Shown in pieces: positions 1 to 64,000 of a stretch of DNA of 64,000 bases. Both the position numbers and the translations under genes were made by a program. Where the stretch lies: positions 186,001 to 250,000 of the forward strand of contig JAKMXF010000309.1 of NCBI GenBank assembly GCA_024704765.1, in the 5' to 3' direction. Each line of letters starts with the position of its first letter. Position 1 is the first letter of the stretch. A model generated the notes under the pieces. That model worked only from the letters and a program-made list of their open reading frames with translations, had not been told where the DNA came from and did no database searches. This DNA is from Oopsacas minuta (Eukaryota; Animalia; Porifera).

Positions 1-1
1 A

Positions 2-1429
2 GAATAATATGCATAACATGACCGAACCACTGGTCAGGAAGGTAATGAAATAATGATGGTTCTGTACACCAATACAGTTGTCAACCCACGGACAATGATG
101 GTCAAATTTGGCTACACAATGGTTACAAACAGGGCAGTGCTTTGATCGTAATGGTTTTCGTATTAGACAGGTTGTACAGAAATTTGAATACTTGAATTCG
201 TTCGCTTCACACATCTGGATCACCTCAGCATATGGATCACTTTTTGATGCATGAATTATCCCAGGCGAACTCGTAGTTGATTTATAAAAGGACCACAACA
301 TTATCACAGAAGTTGTCCATATCGTGAGTTGCCATGGCAACGTGATTGCTATGCCATTAGCAAATCCGTAAAAGAATGTTGTGAAATATGCGTAGAATAT
401 GTAACTAGCAACGAATGAAACAAAGTATGGGAAATGTGGATAAACTGTGGGTAAAAGTAGGCTTGCAGTGAAGCATGTAAAACCGGAAATTAAGAAGAAA
501 AACGCGAAGAATAACAGTAATTGTGTTGACATACTTGCTACGTATCCGACACTACCAATAAATAGAAACGGCAATAAACACATAAAATTTCGTGCGAAAG
601 TTGGATTTTTTGTGATACGCTTGAAGAGGGTTGATTTGTCTTGAAATTTTATTCGCTTTTGAATTCCATCTATAACTGCCAAATGTTTGAACTCAAAAGC
701 ATAGTCCAATGCATTTTGATTCTCTTCATTATACACGTGTAATGAAGCTTTTCCCGTTTCAATAAGAACTTCTATTGCAAGATGGTTTGCTAGCCGAATT
801 GCATGGTGTAATGCAGTGTTACCATGGATGTCTTTCTCATTTACAGGTGAACCGAGTTTAACTAATAACCGTGTGGGATCGTAGCCGAACGAACGCGACA
901 CGCCTAATATCAAAGGGGTCTGACCACTCACATCCTTTGAATCGAGTAATTCCGGCACTTTGGCGCCTAAATACGCGATTATATCAATGAAAGAGAACTG
1001 AGAAGCAACATGCAAGCTATTCTTCCCTTCTATATCAGCTGATCCAGCATTTGCACCATATTTTAACAGTAAAACTACCATTTTTAGATGTCCCTCCCTC
1101 GTAGCCCAATGTAACGGCGATGCGTGTAATTGTCCACCTACTGCGTTGACGTCAGCACCTTTGTGTATGAAATATTCCGCGATTTCAATGCGGTTATTAA
1201 TAGCAGCCCAATGGAGTAATGTTATACCCTCAGCATCACCAATAGTTACATCAACTCGTTGTTTTTCTATTATATCAGCACACCTTATTAGATATCCGTA
1301 TTGAGTTGCTTGGATTATATCCATAGTTGCTGGATCAGGTTTTTGAGGAGGAGGTGGGGGCTTTGAGGTTGTTGGCTTTGGAAGGGAATCGTCATCAGAT
1401 TGGTGTGTGTCTGTTTGATCATCAGACAT
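2..1429 (-). CDS. ZDHHC17: Ankyrin-repeat DHHC palmitoyltransferase, ZDHHC17/13 (HIP14) family; 3' end runs off the window
   Basis: Absent from the ORF track because no stop falls in the window. Manual translation from ATG 1429 is open to the edge: MSDDQ...[10 protein letters not shown], ankyrin repeats ([30 protein letters not shown]), TM helices, then [31 protein letters not shown]. Confidence 0.92.
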
Positions 1430-1725
1430 TTGGAAATTTTGTCAATATAGCTCTAATTAGTTTGATAAATACAGTAGAATGGTTAGTACTTACTATTCTC
1501 CAAAACGAAGTATCAATCCTACACTAATTTGTATGGGAAGAAAATTGGATAAGACGTAATTTTCGTTTCCCGTGCGGGTACGTCTTTTCCGAGTGGACGT
1601 CGTACATCGTCCATGCCATCAAGGCATCTCCCTATCCCCCTTGGATACGCCCTGATATTGAACGTTTTGGTAAATCAGATAAGAAATGTACCATTAACAA
1701 ACATGTAAAATTGAAGACAAACAAA

Positions 1726-2094
1726 TCAATTCTTCACACTAGAATCTCTACTCCGATACCTTATTCCAGCATCCCTTAATTCTTCAACTTTTGTACTCGG
1801 TAATTCACCTGTCACAGATATCGCATAACAACCTGGTACGAATCCCTCCAAACGTTTCCACTTACCAACCCAACTGTCCTTCGGTGACATTAATGAGATA
1901 ATCCCATCATATGTATTACTAGTGAAATCATCAACCAATGCTTTGTTTTTACGCATTTTGAGTAAATGTTCACAATTATCACATCCATAGTATAGGAAAT
2001 GATCAATAGGCTTCACGAGGGAGCAGAGTTTGCAGGCTCGGAGGTTACGGAGTTCACGGGGTATTATCTCAGAATTTAGTTCTCCAGTTTCCAT
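1726..2094 (-). CDS. SUPT4H1: Transcription elongation factor SPT4
   Basis: LRACKLCSLVK...GCDNC zinc finger, YDGIISLMSPKDSWVGKW, PGCYAISVTGELP, YRSRD; single exon, 122 aa. Confidence 0.97.
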   Translation of the reverse strand: METGELNSEIIPRELRNLRACKLCSLVKPIDHFLYYGCDNCEHLLKMRKNKALVDDFTSNTYDGIISLMSPKDSWVGKWKRLEGFVPGCYAISVTGELPSTKVEELRDAGIRYRSRDSSVKN

Positions 2095-2548
2095 AGCTAG
2101 CTACGTCGTAATTTAATCATAACATACAGTTAGCTCCCGTTATATGAAAGCTCAAAGGACAACGGTTATAACTTCGAGATAAGCGATGAATATTATGGTA
2201 ATTTGAGGATTTGGAACCATCTTTGCATAATTTTAGACTTCGATCTAACGAGATGAAATTTGACCTATTGCATGAATACGGCATGAACCATGAACTTTTG
2301 TCAAAAGGCACGAACCATGAACTTTGGCAATAAAACTTTTGGCTTGTGAGAAGAACTCAACATAACATTTAATAGTGTATAGTATGGATGGCATGAAGAT
2401 TTTGGCAACTAATATGATAACTCTGTTTTCTGGTCAGGTGAACCGATTAAGCAGAGGCTAATACATATACTTAGTAATAGTACTTTATAACACAAAATAA
2501 GGTACGTAAAAACACATAAATGCATTCATGAAATTTTCGAAGGATGTA

Positions 2549-2670
2549 CAGTATACTCTGGTTATAAAGAAGTGCTTGGGACCTCGGTTCCTTCCATTGT
2601 AAGTGGGTAAATCAATTACTTTTAAGTGATATGGAGTGAAGTATCACTTCCTTATAACAGGAGTTGACTG
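2549..2670. mobile_element. Pogo/Tigger-type MITE (CAGT...ACTG termini, TA target duplication)
   Basis: Left cagtatactctggttataa versus reverse complement of the right end cagtcaactcctgttataa; TA on both flanks. Confidence 0.7.
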
Positions 2671-2819
2671 TAGTCTCAATAAACAACTCGAGTCATTTTT
2701 ATGCTAGTACTGCTTCGAGCCCCAAATATATAAACTTAACAAATAAAGACAATATTAAGTGTGAAACTTCGAATTCTTGAAAATTTGTAAGTAATTGATG
2801 AATGAATGAATTGCTAGAA

Positions 2820-3302
2820 TTATTCAAAACTAAGAACCTCAGTAATCTTATGAGATATCATAGTCTTTTCATCACTAAATTTGATATCAGCTGTAAATAA
2901 TTTCCCAGCAAACATAACAGGATACCATATGGCGTCATCAGGCCACATCTCCTTATATGGAATATCAGATATATTGTACCATTTGGGGAGCATCTCTTCA
3001 CTCTCTATTATTTCCCCTTCAAAAGTTGAGGTTTTGAAAACATGAATTTCTAAATCAGTATATTTACCCATATCCTTTTCAAACTGGAAATTTAAAATAG
3101 CAACTTTTTCTAAGTTATTCCCAATCAGTCCACTCTCTTCTTGCAATTCTCTAACTGCTCCCTGTATGATGGTCTCTCCATCTGCGAGGTTAACTTTACC
3201 GCCAAATCCATTCCACAAGCCTTGTCCGAATCCTCTCTTCTTCAGGCCAAGCAATACTTGTCCCTCTCTTAATACAAAAACAAGAGTTAGTATTAGAGGC
3301 AT
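2820..3302 (-). CDS. NUDT1: Oxidized purine nucleoside triphosphatase (MTH1)
   Basis: LLGLKKRGFGQGLWNGFGGKV, Nudix box GETIIQGAVRELQEESGL, EEMLPKWY, MWPDDAIWYP; single exon. Confidence 0.95.
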   Translation of the reverse strand: MPLILTLVFVLREGQVLLGLKKRGFGQGLWNGFGGKVNLADGETIIQGAVRELQEESGLIGNNLEKVAILNFQFEKDMGKYTDLEIHVFKTSTFEGEIIESEEMLPKWYNISDIPYKEMWPDDAIWYPVMFAGKLFTADIKFSDEKTMISHKITEVLSFE

Positions 3303-3604
3303 ATTTAATACTTTACTAACTTGAGAGCTAAAATATAGAAAGGCGAATTAATAAACAAAATTTTCGGATTGTTGTAAAAATCAGTTTTCAACATTATCAG
3401 TATTGCCAGACGATGTGCCCAAAAATTTCATAACACAACTAGAAAAGTTGATAGTTCATGCCATGCAATCTCGCCATAGGTAAAAAGTGCATGCCTAACT
3501 TCTTTGTTCATGCCAGCCTAAAAGTCGTCCTAAACCAAAAATGAATTTTGTTCATACTCTACCAACACTGAGTCAAAATATAATGGGTGAGTGATTGTAA
3601 ATAT

Positions 3605-3910
3605 AAAACTGACGAGCTGCTTCGCTTGCTCGCGCTACGCGGCACGAGACTCGGTATCTCGAAATTAGCAAAGTATAAAATTGCAAAATTGAATTAATAA
3701 ATAAATATTCACAATATGTTGTTCACAATATCATATTCGGAATCAGCATACTCAATTACTACGTTGGGCTGTTGTTGTTGTTGTTATGTTGTTGTTATGT
3801 TGTGTAATATTTGGTTCTGGACTTTATGAACAGAACCTATATGTTTACGATATGGGAGCGTGACAGACACACTGACACACATACACAAATTGAGATTTAA
3901 TAATATAGAT
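3605..3910 (+). repeat. Possible non-autonomous Helitron-like repeat with internal (TTG)n tract
   Basis: cttcgcttgctcgcgctacgcg hairpin-type motif, a ttg microsatellite and a CA-rich end closing in aatatagat; assigned by resemblance only. Confidence 0.3.
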
Positions 3911-4248
3911 ATTATCAGTTTTCTAATTACTATCACTCTACCCATCATATTTTGTAACAGTAAAAGAAAGTAGCAGAAAGAGATTTCTTAGCACAAAACG
4001 TTGTCAAATTGATGATTTGAGGCTTTATCCATTCATTGCTATGCCATATTTGAAAACATAATTTTGTAAACGTATCCTTTAGCGAGCAAATGCCTAAGAT
4101 AACGCATCCATATATATATGTGCGCAACAATTGTAAACTTCCAATGATTTTGTAATTGGATATTATTACCAACCCATAATATTTATGTCGAGAAAGGTGT
4201 GTAACTCCAAATCACAGAATTAAGTCCCTATTCCCAACTCAATAACAA

Positions 4249-5997
4249 ATGGCTGCCTTATTCGCATTGTTATTCGCATTTCAAATTGTATTTTCGCATT
4301 GCGTGCCTCTTACCTGGCGAGAAATACCAGCTACAAGTGCTTCTTCACCTCCACCCTTAGAATTACCTGGGATAGGTTATTACGCTGCTCTTAATCAGAT
4401 TATCGTATTTGGAGGCCGTGGGGAAAACGGGAACACAAACACTTTATGGATATGCACTCTACAAAACACCGGAAATAACACTGAGGAATGTAATTGGCTG
4501 CGTGTGCCAACGTCGAATCCCCCTGCTAGAAGGTTTTCAATGGTAGCGGGGGTTTATGAAAAAGGAGGACTATTTATAATATCAACTGGAGAAGGTTCTG
4601 GGAGAACACATTTTAATGATATTTGGTATTTTGATTTGAATGGTGGAAATCGTTGGGAAGAGGTTGAAGTTCAGGGTGTACGGCCTTCTGTGCGTTACGG
4701 GGCTGTCGGTGGAATTCACCATGAAGGAGATATTTTCGCAGTTTCGCATGGTTTCGCTAGCTCAGTGCGTACGTCAGACACATTCTTTATGAATGTAAGT
4801 GAGTTAACCAATAGTAATGGTGTTATGAATTGGCGACTTGCGGCAGGGCCATTTAGTTCGTATGAGTTGACTGGGCCGCATCCAAGGTGTCTCGCTGCGG
4901 GTACTATGATTACCCCTACTGTGTTGGTTATGTACGGAGGGTGTCTTAATACACCATTGTTGGGGGCAGGTGGACCATGTCCTAGTTTCGATTCTTGGAA
5001 ATTAGATTTCACCACAGGCCAATGGATCCGTTTACCGAATTGTGTCAGTCCTCGGCTTTTCGTTGCGATGTCGTATTTACCGAATGAAACGGCGGTACTT
5101 TTCGCAGGAAATACTCTCGGGTTAAGAGTGCCGACTGTGGGGAGCGGACCGATTATCCCAGAAGAAGTTGATGTACTTGATTTGAATAGTGATTTCGTTT
5201 GGACACGGAGAAGAGCTGAACAAATTTCTGGGAATATCCCAGTTTGGAGAGAAAGACACTCAATGACCAGTGGCAATGGTAAAGTTTACATGTTTGGCGG
5301 CGAAGACTTTTCGACTGAAGAGTTATTAAATGATCTTTGGAGCATCGAGGGGAAATTTAGCGAAAATGTTGATATAGGTTGTCCAAATCATTTCTTCTCG
5401 ATTTCAATGATGCATGGTTTACTCATGTTTTTAGGCTGGGGTGTTTTTCTACAGCTGGGTGCCTTTATTGCTCGCTATCTCCGATTCAGAGCGCCACTAT
5501 GGTTTCATTTACATAGAATTTTTCAAGTGACTGGACTTGGAATCGCGATTATTGGGTTCATTCTTGCGTTTTTCCAAACTAGCTTTCCATTATTTTGGCA
5601 TGCTGCTATCGGTATTATCATTATGATAATTGGTATTCAGCAGCCAATTAATGGAATATTTCGTCCACATATTGAACCAGGCAAAAAGCCAACAATCAAA
5701 AGGCTAATTTGGTCGTATTTCCACATATACGCTGGAAGATTTGCACTACTCCTTGCTATTATTAATATTACACTTGGTCTGTTTTTAATACTAGCTCCTG
5801 ATTACATTTGGGGCATTTGGTTCGCAATGTTAATCTCATATGCAATTCTTTACATCGTATTTGAAATTATAAAACAGTATTACGACTATCAAAAGCGAAA
5901 GCAAGCCAAAGGCGAGAAAGTTGATAGTATTATTGAAGTTGTAACTATGGAACCTCAAGATCAATCAGCAGGGGAGGATGTGAAAGTAGAAATTTAG
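4249..5997 (+). CDS. Signal peptide + kelch beta-propeller + cytochrome b561 domain protein
   Basis: N-terminal signal peptide; kelch repeats (IIVFGGRG, FNDIWYFD, PSVRYGAVG, VYMFGGED..LNDLW); C-terminal TM domain with four haem-ligand-type His (MMHGLLM, WFHLHRIFQ, FWHAAIG, YFHIYAGR). Confidence 0.85.
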   Translation: MAALFALLFAFQIVFSHCVPLTWREIPATSASSPPPLELPGIGYYAALNQIIVFGGRGENGNTNTLWICTLQNTGNNTEECNWLRVPTSNPPARRFSMVAGVYEKGGLFIISTGEGSGRTHFNDIWYFDLNGGNRWEEVEVQGVRPSVRYGAVGGIHHEGDIFAVSHGFASSVRTSDTFFMNVSELTNSNGVMNWRLAAGPFSSYELTGPHPRCLAAGTMITPTVLVMYGGCLNTPLLGAGGPCPSFDSWKLDFTTGQWIRLPNCVSPRLFVAMSYLPNETAVLFAGNTLGLRVPTVGSGPIIPEEVDVLDLNSDFVWTRRRAEQISGNIPVWRERHSMTSGNGKVYMFGGEDFSTEELLNDLWSIEGKFSENVDIGCPNHFFSISMMHGLLMFLGWGVFLQLGAFIARYLRFRAPLWFHLHRIFQVTGLGIAIIGFILAFFQTSFPLFWHAAIGIIIMIIGIQQPINGIFRPHIEPGKKPTIKRLIWSYFHIYAGRFALLLAIINITLGLFLILAPDYIWGIWFAMLISYAILYIVFEIIKQYYDYQKRKQAKGEKVDSIIEVVTMEPQDQSAGEDVKVEI

Positions 5998-6471
5998 ATT
6001 AGATTTATCATAAGTTATCATACGTCAATATATGTATATTTAGGAAGTATTAACACTTAAAATTCATATTTACACGAGTAGAATTTGTTTTAGATGGTTG
6101 TTATTTCACAGTAATTGTCCATACTTCAATCTGTACTTATTGTAAATTCGGAGGTTGCCTTGATTACTCAACTGCCTGTTTCCTCTAATATAAAGCCAAT
6201 TTATACAAGAGTGGGGTTAAAGTCACAAATTTAATTATTGACTAGCAAAACCTCGTCAATAAATCGTAGGGCCAGGATTTTGTACAAATATTTGGTCGTC
6301 TTATCTGTAATTCATTCCGCTTGTATATCAATAATAATAAGCTTGTATGTACTTGTAATAGACTTCACATACGCTTGGTTAAACTTAAGATGCATTTGGG
6401 TGGGTATAAATTACACTAGTTTATATGTATTGACCAGTTACAACAATTTACATGTGTATTCACACACAATA

Positions 6472-9012
6472 ATGAGATTATTAATATGCATTTTTGCTTT
6501 ATATATTGCGATTCAAACTACCAAATGTAATTGCCCAAATTCATGCGGAACTAACCGGACGAAAATATGTCCAATAGATGCCAGTTATCGTTGTGTTGAT
6601 GGTTGTGAATATTGTTTTTGTGAGCCAGGTTCAAAGTATTCGTCAAAGTTGAATAAGTGTGTTGATATCAATGAATGCAGTGTTGAAGAACTAGTTGACC
6701 TTTGTACCTTTGACAGACCGTCTGACCCAGGTCTTTGCGGTGAAAATTACACTTGTACTCTGTCCTTTATTAACTGTTCAACTGCTTCAAATCCAGTCTG
6801 TGGTAATAGTAATTGTAAAAACTTGGATGGTGGCTATGTGTGTTATTGTCCGGACAACTTGATTCTTATAGAAGGAGAGAATGGGTATACTTGCCAGCAG
6901 GTAGTATGTGAAAATGGTGAATTGGTTGGATCTGATAATAAATGCCATCCAAATCCTTGTCATGATAACAAATGCATGGGTAATGGAAAATGCGAATTTA
7001 TAGATCCACCGAAATTCTATTGCAGATGTGATACAGGATATTCTGGGGAGAATTGTGGAAATAAAAAGTGTCCAGATGAGATAGAAATGTTCTTTGAGGA
7101 TGAAGTAGAGGAGAGAAGAGAAGATTGGGGAAGTAGCACAAATTAATTGTGGACACTTTAATTCGATGTTTATCGGCCTAGCAACCAGAAGATGCACTTG
7201 GAATTCAACCTGGGGTGCATCTGACTACTCGCAATGCATACGAGATAGGTTTAATACATTATATGGAAATATTATTGAATTGCAAGACAATATAAATGAC
7301 GTCATAAAAGAACCGCTGAAAAATTCGCTCTTATTCCCAGGAGAAATTATCGTCATGAATAATGCACTTCAATTGTTAATATACATATACGCTGACATAC
7401 AAAAAGTTGGGAAAAATATTCAGAAGCAGAAAATATAGCAAGCAAAGATACGCCGAAAATTGTAGTAGATGTAGGTTCGTATTTATTGAGTAGAGCTAAT
7501 CGACAAAGCTGGGAAATGGCAGGGAATAGAACTACATTGACAAGCTTGGTGAGTAATTTCGAGCTATTCTCAATCGTCATTAATCAATCAGTTCGAATGG
7601 ATAACACAATTTCAATGGAAAATCTAGCACTCTCATACAAACACATTGTTAAGCCATCTTCTAATGATCTTCTATTCCAAATTGATAATTCAAATTATAC
7701 AATAATGAACGTTAAAATCAGTGAGGATTTAATACGTAAGGCAAACGAATCATGTAACGAAATAGTTTTCACTTCAATCATATTCAAAACCATCAAAGAT
7801 TTGATGCCATACGTTAACCTCAATAAATCTGAAGAAATTGGAAACGTCCCTCTAATTAGCGATGTATTGTCTATCAACACGAAAAATTGCATAAATATAA
7901 TCCCACCAAACTCAATACAAATAGAATATACTTTAAAATCAAATGATACAAAGTTTGTTTGCGCTTTTTGGAACTTGACGACAAATACTTGGTCAATACA
8001 AGGGGTTAGAACAAGGATAGAATATCTTAGTTATGGAAACGTAAAGATAATATGCACTCCAACACACCTGACAACTTTCGCGATTCTATTAACATCGAAC
8101 ATACCCACCAAACCGGATATTATACTGCAAACAGCATTATCGTCAGTAGCATGTAGCTTCTCAATAGTAAGTTTACTAGCAAGCTTAATCTGCTTTATAA
8201 CACTATACATACGTACACGGGATTCATCGGAAAATCCATTCAAACAAGATAACATATTCACAATACACATTAATCAGTGTATAGCATTGCTATTCGCTAT
8301 TCTAATTTTCCTGTTTTCATCTTTGGCCATAGGATATAGAGTACCTTGTAGTATAATAGCTGGTATACAGCAATATCTATGGATAAGTGTGTTTGGTTGG
8401 TTCTTATGTGAAAGTATTGCAATCGCATGGAAAATACGCTTTTGGGATCGTGGGCAGAGATTATGGCCATTTTTGGTACCATTGGGATGGGGCCTACCAT
8501 TTCCAGTTGTCATAATAACTGTACCGATTACACACGATTTCTATGTTGATCCTGACTTAGGCTGTTGGGTAACGAATACCTCTCAATTACAATTAATCTC
8601 ATTCATCCTTCCAATTCTTTTGATAATTTCTGTCAACATATTTTTATATATTTACTCATTGGTGATAATACACAGAATTAAAGAGAGGCTCGAATCAGGA
8701 CGGAGAGCACGTAAAATAATTATAGGCTCTTTGATACTGCTGCCACTATCAGCTGTTCCATGGATAATTGGGGTGTTTTATGTCAACAAAGACACAGCTG
8801 TATTCGGCTACATGTTTGTCATCCTAGTCGGTATTCAAGGAGTGTTTTTCTTCATTATACAAGTAGCTAGAAGTACAGTGATACAGGATTATGTGTTTAA
8901 ATGGAAAGATCCAGATGAAGTACATTCTAAATTTGAGAAACTACAGACATTTCAGTCTTCTACTCAGGAATTAGCTATGGAACAGGATGATGAAACTACA
9001 AGCAAACTGTAG
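6472..9012 (+). pseudogene. Adhesion GPCR (EGF repeats-HRM-GAIN/GPS-7TM) interrupted by two frameshifts
   Basis: ATG 6472 MRLLICIFALYIAIQ signal peptide; cbEGF motifs (CVDINEC, CKNLDGGYVCYC). HRM continues in the +1 frame (IGEVAQINCG...GLATRRC...W..SDYSQC) and returns to the original frame near 7390. GPS CAFWN..W..G..CTPTHLTTFAILL, then a secretin-like 7TM. Confidence 0.75.
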
Positions 9013-9545
9013 ATATTGAATAAATACTTTCTGTAATGTTACCTACAAGTATGTCAATAGATAATTCTATATGATGTTTTCAATGTGTGACGATGCAGCC
9101 AAAACTATCTAGATTAAGGCTTGAAAGTTGAAACTTTCATGGTATACGGACAATTACCTTCAGGTGTCCACCAGGGTTGTTTTGGGAATTAAATTTTGAT
9201 TCCTGTCCGATTCTCACAGGTTCCTCTGTGAGAAATCCTATGGGCCTCTTGTGAGAAACTAGGAATTCCGCGAGATTCCCATCGCAAGGAATAATTTCCC
9301 ATGGGACGCACTAATGGTCACAGTTTGAAGACACATTGTATTACTTTTACCACATTTTGACCACTAACAAATACTTTTCATAAATTGGACAAACTTGCAT
9401 GCGAACTTTTAGCTAGATAACTTTTTGATATTTTTTGGTCATAAAGTTTCAATAAAAGAATTCTTACTCGGCCTGAAACAGATAGACACATACCGTAGTT
9501 TAATAACGATTTAACGCATACGAATAATAACAATTAGAATCATAA

Positions 9546-10040
9546 TCAACTATTCTCTGAATTAGAATTCTCATCTTTAGTAATAGAAATATTATTAACT
9601 TCTTCAGGTGTGCGTCTTTGCAAAGCTATAATATTGCTATACATGTCAAATTTGTCCCATTCCTTACGTATGTAAGCGTAACCAGTCAAAGTCACTCCAA
9701 CCAAAATAGGCATTGAATATCTCCAAATTGGTTTTCGTTTACGCACAAGCAAGAAAGTCCCCAGACTTGAAGAAACTCCGATAGCTGATAAGTGGAAGTT
9801 TTCGCTATGCAAAAATGCATTTACTTTCATCCAATGTGTGTTAAATTTCACGAAATTTTGTCTAGCATATTGCGCCAGGTTGAGTGAAGTTCTTTGTACA
9901 GCTTGACGTATATCAGATACATACGGTTGTATAAAGGGAGTTGATTCAGGTTTCATATTATTAGGCTTTGGTAAATCTATGACGTCGTCTGGGTATATAC
10001 TTAGATTTGGTATCGTCTTAACTGGCTTGTTATTTGTCAT
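9546..10040 (-). CDS. MICOS subunit MIC26/MIC27 (apolipoprotein O)-like
   Basis: LSIYP motif, helical segment, then two short hydrophobic segments separated by a basic loop (AIGVSSSLGTFLLVRKRKPIWRYSMPILVG), as in the ApoO family. Confidence 0.6.
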   Translation of the reverse strand: MTNNKPVKTIPNLSIYPDDVIDLPKPNNMKPESTPFIQPYVSDIRQAVQRTSLNLAQYARQNFVKFNTHWMKVNAFLHSENFHLSAIGVSSSLGTFLLVRKRKPIWRYSMPILVGVTLTGYAYIRKEWDKFDMYSNIIALQRRTPEEVNNISITKDENSNSENS

Positions 10041-10513
10041 CTAGTTACCGAAAATCCTAGAAAATACATTAATGAATAGGAAAGCATCCAATTATGTATT
10101 GAGGAATTGAACAAGGTCAAGACCATAAGTCATAACTAGCTTCATATTCTATACTCAAATATTTAATTGTAATAGCATTAAAATTAGCACCCTTAAGGCG
10201 GTCACATGACCCCAATTGGCTCTGGGGAAGGGAGTTGCACACTGCTGCGACAAAAAGAATTATGGAATGTTCTGATACAAGTACATTTAACGATAATAAA
10301 TAATTGATTCACAAAAGAGTAGAACAAGAAAGTATAAATTACACAAAAAGAACAGTAAAATATAAAGATTAGTACTACGAATATATTATATGATATCAGA
10401 AGAGACAAGAGTAGAAGAATGCAGAATGAATAAATGGGAAAGTCAAGAAGATTATAAGTAAACACACAAATTCACACATAGATACTATCATCTGCATTGA
10501 CAGAGATTAAATA

Positions 10514-11743
10514 TCAAAATATCTGTAGACAGTTCTTATCATTATGACACACTACTATAACTCTATTCTGATTGTCTACTGTAACTGCTACTGGATTGCT
10601 AGACACAGGAATCTTGTGAACTAACTTGAATTCAGGGTTGAATATAGAAATAGCGTTAGAAGAAAAATCTGCAATCAGAATGAAGTCAGAATTGTCAATA
10701 AAGAAAGAAAATGGATTAAGGACTTGATTTCCATTTCCTCGAGAAATAACACTCTTCTGGAGTATGAGGTTACGATTGAAAAGATGGATACAAGGATTTG
10801 ATTCATCTAACACGTAAATGTATTCTTTAGAGTGTTTTACATTTAGAGGATGCTTGAGTGTATTTGTACCGAATTCAGTTTTGTAACACAAGTCTTTGGT
10901 AAGTATTTGTACACGATTGTTATTACGGTCACAGATATAAATATCTTCATTTGAATCATCAATTGTTAGACCTCGAGGATGGTAAAATTGAAGTTCTCCA
11001 TTTCCCTGTTTACCAACTTTGGAGATGAACTTTCCATCCAGGTTATAGTTCAGGATACAGTGTGGTTGAGAAATAAGAACTCTATTTCCATAAATAGATA
11101 AACAGTTCGGGTGTTTCATCGCTCCTTCACCTGTACTATCTCTGAATTTGAATAAATACTTAGCAGTACTGTCAAATACCTTAATACAGTTATTCCATGT
11201 ATCTGCTATATAAATATTTCCTGTTTTGTTATCTACAGTAACACCCCATAGATAGTTAAGTTGTTCATTTCCGCTTCCTATGGTACAAACACTCATTAGA
11301 GGTTGTTTCTTGTTTGTATAATCAATTCCGCTTCTCACCAACTTCCCAAACTTCTTTACTTCATCTAACAATTTGTTGTTTTCACAAGTGAAACTAACCA
11401 TTCTAGGTTGTTCAGGAAACTCAATTGATTCAATTTCTGTGTCTAATCGAGTAATCAAATCTTCATGAACACATTTTATAGGAGAAGTGAGTATCTCATT
11501 TTGATGGAAATATTTCAATTTTTCTATAGCAATCTTCTTTTCATTCAGCTTTGTCAATTCACTTTTATAAGACCGATAACAATCCACAATTGTATCTAAG
11601 TCTCTTAACAATTTACTCTCTCTTTCCTTTAGACAGTCGATTAACTCTAAGAATGTACTTTTAATCTTCTCTCTCACTCGATTTACTTCTAACTCGTAGT
11701 TATCTTCTCCAGGTTGTGGTAATATAAGATTAGCTGTAGCCAT
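10514..11743 (-). CDS. Coiled-coil + NHL-repeat protein (TRIM/Brat-like C-terminus without RING or B-box)
   Basis: Likely start MATAN at 11743; coiled coil, then NHL blades (GVTVDNKTGNIYIADTWNNCIKVFD, PRGLTID...IYICDRNNNRVQIL). Confidence 0.88.
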   Translation of the reverse strand: MATANLILPQPGEDNYELEVNRVREKIKSTFLELIDCLKERESKLLRDLDTIVDCYRSYKSELTKLNEKKIAIEKLKYFHQNEILTSPIKCVHEDLITRLDTEIESIEFPEQPRMVSFTCENNKLLDEVKKFGKLVRSGIDYTNKKQPLMSVCTIGSGNEQLNYLWGVTVDNKTGNIYIADTWNNCIKVFDSTAKYLFKFRDSTGEGAMKHPNCLSIYGNRVLISQPHCILNYNLDGKFISKVGKQGNGELQFYHPRGLTIDDSNEDIYICDRNNNRVQILTKDLCYKTEFGTNTLKHPLNVKHSKEYIYVLDESNPCIHLFNRNLILQKSVISRGNGNQVLNPFSFFIDNSDFILIADFSSNAISIFNPEFKLVHKIPVSSNPVAVTVDNQNRVIVVCHNDKNCLQIF

Positions 11744-12421
11744 TATTATTGCTATACAATTCATATTATTCAAATGCATATAAGATCATACAAGGAATCA
11801 AATCACACACAACTAGACATATCAGAGAGAAAATGCAACTAACCAAATACAGCCGGGAAATGTGTGATTTTATGACCACAAAAAGAACTACAATCCAGTT
11901 TTTGGTGCGGGGATTAGTTAAAAAGAGCAGTAAATTTTAATGTTCCTTTTCTTATGACTGTAACACTTCGGCAGTGATCGGTTAAGGATTCTAATTGTAA
12001 TATTTTATGTACGTAATTGCCAGGGAAAAATCCATATACAAGTACAGTAGACCCTCTCTAATCCGAACATTGTTAATACTTTGGGTGATATAATATTTGT
12101 TACATCCCATTAATTGTGGAAGTGAAACTGATCAAGAAAATTCATGTTCACTGCGCTGTATGATTGTGCTTACTGCAAGGATATCGTTATTATTTCAACA
12201 TTTTCACAATATCATTCAGTTAAAATAGTTCCTCTTATAACAATGCCGCGTAAATTCAACTCTCCGTCCACGTACCGAACTATCCGCGTACCGAATTGTC
12301 CATCCCTACAAAAATATATGATTCATCGGCCGAAAATGTATACGCATATGAATAATAAATATACACAAACTGTTTTGACTAATAAAATGGTAAATATAAA
12401 CAATCACACAAAACATACAAA

Positions 12422-13276
12422 TCAATCATTTTCATCAGCCCATGTGGAAAGACAATGATATATATATGGGATGATGCAAGAAGCTAAAATAAGAATAATG
12501 GGTAAACTAACTAACAACAACAATAATACAGCTAAAAGTATAATTATAACATGAGGAATAATACAAATAGTTGAGTAATAGAATATTAGCATTGCGACTA
12601 TACGTAGGTAACCAGAATTGCGTAGATCCCAGTGTTTACGTGGTGGATGAGGTCTCTGCTCTATTAACCGTACAAACCAATTCGAACGTGTGGGTAGCCG
12701 ATAATAAGCATCATCATCGTCATTACGGTTACGACCACCTCCTGGATATGATAAATCCTCATCAGCTGCTTCGGTTGGACGGATTATATGGTCACCGGAT
12801 ATGTGTGGGAGATCCTTCAATGCAGTTTGGTAGTGCAAAACCTCGTCATATGAAGGAGGATTTAAAATCGAATGAATGTCTAGAGCCTCAGGGGTTAACT
12901 CGCTCCGATCAAATATAGGAGGTACATCTTTAAAGTGGATGTCTTTCGCGGAATAAACCGCATCAAATAGCGACGCGTATGTTTGTGTGGGAGATTTCGC
13001 GATTTGGAAATGTCCAGGTGAAATTTGAATAATCACAATCTTCCTCAAATCATCTTTATTATATTTAACAAAGATGTAAAAATGGTGTTGAGTGTATATA
13101 GAGTTTGTTACGAGAAAACAAGTATGTAACGGCGTATTAGCTAATATTCTATTTGATACGTCCGGAGAAAGATCATGAAAGAACCATTTCTCATTTATAC
13201 TGAGTAGACTCAAACTACGAGATGAAATCGTCACGTTTTGCGGTTCATTTTCAGACAATAATTGGAATTCTGCCAT
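12422..13276 (-). CDS. Degenerate SH2 domain + PPxY motif + C-terminal membrane anchor protein
   Basis: WFFHDLS..SNRIL..CFLVTNS..F.IFVK..F.SLFDAV resembles SH2; PPSYDEV; about 48 hydrophobic residues at the C-terminus; single exon, 284 aa. Confidence 0.65.
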   Translation of the reverse strand: MAEFQLLSENEPQNVTISSRSLSLLSINEKWFFHDLSPDVSNRILANTPLHTCFLVTNSIYTQHHFYIFVKYNKDDLRKIVIIQISPGHFQIAKSPTQTYASLFDAVYSAKDIHFKDVPPIFDRSELTPEALDIHSILNPPSYDEVLHYQTALKDLPHISGDHIIRPTEAADEDLSYPGGGRNRNDDDDAYYRLPTRSNWFVRLIEQRPHPPRKHWDLRNSGYLRIVAMLIFYYSTICIIPHVIIILLAVLLLLLVSLPIILILASCIIPYIYHCLSTWADEND

Positions 13277-13894
13277 CTGTTTGAATCCCGAGTATAACGA
13301 AAATATATTAGAATAAATATTATTATTATAAATGGTGATTTAAATATTTTGAGGTAGTATCTAGCTAGGCTGTAGTCCACGGACGACAACAGGGGGTAAA
13401 ATTGGTATAGGGGCCCACGAGTGAAATAGTTCGGGACCGCTGGGTAACATTATAATGAAAGAACGTTTTCACACATTTTATCACATTTCCAGGTAAAACA
13501 ACTAGAAAAATATCGGTTCGAAAGGCTTTGGGAAAATCTCAAAGTTTATACTTTGATTCAAACAATTATTTAGATTTCTAAAATCCAATAAAATTCTAAG
13601 ATCCGTGCACCCTCTGGACTATACTGTGCTGATCTCAGAGATTCTAAATTATCAAAATATATGTAAATTTCTAGTACATATGCAATAACGTAATACATAT
13701 CATGCGTGGGTGAAAAGACAACCTTTAGATTCTACACAAGATCACACATAAATTGCCACATATTAATATAGTATATGTAAATACGGGGAGAAAGTGTTAT
13801 TAAACAAAGTCAAGTATATCTTACTCAACTTTAGTAAATGTGTCACAATTCAAGCATCAAAAATATACAAAAAAGTTGTGTTAAAATTCGCTTA

Positions 13895-16800
13895 TCACCG
13901 ATCCTTATGACTAGGATAATGGGACTTTGTTTGTTTTGTGTGTGATTTCATTGTTCGTAGGTAAGCTTGTTTCGTTTCTAGTTGTGTGTCAAGACGTGCT
14001 AATGATGCGAGGACTTTGTTCTCCTCGATGGAGAGTTCAGAGTGTTGTGGTTCTCGCGGCAGTTCACTCCATGCTACGAAATCAGAATTTGAAGTTTTAG
14101 GAGCTAAAGAATTGTTGGATTGATAAAAGGCGTATTATTGAAATTAATAAACATCACACCCTCGCTAATCCGAAAAGTAGAACTGTTTCAATTGCAAAAT
14201 AATGTTTTCAGATTAGTGAAATGCATTGAAACAATACTATAGGATCTAGGAGTACATTCTTTCGACAGTTGTACGGGGCATTAGGCGTTCGTCGATCACC
14301 AACTCATGATCCCGATCCTTGCACCAAAAAGGATCGTGAATGATCGTTTTTTCGATCACTTTTCTGAAATTTATAAGCATCTCGGATGATCTCCTATATG
14401 TAGATGCACTATTACGTGGCGGTGCGACCGTCCGTCCTTCCGCGCTGCCCTGCGAAATCTATCAGTCTCGATTGCCACGTCAAAATGGGTACATTTTCGT
14501 AGATATACATTTTTGGATCTAGATTCTCAAATTTCAAATACTGTCAGCCTGAAACGATCGAAAATATGATCGAAAAATTTTCGGGAAAACATGATCGCGA
14601 TCTTCCATTTGTTCCTAATCCCATACAAATGAACCTCCACAAACAGAGTATGTTACACTGTACTTATAATGGATTCTCATTATAGTGCGAAATTTAACAC
14701 TTACAAGGTCTTGCATCAAACTTACCAATTGTGACTCGATTAATCTTGGGATGTCGTTTAGTTAGCATTCTATCTGGTTTATATGTATGAGTTACTGTAT
14801 CAGAATTATCATATTTTTTCGCAGTTACTGCATTATTACTTTTGCGTAAATTTTCGCGAATTTGGCTCCATATTAGGTGTATATCCACGTCAGTTGGTGT
14901 TGTGTCTAGTGATAATTCTACTTCCTGCTGTTGTAAGTTGGGTTTACGTAAAGCGATTGGGTTGTTGGTTGAAGTGAGTGATTTTGTTTCTCCAATGATT
15001 GACAGAGAATTGAGATTATTTCCTAGAATCATAGATAAGTAAATCAGTAAATGACAAAATCTTCCTATTAGGAACTTGTTTCGTAGACATTTAGCCAGGA
15101 TTATAACTAACATTCGTCATAAAAATCGGAAAAAATACTGTACAAGTTGGCAAGTATGAATATCCCACCTTTGCTGGGCGTAGAAACTCTATAAGGGAAG
15201 GTACCATGCGGATACAATGCTGATACAGGAATATAGTTAGAAAGATTCATGTATTCTGCTCCTGCAAATCTAACTCTCCTCTTAGAACGGACTGAGTGAG
15301 ATGTAGTACGAGATTTTGATGTTTTCAGTATACCAACTAGTTTTATTGGAGATTCTAAGGGAGATGATAAACATTCAAAAAACGAAGAATTACGAACTAT
15401 AAATTGTGCAAACTTTATCTTTTTGAAAAATTTTTACCAGAAATGTGTGGAAATGTGATTAATGGCCAAAAGGTGTGAAATTGTCCTATCTATAAAATGC
15501 AAGGCCCAAAGTTCAAATCTCCATCCCAAAATGTACATATGTGCCAATTTTCATACTAATCAGACTGCGAAATTTCGCACGATCACTAGACGGAAGTAGA
15601 CTTCACACATCGTCTATGCCAATAGGGCTAGGACACCACCATATATAGAAATTTCTCAAATCAACGGTAACTTAGTTTGTATAATATCGCACTACGTTAT
15701 AACTTAATTATTAAAAAGTCCTGAATTACATTGTAAATTGCCCAATGAACTCTCAATTAATATCATGCAATCTGTAAGGATATTTCCCAAACTTGATTAT
15801 AACATGACGTCGTATCTATAATATCAATTTCTGGATATACCTTCAACCTCTTTAGCTTGTAAATCAATATCTTGTGTTGTAACTGTTACACAATCTTGTT
15901 TCTTATATCCATCTGCTAATCCAACCCAATCCCACCTATAATTATTATTTTTAAGATCTTTTGAATTATCTGTTTTACGCGAGGGAGGTTGTGGAAGATT
16001 TTCTTGTAGAGAGGGGACTAAGTCAGGAAGAGGGGGTGTTGGGATTCGAGGTTCTTCTAATGAATCTTGTAAGTCAACCGCACATTCAACTGAATAAAAT
16101 AAGTATCAAAGTTTAGCAAATTAAATGGGATTTGGATGGGAGATTTTCAGCAAATGTTTACGGAAATTCTAGACAATTTGCAGGAATTTCAAAGCAATTC
16201 GCATACTGAAAATACATTATTGCTGAAGTCTAATGTTCTAAAATAATCATCGTTATTATGCATGAAAATGCTGAGATTTAATGGATAATACGTAAAAGAA
16301 TATCTTTAGTAAGATATATGATGTAATGAATGTTCAAACTCCATGGAAATGAATGGGAATTACAAATAGAGTTCAATTTTAGGTAATTTGAGTTTATTAT
16401 AAGTATAGGGAAAAGGGAAAAGCAAGAAATGGTACAGTTTAACCCACACAAATGGGGTCCCAGGAAGCCGAGAATGCTATCCTGTTTCGCCATCTCTGCC
16501 AAATTCCCCGTTTGTGGAGGTGACACTGTCTTGCTAATTAGCTACTACTAGTTGTCAGCTCCTATAAAATGGTTAGCAATTTCTCATCGAATTCCCCAAG
16601 ATATAATTTTGATAAAATGTCGAAGTAGTTTCCAATACACGTAATTCCAAATGAATTTCGGTAAAGAGCTTAACTATAACTTACTATTTTCAAATGTAGG
16701 AGATAGCGGAGGAGAATTAGAGCTTGTACTATCAGATTCCACAGAAATAACTCGAATAATATCATTCGTACTAATCTCATTATTAACTAAACAGCTGTTA

Positions 16801-19800
16801 CCAGGGTCTAATGAATCGGATACCATTATGCTATTACTAGCGGGTAATGGTTCATTAGGTAGCTTATGCATTAATGGTGTAGTATTGGGTTGTATTATTG
16901 ATGAGGGTAGAGTGATTATGTCTGGGTTTGGTTCAGGAGAATGTGAGATCCATGTATTGTGTGTAGTTGGTGGATCTGGAAATGATACAAGTTAATTGTC
17001 TGGAAATCTACATACCGGGTATAGAAGTCTAAATTGTACAAATATGGTCCTGGACTGTCATAATCTTAATCGGCTATACCATATTCCATCAAATAAATTA
17101 GCGGTCTCTTGAGCTTAGAAGCACAAAATCAGTTAATTCGAAATTTCTAATAAATACTGTATTACCAGCTGCTAGAAAAACGATCCAAGAGTGTGATATC
17201 GTCACCCTCAAGAAGAAGATTTTTGTTCAAATGCAGGCCACGCTTGAGCATGCAAAAAATTGGATAATTAGTTTCCCAAAATATTTTCGTTTACTTTTAA
17301 TTGAAAAAATATTTTAACGAAAACACGCTCACGAAAATTTTAATGAGCGCACGGACGCTTAATCAGAGTAATACAATAGTATTATTACTTTGAAAGTCAA
17401 GGCCATCAAAACCTATTCGATATTCGGATCAAAAGATTTCCCCACCAAAAGTGCTTTACCTTTGTTTGGTGTAATATTCAGTTGATGTACTGTTTTCGAA
17501 AGTTTGTATTCAGAGAATAGTTTCGCAGGTTCATTGTATGTATAACTACTTGGATATTTATTAGATTTCGCAGAAAATGGAGTTGTAGACATCTGTTTAG
17601 TAAACCGTTCTATATCCAAATTCGGTTGTTTCAATTCCTCTATCAATTGCTCTAATGCTGAACTCATAGAATTGCGATTTTCATCGCCTTTCTCATTCTC
17701 ATCAGGATATGATTCACCAGGAGGATCTATAGCTAATAGGATACGGCCTTGTCCTAAAGTCTGAGGGGAGCTACGCTTTAACGTGTTAAGGTTAGGCTCT
17801 GAATCAGATGAAGTTACTTTAGAATTTGGAGAAGGTAGACTAAAGATAAAGGAAGATAAATACAGCCAACTCGCGTTATATCGAAGCTCAAGGAACCGCG
17901 ATAACTACTTCGGTATAAACGGATATTCTGATATACCGCGTTCGATGTAACGGGAGTCTACTGCAATTACGTTAAGTAGACCTCGCTAATCGGAACAGGT
18001 CCCAAATGTTAAACCTTTGGAAATTTGGAAACATTTCAAATGGCCTAATAATATCAAACTCTACTGCTGACAAATACATAATACAGTACAACCTCGATTA
18101 TTCAGACGCTTTTGACAGGTCTCAACCAGTCCAGATAATCAAAGTTGCACTGTACAATATTACACATGTGACAGCCTTTTCACCTTTGTACAACTCTCGA
18201 AACAATGTACTCACTCCTAGTTCCTATAGTATTGTTTCAATGCATTTCCACTAATCTGAACGAATTATTACGCAATAGGAGCAGTGCCGTTCGGATTAGC
18301 GAGGGTGGATTGCATTACTACAGTCAAATTTAACTGTCTCATTACGTATTAACTTTAGTCTACTGCAAATATTATAATATGTAAGAATCATTGAAAAGTG
18401 GATATTACATCATATTTATTATCACCAAAATTTCATTATTGAGGAATTAGACAAAATGGGCAATATTGTGGTCACATAATAAATATAATTATATTATATT
18501 ACAAAATATCCAAATATTTTCGGGGGATTTTGTAGCCAAAACAGTAAAATTGTTAGAAATTCAGAAAGGTATGCTCAGTTCAATAGTGACACCGATTCAG
18601 TTATAGGCTTATAGCCATCGGTTAATCGCGTCACAACACCTCCAAAAGCGATTAATCGGGTCAAACAGGTTTGGCTCCGAATGAACTCGAGTACCAGACG
18701 TATTCTCCCCCAATTAATATACCTAGAGACGTCATTTCCTCAAACAACAGACCTCAATGGTCACCTTTACTGTACTGTATTAATTATGCTTGCAAATAAA
18801 AGATAGTAACAATTAAAGTTTTGAAATTTAATGCATTTCTTGATAAAAATGAAAATTTAAATTACATTACTTATTAATCGATCAGTCTAACCGTCAAATC
18901 TGCATTATGTGTAACTATATGGATTTTACCATATATGGTATTCTTCAAAGGAATACAAATCTTGCATAAGAGAAAAGATACAATATAAGGCAATATCAGG
19001 CTGAGTCCTGCGAATAGAAATGTGAACATTGTCGAATACTCAATGACGTGATCTACTATCTTCAAGATTTGAAAAAGTTCACTTCTTAATGGAGCTGTTT
19101 TATGGCAAATATCGAATATTATCAACTTGAAAAGAATCGAGAAATGTCCAATGACTTCAGTGTATAAGAATAACGCGAAAATGGAATAAATCAAAAGGGA
19201 TAATTTTGTAAAATTTTGCAACATTTTTAACTGTCTCTGATATTTACCGTCTTGACTACCACGTGAATCACGTAAATGGTTTGTATGTTGTTTCAAAGAT
19301 TTGTAGAGGAGGTATAGCAGATAAATTACATAAATAAACGTCACAATTAGCGTACTCAAAAGAATGAGATACGCTACATAAAATGTAACACGAATTAGCA
19401 GAAGGATTGTAAAGAAGGGAATTAAGGAAAAGAGACTAATCAGAACTTTTGTGTAACAGAAACGAATTTCTTTCCCTTTTGAAGCGTAATACTGTATTAA
19501 ATAGTGTAGCAATGCAACCAGCATTATGAGGAAAATAAATGCAGAAATAGATGAGAGAGAAACCAGCAATCCAGTGTAAGGGAAATTGAAATAGAATCGT
19601 GGAGTTATCACATCAAATGAACACGATTCGTTATGGTATGTTAAATTACGTATATCAGCGTATAATATTATAAAACCGCGTTCAAATAGACCACAAAGTA
19701 AAGTAAAGAATTCCATTAATGAGATTATTAATAGTAAAATACATTTTACCATCAATACGTAGATATCTGTAATTCTCGTCAAAGCATTTGGATTCACATT

Positions 19801-22800
19801 TCCTTGATTCAATCTCAATTTATAACTCCGGTATGTAGTACGAAGTGTCAGAAAAATATAGAAAATCAGACTCAAATTCAAAGCAAAAAGGGAAATGATG
19901 ACAAATCCAGTTAAAATATCGAGAATTATCTCTACTGAATGAGGAAATTGTAATCCGCCAATATTTGTATAAGAAAGACCCATTTTATATCTATTTGATT
20001 TGGTTTGATTTGATAGAATAACATATTCAAATACACATTTTATAGTAGGAAATTAGCGGTGATTATAATTATCTAATCATGCAACGTTATGTAGGGAAAA
20101 CTTCAAAATAATTCCCTGATTCTTATCATTTGATAATATAAAGATGTAATAAAGGTCAAAGTTTTAACCTTAGTATTAGAATTAGTGTATAAGGAAATAC
20201 ATTATGATTATTTCAATGAAAATAGCTTAAGAACATTGATTTAGATATTATATAGTTCAGAGAATGGTTATGGCTTATGAAATATAAATGTATATATCAG
20301 GTGTGATATGCTTTTAAGATTATTGAGCAATATTTGTCGAACCCTACAATCTGTAGGGAAAGAGTTAGCAAATTGTCCTAAGGTGTTTTTGAAATTTCAC
20401 ATGCGGTGTTTGATGACATTAATCATAATTGGGGGACCAGACCTCCCCTCTAAGGTACCCCCGGATCATACTCATGGTCCGCCTTGGTTACAAATCCCGA
20501 TTTATGGCTGACAATATGCACAGATATACTCTTCAGTACGAATAAAATTGGGTCCATAATGTTCACAGAAAACAAACCAATATCAGAATTCATATGCTAC
20601 ATTGTACCTATTTTGAGATTGAAATGAACTTGCTCGTTTAACGTTAACAACAGCTTTATCTTGTTTGTTGATGTTTGAAGAAGCAAGATTAGGTTTCCCA
20701 GACTTCGAACTCTTTTTATCTAAACAAAAACAGGAAATTAATGTCGTTTCGGGAGCTTAAAACGTTCTTAAATGTTAATATTTAATAGTTTGATTGTTTG
20801 TTTGTTTGTTTGTTTGTTGTATATTTAAATTATATTTGAGAAGATACACTGTAAATTGTACCACGATATTGTAATTACCAATAATTATTAATAGACAACA
20901 ATAATGATTATAAATTAAAGTATTTTTCCCCGTAGGAAGAATGAATACAAGTATTATTAACAAAAAGTTGAATAACATTGCAATACTGTAATCTAGTAGG
21001 ATGGTAGTCAGCAACATTAACTGATTTAAAATATTCAGAATATAAGAGCTGGAAATCGCTGAAGTTCAGTATTTTCTATAATCATTACTTACTAAATATA
21101 GATTTATCTGTAATTAGCAGAATATTGTCTCAAAATTTTTATTGCTAATTTTCAATAAAATACTATGAAAATATGATATTCCATATGATATAGTGGAAAT
21201 ATTAAATGGGATCATTCCATATATATTCCAAATATCCCATCGGTCCTTTTGGTTGGTAACTAGGAGCGTAAATATTTATTTTTAGGAAAAAAATTACCTA
21301 GGAGGGAGTCTAAACTGGTTGCTTTCGTTCCCACCGAATATTTAGATATTTCAATCAACGGATGTATAGTTTCAATTAAGAATTCTGAAAGTAAAGATTA
21401 TCCAATTGCATGGCAAAAGCAAGAAGGCCAGTCTTGTGTAGGTGTGTGTGTGTGTGTCACATGATTAGGATGTCCATGTGATAAGTATACTATACATAAA
21501 TATGCTCACAGCATGTGATTATCTAGGAGCGTAAGGTACTCCTTGGACGTATGATTTGTGGCCAAAATATATAAGGAAAGTTGAAAATTAGCTTATTCCC
21601 TATATCGCAACATTAATCAACTGATTTATGAGTATGGAAATTTGGCAGGATGAACAGGAGCATGATCTCATGAATTTTTATATTCTTTGGCTGTCTGATA
21701 TTGAATTCCAACCAGCCCAATTTGTTGTGAACATATATCCTAAGTGGCAGGAGGTAAGTCACTGACTTAAGGTGTAACCTGTACGTACGTATGCTAGCAA
21801 ACTGAAATATATGTAATTCATAATCAAAATTAAGACATTCGTATATATTGCGTTGTCGCAAAATCTTTTGAAAGTATAAAAATGGTACAAAAACACGTAA
21901 ATTAAAAAAACACCAAACAAAAAATATTTTCCCTGAAAAGTGTCTAAACAGATGGTATTGTGTTGATATTTACAAATTTCCTTACTTTTGTTGTTGTTGT
22001 TGACATGTAACCGATGTGACATACATATATTATAATAATATAATCATTGCATCATATCTTTTTAAACATTATTAATTCAAACAAATCAAATTTTAACAAA
22101 AGGATTTTAATTTCTCCAGTATGCCACCAAATTCTCCTTGATAATTACCTTCTTTTCGTATCATATCATTCGGCATTGATTTACAAATCAATTCTCCTCC
22201 AACGGTGGCAGAGAATTGTTTTCCTGGTGAAGCTTTAAACGAGAATCTTCCTACTCCAAGTGCGTTCTCGATTTCCGATTTGAAAAGCTCAAAATCGTTT
22301 TCATGAACATATTCGACTTGTACGTTTACCAATTCTTCATTCTCCATTTTTGTGTAGAAAAATAATAAATAAACAATTATTGAAATACCTTACAGTTGTT
22401 TTATTATAAGAAATATAATAGAGCCTATAATAATACAAAATTCTTAATGTAAGTAACATAATATCTTTTAGAAATCATACTAGTGAATTCCAAATTTGTG
22501 TCAGCCATAAAAATAGAGTTGCTTGTTCTGAGAAAAAAAGAGGCAGGAAAAACATGTGCATAAGTGTAAAGATTCGCAGATAAAAAATACTTTACAAGAG
22601 ACTATAGCTTAGATTTGAATCATCCCATGTGTGGACATGGGGTATTCTATTTTACATTTCTACTGTCCCGATTTCTATAGTTTCTCCACCAAAGTGGCAC
22701 ACATTAATTGGGGCAGTTATCGCATATTCCATAAAATTGAGAGTATTTTGGAATGTAAGTTTTGTAACTCTCCTAGGCCACGAATAAATATCATCTCCCT

Positions 22801-25800
22801 TTTTGATTTATGGGAATATAATGTCAGTGGGCCACAATATTCGTTCGCTAATTTTGCTCTCCTGCTCCTAGTCGCACCTCTAGATGCAATGATACTGCAT
22901 CTCTCGCAAGCGCTCGTTTATATGTTTTCGGGATTACACTAATTACAAGTGTGCAGGAATCAGTGGCGGCCATATGGGGTGTTCAGGGTGTGCGGTGCAC
23001 AGGGGCCCCGATAATGTGGGAGCCCCCAAAGAGATCATTTGGAAGGAGAGTAGATTAACCGAGATTTTTGGGGAATGACTGGGCGCATAAAATCCCAGGT
23101 CAACCTTTATTCTAGTTTGAGTATAGTTAATTGTTTAGCTGATCTATGTATTCATGAAATTTGAAATGACATTAGTCAATAAACATAGGGTATGGCTACT
23201 ACAGGAATTTAAATGTATTTTTCTATATGTGGTAGAAATGTCTTTAAATCGCTATTTCAGTGTCTAAATATTAAAAAAAATTCTGAGGGCACCCCTTTAG
23301 GATAGCTCGCTGCGCTCGCGCTTGGACCCCCTAGGCAAATCCTGGGTCCGCTCCCTGTTATGCATGTGCCATGTGCATAATTTTGATCTTTTTTTATAAT
23401 TGAGGAGGGGGCCCCAAGAAAAACATTGCACAAGGGCCCTCAATATCCTATGGCCGCCACTGGCAGGAATTCACATATTTTGTATCCAATAGGTGATAGG
23501 AATAGGTGGATTCTAGTTATCGAATTAAATGTAAATCCAGCAAGTTGAATGTTGGTGAAGTCCACTCAAATTTACAAAAAGTTGGGGTTAATTTTGGCAC
23601 CAAAGTGACTCAACAATCAAATATCAAGTATTGGTCCAAAGTACGCCAGATATATTCTGACGCTCCCACCCGCCTCCTCTCTTAGATCATCAATGTAGAG
23701 GGGCACTGGGGCAGTTATATGTTACACATATCACCAAAAAGTACAAGTATATTATAAAATACTATTTTAGGTCCTCAAATAATTGCCAGGACCATTCACG
23801 ACAAGCTTAACATAAAAGTTCGTCCTGATAAGCTGTTAATGTAGAAACAAAACTTCACAAAAAGTGAGCATCTTATTAGACCTAATCAGCAAATAGCACA
23901 GATATTGGTTAAAATATTGTAAATTTTGAGTTTTTTTATTAATATTTTTTATCTAATTTTAATCTCACAATAAACACTTAATTAAAACAATTTTTATGAA
24001 GATCCAATGCGCTATTTTACAATACTGCTTTCGGCTCAGTATTGTTGATGGTTGATGAGTGGTCATACACGTCCATCAATTAGGTCAGTGGCTCACTAAT
24101 TATATACAAAATTCAAAGAATATATATATACACTCCATGAGCATAATATAAAGCAGTTGGTTCTATATAAATAGGTGATGTCAATATAATACTTTGGAGT
24201 AAGGATACATAGGATTCCTATGAAAGCAGTATTGTATGGTAATTAGTGTGCATAATAGTAATTCGTGTATTAGCATGGAAAATTCTTGTAAAATACGATT
24301 TGCTAGTAGGCAATTATGTTCTAACAAACTAGTACCATCTGACATTAGAACCTTCAAATATGTAGAAAGTTACAAACCAATGAACACAACAAAACATGAT
24401 AAGGAAGAGAATAACCGCGGTCCAGCTTACGGATATTCTGGAGTCTATGGGGTCATGCGAGCAGGTATACAATTTGAAAAATAGATCAATCTGGTCAAAA
24501 TACAGTGGATGCCGGTTATAAGAACATGCAAGATATAAGCACCATCCTCTGGAAAATGTTCTCATATATTCCTGTATATTTTATGCCTGTTATAAGAACA
24601 TGTATTCCTGCTCCAAAGGGTGTTTTATAACCGACATCCACTGTACCCAGTAAAATCATTTCTCTGTGATTTTTATCAATTTCAAAGCCATAATACCATA
24701 TACGGGCATAATAGCTGATGAAAATGACCTAACTATTATATAATTTAGACAGATAAGCATAATGACTTGAGTAACGCAATGGTATTCTAGAATATTCCAG
24801 ATACTAATACTCTATTGCATATTGAAACCACAACAATAATTGTGAAGGCTGCCCAAATAAATATGCACATATTCTCATATACTATATAAGTAGACTACAC
24901 AAGTAATTTTCTATATTCCTATTCACATTCCTTTTCACTTTCTTACTGAATTGTATTACAAAAGTTATCGCGGTAGTTTCAATTTGAAATGGCAGACGCA
25001 AAGGTTCATAATATAACTGTTCAGTATTGTGGCGGATGAGGCTACACCAGCCGCTACGACAAGTTTGTAGCGGCTGTTGAGGCGGACTTTCCTGGAAAGT
25101 TTAAGCTTGAAAAGAAAGTTGACGCGGGGATAACTGGGAATTTTGAAGTGACACACGGTGAGGTGCTAATTCACTCAAAGAAAGCGACTGGGAAGTTTCC
25201 CATTGATGGTGATTATGCATCAGCAAAAGAAGCTTTGGCTAAATTGTTGTAGTCAAGCTTAGGGCCAGCAGTCTACATGTAATCTCCCCAACTATTGTTC
25301 GTAACACTTTCTATCAACTCACACTGTGACGATTGAAGTAGAAGACTATGTTATACTTTAAATCTGATTTTTCGAGCTTGTTAGTTAGGTTCTTATGGTT
25401 TTTGGTTTGATTATTATGTATTCTGCTATTATTATTAAATTTCTATGTTAGAAAATGCAAAAATCTATTATTTGCATAATTAAGAATAATGGCCGAATTC
25501 CAATGGGGAATTAATGGTGGTTTATCGGTTGGAATTTGTCGAGACGAAGGGTAAATTTGAGGCTCTAAGAATTTACGTAAGGTAACGTTTACCCTAAAAT
25601 TGTGTCGTTCTTAACACAAAGCGGCACGAGTCCGAGACTTGTTAGCTCATCATCCACTTAACTAAAATATCAGGCCAAATAATATTTACTCCATGGCGAT
25701 AGGTAAACTTCTACAACCTGGTTAAAGTTGTTCTGGTAGAGGTCGCAGAGCCAAACCCGGGCCCGAGTCAGGCTTTAGGCCTATACTTTAGGAATCCTAA

Positions 25801-28800
25801 TAATCCAGCGTTAAAATTCGAAATTATTTCATCTTTTATATTAGAGTCAGAAACATCATTGAAATTTGTATTTAATACAATTTCTGACTGTACGATCTGG
25901 TTCATCAATTTTCCTTTCAATTTTAGAAAATATTCTAATCAACGTTGTAGGTATGCGTCGGGCCGTTGCGACCTCTCCCATCTCGAAACAAAAATTCCAT
26001 GCTCTAGTGTTTTTGAGTTATCTGGACAGATTTTTGGATATTCGTGAGAGCTATTCCCTACGTGTTGTGGCACAGTTACAGTGTCTCTTTGTAGGTTTTT
26101 GGAGTTTAGAAATCAAATTTGATGGATTAGCTCTATTTCTAAATTGTTGCAATGTTCCAGTGTTTCAATATCCTAATAGAGTTGTTTAGAACAGTATTTC
26201 CAACGTATATTTCGAAAAAACTCAAGCTGAAGCATAAAAAGTCCAAAGTTGACATACCAAAATCCCATGCTATCAGAAAAGATGTTATGTGCAGGGCATT
26301 TGTCATCAACAAACTATATATTGTATACAGGAAGGGGCAGCTAATGATCATAATGTGTACAGTGATTAGTAAAGGATGGCTTTATAACTAACTCCGATGA
26401 TGCAAAATTGAGAATAAATTTCTTCCCTACACTTGAGGGAAAATCCAAGAACTTGGGAAGAGACCCAAGCGTTGGGGAATTGGTCTAGAGACTAGAGCAT
26501 AATACAAATTTTCTTGATAAATATTTGCTTTGTATACACGTTTGGACCCGAAAATGGACCTCATCATTACTACGTATATTTTTAAAACAAAAAGTGAGTG
26601 AGTATCGTATTAGACAATATCCGTAACTAAACAATTGTGTAACTATAGCATGAACAGCATACGTATATAGCTAGGATACCTCAAGATTGTTATATCTACA
26701 ATCTAGAAGTGGAGTCCAAGGTACTAGCGGCTTGCCAGCAACCGTTTATTAGTGATCTTCCCCAAGTGCGTCAACCGTGGAGAGATTCGTGTTTATTGCA
26801 TTTATTCAAATTCAAACGGAAATACTGCTTTTGGCTCAGTATGTTGATATAGTCAAGGCTCACTCCAAAATAAAATAATTCTGACAACTATTTATAGGCA
26901 AAAGTACTATACTTATACGTTTGTGGTTGAATTATAATTACAATCAACTCACGCTCAAGGGACTGCAATCATTACTTTGATATACGCGGATATTTGGATA
27001 AACCGTGTTCGATATATCAAGAGTTGACTGAATAAATATTTGAGTTTTTAATTCAAGATATATATCTTGGCAGTCGTGGGGTATTTTAAGAGCTTTTACT
27101 CAAAGTTCTGGCCAGAAGTCAGCGTGTACATTTGGCATACCTAACAACCTATTTGAGCCATATCCCTATACGGAGCTCCCATTTCCCCTATACAATTGCC
27201 AAAATCCCTGTACACGCCAAATTTTTTTCACTCGCTGCGCCCGCCCGTATAGAGAGTCACTGTCCAACTGCACCAAAAAAATTTCGCTAAACAAAATGAA
27301 TATGTGCAGGGGGTTGGTCCAAACTGTTTGGGACGGGACAGTTCATGCAAGAAATCTAGTTAAAACAAGTACATTATGTACATATAGGGAATTCCGGTAC
27401 GGTTGGCAGGTATGCATTTGACTAATACAAGAGTAATTCTACATTCATTCCCCACTGGTTAATTAATAATAACTCCTACATATCACTACACAATATATTA
27501 GAAATACGTAATGTAAAGTTTAGACACATCAAATTCTTACAAATACTACTAATATAGTTAGGAGAAACCAGACAACTGCATAATTCACAAGACCACCCCC
27601 ATTCCCTTTCTAAGAATTTATAAAAGGAAAAATTCTAACAATATTTCACTAGAGCCGCCCCCTCATAATTATTCATCGTCTAATTAAGATTCTTCAAATT
27701 CCTGTGTATTGACATCAAGATACACGTAAGAGATTATAATAGTTTATCAAGTAATATCATATATCAATGCATTAACCATTGTTCTATAGCTATTCTAGGT
27801 CAAAAGCATGCTGAATTCAATAGTTAATTATTACAGAAGAATCTCTTTAATACAACCTCCAACGTATAAAGTTTATTCGCTTTATTCGGTGTTCGTACTA
27901 ACCAGAGTAATACCAATTGAATAACAATTGTAGGGATCTGATTCCGTGTAAATATTCGTTTGTCTTACCTGGAAATTCGTATTAACGAGATCCCACTGTA
28001 ATTCTATCGGGTTTTTGTAGTAGAAATTCTGAGCTCAAATATATGACAGATTTTTAAACAGCCTCTTACATTCAAGTAGGATTTGTCAAACACAATATAG
28101 AATTCCCCAAAGTCTAAATAATAATGGATACTTATGGGAATTGACCACCAAATTATATTCACTTAGAATTAGCTATAAAATCAAAATAATTAAAGTTTAA
28201 GAGTCGATTAATAATTGGCTTTTGAAATATTTGTACAGAGGTACAGTCAATTCCCGTTATACCGAAGGTTGAAATTGTGCAATTATAGTCCCAAACTATA
28301 AAAGTAACATGAATTATATAGAAATAATCGCGGTGCCTTGAGTTTCGGTATAACAGGGGTTAGCTGTATATTTTAATAGAATAGCAGTCAAGGTTGCTTA
28401 TTATGAACAGAGGTAATGAAATAAACGAATATCCGTAGCATTTGTGTTCAGCCGCTCTCATGTATTTGTGTTATGCACAGGTTTCTGATCAATGTGGGCA
28501 TTCGCATTAAGCAGCCTTGGTATTTTAAAGTACAGTAGAACTGGATAAGAGGCCGTTCAAGAGTTACGTAACGCAATTTCCCTAACTTTTGACCCCACCC
28601 CCTCCCTGTGTCACGCTTTTTCACCCTTGTAATACAAAAAGAATTGGGCTCTCACACTTCGCATACCACCCCCCTCTCCCTGTAGCGTTACGTAACGTTT
28701 GAACGGTCCTAACACGCACACCTTCGGGAAACAAAATTCATGTCGTCTTATCCAAGTTATACTTGTAGGAGGATAATATTGTCTCAAAAGAAACAGAAAA

Positions 28801-30738
28801 TGACGAAATTGCAGTTTATTAACATTCGTAAAGCTTTAATATTTTAAAAACTAACTTATAATTATATTTTTCATAGAATGGCAAGCAACAATTCTGAAAT
28901 TCATATCCACATAAAATATTGTAGTGGATGAGGCTACCTTAAATATTTCAACGAATTCAAATCGATTGTAATCAAAGAATTCGGTGACGACAAGTTCATT
29001 TTCAAACCGGAAAGAGCTGTCGGAGTTACTGGAGAATTTGAAATCAGTATTATCAATGGATCCGAACCTCAACTTGTCTTCTCAAAAGCACAAACAGGAG
29101 GCCTGCCGTTCGAAGAAAGTACAATGAAGGGAATTTTCGATTCTTTACGAAAATCACTCAAAAAATGAAATATTTGTATATATAAATTAATTTAATATTA
29201 ACTCTATGTGAAGATGAGAGTAGAAGATTCGTTCATACTTTTTAATCTGATTTTTCTGTTAATACTAAATTGATTTATTAATTTTTAGAGATAAACATAT
29301 ATTATGAAAATAGAAAATACAACTCCGGTCATATCACACACGGATATAAAGAAATACCCGCTTATATTGAAGCATGAAATTGTACAAATATGGTCCCAAA
29401 CCATCAAAGTAACATAAATTTGATGGGTTTTATTGAACTCAATTGCGAAATGACCCGATTTTTGATATGTGATGGATATTACTATGTTACGTCACGTTAA
29501 GGAACTTCACCTAAATCTGGGTGGTTTCAATAAAACAAAGGCTTATATTGTAGTGTAACTTCCACAAACGAGGTGTCAGGGACGCCGAAAAATGCTACCG
29601 TTTCCCCGTTTCTGAAAGTTCGTTTGCATGGGACCCGGAATTCTATTTATATATTTTCACTCAGTTTTCACATGCCCCGTTTGAGGAGATTGTACTATAC
29701 ATACTCTCAAACTTCGCTTAGTAAGAAGAAAATAGTAGATCAAAATTTCAATGTATTTATCCATAGTACTTACTTGCAGTAGTTCTAGCTTGAGTGAGCA
29801 CTTGTCTCTGTTGTAACTTTCTCTGATTAAGAACTTCTTTCCTATGCTTCTCTTCAGCTGCTTCGAAGGCTTTTCTCTTTTCTCTGTTATCTTTCTGTCT
29901 ACGGAGAGTTTCTTCTGCATTGAATCTACATTAAACATTGGATTTAACGACATCGGCTTTAACGCCAAATCGCTTATAACGACTCATTTTGTTTGCCCAG
30001 AATCTCGCAGCATTATTCTGCACACACCATACCTCGGGTATAACGACCTGCCAGATAACGACACATTGAATTAGCGACACATTTTCTATGCCTGCGCCAT
30101 TAAAATCTCATCGAATATTACAACTTCTGTGCTGTTTGTACTGTGGACTTCAGAAAAGTGCACTAATTAGTGAATTATTCAGGGTTTAATAATTGATATA
30201 ATTTTAAGCCAATTAAATTCTCGCCTGTTTTGAATCAACAACACCTGGCTTCTTACGAAAATGCATATTTAAAGCTATTGTACGTACAGTGTAATGCTAA
30301 AATATCACATGGATAAATTTGGATGTCATCAGGTATAAATGCATATTTAAAGCTTCCTCAGATTTAGCGACAAATCGGATATAACGACCTTTTTTTGCCT
30401 ACCAAACGAGTGTCGTTAAATCCAATGTTTACTTTATAATAGTTCGTATAAATTTTAAGTTCATTTTTGTGATTCATAATTGCGCTCCATTTTCAGGGCG
30501 GGAGCGTGCTTAATGCTCTGGTCACTATTCATAAATTCCTGTAATTATTCTATTATTTCACAATAAAAACCAACCGAAATCTCTCAGAAATTCGTTTCTT
30601 TTCTTCCTTCTTTCTCTCCTCCAATTCTTTAGCAAAGTTCTCCTGTACTTGTCTATAACGTATGGAATATGCTCCTATAGGGGGAGACATGCCCCAAAGA
30701 TCTGTATTCGTAGTCAACTGTCCACGATTAGGAAACAT
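13895..30738 (-). CDS. Multi-exon CEP126 (KIAA1377)-like centrosomal coiled-coil protein with PP1-docking motifs; host of nested genes
   Basis: Hand-assembled GT-AG exons with compatible phases and no in-frame stop: 30738-30575, 29925-29774, 29716-29705*, 23705-23645*, 22527-22481*, 21384-21298, 20719-20608, 17839-17460, 16975-16685, 16089-15841, 15354-15169, 15022-14726, 14103-13895 (* tentative); 2247 nt, 748 aa. The N-terminal ELEE..ETLRRQK..EKRKAFE..EVLNQRK..TKFE, then LATSNSIF, SLDSL, GILK/RVRF and C-terminal LSIEENKVLASLARLD all resemble CEP126 as I recall it. Confidence 0.62.
14290..14610. repeat. GATC-rich interspersed repeat in the last intron of the CEP126-like gene
   Basis: 12 GATC tetramers counted in about 320 bp, clustered at both ends. 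Confidence 0.5.
15420..15640 (+). repeat. Intronic dispersed repeat; second copy at about 59575-59780, fragment at about 1595-1635
   Basis: Shared blocks aaaggtgtgaaa, ccaattttcat.ttaatc.gactgc and cacatcgtc(c/t)atgcca. Confidence 0.55.
17863..17963. mobile_element. Pogo/Tigger-type MITE
   Basis: cagccaactcgcgttatatcgaa ... ttcgatgtaacgggagtctactg inverted termini. Confidence 0.65.
17975..18312. mobile_element. Pogo/Tigger-type MITE (CTCGCTAATCCGAAC subfamily); related partial copy at 14161-14275 in inverted orientation
   Basis: agtagacctcgctaatcggaac versus right end gttcggattagcgagggtggattg; the internal segment aaatgcattgaaacaatactatagga is shared with 14179-14205. Confidence 0.65.
18874..19983 (-). 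CDS. Orphan intronless seven-transmembrane (GPCR-like) protein
   Basis: 369 aa with about 7 hydrophobic helices, extracellular N-glycosylation sequons and a Cys (RNLTYHNESC), and a basic third intracellular loop (KYQRQLKMLQNFTKL); no rhodopsin DRY or NPxxY signature. Confidence 0.75.
   Translation of the reverse strand: MGLSYTNIGGLQFPHSVEIILDILTGFVIISLFALNLSLIFYIFLTLRTTYRSYKLRLNQGNVNPNALTRITDIYVLMVKCILLLIISLMEFFTLLCGLFERGFIILYADIRNLTYHNESCSFDVITPRFYFNFPYTGLLVSLSSISAFIFLIMLVALLHYLIQYYASKGKEIRFCYTKVLISLFSLIPFFTILLLIRVTFYVAYLILLSTLIVTFIYVIYLLYLLYKSLKQHTNHLRDSRGSQDGKYQRQLKMLQNFTKLSLLIYSIFALFLYTEVIGHFSILFKLIIFDICHKTAPLRSELFQILKIVDHVIEYSTMFTFLFAGLSLILPYIVSFLLCKICIPLKNTIYGKIHIVTHNADLTVRLID
22093..22347 (-). 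CDS. Rdx/SelW-fold paralog lacking the CxxU/CxxC motif
   Basis: VNVQVEY-VHENDFELFKSEIENALGVGRFSFK..GGILEKLKS aligns with the SelW copy at 28878 (IHIHIKYCSGUGYLKYFNEFKSIVIKEFGDDKFIFK..KGIFDSLRKS); the redox loop is deleted. Confidence 0.7.
   Translation of the reverse strand: MENEELVNVQVEYVHENDFELFKSEIENALGVGRFSFKASPGKQFSATVGGELICKSMPNDMIRKEGNYQGEFGGILEKLKSFC
22961..23462. mobile_element. hAT-type MITE, 502 bp
   Basis: 14-bp TIR cagtggcggccata; perfect 8-bp TSD gcaggaat at 22953-22960 and 23463-23470. Confidence 0.85.
24503..24643. mobile_element. Pogo/Tigger-type MITE, 141 bp
   Basis: TIR cagtggatg(c/t)cggttataa at both ends, TA TSD. Confidence 0.85.
24989..25252 (+). CDS. SELENOW: Selenoprotein W (copy 1), Sec encoded by TGA at 25037-25039
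   Basis: MADAKVHNITVQYCGGUGYTSRYDKFVAAVEADFPGKFKLEKKVDAGITGNFEVTHGEVLIHSKKATGKFP...LAKLL*; 87 aa; the SelW homology continues past the TGA; SECIS in the 3' UTR. Confidence 0.95.
25315..25380 (+). promoter_or_regulatory. SECIS element of SelW copy 1
   Basis: GUGAC(25326)-GAUUGAAGUA-GAA-GAC(UAU)GUU-A-UACUUUAAAUC-UGAU(25365): G.A/A.G quartet, about 10-bp helix II, unpaired AA, apical mini-stem; helix I caactc/gagcttg. Confidence 0.85.
28244..28366. mobile_element. Pogo/Tigger-type MITE
   Basis: cagtcaattcccgttataccgaa ... ttcggtataacaggggttagctg, TA flanks; interior shared with the copies at 39653 and 50401. Confidence 0.75.
28533..28765. mobile_element. Pogo-type MITE carrying a nested PIF/Harbinger-type MITE (28549-28709)
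   Basis: Inner element: inverted ggccgttcaa..ttacgtaacgc / gcgttacgtaa..ttgaacggtcc with TAA on both sides. Removing it restores cagtagaactggataacacg ... cgtcttatccaagttatacttg. Confidence 0.7.
28878..29168 (+). CDS. SELENOW: Selenoprotein W-like (copy 2), Sec encoded by TGA at 28929-28931
   Basis: MASNNSEIHIHIKYCSGUGYLKYFNEFKSIVIKEFGDDKFIFKPERAVGVTGEFEISIINGSEPQLVFSKAQTGGLPF...RKSLKK*; 96 aa; a 3' splice site (tttcatag) directly before the ATG suggests a 5' UTR intron. Confidence 0.93.
29195..29265 (+). promoter_or_regulatory. SECIS element of SelW copy 2
   Basis: GUGAA(29208)-GAUGAGAGUA-GAA-GA(UUCG)UU-CA-UACUUUUUAAUC-UGAU(29248); perfect 7-bp helix I uauuaac/guuaaua; colinear with the copy-1 SECIS. 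Confidence 0.88.
29929..30434. mobile_element. Tigger-type MITE, about 506 bp, in intron 1 of the CEP126-like gene
   Basis: 21-bp inverted repeat taaacattggatttaacgaca, repeated ataacgac subterminal motifs, TA at 29927-29928 and 30435-30436. Confidence 0.8.
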
Positions 30739-31705
30739 TTGTTATTTCAACCTGTAAACATTGATTGTATTTATGTGCTAGAATTTAGAATATTAGAATT
30801 ATTATTAAAAATCCAGGGAATGAATAATTCATGACTGTGTCATGGTAGCAGGTCAGAACAGTTTCTGTTAACGCATATGAACCCAAATTGTGAAGGAAAT
30901 ACTTTGGGAAGCTATCTACAGTAAACTTCCATTATAAAGTCAGATACAGCGGAACTCCGCTTATAACTAAGTGGTCCAATGGCCTGTAAATCCTCCCACC
31001 TAATTACACTATAAATTTAGTGAACAACGATTTGATAGAAGGATATAATGAAATTCCGTTTTCAGCACAAATTCCGGTTACGAAAATAACTGCAATTATA
31101 ATCAAACCACAAACGTTATATTTTGTGTTTTCGAGAGTATAAATAGTTTTCAAAATGTAATAAATTATGGTGAGCCATGAATCATATTCCCGAAATCTAA
31201 CATACTGAGACAAAAGCAGTATGTTAGTATCGAGTTAATAACTCTATGATCATGTTATTTATGGAATATTAGCCTCGTATTGAAATGGTGAATGCTAGTT
31301 GCAGCCCAAACTTCTGGTCTAAACTCAGCATAGTAATCCCAACATGCGACGTAAATTATTCATGGGAATATGGTTCAATAAGAAGCTCACTTTTTGTACT
31401 TTTTGTCATAATTCATCATCATTTCAACTTGTAAAGCCAGGTTTATAACCCAGTTTCTATCTGAGTAATACGCGTAAGGAAAATAATATTTTGCATTGGA
31501 AATTTTGAATTTGTACATGCATTACGACATACAGGGTTGCCGAAAAATAAACATGGTAATTTCAATTTCAATTGCTACAAGTTATCCTTGTTATAAAACG
31601 AATGAAATAGTGTTAACTACCATTTTGATACTCACAGTTAATAAATACATTAAAATTACACTAAAATTAATCATCTAGGCATACGTGTAACATTATTTTC
31701 AATAG

Positions 31706-33264
31706 TTAAAGCTCATCTCTAAAACTATATCTATTCCCCGAGGGTTTCAGATTCTTAAAACTGCTCAAAGGCGGTTGTATCGGATCTCTAACTTTGTCGG
31801 GTTCGTTGACTTTATCTTCTTCTACGTTAATAGAAGGCCCGTGGTGGAATTCATGATGCAATTTTCCTGAATTCAAATCTAAGATGAATTGTCGTAATTT
31901 TCCTGTAACATTTATTTCATTGTAGTCAGGGAAAATATACATATGCTTGAAGCTGTCGATTGTTATGAAGGGTAGATCTGAACGACGTTTGCCTAAATGA
32001 GCAAGCGGATGCGCGAATGTTACCCCGTCCGCGGTTAGGAAATTCACGTTCTCCTTTTGGTCGACTAACTCTTGTTCTACAACTTGTTTGAAGGTTTTTA
32101 TCGGTTCTAAGTTATCTGGATCGTAGAATAGTAAAACAAATGGTAATCCCTCTTCTGTCATTTCTTCACCGTTATGAAAAGTTACTTCACGTACCAGTGG
32201 GATACATTTCTGTTTAACCCAAGTACGAAATGCACTTTCTAATTCAAAACCAAATTTATAAACTTCATTATCCAAATCACGATCTCTGAACATGACATGA
32301 GGATATGTTGTTACTGGATTCAATGGAGAATTTGATTTGAAACTGGCAATGAATTTACAATCATCTCTGAGGGAATGAGATAGTTTTGAGAATAGCGTGT
32401 AAGCTGGAGTAGAATTGTCCTCGAAGAAGCCTAAACGAAAATATATAATCGCAAATACTGCAGAATCTAGTTATTATGGAGAAATATATTAGTTCATATA
32501 AGCGTTAATTATCAGTATTTTCAAACTGTTATTTGTTAGTAGAGATATTCAAGTTATCACTAGTTATAAATCCCGCGTATGTTGTCACAACTGACAACTA
32601 AAAACTCTGACAAATGCCAAAATTGGTAGGATAATCCCTGGTCCACTCCCGGTATATCGAAGCTTAAGGAACTGCGATAATTACTTCGATATAAGCGAAG
32701 TTCTATATAAACAATGAAATACATGTTACCTTGACGATTTGGGACCATATTTGTATAATTCGATATAACGGGAGTTCATTGTGCATAAGAAAACTAACCA
32801 ACAATCGATTTAACATTCTCAAGATGTTTCTCTTCTAACTCAACCAGTGTTTCCACATAAGATATAGGATCTTTCAATTGATCTTCAATAAAATTCTTGA
32901 ATGCATCAACTGATCTCTCTCCCCTATACTCCCTCCTTGCTTGTTGCCCGTTTCTCCATAACTTCATTGTAGGGTATTTTGTAATGTGGAATCGTTGAGA
33001 TAATTCCTTTGAGTGATCACAATTTACACGCGCTAATAATACGCCTTCATGCGCTGCTGCTATTTCATCTGCAGCTTGATTGAAAATTGGTTTCAACATA
33101 TTGCTAAATCTACACCAATCTGCGTAGAAGTTAACGAATACGAGCCGATTGTTAGAGATAATCTCATCGAATGTATCTTCACTCAATTCTAATGCTTCAC
33201 CATGTGTATACGGAGTTTGTAGTAGTAGAGTAAGGATGAGAATTGTCAAAGGAATTGTAGACAT
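31706..33264 (-). CDS. ERP44: Endoplasmic reticulum resident protein 44 (thioredoxin family), 2 exons (33264-32799, 32430-31706)
   Basis: Signal peptide, FYADWCRFS active site, VREVTFHNGEEMTEEGLPF, HPLAHLGK, C-terminal RDEL; phase-1 GT-AG intron containing a MITE. Confidence 0.96.
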
Positions 33265-34048
33265 TTGGATTATTCTAATTCTAAATTAACCTAAGTTGAC
33301 TAAATCAATGAAAAATCATATATTCGTTCGGATTAATTAATTAAGCCTTCTAATTGTGATTGTTTTTTGCTATTTTACTGTGAACTTGAACTTTTATATC
33401 GCATTTAGTTGGAGTGATCATTGGTTTTTATTGAAATAGCTGTTAAGAACATAGTCTAATAACCTGCTGACCTGGGTTCGAATCCCACCCCTGCCTTTAC
33501 TTTTTCGACTGTAAATTACGTGAATTTGGATAACATAACTTGATTCCTGATATATTATCTGTTATTTAATTATACGAACTAATAATATGGACGAAACTGT
33601 GCTCTAGTAGAGTAGAGCTGATTATCTCAAAAAATTAGAAAATCAGGGAAACAGTTACAAGGTGTTGGTAGGTATGGAAATACTCAAAGAGGAATGAAAA
33701 CCAAAAAATCCGCGATAGATAAAAATATCTGAAGGGATTTACAGGCAAAACCTAATGTGTTCTAAAATCTTCTAAAAGACCTACAATCAACATCCGCTAA
33801 CTCAAATGCCCGCGTTAACTCGAACATTACTTAAGTACAAGATCTCAAAAATTGTACTTGAACCTAACTCTGGAATACTTTCATTAATCTGAATATTGTC
33901 TAAGTCTAATACAGATTTGAGAGTTGCTGTTATCTACATTGCTATTTCCTTCCCTGTAAATGATGACATAATTAAATACTATTCAAAATATGTACATTCA
34001 TAGAAAGTAAGATAAAAGCAGGAGAATGAAGTTGAAATTAGTAGATGG

Positions 34049-35008
34049 TTAGAATATCTGTAGACAATATTCACTAGTCTGACTCATGACAATAATTCTA
34101 TCTTTATCATCTACTGTAATTCCCATTGGTTTAGGAATAGAGATTTTGTGGATACATTCATATTCACAATTGAAAATATGAATAGAGTTAGAATCATGAT
34201 CTGAGATTGGAATATTACCAGAATTGTCTAGAAAGAAGAACCAGGGATATTCCACTTGCTTTCTTTTTCTCCTAGAAATGATATTCTTCTGTAGGACTAG
34301 ATCTTTATTGAAAATGTGTAGACAAGGATTTGATCGATTCAGGATAAAAATGTTGTCTCGATTAAGTTTGATATCAACAGGTTCTGTGAGAATATCTTTA
34401 CCAAACTGAGACTTGAAACGAAGGCTTTCTGAGAGTATTTGAATGCGATTGTTACCATTATCACAAATGTAAACATCTCCATTTGATTCATCGATTGTTA
34501 TACCCCAAGGATAACTAAACTCTAACTCTCTGTCTCCAGGTACACCAACTCTGGAAATAAACTTTCCATCTAGTTGATAGTTCATTATACAGTGGTTTTG
34601 AGAAATAAAAACTCTATTCCTACAAATAGCTAAACACATCGGGTAGTACATTTGACCATTACCATTACTATCTCCGAATTTGAATAAATACTTAGCAGTA
34701 CTGTCAAACACTTTAACACAATGATTCCATTGATCTGCTACATAAATATTTCCAGTTTGGTTATCGATTTTAACACCAAGTGGATAGAAAAGTTCTTCAT
34801 TTCCACTTCCTTTCTTACAAACACTCACTAGAGGTTGTTTCTTGTTTGTATAATCAATTCCTCTTACTTTATCAACAAAATCTCCCAACTTGTTTACTTC
34901 ACCAAATGTTGATTGTATTTTCTCCCTTACTCGACCTAATTCTAACTCAAAAGTATCTTCCGATTTTTCTCTATTCTCTTTATCTCTCGGAGGATTAGCT
35001 GTAGCCAT
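34049..35008 (-). CDS. NHL-repeat protein, paralog of 10514-11743 lacking most of the coiled coil
   Basis: Same MATAN start and GIDYTNKKQPL.SVC linker; NHL blades; ends CLQIF like its paralog. Confidence 0.85.
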   Translation of the reverse strand: MATANPPRDKENREKSEDTFELELGRVREKIQSTFGEVNKLGDFVDKVRGIDYTNKKQPLVSVCKKGSGNEELFYPLGVKIDNQTGNIYVADQWNHCVKVFDSTAKYLFKFGDSNGNGQMYYPMCLAICRNRVFISQNHCIMNYQLDGKFISRVGVPGDRELEFSYPWGITIDESNGDVYICDNGNNRIQILSESLRFKSQFGKDILTEPVDIKLNRDNIFILNRSNPCLHIFNKDLVLQKNIISRRKRKQVEYPWFFFLDNSGNIPISDHDSNSIHIFNCEYECIHKISIPKPMGITVDDKDRIIVMSQTSEYCLQIF

Positions 35009-35593
35009 TCGCTTTACTTGTTCCAGTTGTAACTTACAAATTTGTATCCAATTAGTATTAATTCTATTCTATTGAAATACACTAAATGATATGACTAATA
35101 AATTTGTAGTTAATGATAGAATTACATTATTTCCAGGAATAAGGGAAGTGAATACAAATTGTATTCTGGGGAGCAGAGCATTAAAGGAGAGCGCTCCATT
35201 ATGATTCAGGAGTGGATCGATTCATCATGGCGATAAATACGTGTTTTTCCAAATCTAGCAAAAAATTGCTTATTCAAGAGATTTTTCGTAGAATACCCCA
35301 CTTATAAAGGTTAGTTTCTATGGAAATGAATAAAGCTGTACCAAAAATCCCATTTATAGAGACCTCACTCATAGAGGTTACACTGTAACTAGATCGTTTA
35401 CATTTTGTAGGAGTTCAAATTACCGACTGTAATTTCAAAAGTCAGAAATAAATTTTTGGCGAATACAAATTTTTGAAGACCCCTCAGAAATTTCAAATAA
35501 TTCACAAATTACGTAGTTTTTACCGATAATTCGTAAATATAACACAATACACGTCAGAGATAGTAATAATACATAGAGTATAAGCTTATCAAT

Positions 35594-35983
35594 TCAATCT
35601 TGTGGATGTGTAGAATAATACTCGATCCATTCATCTAGCCATTCCTGTTGTATCGGTAACAATTCCAGTGTTTTCGGGTGTGGTGGCATGTTCCGTTCAT
35701 GTAGAGTACCTCCTACAGCCCATGGAGCTATGTACGGCTGTGGATGTTGGTATTTGAAGAACTCACCCTCTGCTTTTTTAAGAATTGACTTGGCTAATCG
35801 TGGGTCTTTTACGTCTTTAAATTGATCGAATACTACTCGTAGTCTAACTGCATTATCTCTCCATTTATTACGGTCCATGTCCCATGATAGAATATGGTTT
35901 AGACTTTTGCGGTAAAGACGTGTTACGCGTTGTCTGTGACTAATCACTTTCTCTAAAGGACCCCAGATGGTGTATTGGGTCAT
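35594..35983 (-). CDS. NDUFB9: NADH dehydrogenase 1 beta subcomplex subunit 9 (LYR family)
   Basis: HRQRVTRLYRKSL, FDQFKDVKD, YQHPQPYIAPWAVGGTLHERN. Confidence 0.93.
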   Translation of the reverse strand: MTQYTIWGPLEKVISHRQRVTRLYRKSLNHILSWDMDRNKWRDNAVRLRVVFDQFKDVKDPRLAKSILKKAEGEFFKYQHPQPYIAPWAVGGTLHERNMPPHPKTLELLPIQQEWLDEWIEYYSTHPQD

Positions 35984-36436
35984 TGTACAGCTTTATATCA
36001 CTGATTGCTAATTATTTGGAAATAACAAAAGGTTGTATTAATCAGCTATTTAACCATGGAATCCCAGCTATATTTTATCAGTTAATAACCATGGATGGCG
36101 GATTTAGTTTACCTTCTTTTTTGGATGTTGTTTTTGGTCATTTTGAGGCACTCCTCGATTCCTTGGAGGGAAATTTACATACTTACCAACATCCCGTTTT
36201 TTTGAAACCACAATTCGAAGATATTCTTACCCTCAGTCAGTGGCGGCGCTAGCCAGCTGCTACTGCTGTGGTACAGGTTATTAAACTGGGGTATACTTAA
36301 ATTAATGTAATGAGGTGGGGCACAGGCCTTATCTCCACTCAGGGCCGCCTCTGCCCTCAGTGCCACATACGTATATATTAAAGTTGCATAAATCAAGTGA
36401 GCGTATAATAATGAGTAACGTTAACATTAGTAAAAT

Positions 36437-39400
36437 CTAATGTTCTTTTGGCATATCTTTCTGTGTATTAGATCTTGCACCAGAAACAATATTTTGACGC
36501 CTTTTATTAATTTCATGAAAGATGCTAGCCTCACTCAAATCAATAAGATCCTTACTTCTTGTCAACGAGAAATTCGTATCTAAAACATCACAATTTCCTG
36601 CGGTTTCTAACAACTTTTCTCGGAGAATGTTTTGCGCATCGTTGACATGTTCACTGATCAAATTATTTTGAATTACTTGCTTTTCTAATTGTTTAGCGTG
36701 TTCAGAAACTTTGTCCAAATTTGTGAGTCTATCTGCTTCCGCAATTAAATTATTCCCAGCTTTCTTGACCTCAGCATTGGCAATGGCAATATCCGTTTCA
36801 TGGATGTTTTCAGTGAAAATTCTCGGTACCTCTAACGCACTTTTTAACACTTTATTATGCTGGAAATCGAGTTTATCTGATTCTAAATTTGCTTTGAATT
36901 GGAATTGATTCAAAGCTGATTCGTTTTCATAAGCTAATTGTTGTTCAAGTGCTAATTTTCGCGATTCTATATCCAATTGCCATACTTCCATTTCCGCAAG
37001 TGCGGTTTTTGTCTCTTCATCTCTCGCTAGAATCCGTGTATTCAATTCTTTCTCTAGTTTACCAACTTCATTCGCCTTTTGCGTCAACATATGATCCATA
37101 AACTTCCCTCTGACGTCATCCAATACATGTAATTCTTTGATTTTCAATTCGCGGTTCAGAGCCTGAATTCGTTTTCTCTGTGCATTCACCTTTTCATCTT
37201 CCAATCTTAAAAGTCCTTTCCTATGCTCTTCCGCGTCGATAAGTTGTTGTTGTTGGCTCGCCCAGGCTTCTAATTGCGCTTTTCGTCGCTGACGTAATTG
37301 CTCAAGTTCCATAGAAGACTGTCTATTCTGTAAATACAACATTTCTTCGTCGCGAATTCTCTGCCGTTCGCGTTTTTGGTAATCAACAATGAAAATTGGA
37401 TATTTATCGAACACAGGATATGTTGGTGAGGACAATGCATTGAATTTAGTAAGGTTTTTGACCGGGCAGATTTGTGATGGGGTTGCTAGTTTAATTCGGT
37501 ACGCTTCTTTAATTATTTTTATCGCAGGAACTGTATTTTTCTGGTTCAATAATATTTCAATCGCTTCAATACTGTCGCATTTCATAATAGCTCCTCTCAT
37601 AGAGTTTAGAAATGATATGGCTATGTAGAGAATAAATCCTGGAGGCTGACTGAAAATATTATCCCAAATGCGAAGCCAATTTTCTCGATCGAAAACTTCC
37701 GAAAAAACTGTTTTTAAAAGTGGCCAAGCATACTGTTGACTTGTTATTTTATACGTTAACAAATGTTTGAGTAAGCTAGTGTCATGGTGAGCCAATAGGT
37801 TTTCTGTCAAGGCAAGAATGTTGATTGGGGGATTGGGGAAAAATTCGAACCATAAATATGCCCAGTTCAATAGAAGTGTAGCTGAAACTTCGAAAGCTAA
37901 GAGAGGATTGTTTTGATAAAGTTTGACAAATGGGAACACAAATTCTGGGAGATAGTCGATCTCCGCGAAAAGCGGTGTCCAATGGGAGAGTGCATTGACA
38001 CATTTTTCAAGTGCCCGCTGCAATTTTAGGCTTTTTAATGGGCATTTCACATGTAAATCCTTCCAAGCTTCATGTGGGCCTTTCTCAACTAACACAGAAT
38101 ATGCTTGTCGATTTTCAGGCAGTTTTAGGATATGTTTCCAAATAAACATTCGATACTTTTCTGGATATTCACCGAATTCTTTCACGATTTGAATCAACCT
38201 TTTAGAGTCTAAATTGATTCCATAACCTTGCGTATCTTGTTCATTACATTCTATATTCTCTTTAACCTTCCAAATATCTAATTCTCTCGTTTTTTCCTTG
38301 TCTTTCGAGGTTTTTTCAGAATTTTCTCTGACTTTTTGTATCACAATTTTTTTCTTTTCGAGTATAGTTTCCATATCGTAGATTCTGACAATGCCAGATT
38401 CCATAATACAGAGACAATATACGCCATCTGGACTCAATACAAAACGTAGAATATTTTCATAACAATTTTCGTTACCAATTGGATCACGAAAAAATAACTC
38501 AGTAACAATCTCACTTGTGATAATATTAATCACACGCAAACGACCATCTTGTCCTAAAAGTACAAGAAAACTACTCGAACCACCGTCAAAATTCCGCGCC
38601 AAAAATTCCATACTTTTCACAGCAGATATTCCATGTTTTGTTGGCAATTCAAGTAACTTGATCAACTGTTGATTCTCTAATTTCCAAATGTATAAATAAG
38701 GATCTCGACCAGCCCCAGCTAATAACTTGCCATCACGGGAAACAGCAATATAACGTAGTTTTGGGTTACGTGAAGCATCTTGTATCAATGGTGGGAGTTG
38801 TATTTTGTATTGATGCTCAAATGATAAGCTATGCCATGTGTGTATTGAATCGTCACGAAAGCATGTGAATATTAGTGTGGAGATTGGTATGTAAAACGCG
38901 GTTTTTAGACCCACACCTTCCCCACCACTAAGCGAGCGAACTTTTGAGTATGTACGGAGATCCCATACCGTACAGAATTGACTTGTAGTTGCTAGCAGGT
39001 AACAACCAGATGGGTGTAGTGAAAGTGATTGAATTGTGATTTTATCCTTACGGCCAAGTTGAGCGACAAATTTCGCATCTGCTATAGAATATACACGAAG
39101 TGAACAGTCACTCAATGCAACATACAATTCACTATCTGAAATATGGTTCCATAACAATGCAGTGCAAGTTGATGGTGTAGAAGCGAATAGAAAGTAACGA
39201 TTTTGTACCATTGAGAACAAATAAATCTTATTGGATTGATCTGCAATACAAAACTCATCTCCTGTGCTATTAAATGTTGCGTAGAGGAAATTGGGGTTGG
39301 AACATAGGCGAGTATGAGTTGGTATATATTCTGTATTGATAGATGGTAATGAGAGGGAAATCCCATTTGAAGGAGCACTGTTTTTGCCTTGACAGATGAC

Positions 39401-39550
39401 AAATAACAAGCCGTGTGTGTCAGGATATACTGTTGGTTTGTTTGAAGATCGATTGATTGTGTGAGGCAATAATCTGTGTGGTTTTTCATGCGTAGAACCT
39501 GGTTGTACATGAACTATTGAACAAGAAGGCTGTGACATGCTAGAATTCAA
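36437..39550 (-). CDS. TBC1D31: TBC1 domain family member 31 (WDR67): WD40 + TBC + coiled coil, single exon
   Basis: N-terminal WD40 repeats; FGEYPEKYRMFIWKHILKLPEN, LSHWTPLF..YLP.FVFPFVKLYQNN, WFEFFPNPPINIL; C-terminal coiled coil. Confidence 0.93.
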   Translation of the reverse strand: MNSSMSQPSCSIVHVQPGSTHEKPHRLLPHTINRSSNKPTVYPDTHGLLFVICQGKNSAPSNGISLSLPSINTEYIPTHTRLCSNPNFLYATFNSTGDEFCIADQSNKIYLFSMVQNRYFLFASTPSTCTALLWNHISDSELYVALSDCSLRVYSIADAKFVAQLGRKDKITIQSLSLHPSGCYLLATTSQFCTVWDLRTYSKVRSLSGGEGVGLKTAFYIPISTLIFTCFRDDSIHTWHSLSFEHQYKIQLPPLIQDASRNPKLRYIAVSRDGKLLAGAGRDPYLYIWKLENQQLIKLLELPTKHGISAVKSMEFLARNFDGGSSSFLVLLGQDGRLRVINIITSEIVTELFFRDPIGNENCYENILRFVLSPDGVYCLCIMESGIVRIYDMETILEKKKIVIQKVRENSEKTSKDKEKTRELDIWKVKENIECNEQDTQGYGINLDSKRLIQIVKEFGEYPEKYRMFIWKHILKLPENRQAYSVLVEKGPHEAWKDLHVKCPLKSLKLQRALEKCVNALSHWTPLFAEIDYLPEFVFPFVKLYQNNPLLAFEVSATLLLNWAYLWFEFFPNPPINILALTENLLAHHDTSLLKHLLTYKITSQQYAWPLLKTVFSEVFDRENWLRIWDNIFSQPPGFILYIAISFLNSMRGAIMKCDSIEAIEILLNQKNTVPAIKIIKEAYRIKLATPSQICPVKNLTKFNALSSPTYPVFDKYPIFIVDYQKRERQRIRDEEMLYLQNRQSSMELEQLRQRRKAQLEAWASQQQQLIDAEEHRKGLLRLEDEKVNAQRKRIQALNRELKIKELHVLDDVRGKFMDHMLTQKANEVGKLEKELNTRILARDEETKTALAEMEVWQLDIESRKLALEQQLAYENESALNQFQFKANLESDKLDFQHNKVLKSALEVPRIFTENIHETDIAIANAEVKKAGNNLIAEADRLTNLDKVSEHAKQLEKQVIQNNLISEHVNDAQNILREKLLETAGNCDVLDTNFSLTRSKDLIDLSEASIFHEINKRRQNIVSGARSNTQKDMPKEH

Positions 39551-39652
39551 TATATAATTATGGTTGTATATAAATTATATGTAGCGAACCCATAAGTCAT
39601 AGATTATAAATTTCTACTGGACCTTTAGCACGAGATACACAAAATAAATATT

Positions 39653-39788
39653 CAGTCAACTCCAGTTATATCGAAGTCTTAAATTGTACAAATATGCACC
39701 CCAAACCGTAAAAGTAACATACACTTCATTAGTTACATCGAAGTAATTATCGTGGTACCTTGAGCTTTGATATAACGAGAGTTGACTG
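39653..39788. mobile_element. Pogo/Tigger-type MITE in the TBC1D31/PSMD10 divergent intergenic region
   Basis: cagtcaactccagttatatcgaa ... ttgatataacgagagttgactg. Confidence 0.8.
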
Positions 39789-39848
39789 TAGTATATAACA
39801 TCTAGCAAAAGTTTTATTGATTCAAAAACATATTTGGAACATATACAA

Positions 39849-41140
39849 ATGTCTGTATCTGATCTTGAAACGTGTACCTATGCATACGAGGGGAAACTAG
39901 ATGATCTAACACAGTTCCTAACACAGAAACCCGAATTCCTAAACAAGAGAGATAGCAATGAGAGAGCTCCTATACATTGGGCTTGTTCTTCAGGAAACAC
40001 TGATATAGTCAAGATGCTGTTGGGTAAAGATGCTGAGATTAATGAGAAAGACGATTCTGGTAAATTAATATAGTAGATTTCTACAGAAGCAATCATGCAG
40101 ATATTTTGCAAAAATTCCATTCATTTATTTTTCAAAAAAATAAGATGGTTACCCATTTATTTGACAAATTGTACATGCTAAAAGCAGACCTTGAAGTGAT
40201 TCCTATCGATTACAATTTCGATCACCACTAATCCTGGCTAAAAGTTATGTAATAAATCTGTATTATACTTTTACGTAGGTTGGACACCATTAATGATTGC
40301 CTCATCAGCTGGCCATATAGATATAGCAGATATTCTAATTAAGAACAAATGTGAAGTGAATGAATCAAACCACACAGGACTTACAGCACTACACTACGCT
40401 GTTTCAAAGGATAATATTAATATTACTAAGATGCTAATAGCTAGTGATGCTGATATTAATGCTAGAGATAAGTATGGGAATACTACGCTACATAGAGCTG
40501 TTTCTATTGAGAAGACTGCAATGGTAGAGTTGTTGATTGAGGCTGGAGTTGGCTTGGATATACAGGTGATTTATTTTTTCAATCAATGCAAATAGTGTTC
40601 GAAGAAAATTACCTCCTACAGGGAGATACCCTATTTCGCATAAACGATGTGTATCCGCGTGGACTATTGACACCAAATTGGTACATACGGAATATTAAGT
40701 ATATAATTTTGGGGTGGAGATTTGCAACTGGGTATTAATTTTGTAAAAAGCCTTAAAATTGCTCACACTACAGGAAATGTCCAGACAAATATGCTCCACC
40801 ATACTACAAAAGGATAGGGAAGGTGGGCATGACGTGATCTTCCGATTATCCTAGTTGCGCTTGTGATCACCCCCTCCCAATTTTTGTCAGTATTCCTGCT
40901 TTTCGGACTGCACATATCTCGTCGAAATATTAAAAAACGGAATTTCGTCGCTTCGTGGAAGGCCAGAGTATGTAAATAATTTATTAATCTTACTAATCTA
41001 AGGATACAAGAGGTAACACTGCACTACACATAGCTTGTGAGATAATGAATCAAGGATTAATACAACTGTTGATAGCATCTGGAGCAGACAAGGAAGTGAA
41101 GAATAAAGAAGGAAAAACAGCTGTTCAGCTATTACACTAG
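39849..41140 (+). CDS. PSMD10: 26S proteasome chaperone gankyrin, 3 exons (39849-40059, 40279-40565, 41003-41140)
   Basis: Ankyrin repeats RAPIHWACSSG, DDSGWTPLMIASSAG, TGLTALHYAVSK, GNTTLHRAVS, DTRGNTALHIACE, KNKEGKT; phases are compatible across GT-AG introns. Confidence 0.88.
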
Positions 41141-41576
41141 TTTGTACTTAGAAATGAATATTAGAATTCGTTAATTGAATTATTAGTGAAGTTGAAAATA
41201 ATCTGGTATTTTTTCGGTCAGGTTTTCCATTACCTGATCCGGCTGGTTAGTTAAATCTATATTACGCATTCATTAAGCCTATGGAAAAAATTTTCGTGAA
41301 ATCGTGATTTGAAAATTTTTGTAAGGCGAACTTCCAAAGTATCCTTTCTTCTGAAAAAATTGCCAAATTGCAAATTTCGTCGAACTTCCAAATATCTAAC
41401 ATGTAGATGCGGGTATAAAAAGTGGCTACTTAGATGTACTACAAAGAATTGAATCAAGGGGAAAGAAATTGAAGCACACCACATTTAGCTCATAATTGAA
41501 AACGCTAAATTCATAATATTATTGCTGATATTGTATACATTTATCGTCACCATAACATGGAAGAAATAGGATAATA

Positions 41577-44500
41577 TTAAAACAGTGTTAACTCTCCAAT
41601 TAGGTCTTTCTGTGAAATAGTTTTTACAGAAATTCTGGACCGAAAATCTGTTGTAATTGAGCAGACCAAATGGTTGAAAAATGTTTTTTCGTTCTTTTCA
41701 TCAAATCTGTCGAAAGAGTGGAGATTTTCTTGAAGTTTTAAAGTCAATGATTCATAATTTGCTTGAATTAAGCTCATTACATCATCACTCGTTAATGAGG
41801 ACTTTTGATTATCCAAAGAATATTTGTCAATTTTCGGCACAAAGTACCGAACAATTGCGAGTAAATTCTGTAAGCTATCTTTTAACTTTGGAACATTTTC
41901 TACATACTCCACCGGACGTTTTTTCAGCACTTCGTCAATCTTTTCGAACGCATTATTTTCGCGAATTATTTCATAAAATAATTCGTCATATATTTTCGGT
42001 GAAGACAAAAATGTATCACCGTAGGTAATGAACATATTGAAAATAACCAGAATCCTATCCATAATCAACATTATATCCATTCGCGAAATGAGATAGTTTT
42101 CATGGGATAATAAAAACCGCATCATTGTGAAGAGTGAAAACCACAAATTCGACCATTGATAGAACATGCGAATACAATTCCTGTTTTGGAAACAAATTAA
42201 GCGATGAATAACACCCAAACATTTCAAGCATAAATCTAAATTCAAACTTTTCCTCAACTGCCCACGGATAAATTCCGACATCAAATCAAGTATGTGACCG
42301 GCTAGTGGTAAATTCTGAAGATTTTCATTGGCAGGAAACGGAATCGGAGACACCATATGCGGTTGTTTATAGAGTTTTACAGGGAAAGGGAGATTACGAT
42401 CATGTAGGATTGTTCCAGCATAATGATCTTCAGCTAAACATATTAAAATTGTTAAACAAAGCCTTGCACGCTCTGACCAATCATAAACATTATTAATCTG
42501 GAGAAACACAAGAGAAGAATACGTAAGGAAAGTGCCCATTAAGTTGACAGGTGCTTGTGTCGCAGTATTGTCAGTTATTGGTGTAGTTGGGACCGAGTTT
42601 GACTCGGAGCGCGAAACAGATTGCATGAGGTTGTGGAATACGGCTTCTACTGCTGGACCCTGCATGCCGAATAGTGTATGCGTATGCATTAAGGCATCAT
42701 TTGTACTGGTTAGTATAGATATAAAGTTCCTATTCAGATGGACAGCTTCGTACATTGCTAATAATACTGCATCGTTTGTTTTGGAGGAGAAGGAAGGTCC
42801 TTGTACTTGTATGATGTCATCTCTTTGCTGGCCTGGAACGAAACTGCCAATGTAGTTACCTGGATATTGAAGGAAAATTTTTAATCTGTGTTTTTATCAA
42901 AAACATGCAAAAATACAGAAAAATATTATTAGAGAAAAATTTGAAAATCAAGGCATTTTGAGATTGAATTCAGGACAAAAGTATATAGTGAGTTGGAAAG
43001 GTTATGTTTGCATGTGATAAGACAGCAGGTAAGCAGTGTTGCCAGATCAAGAACACTGTTCATAGATTTTGCTTTACATGTAATTTTGACCTATGCCAAG
43101 AACTTGGCATGAACCAAAACTATGCATGAACTTTTCAAGTTGTAAAGCTAATAAATTCATTTGTTTTGATTGTACCTAATCTTGACATAACTCCAGAAGA
43201 TTGCTGTCTTTTCTCAAACATTTTCTCTTCAAGAGAAATATGTTCTTTCAGTGCAGAAGAAATGACACAGCCCAGCCCATTAAGAGTTAGAATATCGTCT
43301 AGCAAACTGAACTTTATCACGTATGGATGTGATGAAGCATTCTTTTTATAGCTAAGAAGTAGAGTTAGTATTAATACTGAATCATATCCGTGTTTGTCTG
43401 TGAGATCAGCTCGTGCCAGGATTTGCTAGAAACAGAAAATATTGAAATACAGAAAAGCATCAACAAGGTTTGGCAAATATTGAAATCGGTTGAAATCTCT
43501 GATACAAGAACATCTGTTCATATTTCCAAAAGTAAGAAAATATCGAGGAAATCTGGAAAATACCGTAAAATATTGAAAATTTCGGAAAGAACATCGAAAA
43601 GTTTTGATCTTTTTGTAGATTTCGAAATTTCAATAGCTTCTCGCTAGTACCGATATTTTCGATATTTCTTCACTTCCTACATATTGGTACAAAATGTTCC
43701 CCAAATAGTAGGCACATACATATATTTATGCTTCCAATCAATTTCCTTATATACCTTCAACGGCTCAAACACAGAAGTACTCATGAAAAATGGCAACATA
43801 GCGTTATCATTAACATCCTGTTCAGCTGTCAACATCAACAACATTAGTTTAAGACATAAGTTCTTGAGAGAGATAGGATATTCATCTGTTAGAATCCTAC
43901 TCATATTTTTAATCAAATTCTTCATAGCATCCTCATTATCAGGTGTGAAAAGTAAACTTAGAGGATCACTGGTGGATTCTGCTATTTTTTTCTTGAATGA
44001 ATCTCGTATTAGAATACAGAGGGTTTGTAAAGCATTGAATGCTCGGATATGATGTTGAGCTAAACAAGAGAAATAAACATTTTCCTAATTCTTAGTTCAA
44101 ATTTTGGCACCGACACAGGGCCTCTGCTTCACTGAATAAAGTTATGTCTGATAATGGGAAATACGTATACAAAAGCCTTTCTAACAAACATAGGCTCCTC
44201 GGAGTCTGAGTGGGAACAGATGGCATCATGCCTATTTGTATTATGGCGGATTCGAATCTGGGTGTACCAACCCAAAATGGCCTACTATGCTGACAAGAGA
44301 AAACTCTCTATTATGACTATTTCTGACCTTTCCCGGATTAGGAATTTTAAAACAAGTGAAGGATTAAAATTCCGTGTCCATATCCAATTGATGTATATGA
44401 GCACATTAACTCGTCTACAAACTCCAATCCAAAGAACCTAACCTATCGAAATATACATACGAAAAATCTTACTTGATTCCAGTTTTGAGGAATGTAGAGC

Positions 44501-44866
44501 TTCAACTGAATGCTGAAACAACATCTGCAACACATACTTAATCTCAATCAGCCTCTCCCAAGGAGTGTGATTAATCAAATTCTCCAAATGAGTTGGGTTA
44601 GCTTTGAGAAGGAAGAATTCATCCCAAAAACTTGTTTTACCTAAAACTGGATCCTCACCTCTAAACCAATCATCGTATATGGTAACTATTTTCTCACAAA
44701 TTAGTTTAATTGGTGGTTGTATTGGAGGTGTAGGGTCATCATTACTGGTATTATGTTTCTGTTTGTTACTTGGTGTTAATGGCTTGTTAGTTGGTAGAGT
44801 GATACTGTGTCCTATAAGTTCGTCTCTGTTCTCACTTTCAGGCAATCGGGAATATACTAACGACAT
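41577..44866 (-). CDS. ARMH3: Armadillo-like helical domain-containing protein 3 (C10orf76), 4 exons (44866-44473, 44059-43755, 43425-43176, 42859-41577)
   Basis: EKIVTIYDDWFRGEDP..FWDEFFLLKAN, IRAFNALQTLCIL, SLKNLCLKL, HGYDSVLILTLLLSY, LAMYEAVHLNRNFI, FNMFITYGDTFL..YDELFYEIIR. Confidence 0.92.
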
Positions 44867-45036
44867 ACTCTAATAACAAGTAAGTAAATGAACTTACTTT
44901 TCTTCCATTGGATTATTTGCAAAGTTATATCATTATTAACAACCAAGTATACTTAAATCAATGTAAAATAGTACATCAAAGGTTCAATAAGATAAAAATT
45001 CAAAATATTAGAAAGTATTTGTCAAAAATTTTTTAT

Positions 45037-48000
45037 CTATTTACTAAAAACATGAAGTCGATAATGAGATTCCAGGTCCTTAATAACCTCGTCCTCAGTA
45101 AGATTACTCCAATTTTCTTGAATGTAAGGATTCGATTGAATTTTAAAATGCTCAACAAAATCTTTCTCAAATTGACAAAGGACCCAGTGCCAATACTTAG
45201 AGTCAATAGCATCTTCACCCAGAATTTTCCAAGATCTAAATCTTGAATTAACTCTCCTGTAATGAATGAATTCATATAGCAGATCGTTGTAATAGAACCT
45301 TCCTCTATCTCTGAGATTCGTAGTGCACTCATTGTAACATATTTGATTGGTATATCTATCACGCCAGCCGCTGACTCCCTGTGGACGATGAAAGGTACCA
45401 CAGTAGTGTTTATGATCACCACACGATAATTGACAAAGTTCATTACAAAATGGACACAGCTCTTCACATTCGAGGATAGAATCTGTAATTCTTTTATATA
45501 GAAAAGTTTCCAATTTAAGAGTGTCAGTAATCCATATTAACCAGTCGGTATCGTTCGCCATTCGTCGCAATTCTTTTGCAAATAGGCCAGAGAATTGCTG
45601 ATAATTTGAAATCGTGTAAAGGTCTAATACATCTAAGTCATTGTATGTAACATCCCGAACTTTACACTTGATTTGCGTATAGAAGGACTCTTTGAACCTG
45701 ATTAACATATCTGCATTGGGGCTGCTCTCGTCATCTGGACATGCATGTGAACATTCAGAAATGAAAAAGTCAATCAGAATCTCGACATTCTTACTGATAT
45801 TATTTACAACCTTCTCCATTATATCATTTCTTTTTGAGTAAGTGGTAAGGGTATTCTGAATATTCTGAGATAAATAATTAATTGGATGATAAATATATGA
45901 TAAATAATTATTAAAGTTTTTATCGCGAGCTAAATCCTTTAGAATAGTAAGAATCAGAGAAGGTCTGTCTGAATATGTGATAATATTCTTTGAGTCATTC
46001 ATAAATGCTGAAAGAAATTCCCGAGAGACACTATCAGCTAACCCATTTTTCAATCCAGAGAATACAATTTTAGCAAGTTCAAGAGCACAAAGATATTCTG
46101 ATTCGATACCTTCACACAGTTTACTGAAAGTTCTTCTTAGTATTTCCTCCAAATATTCAAATTTTAGATCAAGACTTGTTCTTGAAAGAAATTCGTCTTG
46201 GATTTTTTGAAGCATTGGGATAGCTTTACAACAATTGAAAAATATCATATCATAAATAAAATCAGTTGTAAGTTCTAGGGGCTGTTGAGAAACTTGTTGT
46301 TGAGTAGAATTATGTTTACTCAAAATTTGGTGACAAATATCAATAATAATTAGGAAATAATTAGGGTCGTAGGGACTCTGATTCTTCAAAAGAGTTGACA
46401 AATAATCGTCAATTTTCCTTTCACATTCAGAACTCAAAATACTCAATATAATTTTAAATTGGGCATTGCCAACGTCTTCCTTTGATTCCTTAGAAAAGAT
46501 CGATCGAATATATCCAATGCCCAATCTTACCTTTGACACCATATCGTGAAGATAATAGTATGAATTAGATGTATTTTGAGGTTGTAAACTCGATAAATGT
46601 TGGAACTTTCCATTTCCAATATTAACAAATTCATCGCAATTAGAAAGAATCATTTGTTTGTCAGCTAGCACATTCATTGCTTTTATCAAAGGGGAATCGA
46701 TATAAGCCTTCTGCAGGTCTCTACTTATGTCACATAATTCCACTTTTTCAACCTGGATTTCTGATTTCCACTCATCCCAAATAGAATTAAATCTTGACTC
46801 AACAAGAGATTTGTCACTTAATGATTCTCCTTTTTCTATAGTCTCTGTAAATAATTGATGTACTTTTAATAAAATTTCTTTACGAGATCTGACAAAATTT
46901 TCATCCATTTTTTTCTTATTTTTTTGAAGTTTGTAGATTGAATTTAAATCTTCTTCCATTTTGTTGGTATGTTTTTCCCGCTTACATTGAAAGTAATTTT
47001 CAGTATTACCCTTCCATTGAGAATAAACTTCTACATTGTCATGAACAACAAAATAATTTTGTAGTAGATCTTCCTGAGTAGTAATTCCAATTGAAGGAGT
47101 TAATTTTTCTTGCTGTAAATTTGAAACTAAGTTGGCACGAATCTCATCTAGCTCATCAAAATCAGCATTGAAGAGTTGGTTTATAGATTCTGATTTTGAT
47201 TTATTAAATAATTGAATATATGAAGAATGCCAAGAGGAAATTCTACGATCCAGTTCGAACCTTGAAGTGACTTCAAGGGCATTTTTATAAGAAAAGATAA
47301 AATTCTCTTCCAGAACAGATTTCCAGAGGGCCTCAAGTTTTATCGACCAATTCATGACTGTTTGAAACTTTTTATTTGGAGTGTTGACAAAACAAGTTAG
47401 TATATATTGTCTGAGATTCGCTGCCTTCTTTGAATATCCAATGGAAACTTTATTCAATGGAGGTTCGCCTTCGAACAAACCTGGAAAATAGAAAACTTCT
47501 TCATTTAGATTGAATTCGATTACGTCAGTGAATTGCTTGTAAAATAAGTTCTTATTTTCTTGTTGTGCTGCACATTCAGTCATCTTATCTAATGTCTTAA
47601 TCAGATTACTTCTTGCAGTTAGAAGATTAGTATGGGCATGGGTATCAGGCACATTCTGATGCACAAACATACATCTTGGTTTGATATATGATTCTTTCAT
47701 TCGAATGAATGCAAATATGATAATTTGTAAAATGTCCTGAACTTCACCATGTCCCTCTCCATATAAATTGATAATAGTCATATCTCCAAGGCCTATCGCA
47801 ATAGTGGCAAGTTCATTGTCTCGCCTATAAGAAGAATCGATTGATAATTCTGGTGCTCGTAGTCCTTCAGTATCAAGTAGGACGAGGTAATCATATCCCA
47901 GTTTAGTGCGAAGCATAGATTCAATTGGAATTAATTGCATGAATATACCGCGTGTACAGCGACCGGAAGAAACAGGAAACTTAGCCCCAAACATAGTATT

Positions 48001-49947
48001 AAGGAGTGTAGACTTTCCTGTGCTCTGAGTTCCTAGGATTGAGCAGACGAAAATTTTACTATCGTATCCAATAATTAATGCCAAACTGTCCAAAACAGAA
48101 GTAACCCAACTCAGAGCAACATGATTCGCATCACCATCAATTATCTCGAAGGCCTGTCCTTCAATTAATAGATGAGCCACTATATTATTCAAATTTTCTA
48201 AATTGAAATTTAACGCTCTATTAAGATTGAAAATACTTTTTCTCGAAAAGACTTTATGAGCCTCAAATGCTTGACCCAACTCACGGAAAATATGTTCTAT
48301 ACCAAACGAAGATTCGGCAATATTCTTTGCTGCTCTTACAAGATTTTGTTTGCTTTGCTTTTTGATTTCGTTTCTTTCTTCAATACTCAATTCGGATTCA
48401 AATTTTGTGTTGTAACTTAAATTTTGCCATTTACTATATTCTGCGTATAAGGACGGAAGATGTTCCCTCGATAAAGAGTTAAAATCATTACTCAACAAGT
48501 TCCAAATTGTATAAAACTCACCTTTAGGACTTCCGAAAGTTTTACAATGTTGAATAACATCTACAAAGATGGGAGATGGATTTTGTAAATATATAAATTG
48601 ATTTTGACGAGCTTTGTTCATCTCCTGTTTTATAGTTTCTTGAGATTTTGAAATACCGACTTTATGAGAATCGCGGTTTGCTTCAGCCCAAAGCAACCAA
48701 GAATCACCCTGAAGTGGTAGCATTGATTGTTTAGCTAATGCAAGCGGCTCAGATTCTTCTGAGTCAGTTGCTAGATTGCTCAAAATTGTTTGTATTATTT
48801 TGTCAACTACACTTTGACAATCTTGAATATTATCTTCATCTGTATCAATATAAATAGACTTTGTTTTAGCAATTTCTGTACAGTCTTCTAAATTAATCTT
48901 AATTATAGGGACCTTCATTAGCATTGAAGAAATACTAATCGCAATCTCATTGATATCTTCGCCTAAACTAGTTTTATTCAGAAGTATAACATTATCACTT
49001 GGAGTTTCCAGAATATCAGGAAGAGTTGGTTCAAAAGTTAATTGTGAAATTTCACTCTGATAAAGTAGGAAGACAGATTTTCGGGCATATTCATTATGGA
49101 AACTGATAAGAAATTCGGAAAGATGTTGATTACATTGACTAATCGGGACGAGAATGTATATAAGAGTAGACACTGAAGAAATGAAATCAAGCTGTTTTCG
49201 ATAATCCAATGCATTCCCTCTTAAATTCAACATCATACAGGGTTCTGGAAATATGAATTTGGAAAAGTGCGGTTCATTATCAAATTTCGGAAGCAGCCAA
49301 GCAATTTCAACAGTTCCATCAAGAAAAAATCTCCTTTTCACATTTCCAAGTTGATTTCTATGAAAGAAATAATCAGGTATTCCAATAATTTGATTTAACA
49401 TTTCGGATTTCTGACTTTTTCCACATTCACCAACTCGAATGAATGAAATTATTGGAAGATTTTCCTCAGTAACGGAGAATGATTTACCAGCATGATCTTG
49501 ATCAATGTAATCTTTGTATAGCGTCTTAAGGGCAAAATGATAAAAAGTAGGCCGTTGAGGAGAAAGATGAGAAGCAATTAAAGGAAGAGATAGCTGACAT
49601 TTAGATACTTGTGTGACGAAGGTTTGACGAAATATTGGAGTGCATTGAAAGAATAAATATAAAAATATATCCATAGGATGTACTAGATCACAAGTATTAT
49701 CCTGCGAATGAAACTTGACCATATCCAATATTTTAACTATGCCTTGGCTTGGTGTATGAGGATTCACGTTTCTAGGAAATTGCCTACTGGTACAATCAAG
49801 CATCATTATTTTATCTAACATGAACTTTGGTAGATCTTGAAGAGAAGTTATTTCTTGTTGGGGAAGTGTGGATGAGATTGTGATGGCATCTCGCAGAGAA
49901 ATCACGGGTGGGCGTAAAATTTCAAGATGTTTGCAAAAATCTTCCAT
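45037..49947 (-). CDS. Interferon-induced very large GTPase (GVIN1/VLIG, URGCP family)-like, single coding exon
   Basis: About 1636 aa; G1 ILGTQSTGKSTLLN, RCTRGIFMQL, G3 LDTEGL, FVHQNV; C-terminal CPFC..LC..H..HRPQG Cys/His cluster. In-frame stops just upstream place the start at ATG 49947. Confidence 0.9.
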   Translation of the reverse strand: MEDFCKHLEILRPPVISLRDAITISSTLPQQEITSLQDLPKFMLDKIMMLDCTSRQFPRNVNPHTPSQGIVKILDMVKFHSQDNTCDLVHPMDIFLYLFFQCTPIFRQTFVTQVSKCQLSLPLIASHLSPQRPTFYHFALKTLYKDYIDQDHAGKSFSVTEENLPIISFIRVGECGKSQKSEMLNQIIGIPDYFFHRNQLGNVKRRFFLDGTVEIAWLLPKFDNEPHFSKFIFPEPCMMLNLRGNALDYRKQLDFISSVSTLIYILVPISQCNQHLSEFLISFHNEYARKSVFLLYQSEISQLTFEPTLPDILETPSDNVILLNKTSLGEDINEIAISISSMLMKVPIIKINLEDCTEIAKTKSIYIDTDEDNIQDCQSVVDKIIQTILSNLATDSEESEPLALAKQSMLPLQGDSWLLWAEANRDSHKVGISKSQETIKQEMNKARQNQFIYLQNPSPIFVDVIQHCKTFGSPKGEFYTIWNLLSNDFNSLSREHLPSLYAEYSKWQNLSYNTKFESELSIEERNEIKKQSKQNLVRAAKNIAESSFGIEHIFRELGQAFEAHKVFSRKSIFNLNRALNFNLENLNNIVAHLLIEGQAFEIIDGDANHVALSWVTSVLDSLALIIGYDSKIFVCSILGTQSTGKSTLLNTMFGAKFPVSSGRCTRGIFMQLIPIESMLRTKLGYDYLVLLDTEGLRAPELSIDSSYRRDNELATIAIGLGDMTIINLYGEGHGEVQDILQIIIFAFIRMKESYIKPRCMFVHQNVPDTHAHTNLLTARSNLIKTLDKMTECAAQQENKNLFYKQFTDVIEFNLNEEVFYFPGLFEGEPPLNKVSIGYSKKAANLRQYILTCFVNTPNKKFQTVMNWSIKLEALWKSVLEENFIFSYKNALEVTSRFELDRRISSWHSSYIQLFNKSKSESINQLFNADFDELDEIRANLVSNLQQEKLTPSIGITTQEDLLQNYFVVHDNVEVYSQWKGNTENYFQCKREKHTNKMEEDLNSIYKLQKNKKKMDENFVRSRKEILLKVHQLFTETIEKGESLSDKSLVESRFNSIWDEWKSEIQVEKVELCDISRDLQKAYIDSPLIKAMNVLADKQMILSNCDEFVNIGNGKFQHLSSLQPQNTSNSYYYLHDMVSKVRLGIGYIRSIFSKESKEDVGNAQFKIILSILSSECERKIDDYLSTLLKNQSPYDPNYFLIIIDICHQILSKHNSTQQQVSQQPLELTTDFIYDMIFFNCCKAIPMLQKIQDEFLSRTSLDLKFEYLEEILRRTFSKLCEGIESEYLCALELAKIVFSGLKNGLADSVSREFLSAFMNDSKNIITYSDRPSLILTILKDLARDKNFNNYLSYIYHPINYLSQNIQNTLTTYSKRNDIMEKVVNNISKNVEILIDFFISECSHACPDDESSPNADMLIRFKESFYTQIKCKVRDVTYNDLDVLDLYTISNYQQFSGLFAKELRRMANDTDWLIWITDTLKLETFLYKRITDSILECEELCPFCNELCQLSCGDHKHYCGTFHRPQGVSGWRDRYTNQICYNECTTNLRDRGRFYYNDLLYEFIHYRRVNSRFRSWKILGEDAIDSKYWHWVLCQFEKDFVEHFKIQSNPYIQENWSNLTEDEVIKDLESHYRLHVFSK

Positions 49948-50400
49948 GATAATCAACTATCATCTAAGTAATATACACAATGAGAACTTTGACATTGAGA
50001 TGTAAACAAGAAAAATAAATTTAAATAGTAAATAGACATTACCTGGCAGTAGGGGTCCTCACTTAGGTGAGAGAAGCGTTATCAAGAATCGGAAAACTGG
50101 TAAATTTATATCGCAAAACAATAGTTTACACTTAATAGACCATTGTTTGAGATCTAAATTCTCAGTAAACATTTATCAAACAAAAAGTAAAAATCAAACT
50201 ATTTATACTGATTTGGAACATCAAAGTACCTGTGTCTTTAGATGTACATATACATATAAAATTCTTTTTGTAAAATAACTTGGGTAACTATACTGGATCA
50301 GTTCATGTAATTTATGATAATCGAAAATCCAAACATAAAAGACATAATTACCTCATAAATGATGAAATCGACTTGTGAATATTTATTGAAAATATACGTA

Positions 50401-50560
50401 CAGTCAACTCGCGTTATATCAAACACGGATACATTGAAATACCCGCTTATATCGAAGTCTGAAATTGTACAAATATAGTCCCAAACCGTCAAAGTAACAT
50501 AATTGTCATATTTGAAGTAATAATCGCGGTCCTTTGGGCTTCGATATAACGGTAGCTGAC
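50401..50560. mobile_element. Pogo/Tigger-type MITE
   Basis: TA-cagtcaactcgcgttatatc; interior gaaattgtacaaatatagtcccaaaccgtcaaagtaacat is shared with other copies; right end degenerate. Confidence 0.7.
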
Positions 50561-50625
50561 TTCATAAATTAGTGTAATCCTAAATATATTCAAACTTGTT
50601 TGAACGATGACAAATACAAACATAA

Positions 50626-51552
50626 TCAGTTAGATTCAGAGCCTGACGAATAATCTAATTTCAGTAATCCTTTAGAATTAGTATTCACAGATTTTGGTGT
50701 TTCTTTAATTGTGCCAGAGATTCTAGGCTTCAAATTGGCTGTCTGTCTTTTTGTTACAAAAGTTTGAAGTTTTGATTTATAAGTTTTCTTGGAAATTTCC
50801 TCTGATTTTAACCCAAACTCTTCAGTGAAACAACGTTTTTCATCTGGAAGCAGATCAGATTCGATTTTCCGTTTCTTCATATTATCATTTTCAACATCAC
50901 CATCTTTAGGATTACCCTCAATAAGTTTGGTCACGGTTTCTTTCTTCAGCGCACCGAAATATTTGCTAACCAATTTCTCATCTTCAATTTCATCGAGTGT
51001 AATACCATTTTTCTCTACCACAGTATAACCTTCTATAATCTGTCCTACATTAACCTGCTCCAATCTACTATTTTGATCTTTTATTCCCTCCAGAGCATCA
51101 AGGATATCAATTTCCTGTTTACTCTCTTTCGTACGTCGTTCTAATGCCAACATTGGATTCTCAGCCTCCTCGTTTTCTTTCAATCTCTCATCCTCTTCTG
51201 CTGCCATTATAGCCAGCCGTTCTGCTTGAAAATTTCTCATTGCACCGTTTTCACATACATAATCTGTGTTTTTTGGATCTGTCTTAAATGTTATTTCAGA
51301 AATACATCGTGTACAGCGAATATAAAACCGGTATATACGAATTCCTAGATACTCTTGGTCCCAAACGGTCTCTTTTCGAGCGTTAAACTTTTTACCTTTG
51401 TAAATATATTCACCACAGGTTGTACAACGCATTGAGAAAGGTGCCATTAGACGGACGACATATTGACGGTCTTTTGGTAGGATTAATTTTGGGATATTTG
51501 CTGGATCGAAATCAGGAGGATAATATTTGTTCAGAACCTTACGTTCACCCAT
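50626..51552 (-). CDS. YJU2: Splicing factor YJU2 (CCDC94)
   Basis: [64 protein letters not shown]. Confidence 0.96.
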
Positions 51553-51622
51553 TACTTGCTAAATAATATCTACTATGATAAATATGTGAGTAAACGTAGG
51601 TAGATGAAGGTGTTAAATAATG

Positions 51623-51743
51623 CAGTGGTTCCCAACCTGAGGTACATGAAGCCCTTGGTAGTCCATGGAAGCGGACGACAGCAAGGGGTTCACAGAATGT
51701 GTAAAAATTGTTCCGTGGGGGTAATAAAGGTTGGGAAGCGCTG
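51623..51743. mobile_element. hAT-type MITE, 121 bp; related fragment at about 13370-13443
   Basis: TIR cagtggttcccaacct / aggttgggaagcgctg; 8-bp flanks aaataatg and aactaatg (7/8 match). Confidence 0.75.
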
Positions 51744-52129
51744 AACTAATGGAATATTGCAATTATGAACAAAAAATGATACAAATTTTGAGATTGTATT
51801 TCTGAGATTGTGTGACACTGTCCCCCGGCTTGACATTGTGGATCATTAGGAATTATAGGACTTATGTCGAAATAGACCTCCAAACAGTGACGTTACTGCT
51901 GGAGGGTAAATATGAGCGTAATAGTAAATTCGCAAAATAAATGGTATTAGAATTGGGGCAGAGTCATTTGGTAGTCTTTGTATGGACTTGAAAAGTCCTA
52001 GAAACAAATCGCGAAATGATATAATAATTGCACACAGAAAACTGAAGACAAAATACGTAAACTAAGCGATAATATAAACTTACACATAAATAACTATTAT
52101 CACAATTAGTAATTATAAATTGAAATTCT

Positions 52130-52402
52130 TCAATCTTTGTAATCAGGTCTGACACTCAACTCGTCTTTATATATTGGATTACCACCACGTCCTGGTACAT
52201 CCCAAAACTTGACTACAGTGTGTGGCTTAATTCGTTCCCATGGGTGAGGATTAGATTTGTGGTTGAGAACAACTTCTGGATTACGGATACCAATTCGTAC
52301 CAATGCTATGCCAGCAAGGGAAAGGCCAGCTACCACAAAGCCTACTAACGGCCAAAGTGGTGTGTGATGGCGGATAACCTGCATCGTATGTCTTACACTC
52401 AT
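52130..52402 (-). CDS. NDUFA4: NDUFA4/COXFA4 (MLRQ)-like cytochrome c oxidase subunit, copy A
   Basis: RHHTPLWPLVGFVVAG..LVRIGIRNPEVVLNHKSNPHPWERI..VKFW..RPDY; likely ATG at 52402. Confidence 0.85.
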   Translation of the reverse strand: MSVRHTMQVIRHHTPLWPLVGFVVAGLSLAGIALVRIGIRNPEVVLNHKSNPHPWERIKPHTVVKFWDVPGRGGNPIYKDELSVRPDYKD

Positions 52403-52469
52403 CGTTAATATGCTAAATCGCTTTGGAAAAGTTTTGTTAAATATTTTAATAGTGTGTTGGCATGTAATA

Positions 52470-52628
52470 CAGTCAACTCCAGTTATATAGAAGCTCAATA
52501 ATTACTTTGATATGACCGGTGAAATATTCGCTACTTTAACGGTTTGGGGCCGTTATTTGTACAATTTCATAATTTGATATAAGCGGGTATTCTGATATAT
52601 TCGTGTTCGATGTAACGGGAGTTGACTG
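52470..52628. mobile_element. Pogo/Tigger-type MITE between the two NDUFA4-like genes
   Basis: cagtcaactccagttatat ... atgtaacgggagttgactg with TA on both flanks. Confidence 0.8.
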
Positions 52629-52862
52629 TATAATTTATTCAGGAAGTTCAGAATATGGCACAACACGAATAAGCGTATTATTCTTCCAGAAATTACTGAT
52701 TTCCAAGATGTACGAAATTATCCGCGGAAATATTTCGCAAACTAAATGAATTTCAAAAGCCGATCAACCAATCAATTCACATTTCACCTCAAACACACAG
52801 CACAATATTTGTATAAACTATCACGAATGGAAAAATATCGTATAAACATCTATCAATTAATT

Positions 52863-53135
52863 ATGGAAATTGTTCGCGTTGCAGCTAAAACAATCAAAAA
52901 CCATTCTCCTCTCTGGCCATTAGTTGTAATAACAGTTACTGGGTTATCAATGGGTGGATTCTCTATAGTCAGAATTGGCTTGACACACCCTGAAGTAGCT
53001 TTTGACCGGAAAAAGGAAACAAGACCCTGGGAGAGGATAAAGCCCGGGACCGTTGTAAAGTTCTTCGATCCACTCGACAGGAAAAGTGGGAAATGCAAAG
53101 ACGAGGGCATTAAAAGGCCAGATTATAAGGCATAG
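52863..53135 (+). CDS. NDUFA4: NDUFA4/COXFA4 (MLRQ)-like cytochrome c oxidase subunit, copy B
   Basis: KNHSPLWPLVVITVTG..IVRIGLTHPEVAFDRKKETRPWERI..VKFF..RPDY; likely ATG at 52863. Confidence 0.85.
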   Translation: MEIVRVAAKTIKNHSPLWPLVVITVTGLSMGGFSIVRIGLTHPEVAFDRKKETRPWERIKPGTVVKFFDPLDRKSGKCKDEGIKRPDYKA

Positions 53136-53692
53136 TTTAGTGTTTGTTAATATGGTTATAATCATCTCGCCCATATTTCGTGAGAATTATGTGTGTGTTG
53201 TAGCTTTTCATTATTGAATTAGTCAGGGAGATAAATAAGAAAATATTATAAGCACCGTTGTAGTACGCGTATTAAATAAGTAAATATAGTCAACATCTGG
53301 TAACTCGAATACCCGTTAACTTGAACATTCGTGATCTCGAACGAATTATACTTTTAGTACTTATCGCATCCGTTAACTAGAACAGACTTGTTTTCCCCTG
53401 AGGGTTGGAGTTATGATGTTAACTGAATTCCAGTTATTGGGCGAAAATTACCTGGAAATTGAGTGGATCGTTTTATCACCCCCATTTATAACGGTCTAAA
53501 AGCACCAGTGTAATTTATGGAACTAGTGCGAAAAGCACTTATTGTTATAGAAGACAACATGAACTACATTTTCGCATTTTAGACATTTCAAAATAACCGA
53601 AAGTTATCGAGATGTAGTCACTCTCGGTAGCGCCACCATTAATATATAATAGAAGCCCTGAATAATATTAATAAATAATAGTAGCTAATAAC

Positions 53693-53889
53693 TCAAGGTC
53701 GCCACAGATGTAATTGTCCATCAGAAGTATATGTAGCTATAATATTTTGGTGAGGATGATGTGTTATACCCAGTACATGGTTACTTTCTATGACGTCATT
53801 TGATTGATCTGGGTTGGTTACTATGTCTGGTGTTCCTAGCGGTTGTTTAACTGGTTCTAGAAATACAGAATAATGGTAAATATGAAAAT

Positions 53890-53923
<34 letters not shown>

Positions 53924-56773
53924 ATGTGTATATATACACTCATTTTCCGTTATATTTTGCCGGATATAAGAACATTGCATGTCGGTTATAAGAACATTAC
54001 CTGGAAATCGGTTGCCATATACCTCTATATAAGGTATCCACTTATTGTATAATTGCGAAAAATTAGGATCGATGTATTGAAGGGGGAATATTCGAGAGAG
54101 GAGTCTATTAATATTAGCCCCTGAGAGAGGGATTATTCGATCTGGTCAATTAATAAAATACCTTTGCTTGTTGTGCTTGTATCCATAGGGACACCATCAA
54201 CTCCTGTATCTTTAACTTTACCTATATTCTCTATTACAGTCAGTGTATGCTCTAATCTCCCAGTACTTGTACTGAAACAGTATAATACGTTATCTTCTCC
54301 TACACAGTATATCCATTCTCCTTGTGGACTCAAACAAGAGCATGTGAATTCACCTTTTCTCCTTTTACCTGTGAATATGAGAATGTTAAATTGAGTATAG
54401 GTTTCCTCCCGATAGATAAAACAAGGCCAAAGGAATATACCGAATATTATTTTTTCACGCTATTCCCTATTCCACCCAAAAAATCCATACACACATTCTA
54501 TCCATATCACAAACAATAATTTACTCTAACCAGAGCTGAAAGACTTGACAGTCATTCCCTGTAGGTTCATAACAGCTACCACATTAGTTCTGCTACACAC
54601 TACATACTGATCTGAAGTTCTAGGCAGCATCATTATACTATTTATAGCCATCTCTACGCCTGTAGGACCAAGTGGACCTGTAGGGGAACATAGTATCAAA
54701 GACAACCAAATATTAAATAATATGTTGTAGTCTATATATTTCTCATTATAATTGTCTGTAAACACTATTTTACCTTTGAACTGAGCTATGCACTCAGTAG
54801 TCTTAAAACTCCACATACGTACAGTACCATCTAATCCACAAGATATTACATTATGGGAATCTGGTAGGAAACATGCTGTGCTGACTGAACTTGTATGACC
54901 TTTGAACTCTTTTATTGCTTTACCAGATCTTAAACCATGGATACGAATTGTCTTGTCAGATGAAGTGGAGAGGATTTGGCTTGAATCTCGACTGAAGGTG
55001 AGATGGAGGGTTGGACCAAAATGCGCGCGTTCGAATCTTCGCAGACACTGTCCAGTTTGTATCTATAAGGATTCTGAATAATACGAATTTTCAATAATTT
55101 CAAGGGCTTCATGTTAAAGTCCACCCGAAAATATCCAGAAATATAGCAAAAAATAGAACAAATTCCAGCGATTTCAAAATTTCCTTGGATAAGATCTGGA
55201 AATGTTCATAATGCCGAAAATTCTTAATAGACAATTCTAGACAAGAAATTATCAAAAACAAACCTTCCAAACTTTGATTTTTCCATCTTTACTACCAGTA
55301 GCCAGCATTTCACTATCTCGTGAGAAATCCAGACACAATACACTATCCTCCATTAACATATAATTATCCTGACTTTGAAACTTCAGATCTTTACGTAATT
55401 TCCCTGTAGTAAAATTCCAAACTTCTACAAATCCATCAGCTGATCCCGTAACTAGATATTGACCATCCGGGGAGAATAAGGCTACTTCTGGATGAGAAGT
55501 TTTGCTGAATTTTATTAGCTTGTTGAGTTGGGTTGGACATTTGTCTTCCTCCATGCCCTTATAAGGAAATAATGGTTAAAGTAAAAGCAAGGCACGTATT
55601 TATGAGATATTTTTCAGCTACACATGATGTACATCTAAGAATGCGGGCGGGCGGAAGTTCATTGTCATTAGGGTATCTCATTATTTTATGACGTTATCAT
55701 ATACAAAGTGGACAATTCATGAAAAATAGCTTACCTTGATAGCAGCTTTCCCTCTAAACACATCAATATTAGAACCAGGAGGTAATAGTCCTTGATGTTG
55801 TTGCCATTTTATTGACTGGGCGAGTAGAGCTAATAAACGACTTGGTGGCACTACAGATACTTCTCCAGCAAGCTCTTGAGCTATGATATTCCTTCTCTTC
55901 TCTTTGCTACCTCCGTCTGGGTATGCCTCTCTTGGATCGAAAAAGGTTCGACCTAAGAAACAAGGTGTGAAATATGATTAATCACCAAAAAGGTGTGAGA
56001 GTTTAAAATACAATCAGGGTCCTTATTATCAACATCCTCCTATAATGAACCAGGCCAGTGGCACCAATCTATTAATTCCCATAGAATTTCTATGAAATTA
56101 AGAATGACTTGCCAAAGTTTCCGGGATTCCTGGATTTTCGCGAGTTTCCACTTCATATCAGGGGAAATATTTGAAATATAGGAAAATTTGGTATTTTTTG
56201 CTATATGTCTGGATATTTTCTGGTGGAATAGGGGAAATAACGTGAAATCCGAAATATTTAGAAATGTGTGTGCCTATTTTACCAAATAATAGCCTCAAAT
56301 TGCTATTTTTGGATGTAAAACTTTGAATTCAGGTAATTAGCTAATAAATTGCCGGAAATTAGGATGGTAAGTATTCTATGATAGTAATTATAACTAGAAT
56401 TCCAATTACCCAATAACGTTTCCAAGTGTAAATACTTCTCCGGTTGCTGCTGTTTCAACATTAACATCGGATCAGTATTCCTTAACAAACTCCTCGCAGC
56501 GCCAAGTTCTCTCAATTCAATCAATTCCAATACAATTTGTTCATATAAAGTGATAAGCTTATTATCAGGCAATTTCAATGATTGAATCGCTAAAAGAACT
56601 GTGTCCCAATGTCCATGGTTAATTTCTGATACAAAACTCTCTATAGAGTCTACTGTATTCAAAGTTACTGACGTCTCCTCTTGTAAGGTCGCGAGAGATC
56701 GCATTAGGTTATTTTCTTTCAGGAATTGCTGTATTAATCGTATGACGTCACTAGCTTCTATCTCTATTGACAT
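53693..56773 (-). CDS. SMU1: WD40 spliceosomal protein SMU1, 7 exons (56773-56410, 55952-55735, 55557-55264, 55062-54774, 54677-54531, 54368-54222 or 54162, 53856-53693)
   Basis: [23 protein letters not shown] LisH/CTLH domain, [45 protein letters not shown]...LWRP. Confidence 0.96.
53892..53922. repeat. (GT)n microsatellite in the last SMU1 intron
   Basis: About 15 GT units. Confidence 0.9.
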
Positions 56774-57288
56774 TTTGTTTGTTGAAGTGAAACGCTAAGT
56801 TTGGAATTTGATAGGAGAAATACATTAATTCAAAAGTTGAAAATATTTGGAACTCTTTTCAAGATAAATTTCTAGTGTACGATTACTCCCGCTATTTCGA
56901 ATTACTACCAGCTTCTATCAAAGTCTGATATTGTAAAATATGCCCAAACAGTCAAAGTAGCACACAGCAGACTCCGTTTAATATGGTAACATCGGGACCA
57001 GGAAATTTTGACCCGATTAAGTGTTCTGTTTCTGGCGCGAGCCGATTAACCGGTTGTTCTATTGAGCAGAGTCTACCGCATTTCTTCGATTACATCGAGT
57101 AATTATCGCGGTCCCTTTAGCTTCGGAATGACGGGAGTTTATTGTATATTGTAAAAGATAAATGTAACAAAACATCTTCCTAAAAACTGCTGAAATAATA
57201 CTAAAAATATATCTCACACAAAAATATACTAGCACACTGGGAGAAATACAATTCGTGAATTTGCTAATCCGAAAAATATGCAAATTTT

Positions 57289-60200
57289 CTAATTCTCACT
57301 AAACGACATACTATCTCGAAATGATAATAATCGGCTTTTCCCAGTGCCGCGCTCATCTACAGACAATTGCAATGCGCTATCGCATACTGCTTCCATCTGT
57401 ATCAGTGACTCGGATATATAATCGTAGAATCGATCTACATTAGTTCTTCCTGATTCATTGAAAGCAGATAAATGAAAGGTTAAACCCACATCAGCTTGAA
57501 AGAAATAAGCTACACCATATCCGTGTTTTGTTACCGGACCAAATCCACCTCCCATTGCTGATGTATCTGGGCGGGCTTTGTAGTCCAGGCCAATTTGACT
57601 GGGAACCTGTAAGGCAAAAATTGTCAAAATAAAATAGGAAATAAATACAGATACCTCCAGCTTTATCGAACTCAAGGCTTCGATATAACAGATGACATAT
57701 ATGTTACTTATATTTGTACAGTTTCAGATTTTGATATTTTTCCATGTTCGATATACCGAGAGTTGACTGTAAGTTGTTAAGGCAAATTTTTTATGGGTTT
57801 GCTGAAAACCTACCCATAATTATTGCAATGGTGTTTTCTAATCAAAGTTCTTTAACACAGTGAAACCTCTACAAACTGGGTCTGTTGAAATTTTGAAACT
57901 GTGAATTTCTAGAAACGGTTTCATATTCCTATATATAATGGACCTCAAAATACGGGGCAGCATTTTCCGGCGTCCAGCACCCCTTTTGTGGAGGTAAGAC
58001 TGTAAATGAAATACTGAAATTCCAAAAATCTGTGACGTCACTCAAAACACTGTAAATGGACTAAACTTACTTGGCTTGAAGAAAGTTTAAAAGGAATACT
58101 CATAGCTCTGGTCAAAAACTCAGAATTTTCTCCTTTCAATTTACTAGTAATATACAATGCCAATAAATGTCTGTCTATTCCTTGTCCAACCATAGCCTTC
58201 TTCATTGATAGATTATGTGTGTGTCCTGCTTTCGATAGAAGTTTGTATACTTCATAGGAATCTATTACGTCATCCATCATTGCTAGTACAAATTGACATG
58301 AATCTTCTGTTACCGATCTAGAAATAAACTCAAAATGTGTTTAGAAATTTTTGCTTGCCCAACCCAGAGGTTTCACGTCTCATGCAGGGGGAAATTTAAA
58401 TCTTCAATATAATTTCGGTATTACCCCCATAGGCTTCACTTAATCGAGTCACTACGTCCTTGCCACAATTATCCTGTGTTAACTGAATACCAAATTGATT
58501 CAACTAACCTTATAGTGTCAGTACGTCCATGTTTGAATAATCTTGTCAATGCTGATTCGTATGTTAAAGTGAATTCCTTTTGGTCTTTATAGTAAGCTAA
58601 TTGTAATGCCATTTGTATGAAAGCATCTGGACTCAATTTTAACTGCTTAACACGAATTTTACCGAATTTATCGAAAATGCCTAATTTCAATTGGAGAGAT
58701 TTGATGTAACTTGATGTGAGTGCTGCCTGTATTAGTATTTTATCCTTCATCTAAATAATATTTGGAAATTCAAATACCAATTTTCGGGAATTTGGGTTAC
58801 ATTACGCTTGAAAGACCCAAAAAATATGTAGGAGATTCAACAATCTATTCTGGTACATCGTAAGTTGAAAATATGAATCTTTTCGGTGAATTTGAGCATA
58901 TTACAACGAATTATACGAGAAATAATAATTTCAAATTTTCTTGAAAATCCATTGAAATGATGGAAATATAAAATAACATTAATATTTGGTATGACGTAGC
59001 GAAAATTTGAAATATTTGTCAATACTTAGCATAATTTCAATCGATTATATAGAATTTTCCCTCGAAAATTGCTAAAATGCAACAAACCTCATCATTGATT
59101 TCCCACTCTAATTTCGTGAAAACAGCCGGATTAGGATCAGAATCATCGTTAATATAACCTTGCTCATTGTAACGTTTTTTCACACGATTAACCAATTTCT
59201 TATCCACCCATAAAGGGACTGGAAAGTTTGTTCCTACGAAATAATCCATATCAGTAGCTGTAACACATTCAGTGAATTGAACATAAGGAGGAGCTTCGGA
59301 TGTTGTATGTTCAATCGTCATTCCATATAAACCAGTTTTGAATACAATAAAATTAATGGATTTATCCATCCATAAGTTATAGCCATTTCCGTGTAAAACT
59401 GAAGCTGCGTATGTTGATATGTGATCTGTGTCTGTTTGGGGATAGTAAGGATTCTTTTCCGAGCCCAGAATGAACTGTGGCAACTAGATAGTAAATGTAG
59501 GGTCAATACAATTACAGTGCAGCATTTGAATTTGTGTGAGAAAATTCAAAAAAAGAGATTTAGATACTTCCAGCATCACTTTGAAATTTTCAAAAAGGTG
59601 TGAAAATATGATTAATCACCAAAAGTGTGAAAATTTCACTTTAGAGAATAATTTCATACATCGGGGTGCAAAGCTCCACGCTGGTACCCAATTTTCATGT
59701 TAATCGGACTGCTAGATTTCGCATGGCCGCGCGGACGGACGTCGCACATCGTCCATGCCATTGGGACATCTCCCTACAGGAGCTGAACTAAAAATCTTTC
59801 CCCACCTTTCCAATGTATCTTTCCTCTGGGTCTAGAACAACTACAAATGCACACTCATCAATAAATCTCATATTTTCTTTATTTTGTCCGCTTGACAAAT
59901 AATTCTCTCTGAATTCAGCCCAAACTCCCCTGTCACCAGCTGTAAATGAAGGAAGCCTCTCTTCAGATTCACTCACTGGTGATTTATCAGCTAGAATTGT
60001 AAGGAAGGTCTTTTCAAGTTGTTTGGGAGATACAAGTTTCCCATTTTGGTAACAATCGACTTTATAGTATCTATATAATGCATTATATTACTACAGTAAT
60101 CCTCGTTTATATGAACACGGTAAATAAGTAACTGTAGAATACGAATTTCGAGCCTCCACAAAGGAATTCGCTGGATTTCCGGGAATTCCCAGTTTCCACA

Positions 60201-61531
60201 GGTACTGTTTGTGGAATTTGCACTGCACCGTATATATTGCAAGTCATATCGCGAAAAACCGCATAGGAAGAATTATCCGAGTTTGACTGTATTTCAACTT
60301 ACCTTCCTTGATTATAAACCACAACATAACCATTCTCCCTACCAGGATAGAACTCCAAACGGTCTATTGGACCCTTACAGGGGCATCGATTAAGATTATA
60401 CACTCTCCTGTATTGCTCGCTACAGAGCGGGACATTAGTGCCTGGCACACATAAAGGAGGGAAGTCTCCGTTTTGAAGTTTGTCTCTATAAAACATATGT
60501 AGATGAGATATAGAAGCAGCTCTACTAGCTTGTCTGAAGTTCTGTGGGGTTAGAAATGGACAGAATAAGGCTACTGATAGGTTTATCATTATCCCGGGGT
60601 TAGGACTTGTATCATCATTTGGAGTCAATGAACGACGGCCAGCTGGGGAAATAAATTGAGATTAATGAATATAATGGAAGTATTTGGGATCTTATGGAAA
60701 CTAAGTGGTATATAGACCCCCATGGGATTTCGTCTTAGTTCAAACGTTACGTAACGCAAAATTCTCTGTATATTGAAATACTGGAAATTGTCAAGAAAAT
60801 TGTCGGCAATTTCTAAAAGAGGTTGATAGGTATGTGGCCTTTGAAATGCTATTTCTGGATATATTTTCCAAAAGTGTTTGTCATGAGAAATGAGATCCAC
60901 AATATAAACACAATTGGATAAAATTATGGACGTTTTACAATTGTATATATTTAGAATATTCGTTACCTGCTAAATAAACAAAATTCTCCCAATACTCGCT
61001 GAGATAATTCTCTGTTGATTTATGACGTTTTACGAGTTCTTTTTGTAATTCCAAACCTTGTCCTTGTAAAAATTCGCGAGCCAGTTCTTCATGTTTAGCA
61101 TATTCTTCTTTACTTAAGATTGGCAGAACTGAGGTCAAATAATTCGAAATTGTAGTGTCCAATTTTGGGAGCGGTAATTTCGGTAAAAAATCTTGAAAAT
61201 CATACAATTTCCGGTTTGAACCATTCAGTAAAATTTTTGTACAAATCCTCCAAAGTTTTGTATTGAATGATGGTGATTTTGGGTTGTCAAATATCCAATT
61301 TGTGTGAGACAATATTTTACGTAAAAGAAATCGTAAAAGCAGAATATTCGCGTACCAAATACACAGGCAAAAAATAAAAATAATAAAAATGTGTGTCAGA
61401 ATTGTAAAAGATTTCTGTGAATCGTCTGTGATGAAAATCGGTAAATGCCATGAATATGGTGTTGCGTATATAGTTATAGTTATGAGAAACAAAAATAGAA
61501 GATGGTATGGTGATGACGGATATATGTTCAT
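57289..61531 (-). CDS. CPT1: Carnitine O-palmitoyltransferase 1-like, 8 exons (61531-60967, ~60642-60303, 60070-59806, 59483-59088, 58750-58509, 58317-58071, 57606-57289; first coding exon uncertain)
   Basis: Two N-terminal TM helices, [33 protein letters not shown], catalytic EH ([10 protein letters not shown]), [52 protein letters not shown]. Confidence 0.88.
57648..57769. mobile_element. Pogo/Tigger-type MITE in the last CPT1 intron
   Basis: Right end ttcgatataccgagagttgactg-TA; degenerate left end cagatacctccagctttatcgaa. Confidence 0.6.
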
Positions 61532-61599
61532 TTCCTAATTCTTTATTGAAAGAAAATTATTGAATTTAAAAAGGAATATGTTCTTTGTATGGAGCTACA

Positions 61600-62005
61600 T
61601 GGTAACGGAATGTCCATAATGGAATGCATTGGAACCACATCACACATACAGTTAAGAGGAACAAATTCCAAACTAGTAAATGTTAAAAGGAAATACAGTA
61701 TTTGGGAAAATACATGACGTATTTCCATTGAAAGAGCAATTGCATAATGTAAACTGCATCAATTTGTGTATACAGATAAATGGGGAAGAAGATTCGTGTA
61801 AAACTTCCACTAATAACAAGTTTGCGTAATACCAAGGGATATCGTGGAAATGCTATGTAACCACCACCAACCGGGTCTGTGGAACGGGAGAGCATTTTCG
61901 GTGCCCTGGCACCACGTTTATGGAGGTGAAACTGTATATGACTTCATGTGCAATAGTAGTAACCCCGTGTATGGAATATTGTCCAAACATCCATGGTGTT
62001 TTGTC
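61600..62005 (+). pseudogene. Decayed kringle-domain-like coding fragments
   Basis: Across frameshifts: KGYRGNA / VTTTNRVC / LWN..PWHH..MCNSSNPV.G..PWCFV; upstream TECP*WNALEPHHTYS. Multiple stops. Confidence 0.4.
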
Positions 62006-62086
62006 CACAAGACTTCAAAACTGACTCAAATATATACACATACTTAATAGCCAGCATATTAATATTAGCTAAATTCAAATTATATA

Positions 62087-63398
62087 CAGGGTGACACATA
62101 AATACTGTTACAAATATAAATGGGCTGAAAACAAAAACTATTGGAGCGATCGTTCTAATATTCTAAATTATGTTTAGATATACTATAGGGTTGAAGATTA
62201 AGAGAGTATTACTCAAGTATATCGCCTTTTTCCTTAATGCAGCTCTTCAGATGGACGATGAAGGAGTCTACACTGGCACACACATACTCATCCGGAATCT
62301 TTGACCACTCTCGTAATAATGTACTCTTAAGAACCTCAACTGAACGATGGAGTGTAGCGTTAACCCTCTCCTCCAATATGGACCATATAGAGAAGTCGAG
62401 GAGGTTAAGGTCTGGCGAACAAGGTGGCCACTCTTCGGAAGAAATGACCCCCGGAAAATTGGTCTTGCACCACTTTTGAGTGGCTTTAGCCTTGTCAGCT
62501 GGGGCAGAATCTTGCTGGAATACCCATAGGTCGTTTCCAAAATGTGATTGTGCCCAAGGCTTCAAAACATTCTCAAGAATTGATTCCCGATAAACCGATT
62601 GGTTGATTTTCACACCTTTGGGGATAAATATCAAAGGTGTCCGACCAGTTGCAGTAACCCCGGCCCATACCATCACTGAAGCTGGTTTCTGCGTTCGAGA
62701 GACCCGGAAAGTAGATTCAGGCAAAGTACTCTTATCGGTGGCTAAAATCCTATGATTTTGCTTGTTTAGGACCTGCTGAACCGTAAATAATTTCTCATCA
62801 GAGAAAAGGATCTGCTTGTGTCGACCATTGGTGAAATGTGGAAGCATGGCCTTGCATCTTTCCAACCTCATACTTTTATTTTTGGCTGTGAGGAGTTGTC
62901 TTTATTTCATTTTGTACTCTTTCATGCCCAAATCATTACAAACAAGCCTCCGCATCGATTCCCTGTTTGTATTTGTTTCAATGGCCATTTTTCGGATACT
63001 TCGGGCGGGATTTCGTTTAATCCGTTGTAGCACCCTCTTGGTCAAAGAAATTGTCCGTGCAGTACGTGGACGGCCAGGTCGTGGTCGGTCTAACACGTCT
63101 CCTGTATCAACAAACCGTGACAAAGTTCGCGAAATAAACATCCTATTGTAACTGAGCAAAGAGGCATTTTCACTTCTGCATTTTCTGGCCTTGAATAACT
63201 CAATAACAGCTGAACGACGAGTCTCCATTTCAAAATGTTGAAATTATAAAACTTCTAAGTGAGATATAGCTGGCGTGATTTATTGAGATAAAATAGATAT
63301 GTAGTACAATATATTGGATAAGTTTCAACGCTATTGAATTATATTCATCTACAGTATGGTAGTTTTAAAAGTTGTAACAGTATTTATGTGTCACCCTG
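62087..63398 (-). mobile_element. Tc1/mariner DD37D (maT) transposon, 1312 bp
   Basis: Perfect 27-bp TIR cagggtgacacataaatactgttacaa, TA TSD on both sides, internal transposase. Confidence 0.96.
62209..63228 (-). pseudogene. DD37D transposase with one in-frame TAA at 62902-62904
   Basis: The two track ORFs share a frame (YKMK*RQLLTAK..). HTH with GRPR; triad FSDE / FQQD / SPDLNLLD with 37 residues counted between the 2nd and 3rd Asp. Confidence 0.93.
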
Positions 63399-64000
63399 TA
63401 GTATTGAATGAAGCCATATCAAAAAGTAATATGCATAGATTCAACATGAATAAACAAGGTATTGTATTATTAATTAATGTTTTATCAACACGCAGTAATT
63501 AAACAGACTGTCAATTAGCTATTTATTAATTAAAATACTTAGAGAACAGCTTTACCCCTTATACCCATATAATCGAATTATGATAATGAATGCTCAAGTG
63601 CAGACAACAATACTGAAGATTTAGAAATATGGCCCATATGGTATCATGGTATGCGCTTCTTAGTACATTGATGATGTGTTCTATAGAGCTAATGGGTGAC
63701 TTTATATATTCTTTGAAATCATGTGTGTACCTATAAGGTCGAATTCATTTGCTTATAAATGTTGAGTTCTTGTTATTATAAGAATTATCTAATATAGAGA
63801 AGTTTACCTTATAAATAGGGATTTGTAATTGATAGCTGATGTAAGTCCTTATTGAATATTGGCCAAAACGATAAAAGGAGATTTTCATATTATATTTGAA
63901 ATGGACACAGACAACGAATTGTTTAGATTGGAATCTGCTGCGTACTTGACGAGGGCATTTTTCGCGATTTTCGGAGTTATTTTAACCGCGATTGTGGTGT

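Follow-up and report, generated by a model that had tools for sequence, protein, structure and literature searches.

The window analysed here is the whole 64,000-nucleotide stretch of a contig of the glass sponge Oopsacas minuta (JAKMXF010000309.1, positions 186,001 to 250,000). Its interval from 30738 down to 13895 raises the question of whether a series of conserved minus-strand exons belongs to one gene that hosts other genes in its introns, or to separate genes with selenoprotein genes lying between them. The NCBI annotation divides the locus in two, LOD99_5738 (110 residues) and LOD99_5737 (640 residues; P0009), and the host exons match these two proteins. The most likely answer is that two Sec-containing SelW genes, a redox-dead relative and a GPCR-like gene are nested within two introns of a single host gene about which little is known.

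The host exons are coding exons, and both they and their splice sites are conserved. Percentages are amino-acid identities in related loci.

30575..30738, minus strand: host exon 1, 164 nt, with its ATG at 30738 and a donor at 30574; part of LOD99_5738; 85-89% in four loci, with ATG and donor conserved
29774..29925, minus strand: host exon 2, 152 nt, ending in phase 1, donor GTAAGT at 29773; 62-86% in four loci, with an acceptor position shared by five species
20608..20719, minus strand: host exon 3, 112 nt, phase 1 in and phase 2 out, no ATG; exon of LOD99_5737 and seventh exon of the chain proposed in an earlier note on this DNA
17460..17839, minus strand: host exon 4, 53-64% in six loci; 100% match to P0009
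16685..16975, minus strand: host exon 5, 38-44% in five loci; matches P0009
15841..16089, minus strand: host exon 6, 41-54% in five loci; matches P0009
15169..15354, minus strand: host exon 7, 49-67% in six loci; matches P0009
14726..15022, minus strand: host exon 8, 64-71% in five loci; motif FSLDxTPTDVDIHxIWxQIRENLRK
13895..14103, minus strand: host exon 9, stop codon at 13895-13897, 68-77% in five loci; matches P0009

A TATA-like CATAAAT sequence is found approximately 40 nt upstream of exon 1. Exon 3 harbours the motif VKRxxSFQSQ, and seven loci retain its TAG/R acceptor and its GT donor. The motifs of exons 7 and 9 are KLVGILKTSK...KRRVRFAGAEYM...FPYRVSTPSKG and SELSIEExKVLASLARLDTQLE, respectively. 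Together, the nine exons would form one minus-strand gene with a 679-residue product, and a script check showed that the joined 679-codon frame is free of stops. Its protein would begin with a charged helix at the N terminus, and the long remainder would be disordered for the most part and carry short conserved motifs.

Four genes are found between these exons, and both SelW genes are followed by putative recoding elements.

28878..29168, plus strand: SelW2, intronless, 96 codons, CSGU motif, Sec TGA at 28929-28931
29207..29251, plus strand: SECIS-like kink-turn stem-loop of SelW2, GUGA ... AA ... CUGAU
24989..25252, plus strand: SelW1, intronless, 87 codons, CGGU motif, Sec TGA at 25037-25039
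25325..25368, plus strand: SECIS-like kink-turn stem-loop of SelW1, with a 12-bp helix
22093..22347, minus strand: redox-dead Rdx paralog, a stand-alone 84-residue ORF
18874..19983, minus strand: GPCR-like seven-helix gene (7TM), intronless, 369 residues, between host exons 3 and 4

These guests, all proposed in the earlier note, are real, conserved genes: all four are full ORFs, each conserved across species and wholly intronic in the favoured model, and the 7TM gene and SelW1 have TATA-like boxes of their own. None of them is annotated by NCBI (for the 7TM gene, the exact product is absent), and the accessions of the two genes that flank SelW2 run consecutively. As to the synteny check suggested in that note, the order exon 1-exon 2, SelW2, SelW1, redox-dead paralog, exon 3, 7TM gene and exons 4-9 is retained in at least five related glass-sponge assemblies. 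It holds despite a duplication and an inversion of SelW1 and the entry of transposase-like ORFs.

The SelW genes, which run antisense to the host exons, are recognized by the Pfam Rdx profile (PF10262) when translated through one TGA, with 43.9 bits for SelW1 and 35.7 bits for SelW2. Both thus exceed the curated cut-off of 22.6 bits in six-frame read-through, and the pieces downstream of the Sec codon score 30.3 and 21.4 bits on their own, respectively. The Sec TGA is retained in six orthologous copies of SelW1 and in four orthologues of SelW2, and CGGU or CSGU/CCGU with TGA is present in every one of the 12 copies that were compared, two from the window and ten from related loci. The TATA box upstream of SelW1 is conserved as well. 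A near-identical SECIS-like element is present 3' of every SelW copy, always on the strand of the gene; it follows SelW1 even where the latter is inverted (locus L009). Its core reads (G/A)UGA ... AA ... UGAU, and its 12-bp helix shows two compensatory pairs across seven copies. With the in-frame TGA, the Rdx matches and this conserved stem, the two Sec-containing genes described in the earlier note stand. They resemble other members of the Rdx family, such as mouse SelW (PDB 2NPB), in their length of approximately 87-96 residues, the CxxU motif after the first strand, the conserved TGA and the kink-turn stem-loop in the 3' UTR. Unlike other SelW/Rdx genes, those of O. minuta are intronless, and their SECIS-like element has mostly GUGA rather than AUGA and goes unrecognized by the SECIS models of Rfam, which matched neither element even at E values up to 10 on 111-nt slices.

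We also considered whether these elements are C/D snoRNAs, as the Rfam searches gave weak matches only to models of that class, which share the kink-turn boxes. We rejected this identity because the elements are approximately 45 nt long, contain an internal 12-bp helix and always lie 3' of a Sec gene on the strand of that gene.

The third member of the cluster, on the same strand as the host, is called redox-dead because VHEN replaces CxxU. Conservation in six species extends from its ATG through the full 84 codons to its stop (58-73% identity), with an invariant C-terminal ILEKLKS. No family was detected for it in Pfam, and hhalign aligned it with the SelW profile at an E value of 6e-4. Its AlphaFold2 model (pLDDT of 71) has a beta-alpha-beta-beta-beta-alpha topology, and Foldseek returned mouse SelW (2NPB, TM score of 0.60) as the top match, followed by bacterial SelW-related proteins and MIEN1. 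The paralog is thus predicted to adopt an Rdx fold, in agreement with its initial description. Compared with the SelW/Rdx family, it has neither Sec nor Cys and is missing approximately four loop residues, yet it is strongly conserved.

The fourth guest would occupy a third intron of 2768 nt, as an intronless GPCR-like gene with its own TATA-like box. The exon 3-exon 4 junction that spans it (20608/17839) is already part of the deposited P0009 model. The 369-residue ORF shows 38-55% identity in six loci, with a conserved TATA-like box upstream. Its AlphaFold2 model has seven long helices (pTM of 0.73). Nearly all of the top 50 VIA-align rows are GPCRs, with Z scores of 11.2-13.5, in a range where helical bundles can reach a Z score of approximately 13 by chance, and Foldseek gave GPCR matches with E values of 0.04 or weaker. 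The sense-strand 7TM gene of the earlier note is thus supported by a seven-helix model whose structural matches, with approximately 240 aligned residues, are almost all GPCRs. It differs from GPCRs in that the ORF matches no Pfam family, the 7tm families included, and has only approximately 10% sequence identity to the structural matches. We also considered whether the 7TM gene uses exon 3 as its 5' exon and rejected this arrangement, as the gene starts at an ATG of its own, has a separate TATA-like box and lacks an acceptor upstream.

The remaining issue is whether exons 1 and 2 are spliced to exon 3 across the SelW cluster. In the nine-exon model, the second intron, of 9054 nt, would hold all three Rdx-family genes, each intronless and independent: the two SelW genes in antisense orientation with their own SECIS-like elements, and the 84-residue paralog without Sec or Cys on the host strand. 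Five species share the exact position and the phase 1 of the exon-2 donor (GTAAGT, GTGAGT, GTGAGT, GTTTGT and GTACGT), in each case a GT with G at +5 and T at +6. Conservation ends abruptly past it, and the sequence cannot be aligned up to the SECIS-like element of SelW2. On the other side, the exon-3 frame is open from the first base in all seven loci, and the exon ranges from 109 to 118 nt, with differences only by multiples of three. With its conserved acceptor and no ATG, exon 3 must therefore be preceded by a coding exon that ends in phase 1. Across at least five assemblies of related glass sponges, conservation covers both the donor of exon 2 and the acceptor of exon 3; the two share phase 1, and neither has another conserved partner; no further conserved sense-strand block was found between exons 2 and 3. 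Based on these orphan splice sites of matching phase, we consider it reasonably probable that exon 2 is joined to exon 3 over the SelW cluster in one nine-exon gene.

The phase match has a one-in-three chance of occurring by accident, and the species are not independent in this respect because exon lengths are conserved. At approximately 25 times the mean intron of O. minuta, which is 341 bp (PMC10280926), an intron of 9 kb counts against the splice.

Two other conserved stretches were evaluated as possible exons. The redox-dead ORF was rejected as an exon downstream of exon 2, as no AG is present ahead of its ATG, and a conserved block at 24017-24128 was rejected as a hidden exon, since it corresponds to a hairpin or repeat motif.

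If the deposited models were right, exons 1 and 2 and the downstream exons would be two genes, the SelW genes would be intergenic and only the 7TM gene would be nested. LOD99_5738 consists of exons 1 and 2 and ends by a read-through tail (SKYYG, then a stop), whereas LOD99_5737 starts at the ATG of the redox-dead paralog, leaves this ORF at codon 67 through a splice to 20719 and extends as far as 13895. In O. minuta, AAG/GTAATT inside the redox-dead ORF is indeed a good phase-1 donor, and both resulting introns would be short, fitting a compact genome. However, the split relies on the tail and on this internal donor, and neither is conserved. The tail varies from species to species in both length and sequence, whereas the donor that it ignores is conserved. 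The internal donor is found only in the O. minuta window and in locus L004; L001 and L005 lack it at that position, in L003 and L006 it is shifted out of phase, and no phase-1 GT inside the ORF is common to the six species. In addition, the annotated splice would drop 18 C-terminal codons and the stop, which are among the best conserved parts of the ORF, and the Rdx fold needs all 84 residues. The annotation pipeline also seldom calls nested genes. We regard the deposited arrangement as unlikely, and LOD99_5738 probably represents no more than the 5' part of the gene that contains the host exons of LOD99_5737.

A second arrangement would also make two genes, with ends that escaped detection: exons 1 and 2 would lead to a short, fast-evolving terminal exon ahead of the 3' end of SelW2, and the downstream gene would begin with a tiny, unconserved first exon or with a spliced leader at 20719 that brings the start codon. 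Spliced-leader trans-splicing exists in glass sponges, and the leader has been reported on approximately 4% of Aphrocallistes vastus long reads (PMC10282587); O. minuta could also use a 57-nt intron with a stop following at 29661. However, no conserved block was found in four species between the exon-2 donor and the SECIS-like element of SelW2, even though exons 1 and 2 are approximately 85% identical, and exon 3 encodes protein from its very first nucleotide without an ATG. This arrangement, which requires two unseen elements where one splice suffices, appears doubtful. The separate 123-residue gene ending at the TGA at 29661, which the earlier note had set against nesting, is not supported either, as nothing 3' of the exon-2 donor is conserved.

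The nine-exon gene that we favour is simpler than the one initially proposed, a chain of 13 exons (2247 nt, 748 codons) devoid of internal stops and with GT-AG borders at all introns. Four of these exons have no counterpart in the conserved set.

21298..29716, minus strand: span with the four unsupported exons, 29716-29705 (12 nt), 23705-23645, 22527-22481 and 21384-21298

These four exons show neither protein nor DNA conservation at any syntenic locus, whereas every other exon is conserved. The 9-kb interval contains 2557 open AG..GT pieces of 12-150 nt, so a stop-free chain of this kind is expected by chance, and the four look like chance pickings. Removing them keeps the frame, since they total 207 nt, and leaves the nine exons and 679 residues. 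The exact 13-exon model, including the 12-nt micro-exon and the exons at 23705, 22527 and 21384, is thus very improbable in spite of its open frame and GT-AG borders. Of the single host gene initially described, the comparison favours the path from 30738-30575 and 29925-29774 to 20719-20608 and then over the 7TM gene to 17839, and the four internal exons drop out. The intron of approximately 6 kb thought to surround the SelW genes falls with them, and the conserved model has the single 9054-nt intron.

The assignment of the host to CEP126 found no support. The Pfam K1377 profile (PF15352) gave no match at E values up to 10 on any exon translation, the 640-residue P0009, the exon-2 ORF or the six-frame translation of the whole genome. 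A profile of exon 8 run against 1.84 billion proteins retrieved three matches, namely the O. minuta product and two short ORF-sized proteins, with no CEP126 among them. Word searches with the host sequences returned only sponge ORFs, with no annotated full-length orthologue from other species, and ESM Atlas look-alikes for the C-terminal part of the host and for exons 1-2 yielded nothing usable. The host protein may have short resemblances to CEP126 motifs, which are a lead rather than a test of kinship. What it shares with CEP126/KIAA1377 is limited to the general layout: a charged, coiled-coil-like helix at the N terminus, a long stretch of low complexity and a C-terminal region that is conserved. 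In contrast with human CEP126 (1117 residues), it would be 679 residues long and has no K1377 match. Reported CEP126 homologues are vertebrate, none having been found in either Drosophila or Caenorhabditis elegans, and the localisation data for the human protein concern the centrosome, as well as pericentriolar satellites and the cilium's base (PMC4293463).

The earlier note had called the arrangement unusual. Nests are frequent in glass sponges, nested genes representing approximately 12% of the genes of A. vastus, and the annotation of O. minuta lists just 83 such genes, a known under-calling (PMC10282587). The SelW/7TM arrangement would be an ordinary nest of this kind, and the locus reveals no new type of system. 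As in A. vastus (PMC10282587), intronless guests sit in introns of a multi-exon host, are conserved between glass sponges and were missed by the O. minuta annotation. Unlike the nests described in that species, this one would comprise two introns with four guests in total, of which three belong to a single family and two need Sec recoding, with a cluster-spanning splice deduced from the comparison of loci. Linking the host to the selenoproteins in any way is speculation. It is improbable that the nest is more than incidental, with a glass-sponge-wide host, possibly a very divergent CEP126-type protein of the centrosome or cilium base, that has kept the SelW cluster in one intron since before the lineage split, coupled host and guest expression, e.g., through antisense interference, and a new non-redox role for the Sec-less Rdx protein, e.g., as a binding or regulatory partner.

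Our analysis corrects the annotation of the O. minuta locus, from which four real genes, two of them selenoproteins, are missing. As deposited, LOD99_5737 is part of a stand-alone Rdx gene fused to an unrelated gene. The locus illustrates, with cross-species evidence, how automatic pipelines lose nested genes and Sec recoding in glass sponges. The sponge selenoproteome thereby gains SelW copies, with five Sec-TGA Rdx genes in two clusters and one redox-dead paralog.

A word search with exon 17839-17416 as the query retrieved ORF-level homologues from ENA assemblies, and these led us to nine syntenic loci (L001-L009) from at least five related glass sponges. Conservation of the locus, located in the O. 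minuta window C309:186001-250000 (G+C ~35% throughout; the assembly scanned comprises 61.46 Mb in 365 contigs), was judged by tblastn and blastn against these loci. Nine minus-strand blocks proved to be conserved, namely exon 1 (85-89% amino-acid identity), exon 2 (62-86%), an exon at 20719-20608 (hereafter exon 3) and six exons between 17839 and 13895. The earlier note had joined 13 exons into a host gene of 748 codons, without stop and with GT-AG at every intron. Nine of them are the conserved blocks; the other four (29716-29705, 23705-23645, 22527-22481 and 21384-21298) have no protein or DNA counterpart in the related loci. With 2557 open AG..GT pieces of 12-150 nt available in their interval, these four exons are what chance offers, and because they total 207 nt, the frame survives their removal. 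Joined, the nine conserved exons form a stop-free CDS of 679 codons, whose seven 3' exons coincide exactly with those in LOD99_5737. The window exons are 100% identical to the O. minuta NCBI proteins KAI6650897.1 (LOD99_5737) and KAI6650898.1 (LOD99_5738).

In L001:10019-10681 and L006:9896-10564, the alignment shows exons 4 and 5 of the host as a single continuous open frame; in these two species the O. minuta intron 17459-16976 seems to have been lost or to be in frame. Just 3' of the host, an intronless 284-aa gene annotated in NCBI (12422-13276, minus strand) shows weak SH2-like similarity at its N-terminus (Pfam E 0.16), a hydrophobic C-terminal segment and 69-76% identity in five related loci.

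Four further genes lie at the locus.

Proposed guest genes at the locus (window coordinates)
28878-29168, plus strand: SelW2, selenoprotein W-like; ATG 28878, stop 29166-29168, 96 codons, CSGU, in-frame TGA 28929-28931
24989-25252, plus strand: SelW1, selenoprotein W-like; ATG 24989, stop 25250-25252, 87 codons, CGGU, in-frame TGA 25037-25039
22347-22093, minus strand: Rdx-dead paralogue, 84 aa, VHEN at the position of its paralogues' CxxU
19983-18874, minus strand: 7TM gene, 369 aa, 38-55% identity in six loci

The two Sec-containing SelW genes announced by the earlier note are the two convincing cases in a scan for C-x-x-TGA followed by an open frame, and both are on the plus strand. Their post-TGA pieces alone score 30.3 (SelW1) and 21.4 bits (SelW2) against Pfam Rdx, rising to 43.9 and 35.7 bits when the TGA is read through (cut-off 22.6); the Sec codon is kept in 10/10 orthologous copies from related assemblies, which bears the claim out. 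Approximately 40-75 nt 3' of each SelW stop, we found a 45-nt element, near-identical across copies and species, of the layout (G/A)UGA, 12 nt, AA (loop), CUGAU, for which RNAalifold yields a 12-bp helix with two compensatory pairs. It is always 3' of the SelW ORF and on the ORF's own strand, including where SelW1 is inverted. The Rfam SECIS models did not match this element, which we call SECIS-like. An additional SECIS-like copy without a recognisable ORF (L007:9741-9782) represents turnover in the corresponding interval of relatives. Outside the window, three tandem Rdx-family Sec genes with one in-frame TGA each (31-52.9 bits) are found at G000:C11:832357-833735, minus strand, and O. minuta therefore harbours two clusters with at least five Sec-type SelW-like genes between them.

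The redox-dead Rdx paralogue, proposed on the host's sense strand, also holds. Its ATG, stop and length are kept in six species (58-73% identity), with an invariant C-terminus, ILEKLKS. A Pfam search of the ORF returned no match; hhalign aligned it in register with the SelW profile (E 6e-4, 39 columns). Its AF2 model (pLDDT 71) adopts a beta-alpha-beta-beta-beta-alpha arrangement whose best PDB match is mouse SelW 2NPB (TM 0.60), followed by SelW-related proteins and MIEN1. Upstream of this gene, at 24017-24128 and 23858-23894 (minus strand), lie a perfect hairpin, ATACTG-AGCCGAAAG-CAGTAT, and the conserved motifs TAGTGAGCCACTGACC, with counterparts at L001:6920-7065, L006:6918-7001 and L005:1523-1604 and further copies elsewhere in L005 and L006. 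This block was rejected as an exon; it may serve as a promoter element or represent a small repeat.

The 7TM gene, likewise anticipated in sense orientation, is corroborated by its conservation in six loci and by an AF2 model with seven long helices (pTM 0.73). It aligns best in structure with GPCRs (Foldseek E values of 0.04 or weaker; VIA-align Z reaching 13.5); no Pfam family matched the ORF. Because it has its own conserved TATA-like box ~55 nt upstream of the ATG and no upstream splice acceptor, it is a gene in its own right.

The conserved motifs of the host are VKRxxSFQSQ, ALEQLIEELKQPNLDIERFTKQMST, KRRVRFAGAEYM, FSLDxTPTDVDIHxIW and SELSIEExKVLASLARLDTQLE. Some of its short motifs look similar to those of CEP126, the name proposed for it, which provides a lead only. 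Pfam K1377 found no match on any host exon, the 640-aa product or the whole genome, and as this family profile is a defining feature, we did not classify the host as CEP126. Among 1.84 billion proteins, three matched a profile built from the best conserved host exon: the O. minuta product and two short ORF-sized proteins. Searches and folding of the host covered its individual exons and the database proteins, and the joined frames were checked for stops. The Atlas model of the annotated 640-aa protein is poor (mean pLDDT 0.38), and that of exons 1-2 is a single long helix. The layout is compatible with that of human CEP126 (1117 aa, coiled coil at 49-121, C-terminal domain), a protein with reported vertebrate homologues (PMC4293463). 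Neither the CEP126 label nor any functional link between host and guests is supported.

In the deposited annotation the locus is two genes: LOD99_5738 (110 aa) comprises exons 1 and 2 plus five read-through codons, and LOD99_5737 (640 aa) starts with the first 66 Rdx-dead codons, spliced at AAG/GTAATT to 20719, followed by the 3' exons. However, the exon-2 donor is at the identical base in five species, in phase 1, with G at +5 and T at +6; beyond it the sequences are unalignable until the SelW2 SECIS-like element, and the read-through tails vary between species in length (5 to >25 codons) and sequence. This donor is therefore probably used, with no conserved terminal exon after it. As for LOD99_5737, its donor within the Rdx-dead ORF occurs only in O. 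minuta and L004; L001 and L005 lack it, in L003 and L006 it is out of phase, and no phase-1 GT is common to the Rdx-dead ORFs of all six species. The splice would also discard 18 Rdx-dead codons that are among the most conserved and form part of the fold's last helix. This fusion at 22149/22150 (minus strand), via an unconserved donor, probably reflects an artefact of annotation, or at most an isoform peculiar to this species. Exon 3 has a conserved TAG/R acceptor and GT donor in seven loci, where its frame is open from the first base, it contains no ATG and its length differs only by 3n (109-118 nt); it would need an upstream coding exon ending in phase 1. Exon 2 ends in that phase, and the codon across the junction would encode Asn (three species), Asp (one) or Gly (one). 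Between the two exons, the sense strand showed no further conserved block in related loci.

The gene order (exons 1-2, SelW2, SelW1, Rdx-dead, exon 3, 7TM, exons 4-9) is kept in all assemblies reaching far enough, even in the most divergent, with SelW1 duplicated and inverted and transposase-like ORFs inserted. In L009, the SelW1 copies are in opposite orientation (17879-18256 and 19404-19781; one species), and two antisense ORFs at 12095-13428 are transposase-like, with a THAP-like N-terminus judged by eye only. At 26500-26572 (minus strand), within the putative host intron and in its sense orientation, there is a weak match resembling a C/D-box snoRNA (SNORD18, 21 bits, E 2.1); it is not conserved in related loci.

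Taken with the conserved exon-2 donor, the orphan exon 3, the unconserved LOD99_5737 donor, the lack of another block and the phase match, this order and the precedent of nested genes lead us to lean, with some reserve, towards a nine-exon host with four guest genes over the deposited split. A phase match arises by accident one time in three, which is a weakness of this model. The putative exon 2-exon 3 intron, 6.2 to ~17 kb across assemblies, also counts against it, being far above the O. minuta mean of 341 bp (1.59 introns per gene, ~2 kb between genes; PMC10280926). A trans-spliced leader, of a kind known in glass sponges, is a rival explanation, and very short unconserved exons may be another. 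Nesting of SelW/Rdx and 7TM genes in one host, as first proposed, is nonetheless probable from the conserved order and splice sites, in a simpler form without the four internal exons.

In A. vastus, 2432 nested genes (12.4%) were described, "many of which are conserved", and 83 were called in O. minuta, low counts of this kind being attributed to gene-modeller settings (PMC10282587). The guest genes were said to be invisible to standard annotation, and indeed the gene content of this locus is confirmed as real and is missing from the deposited annotation.
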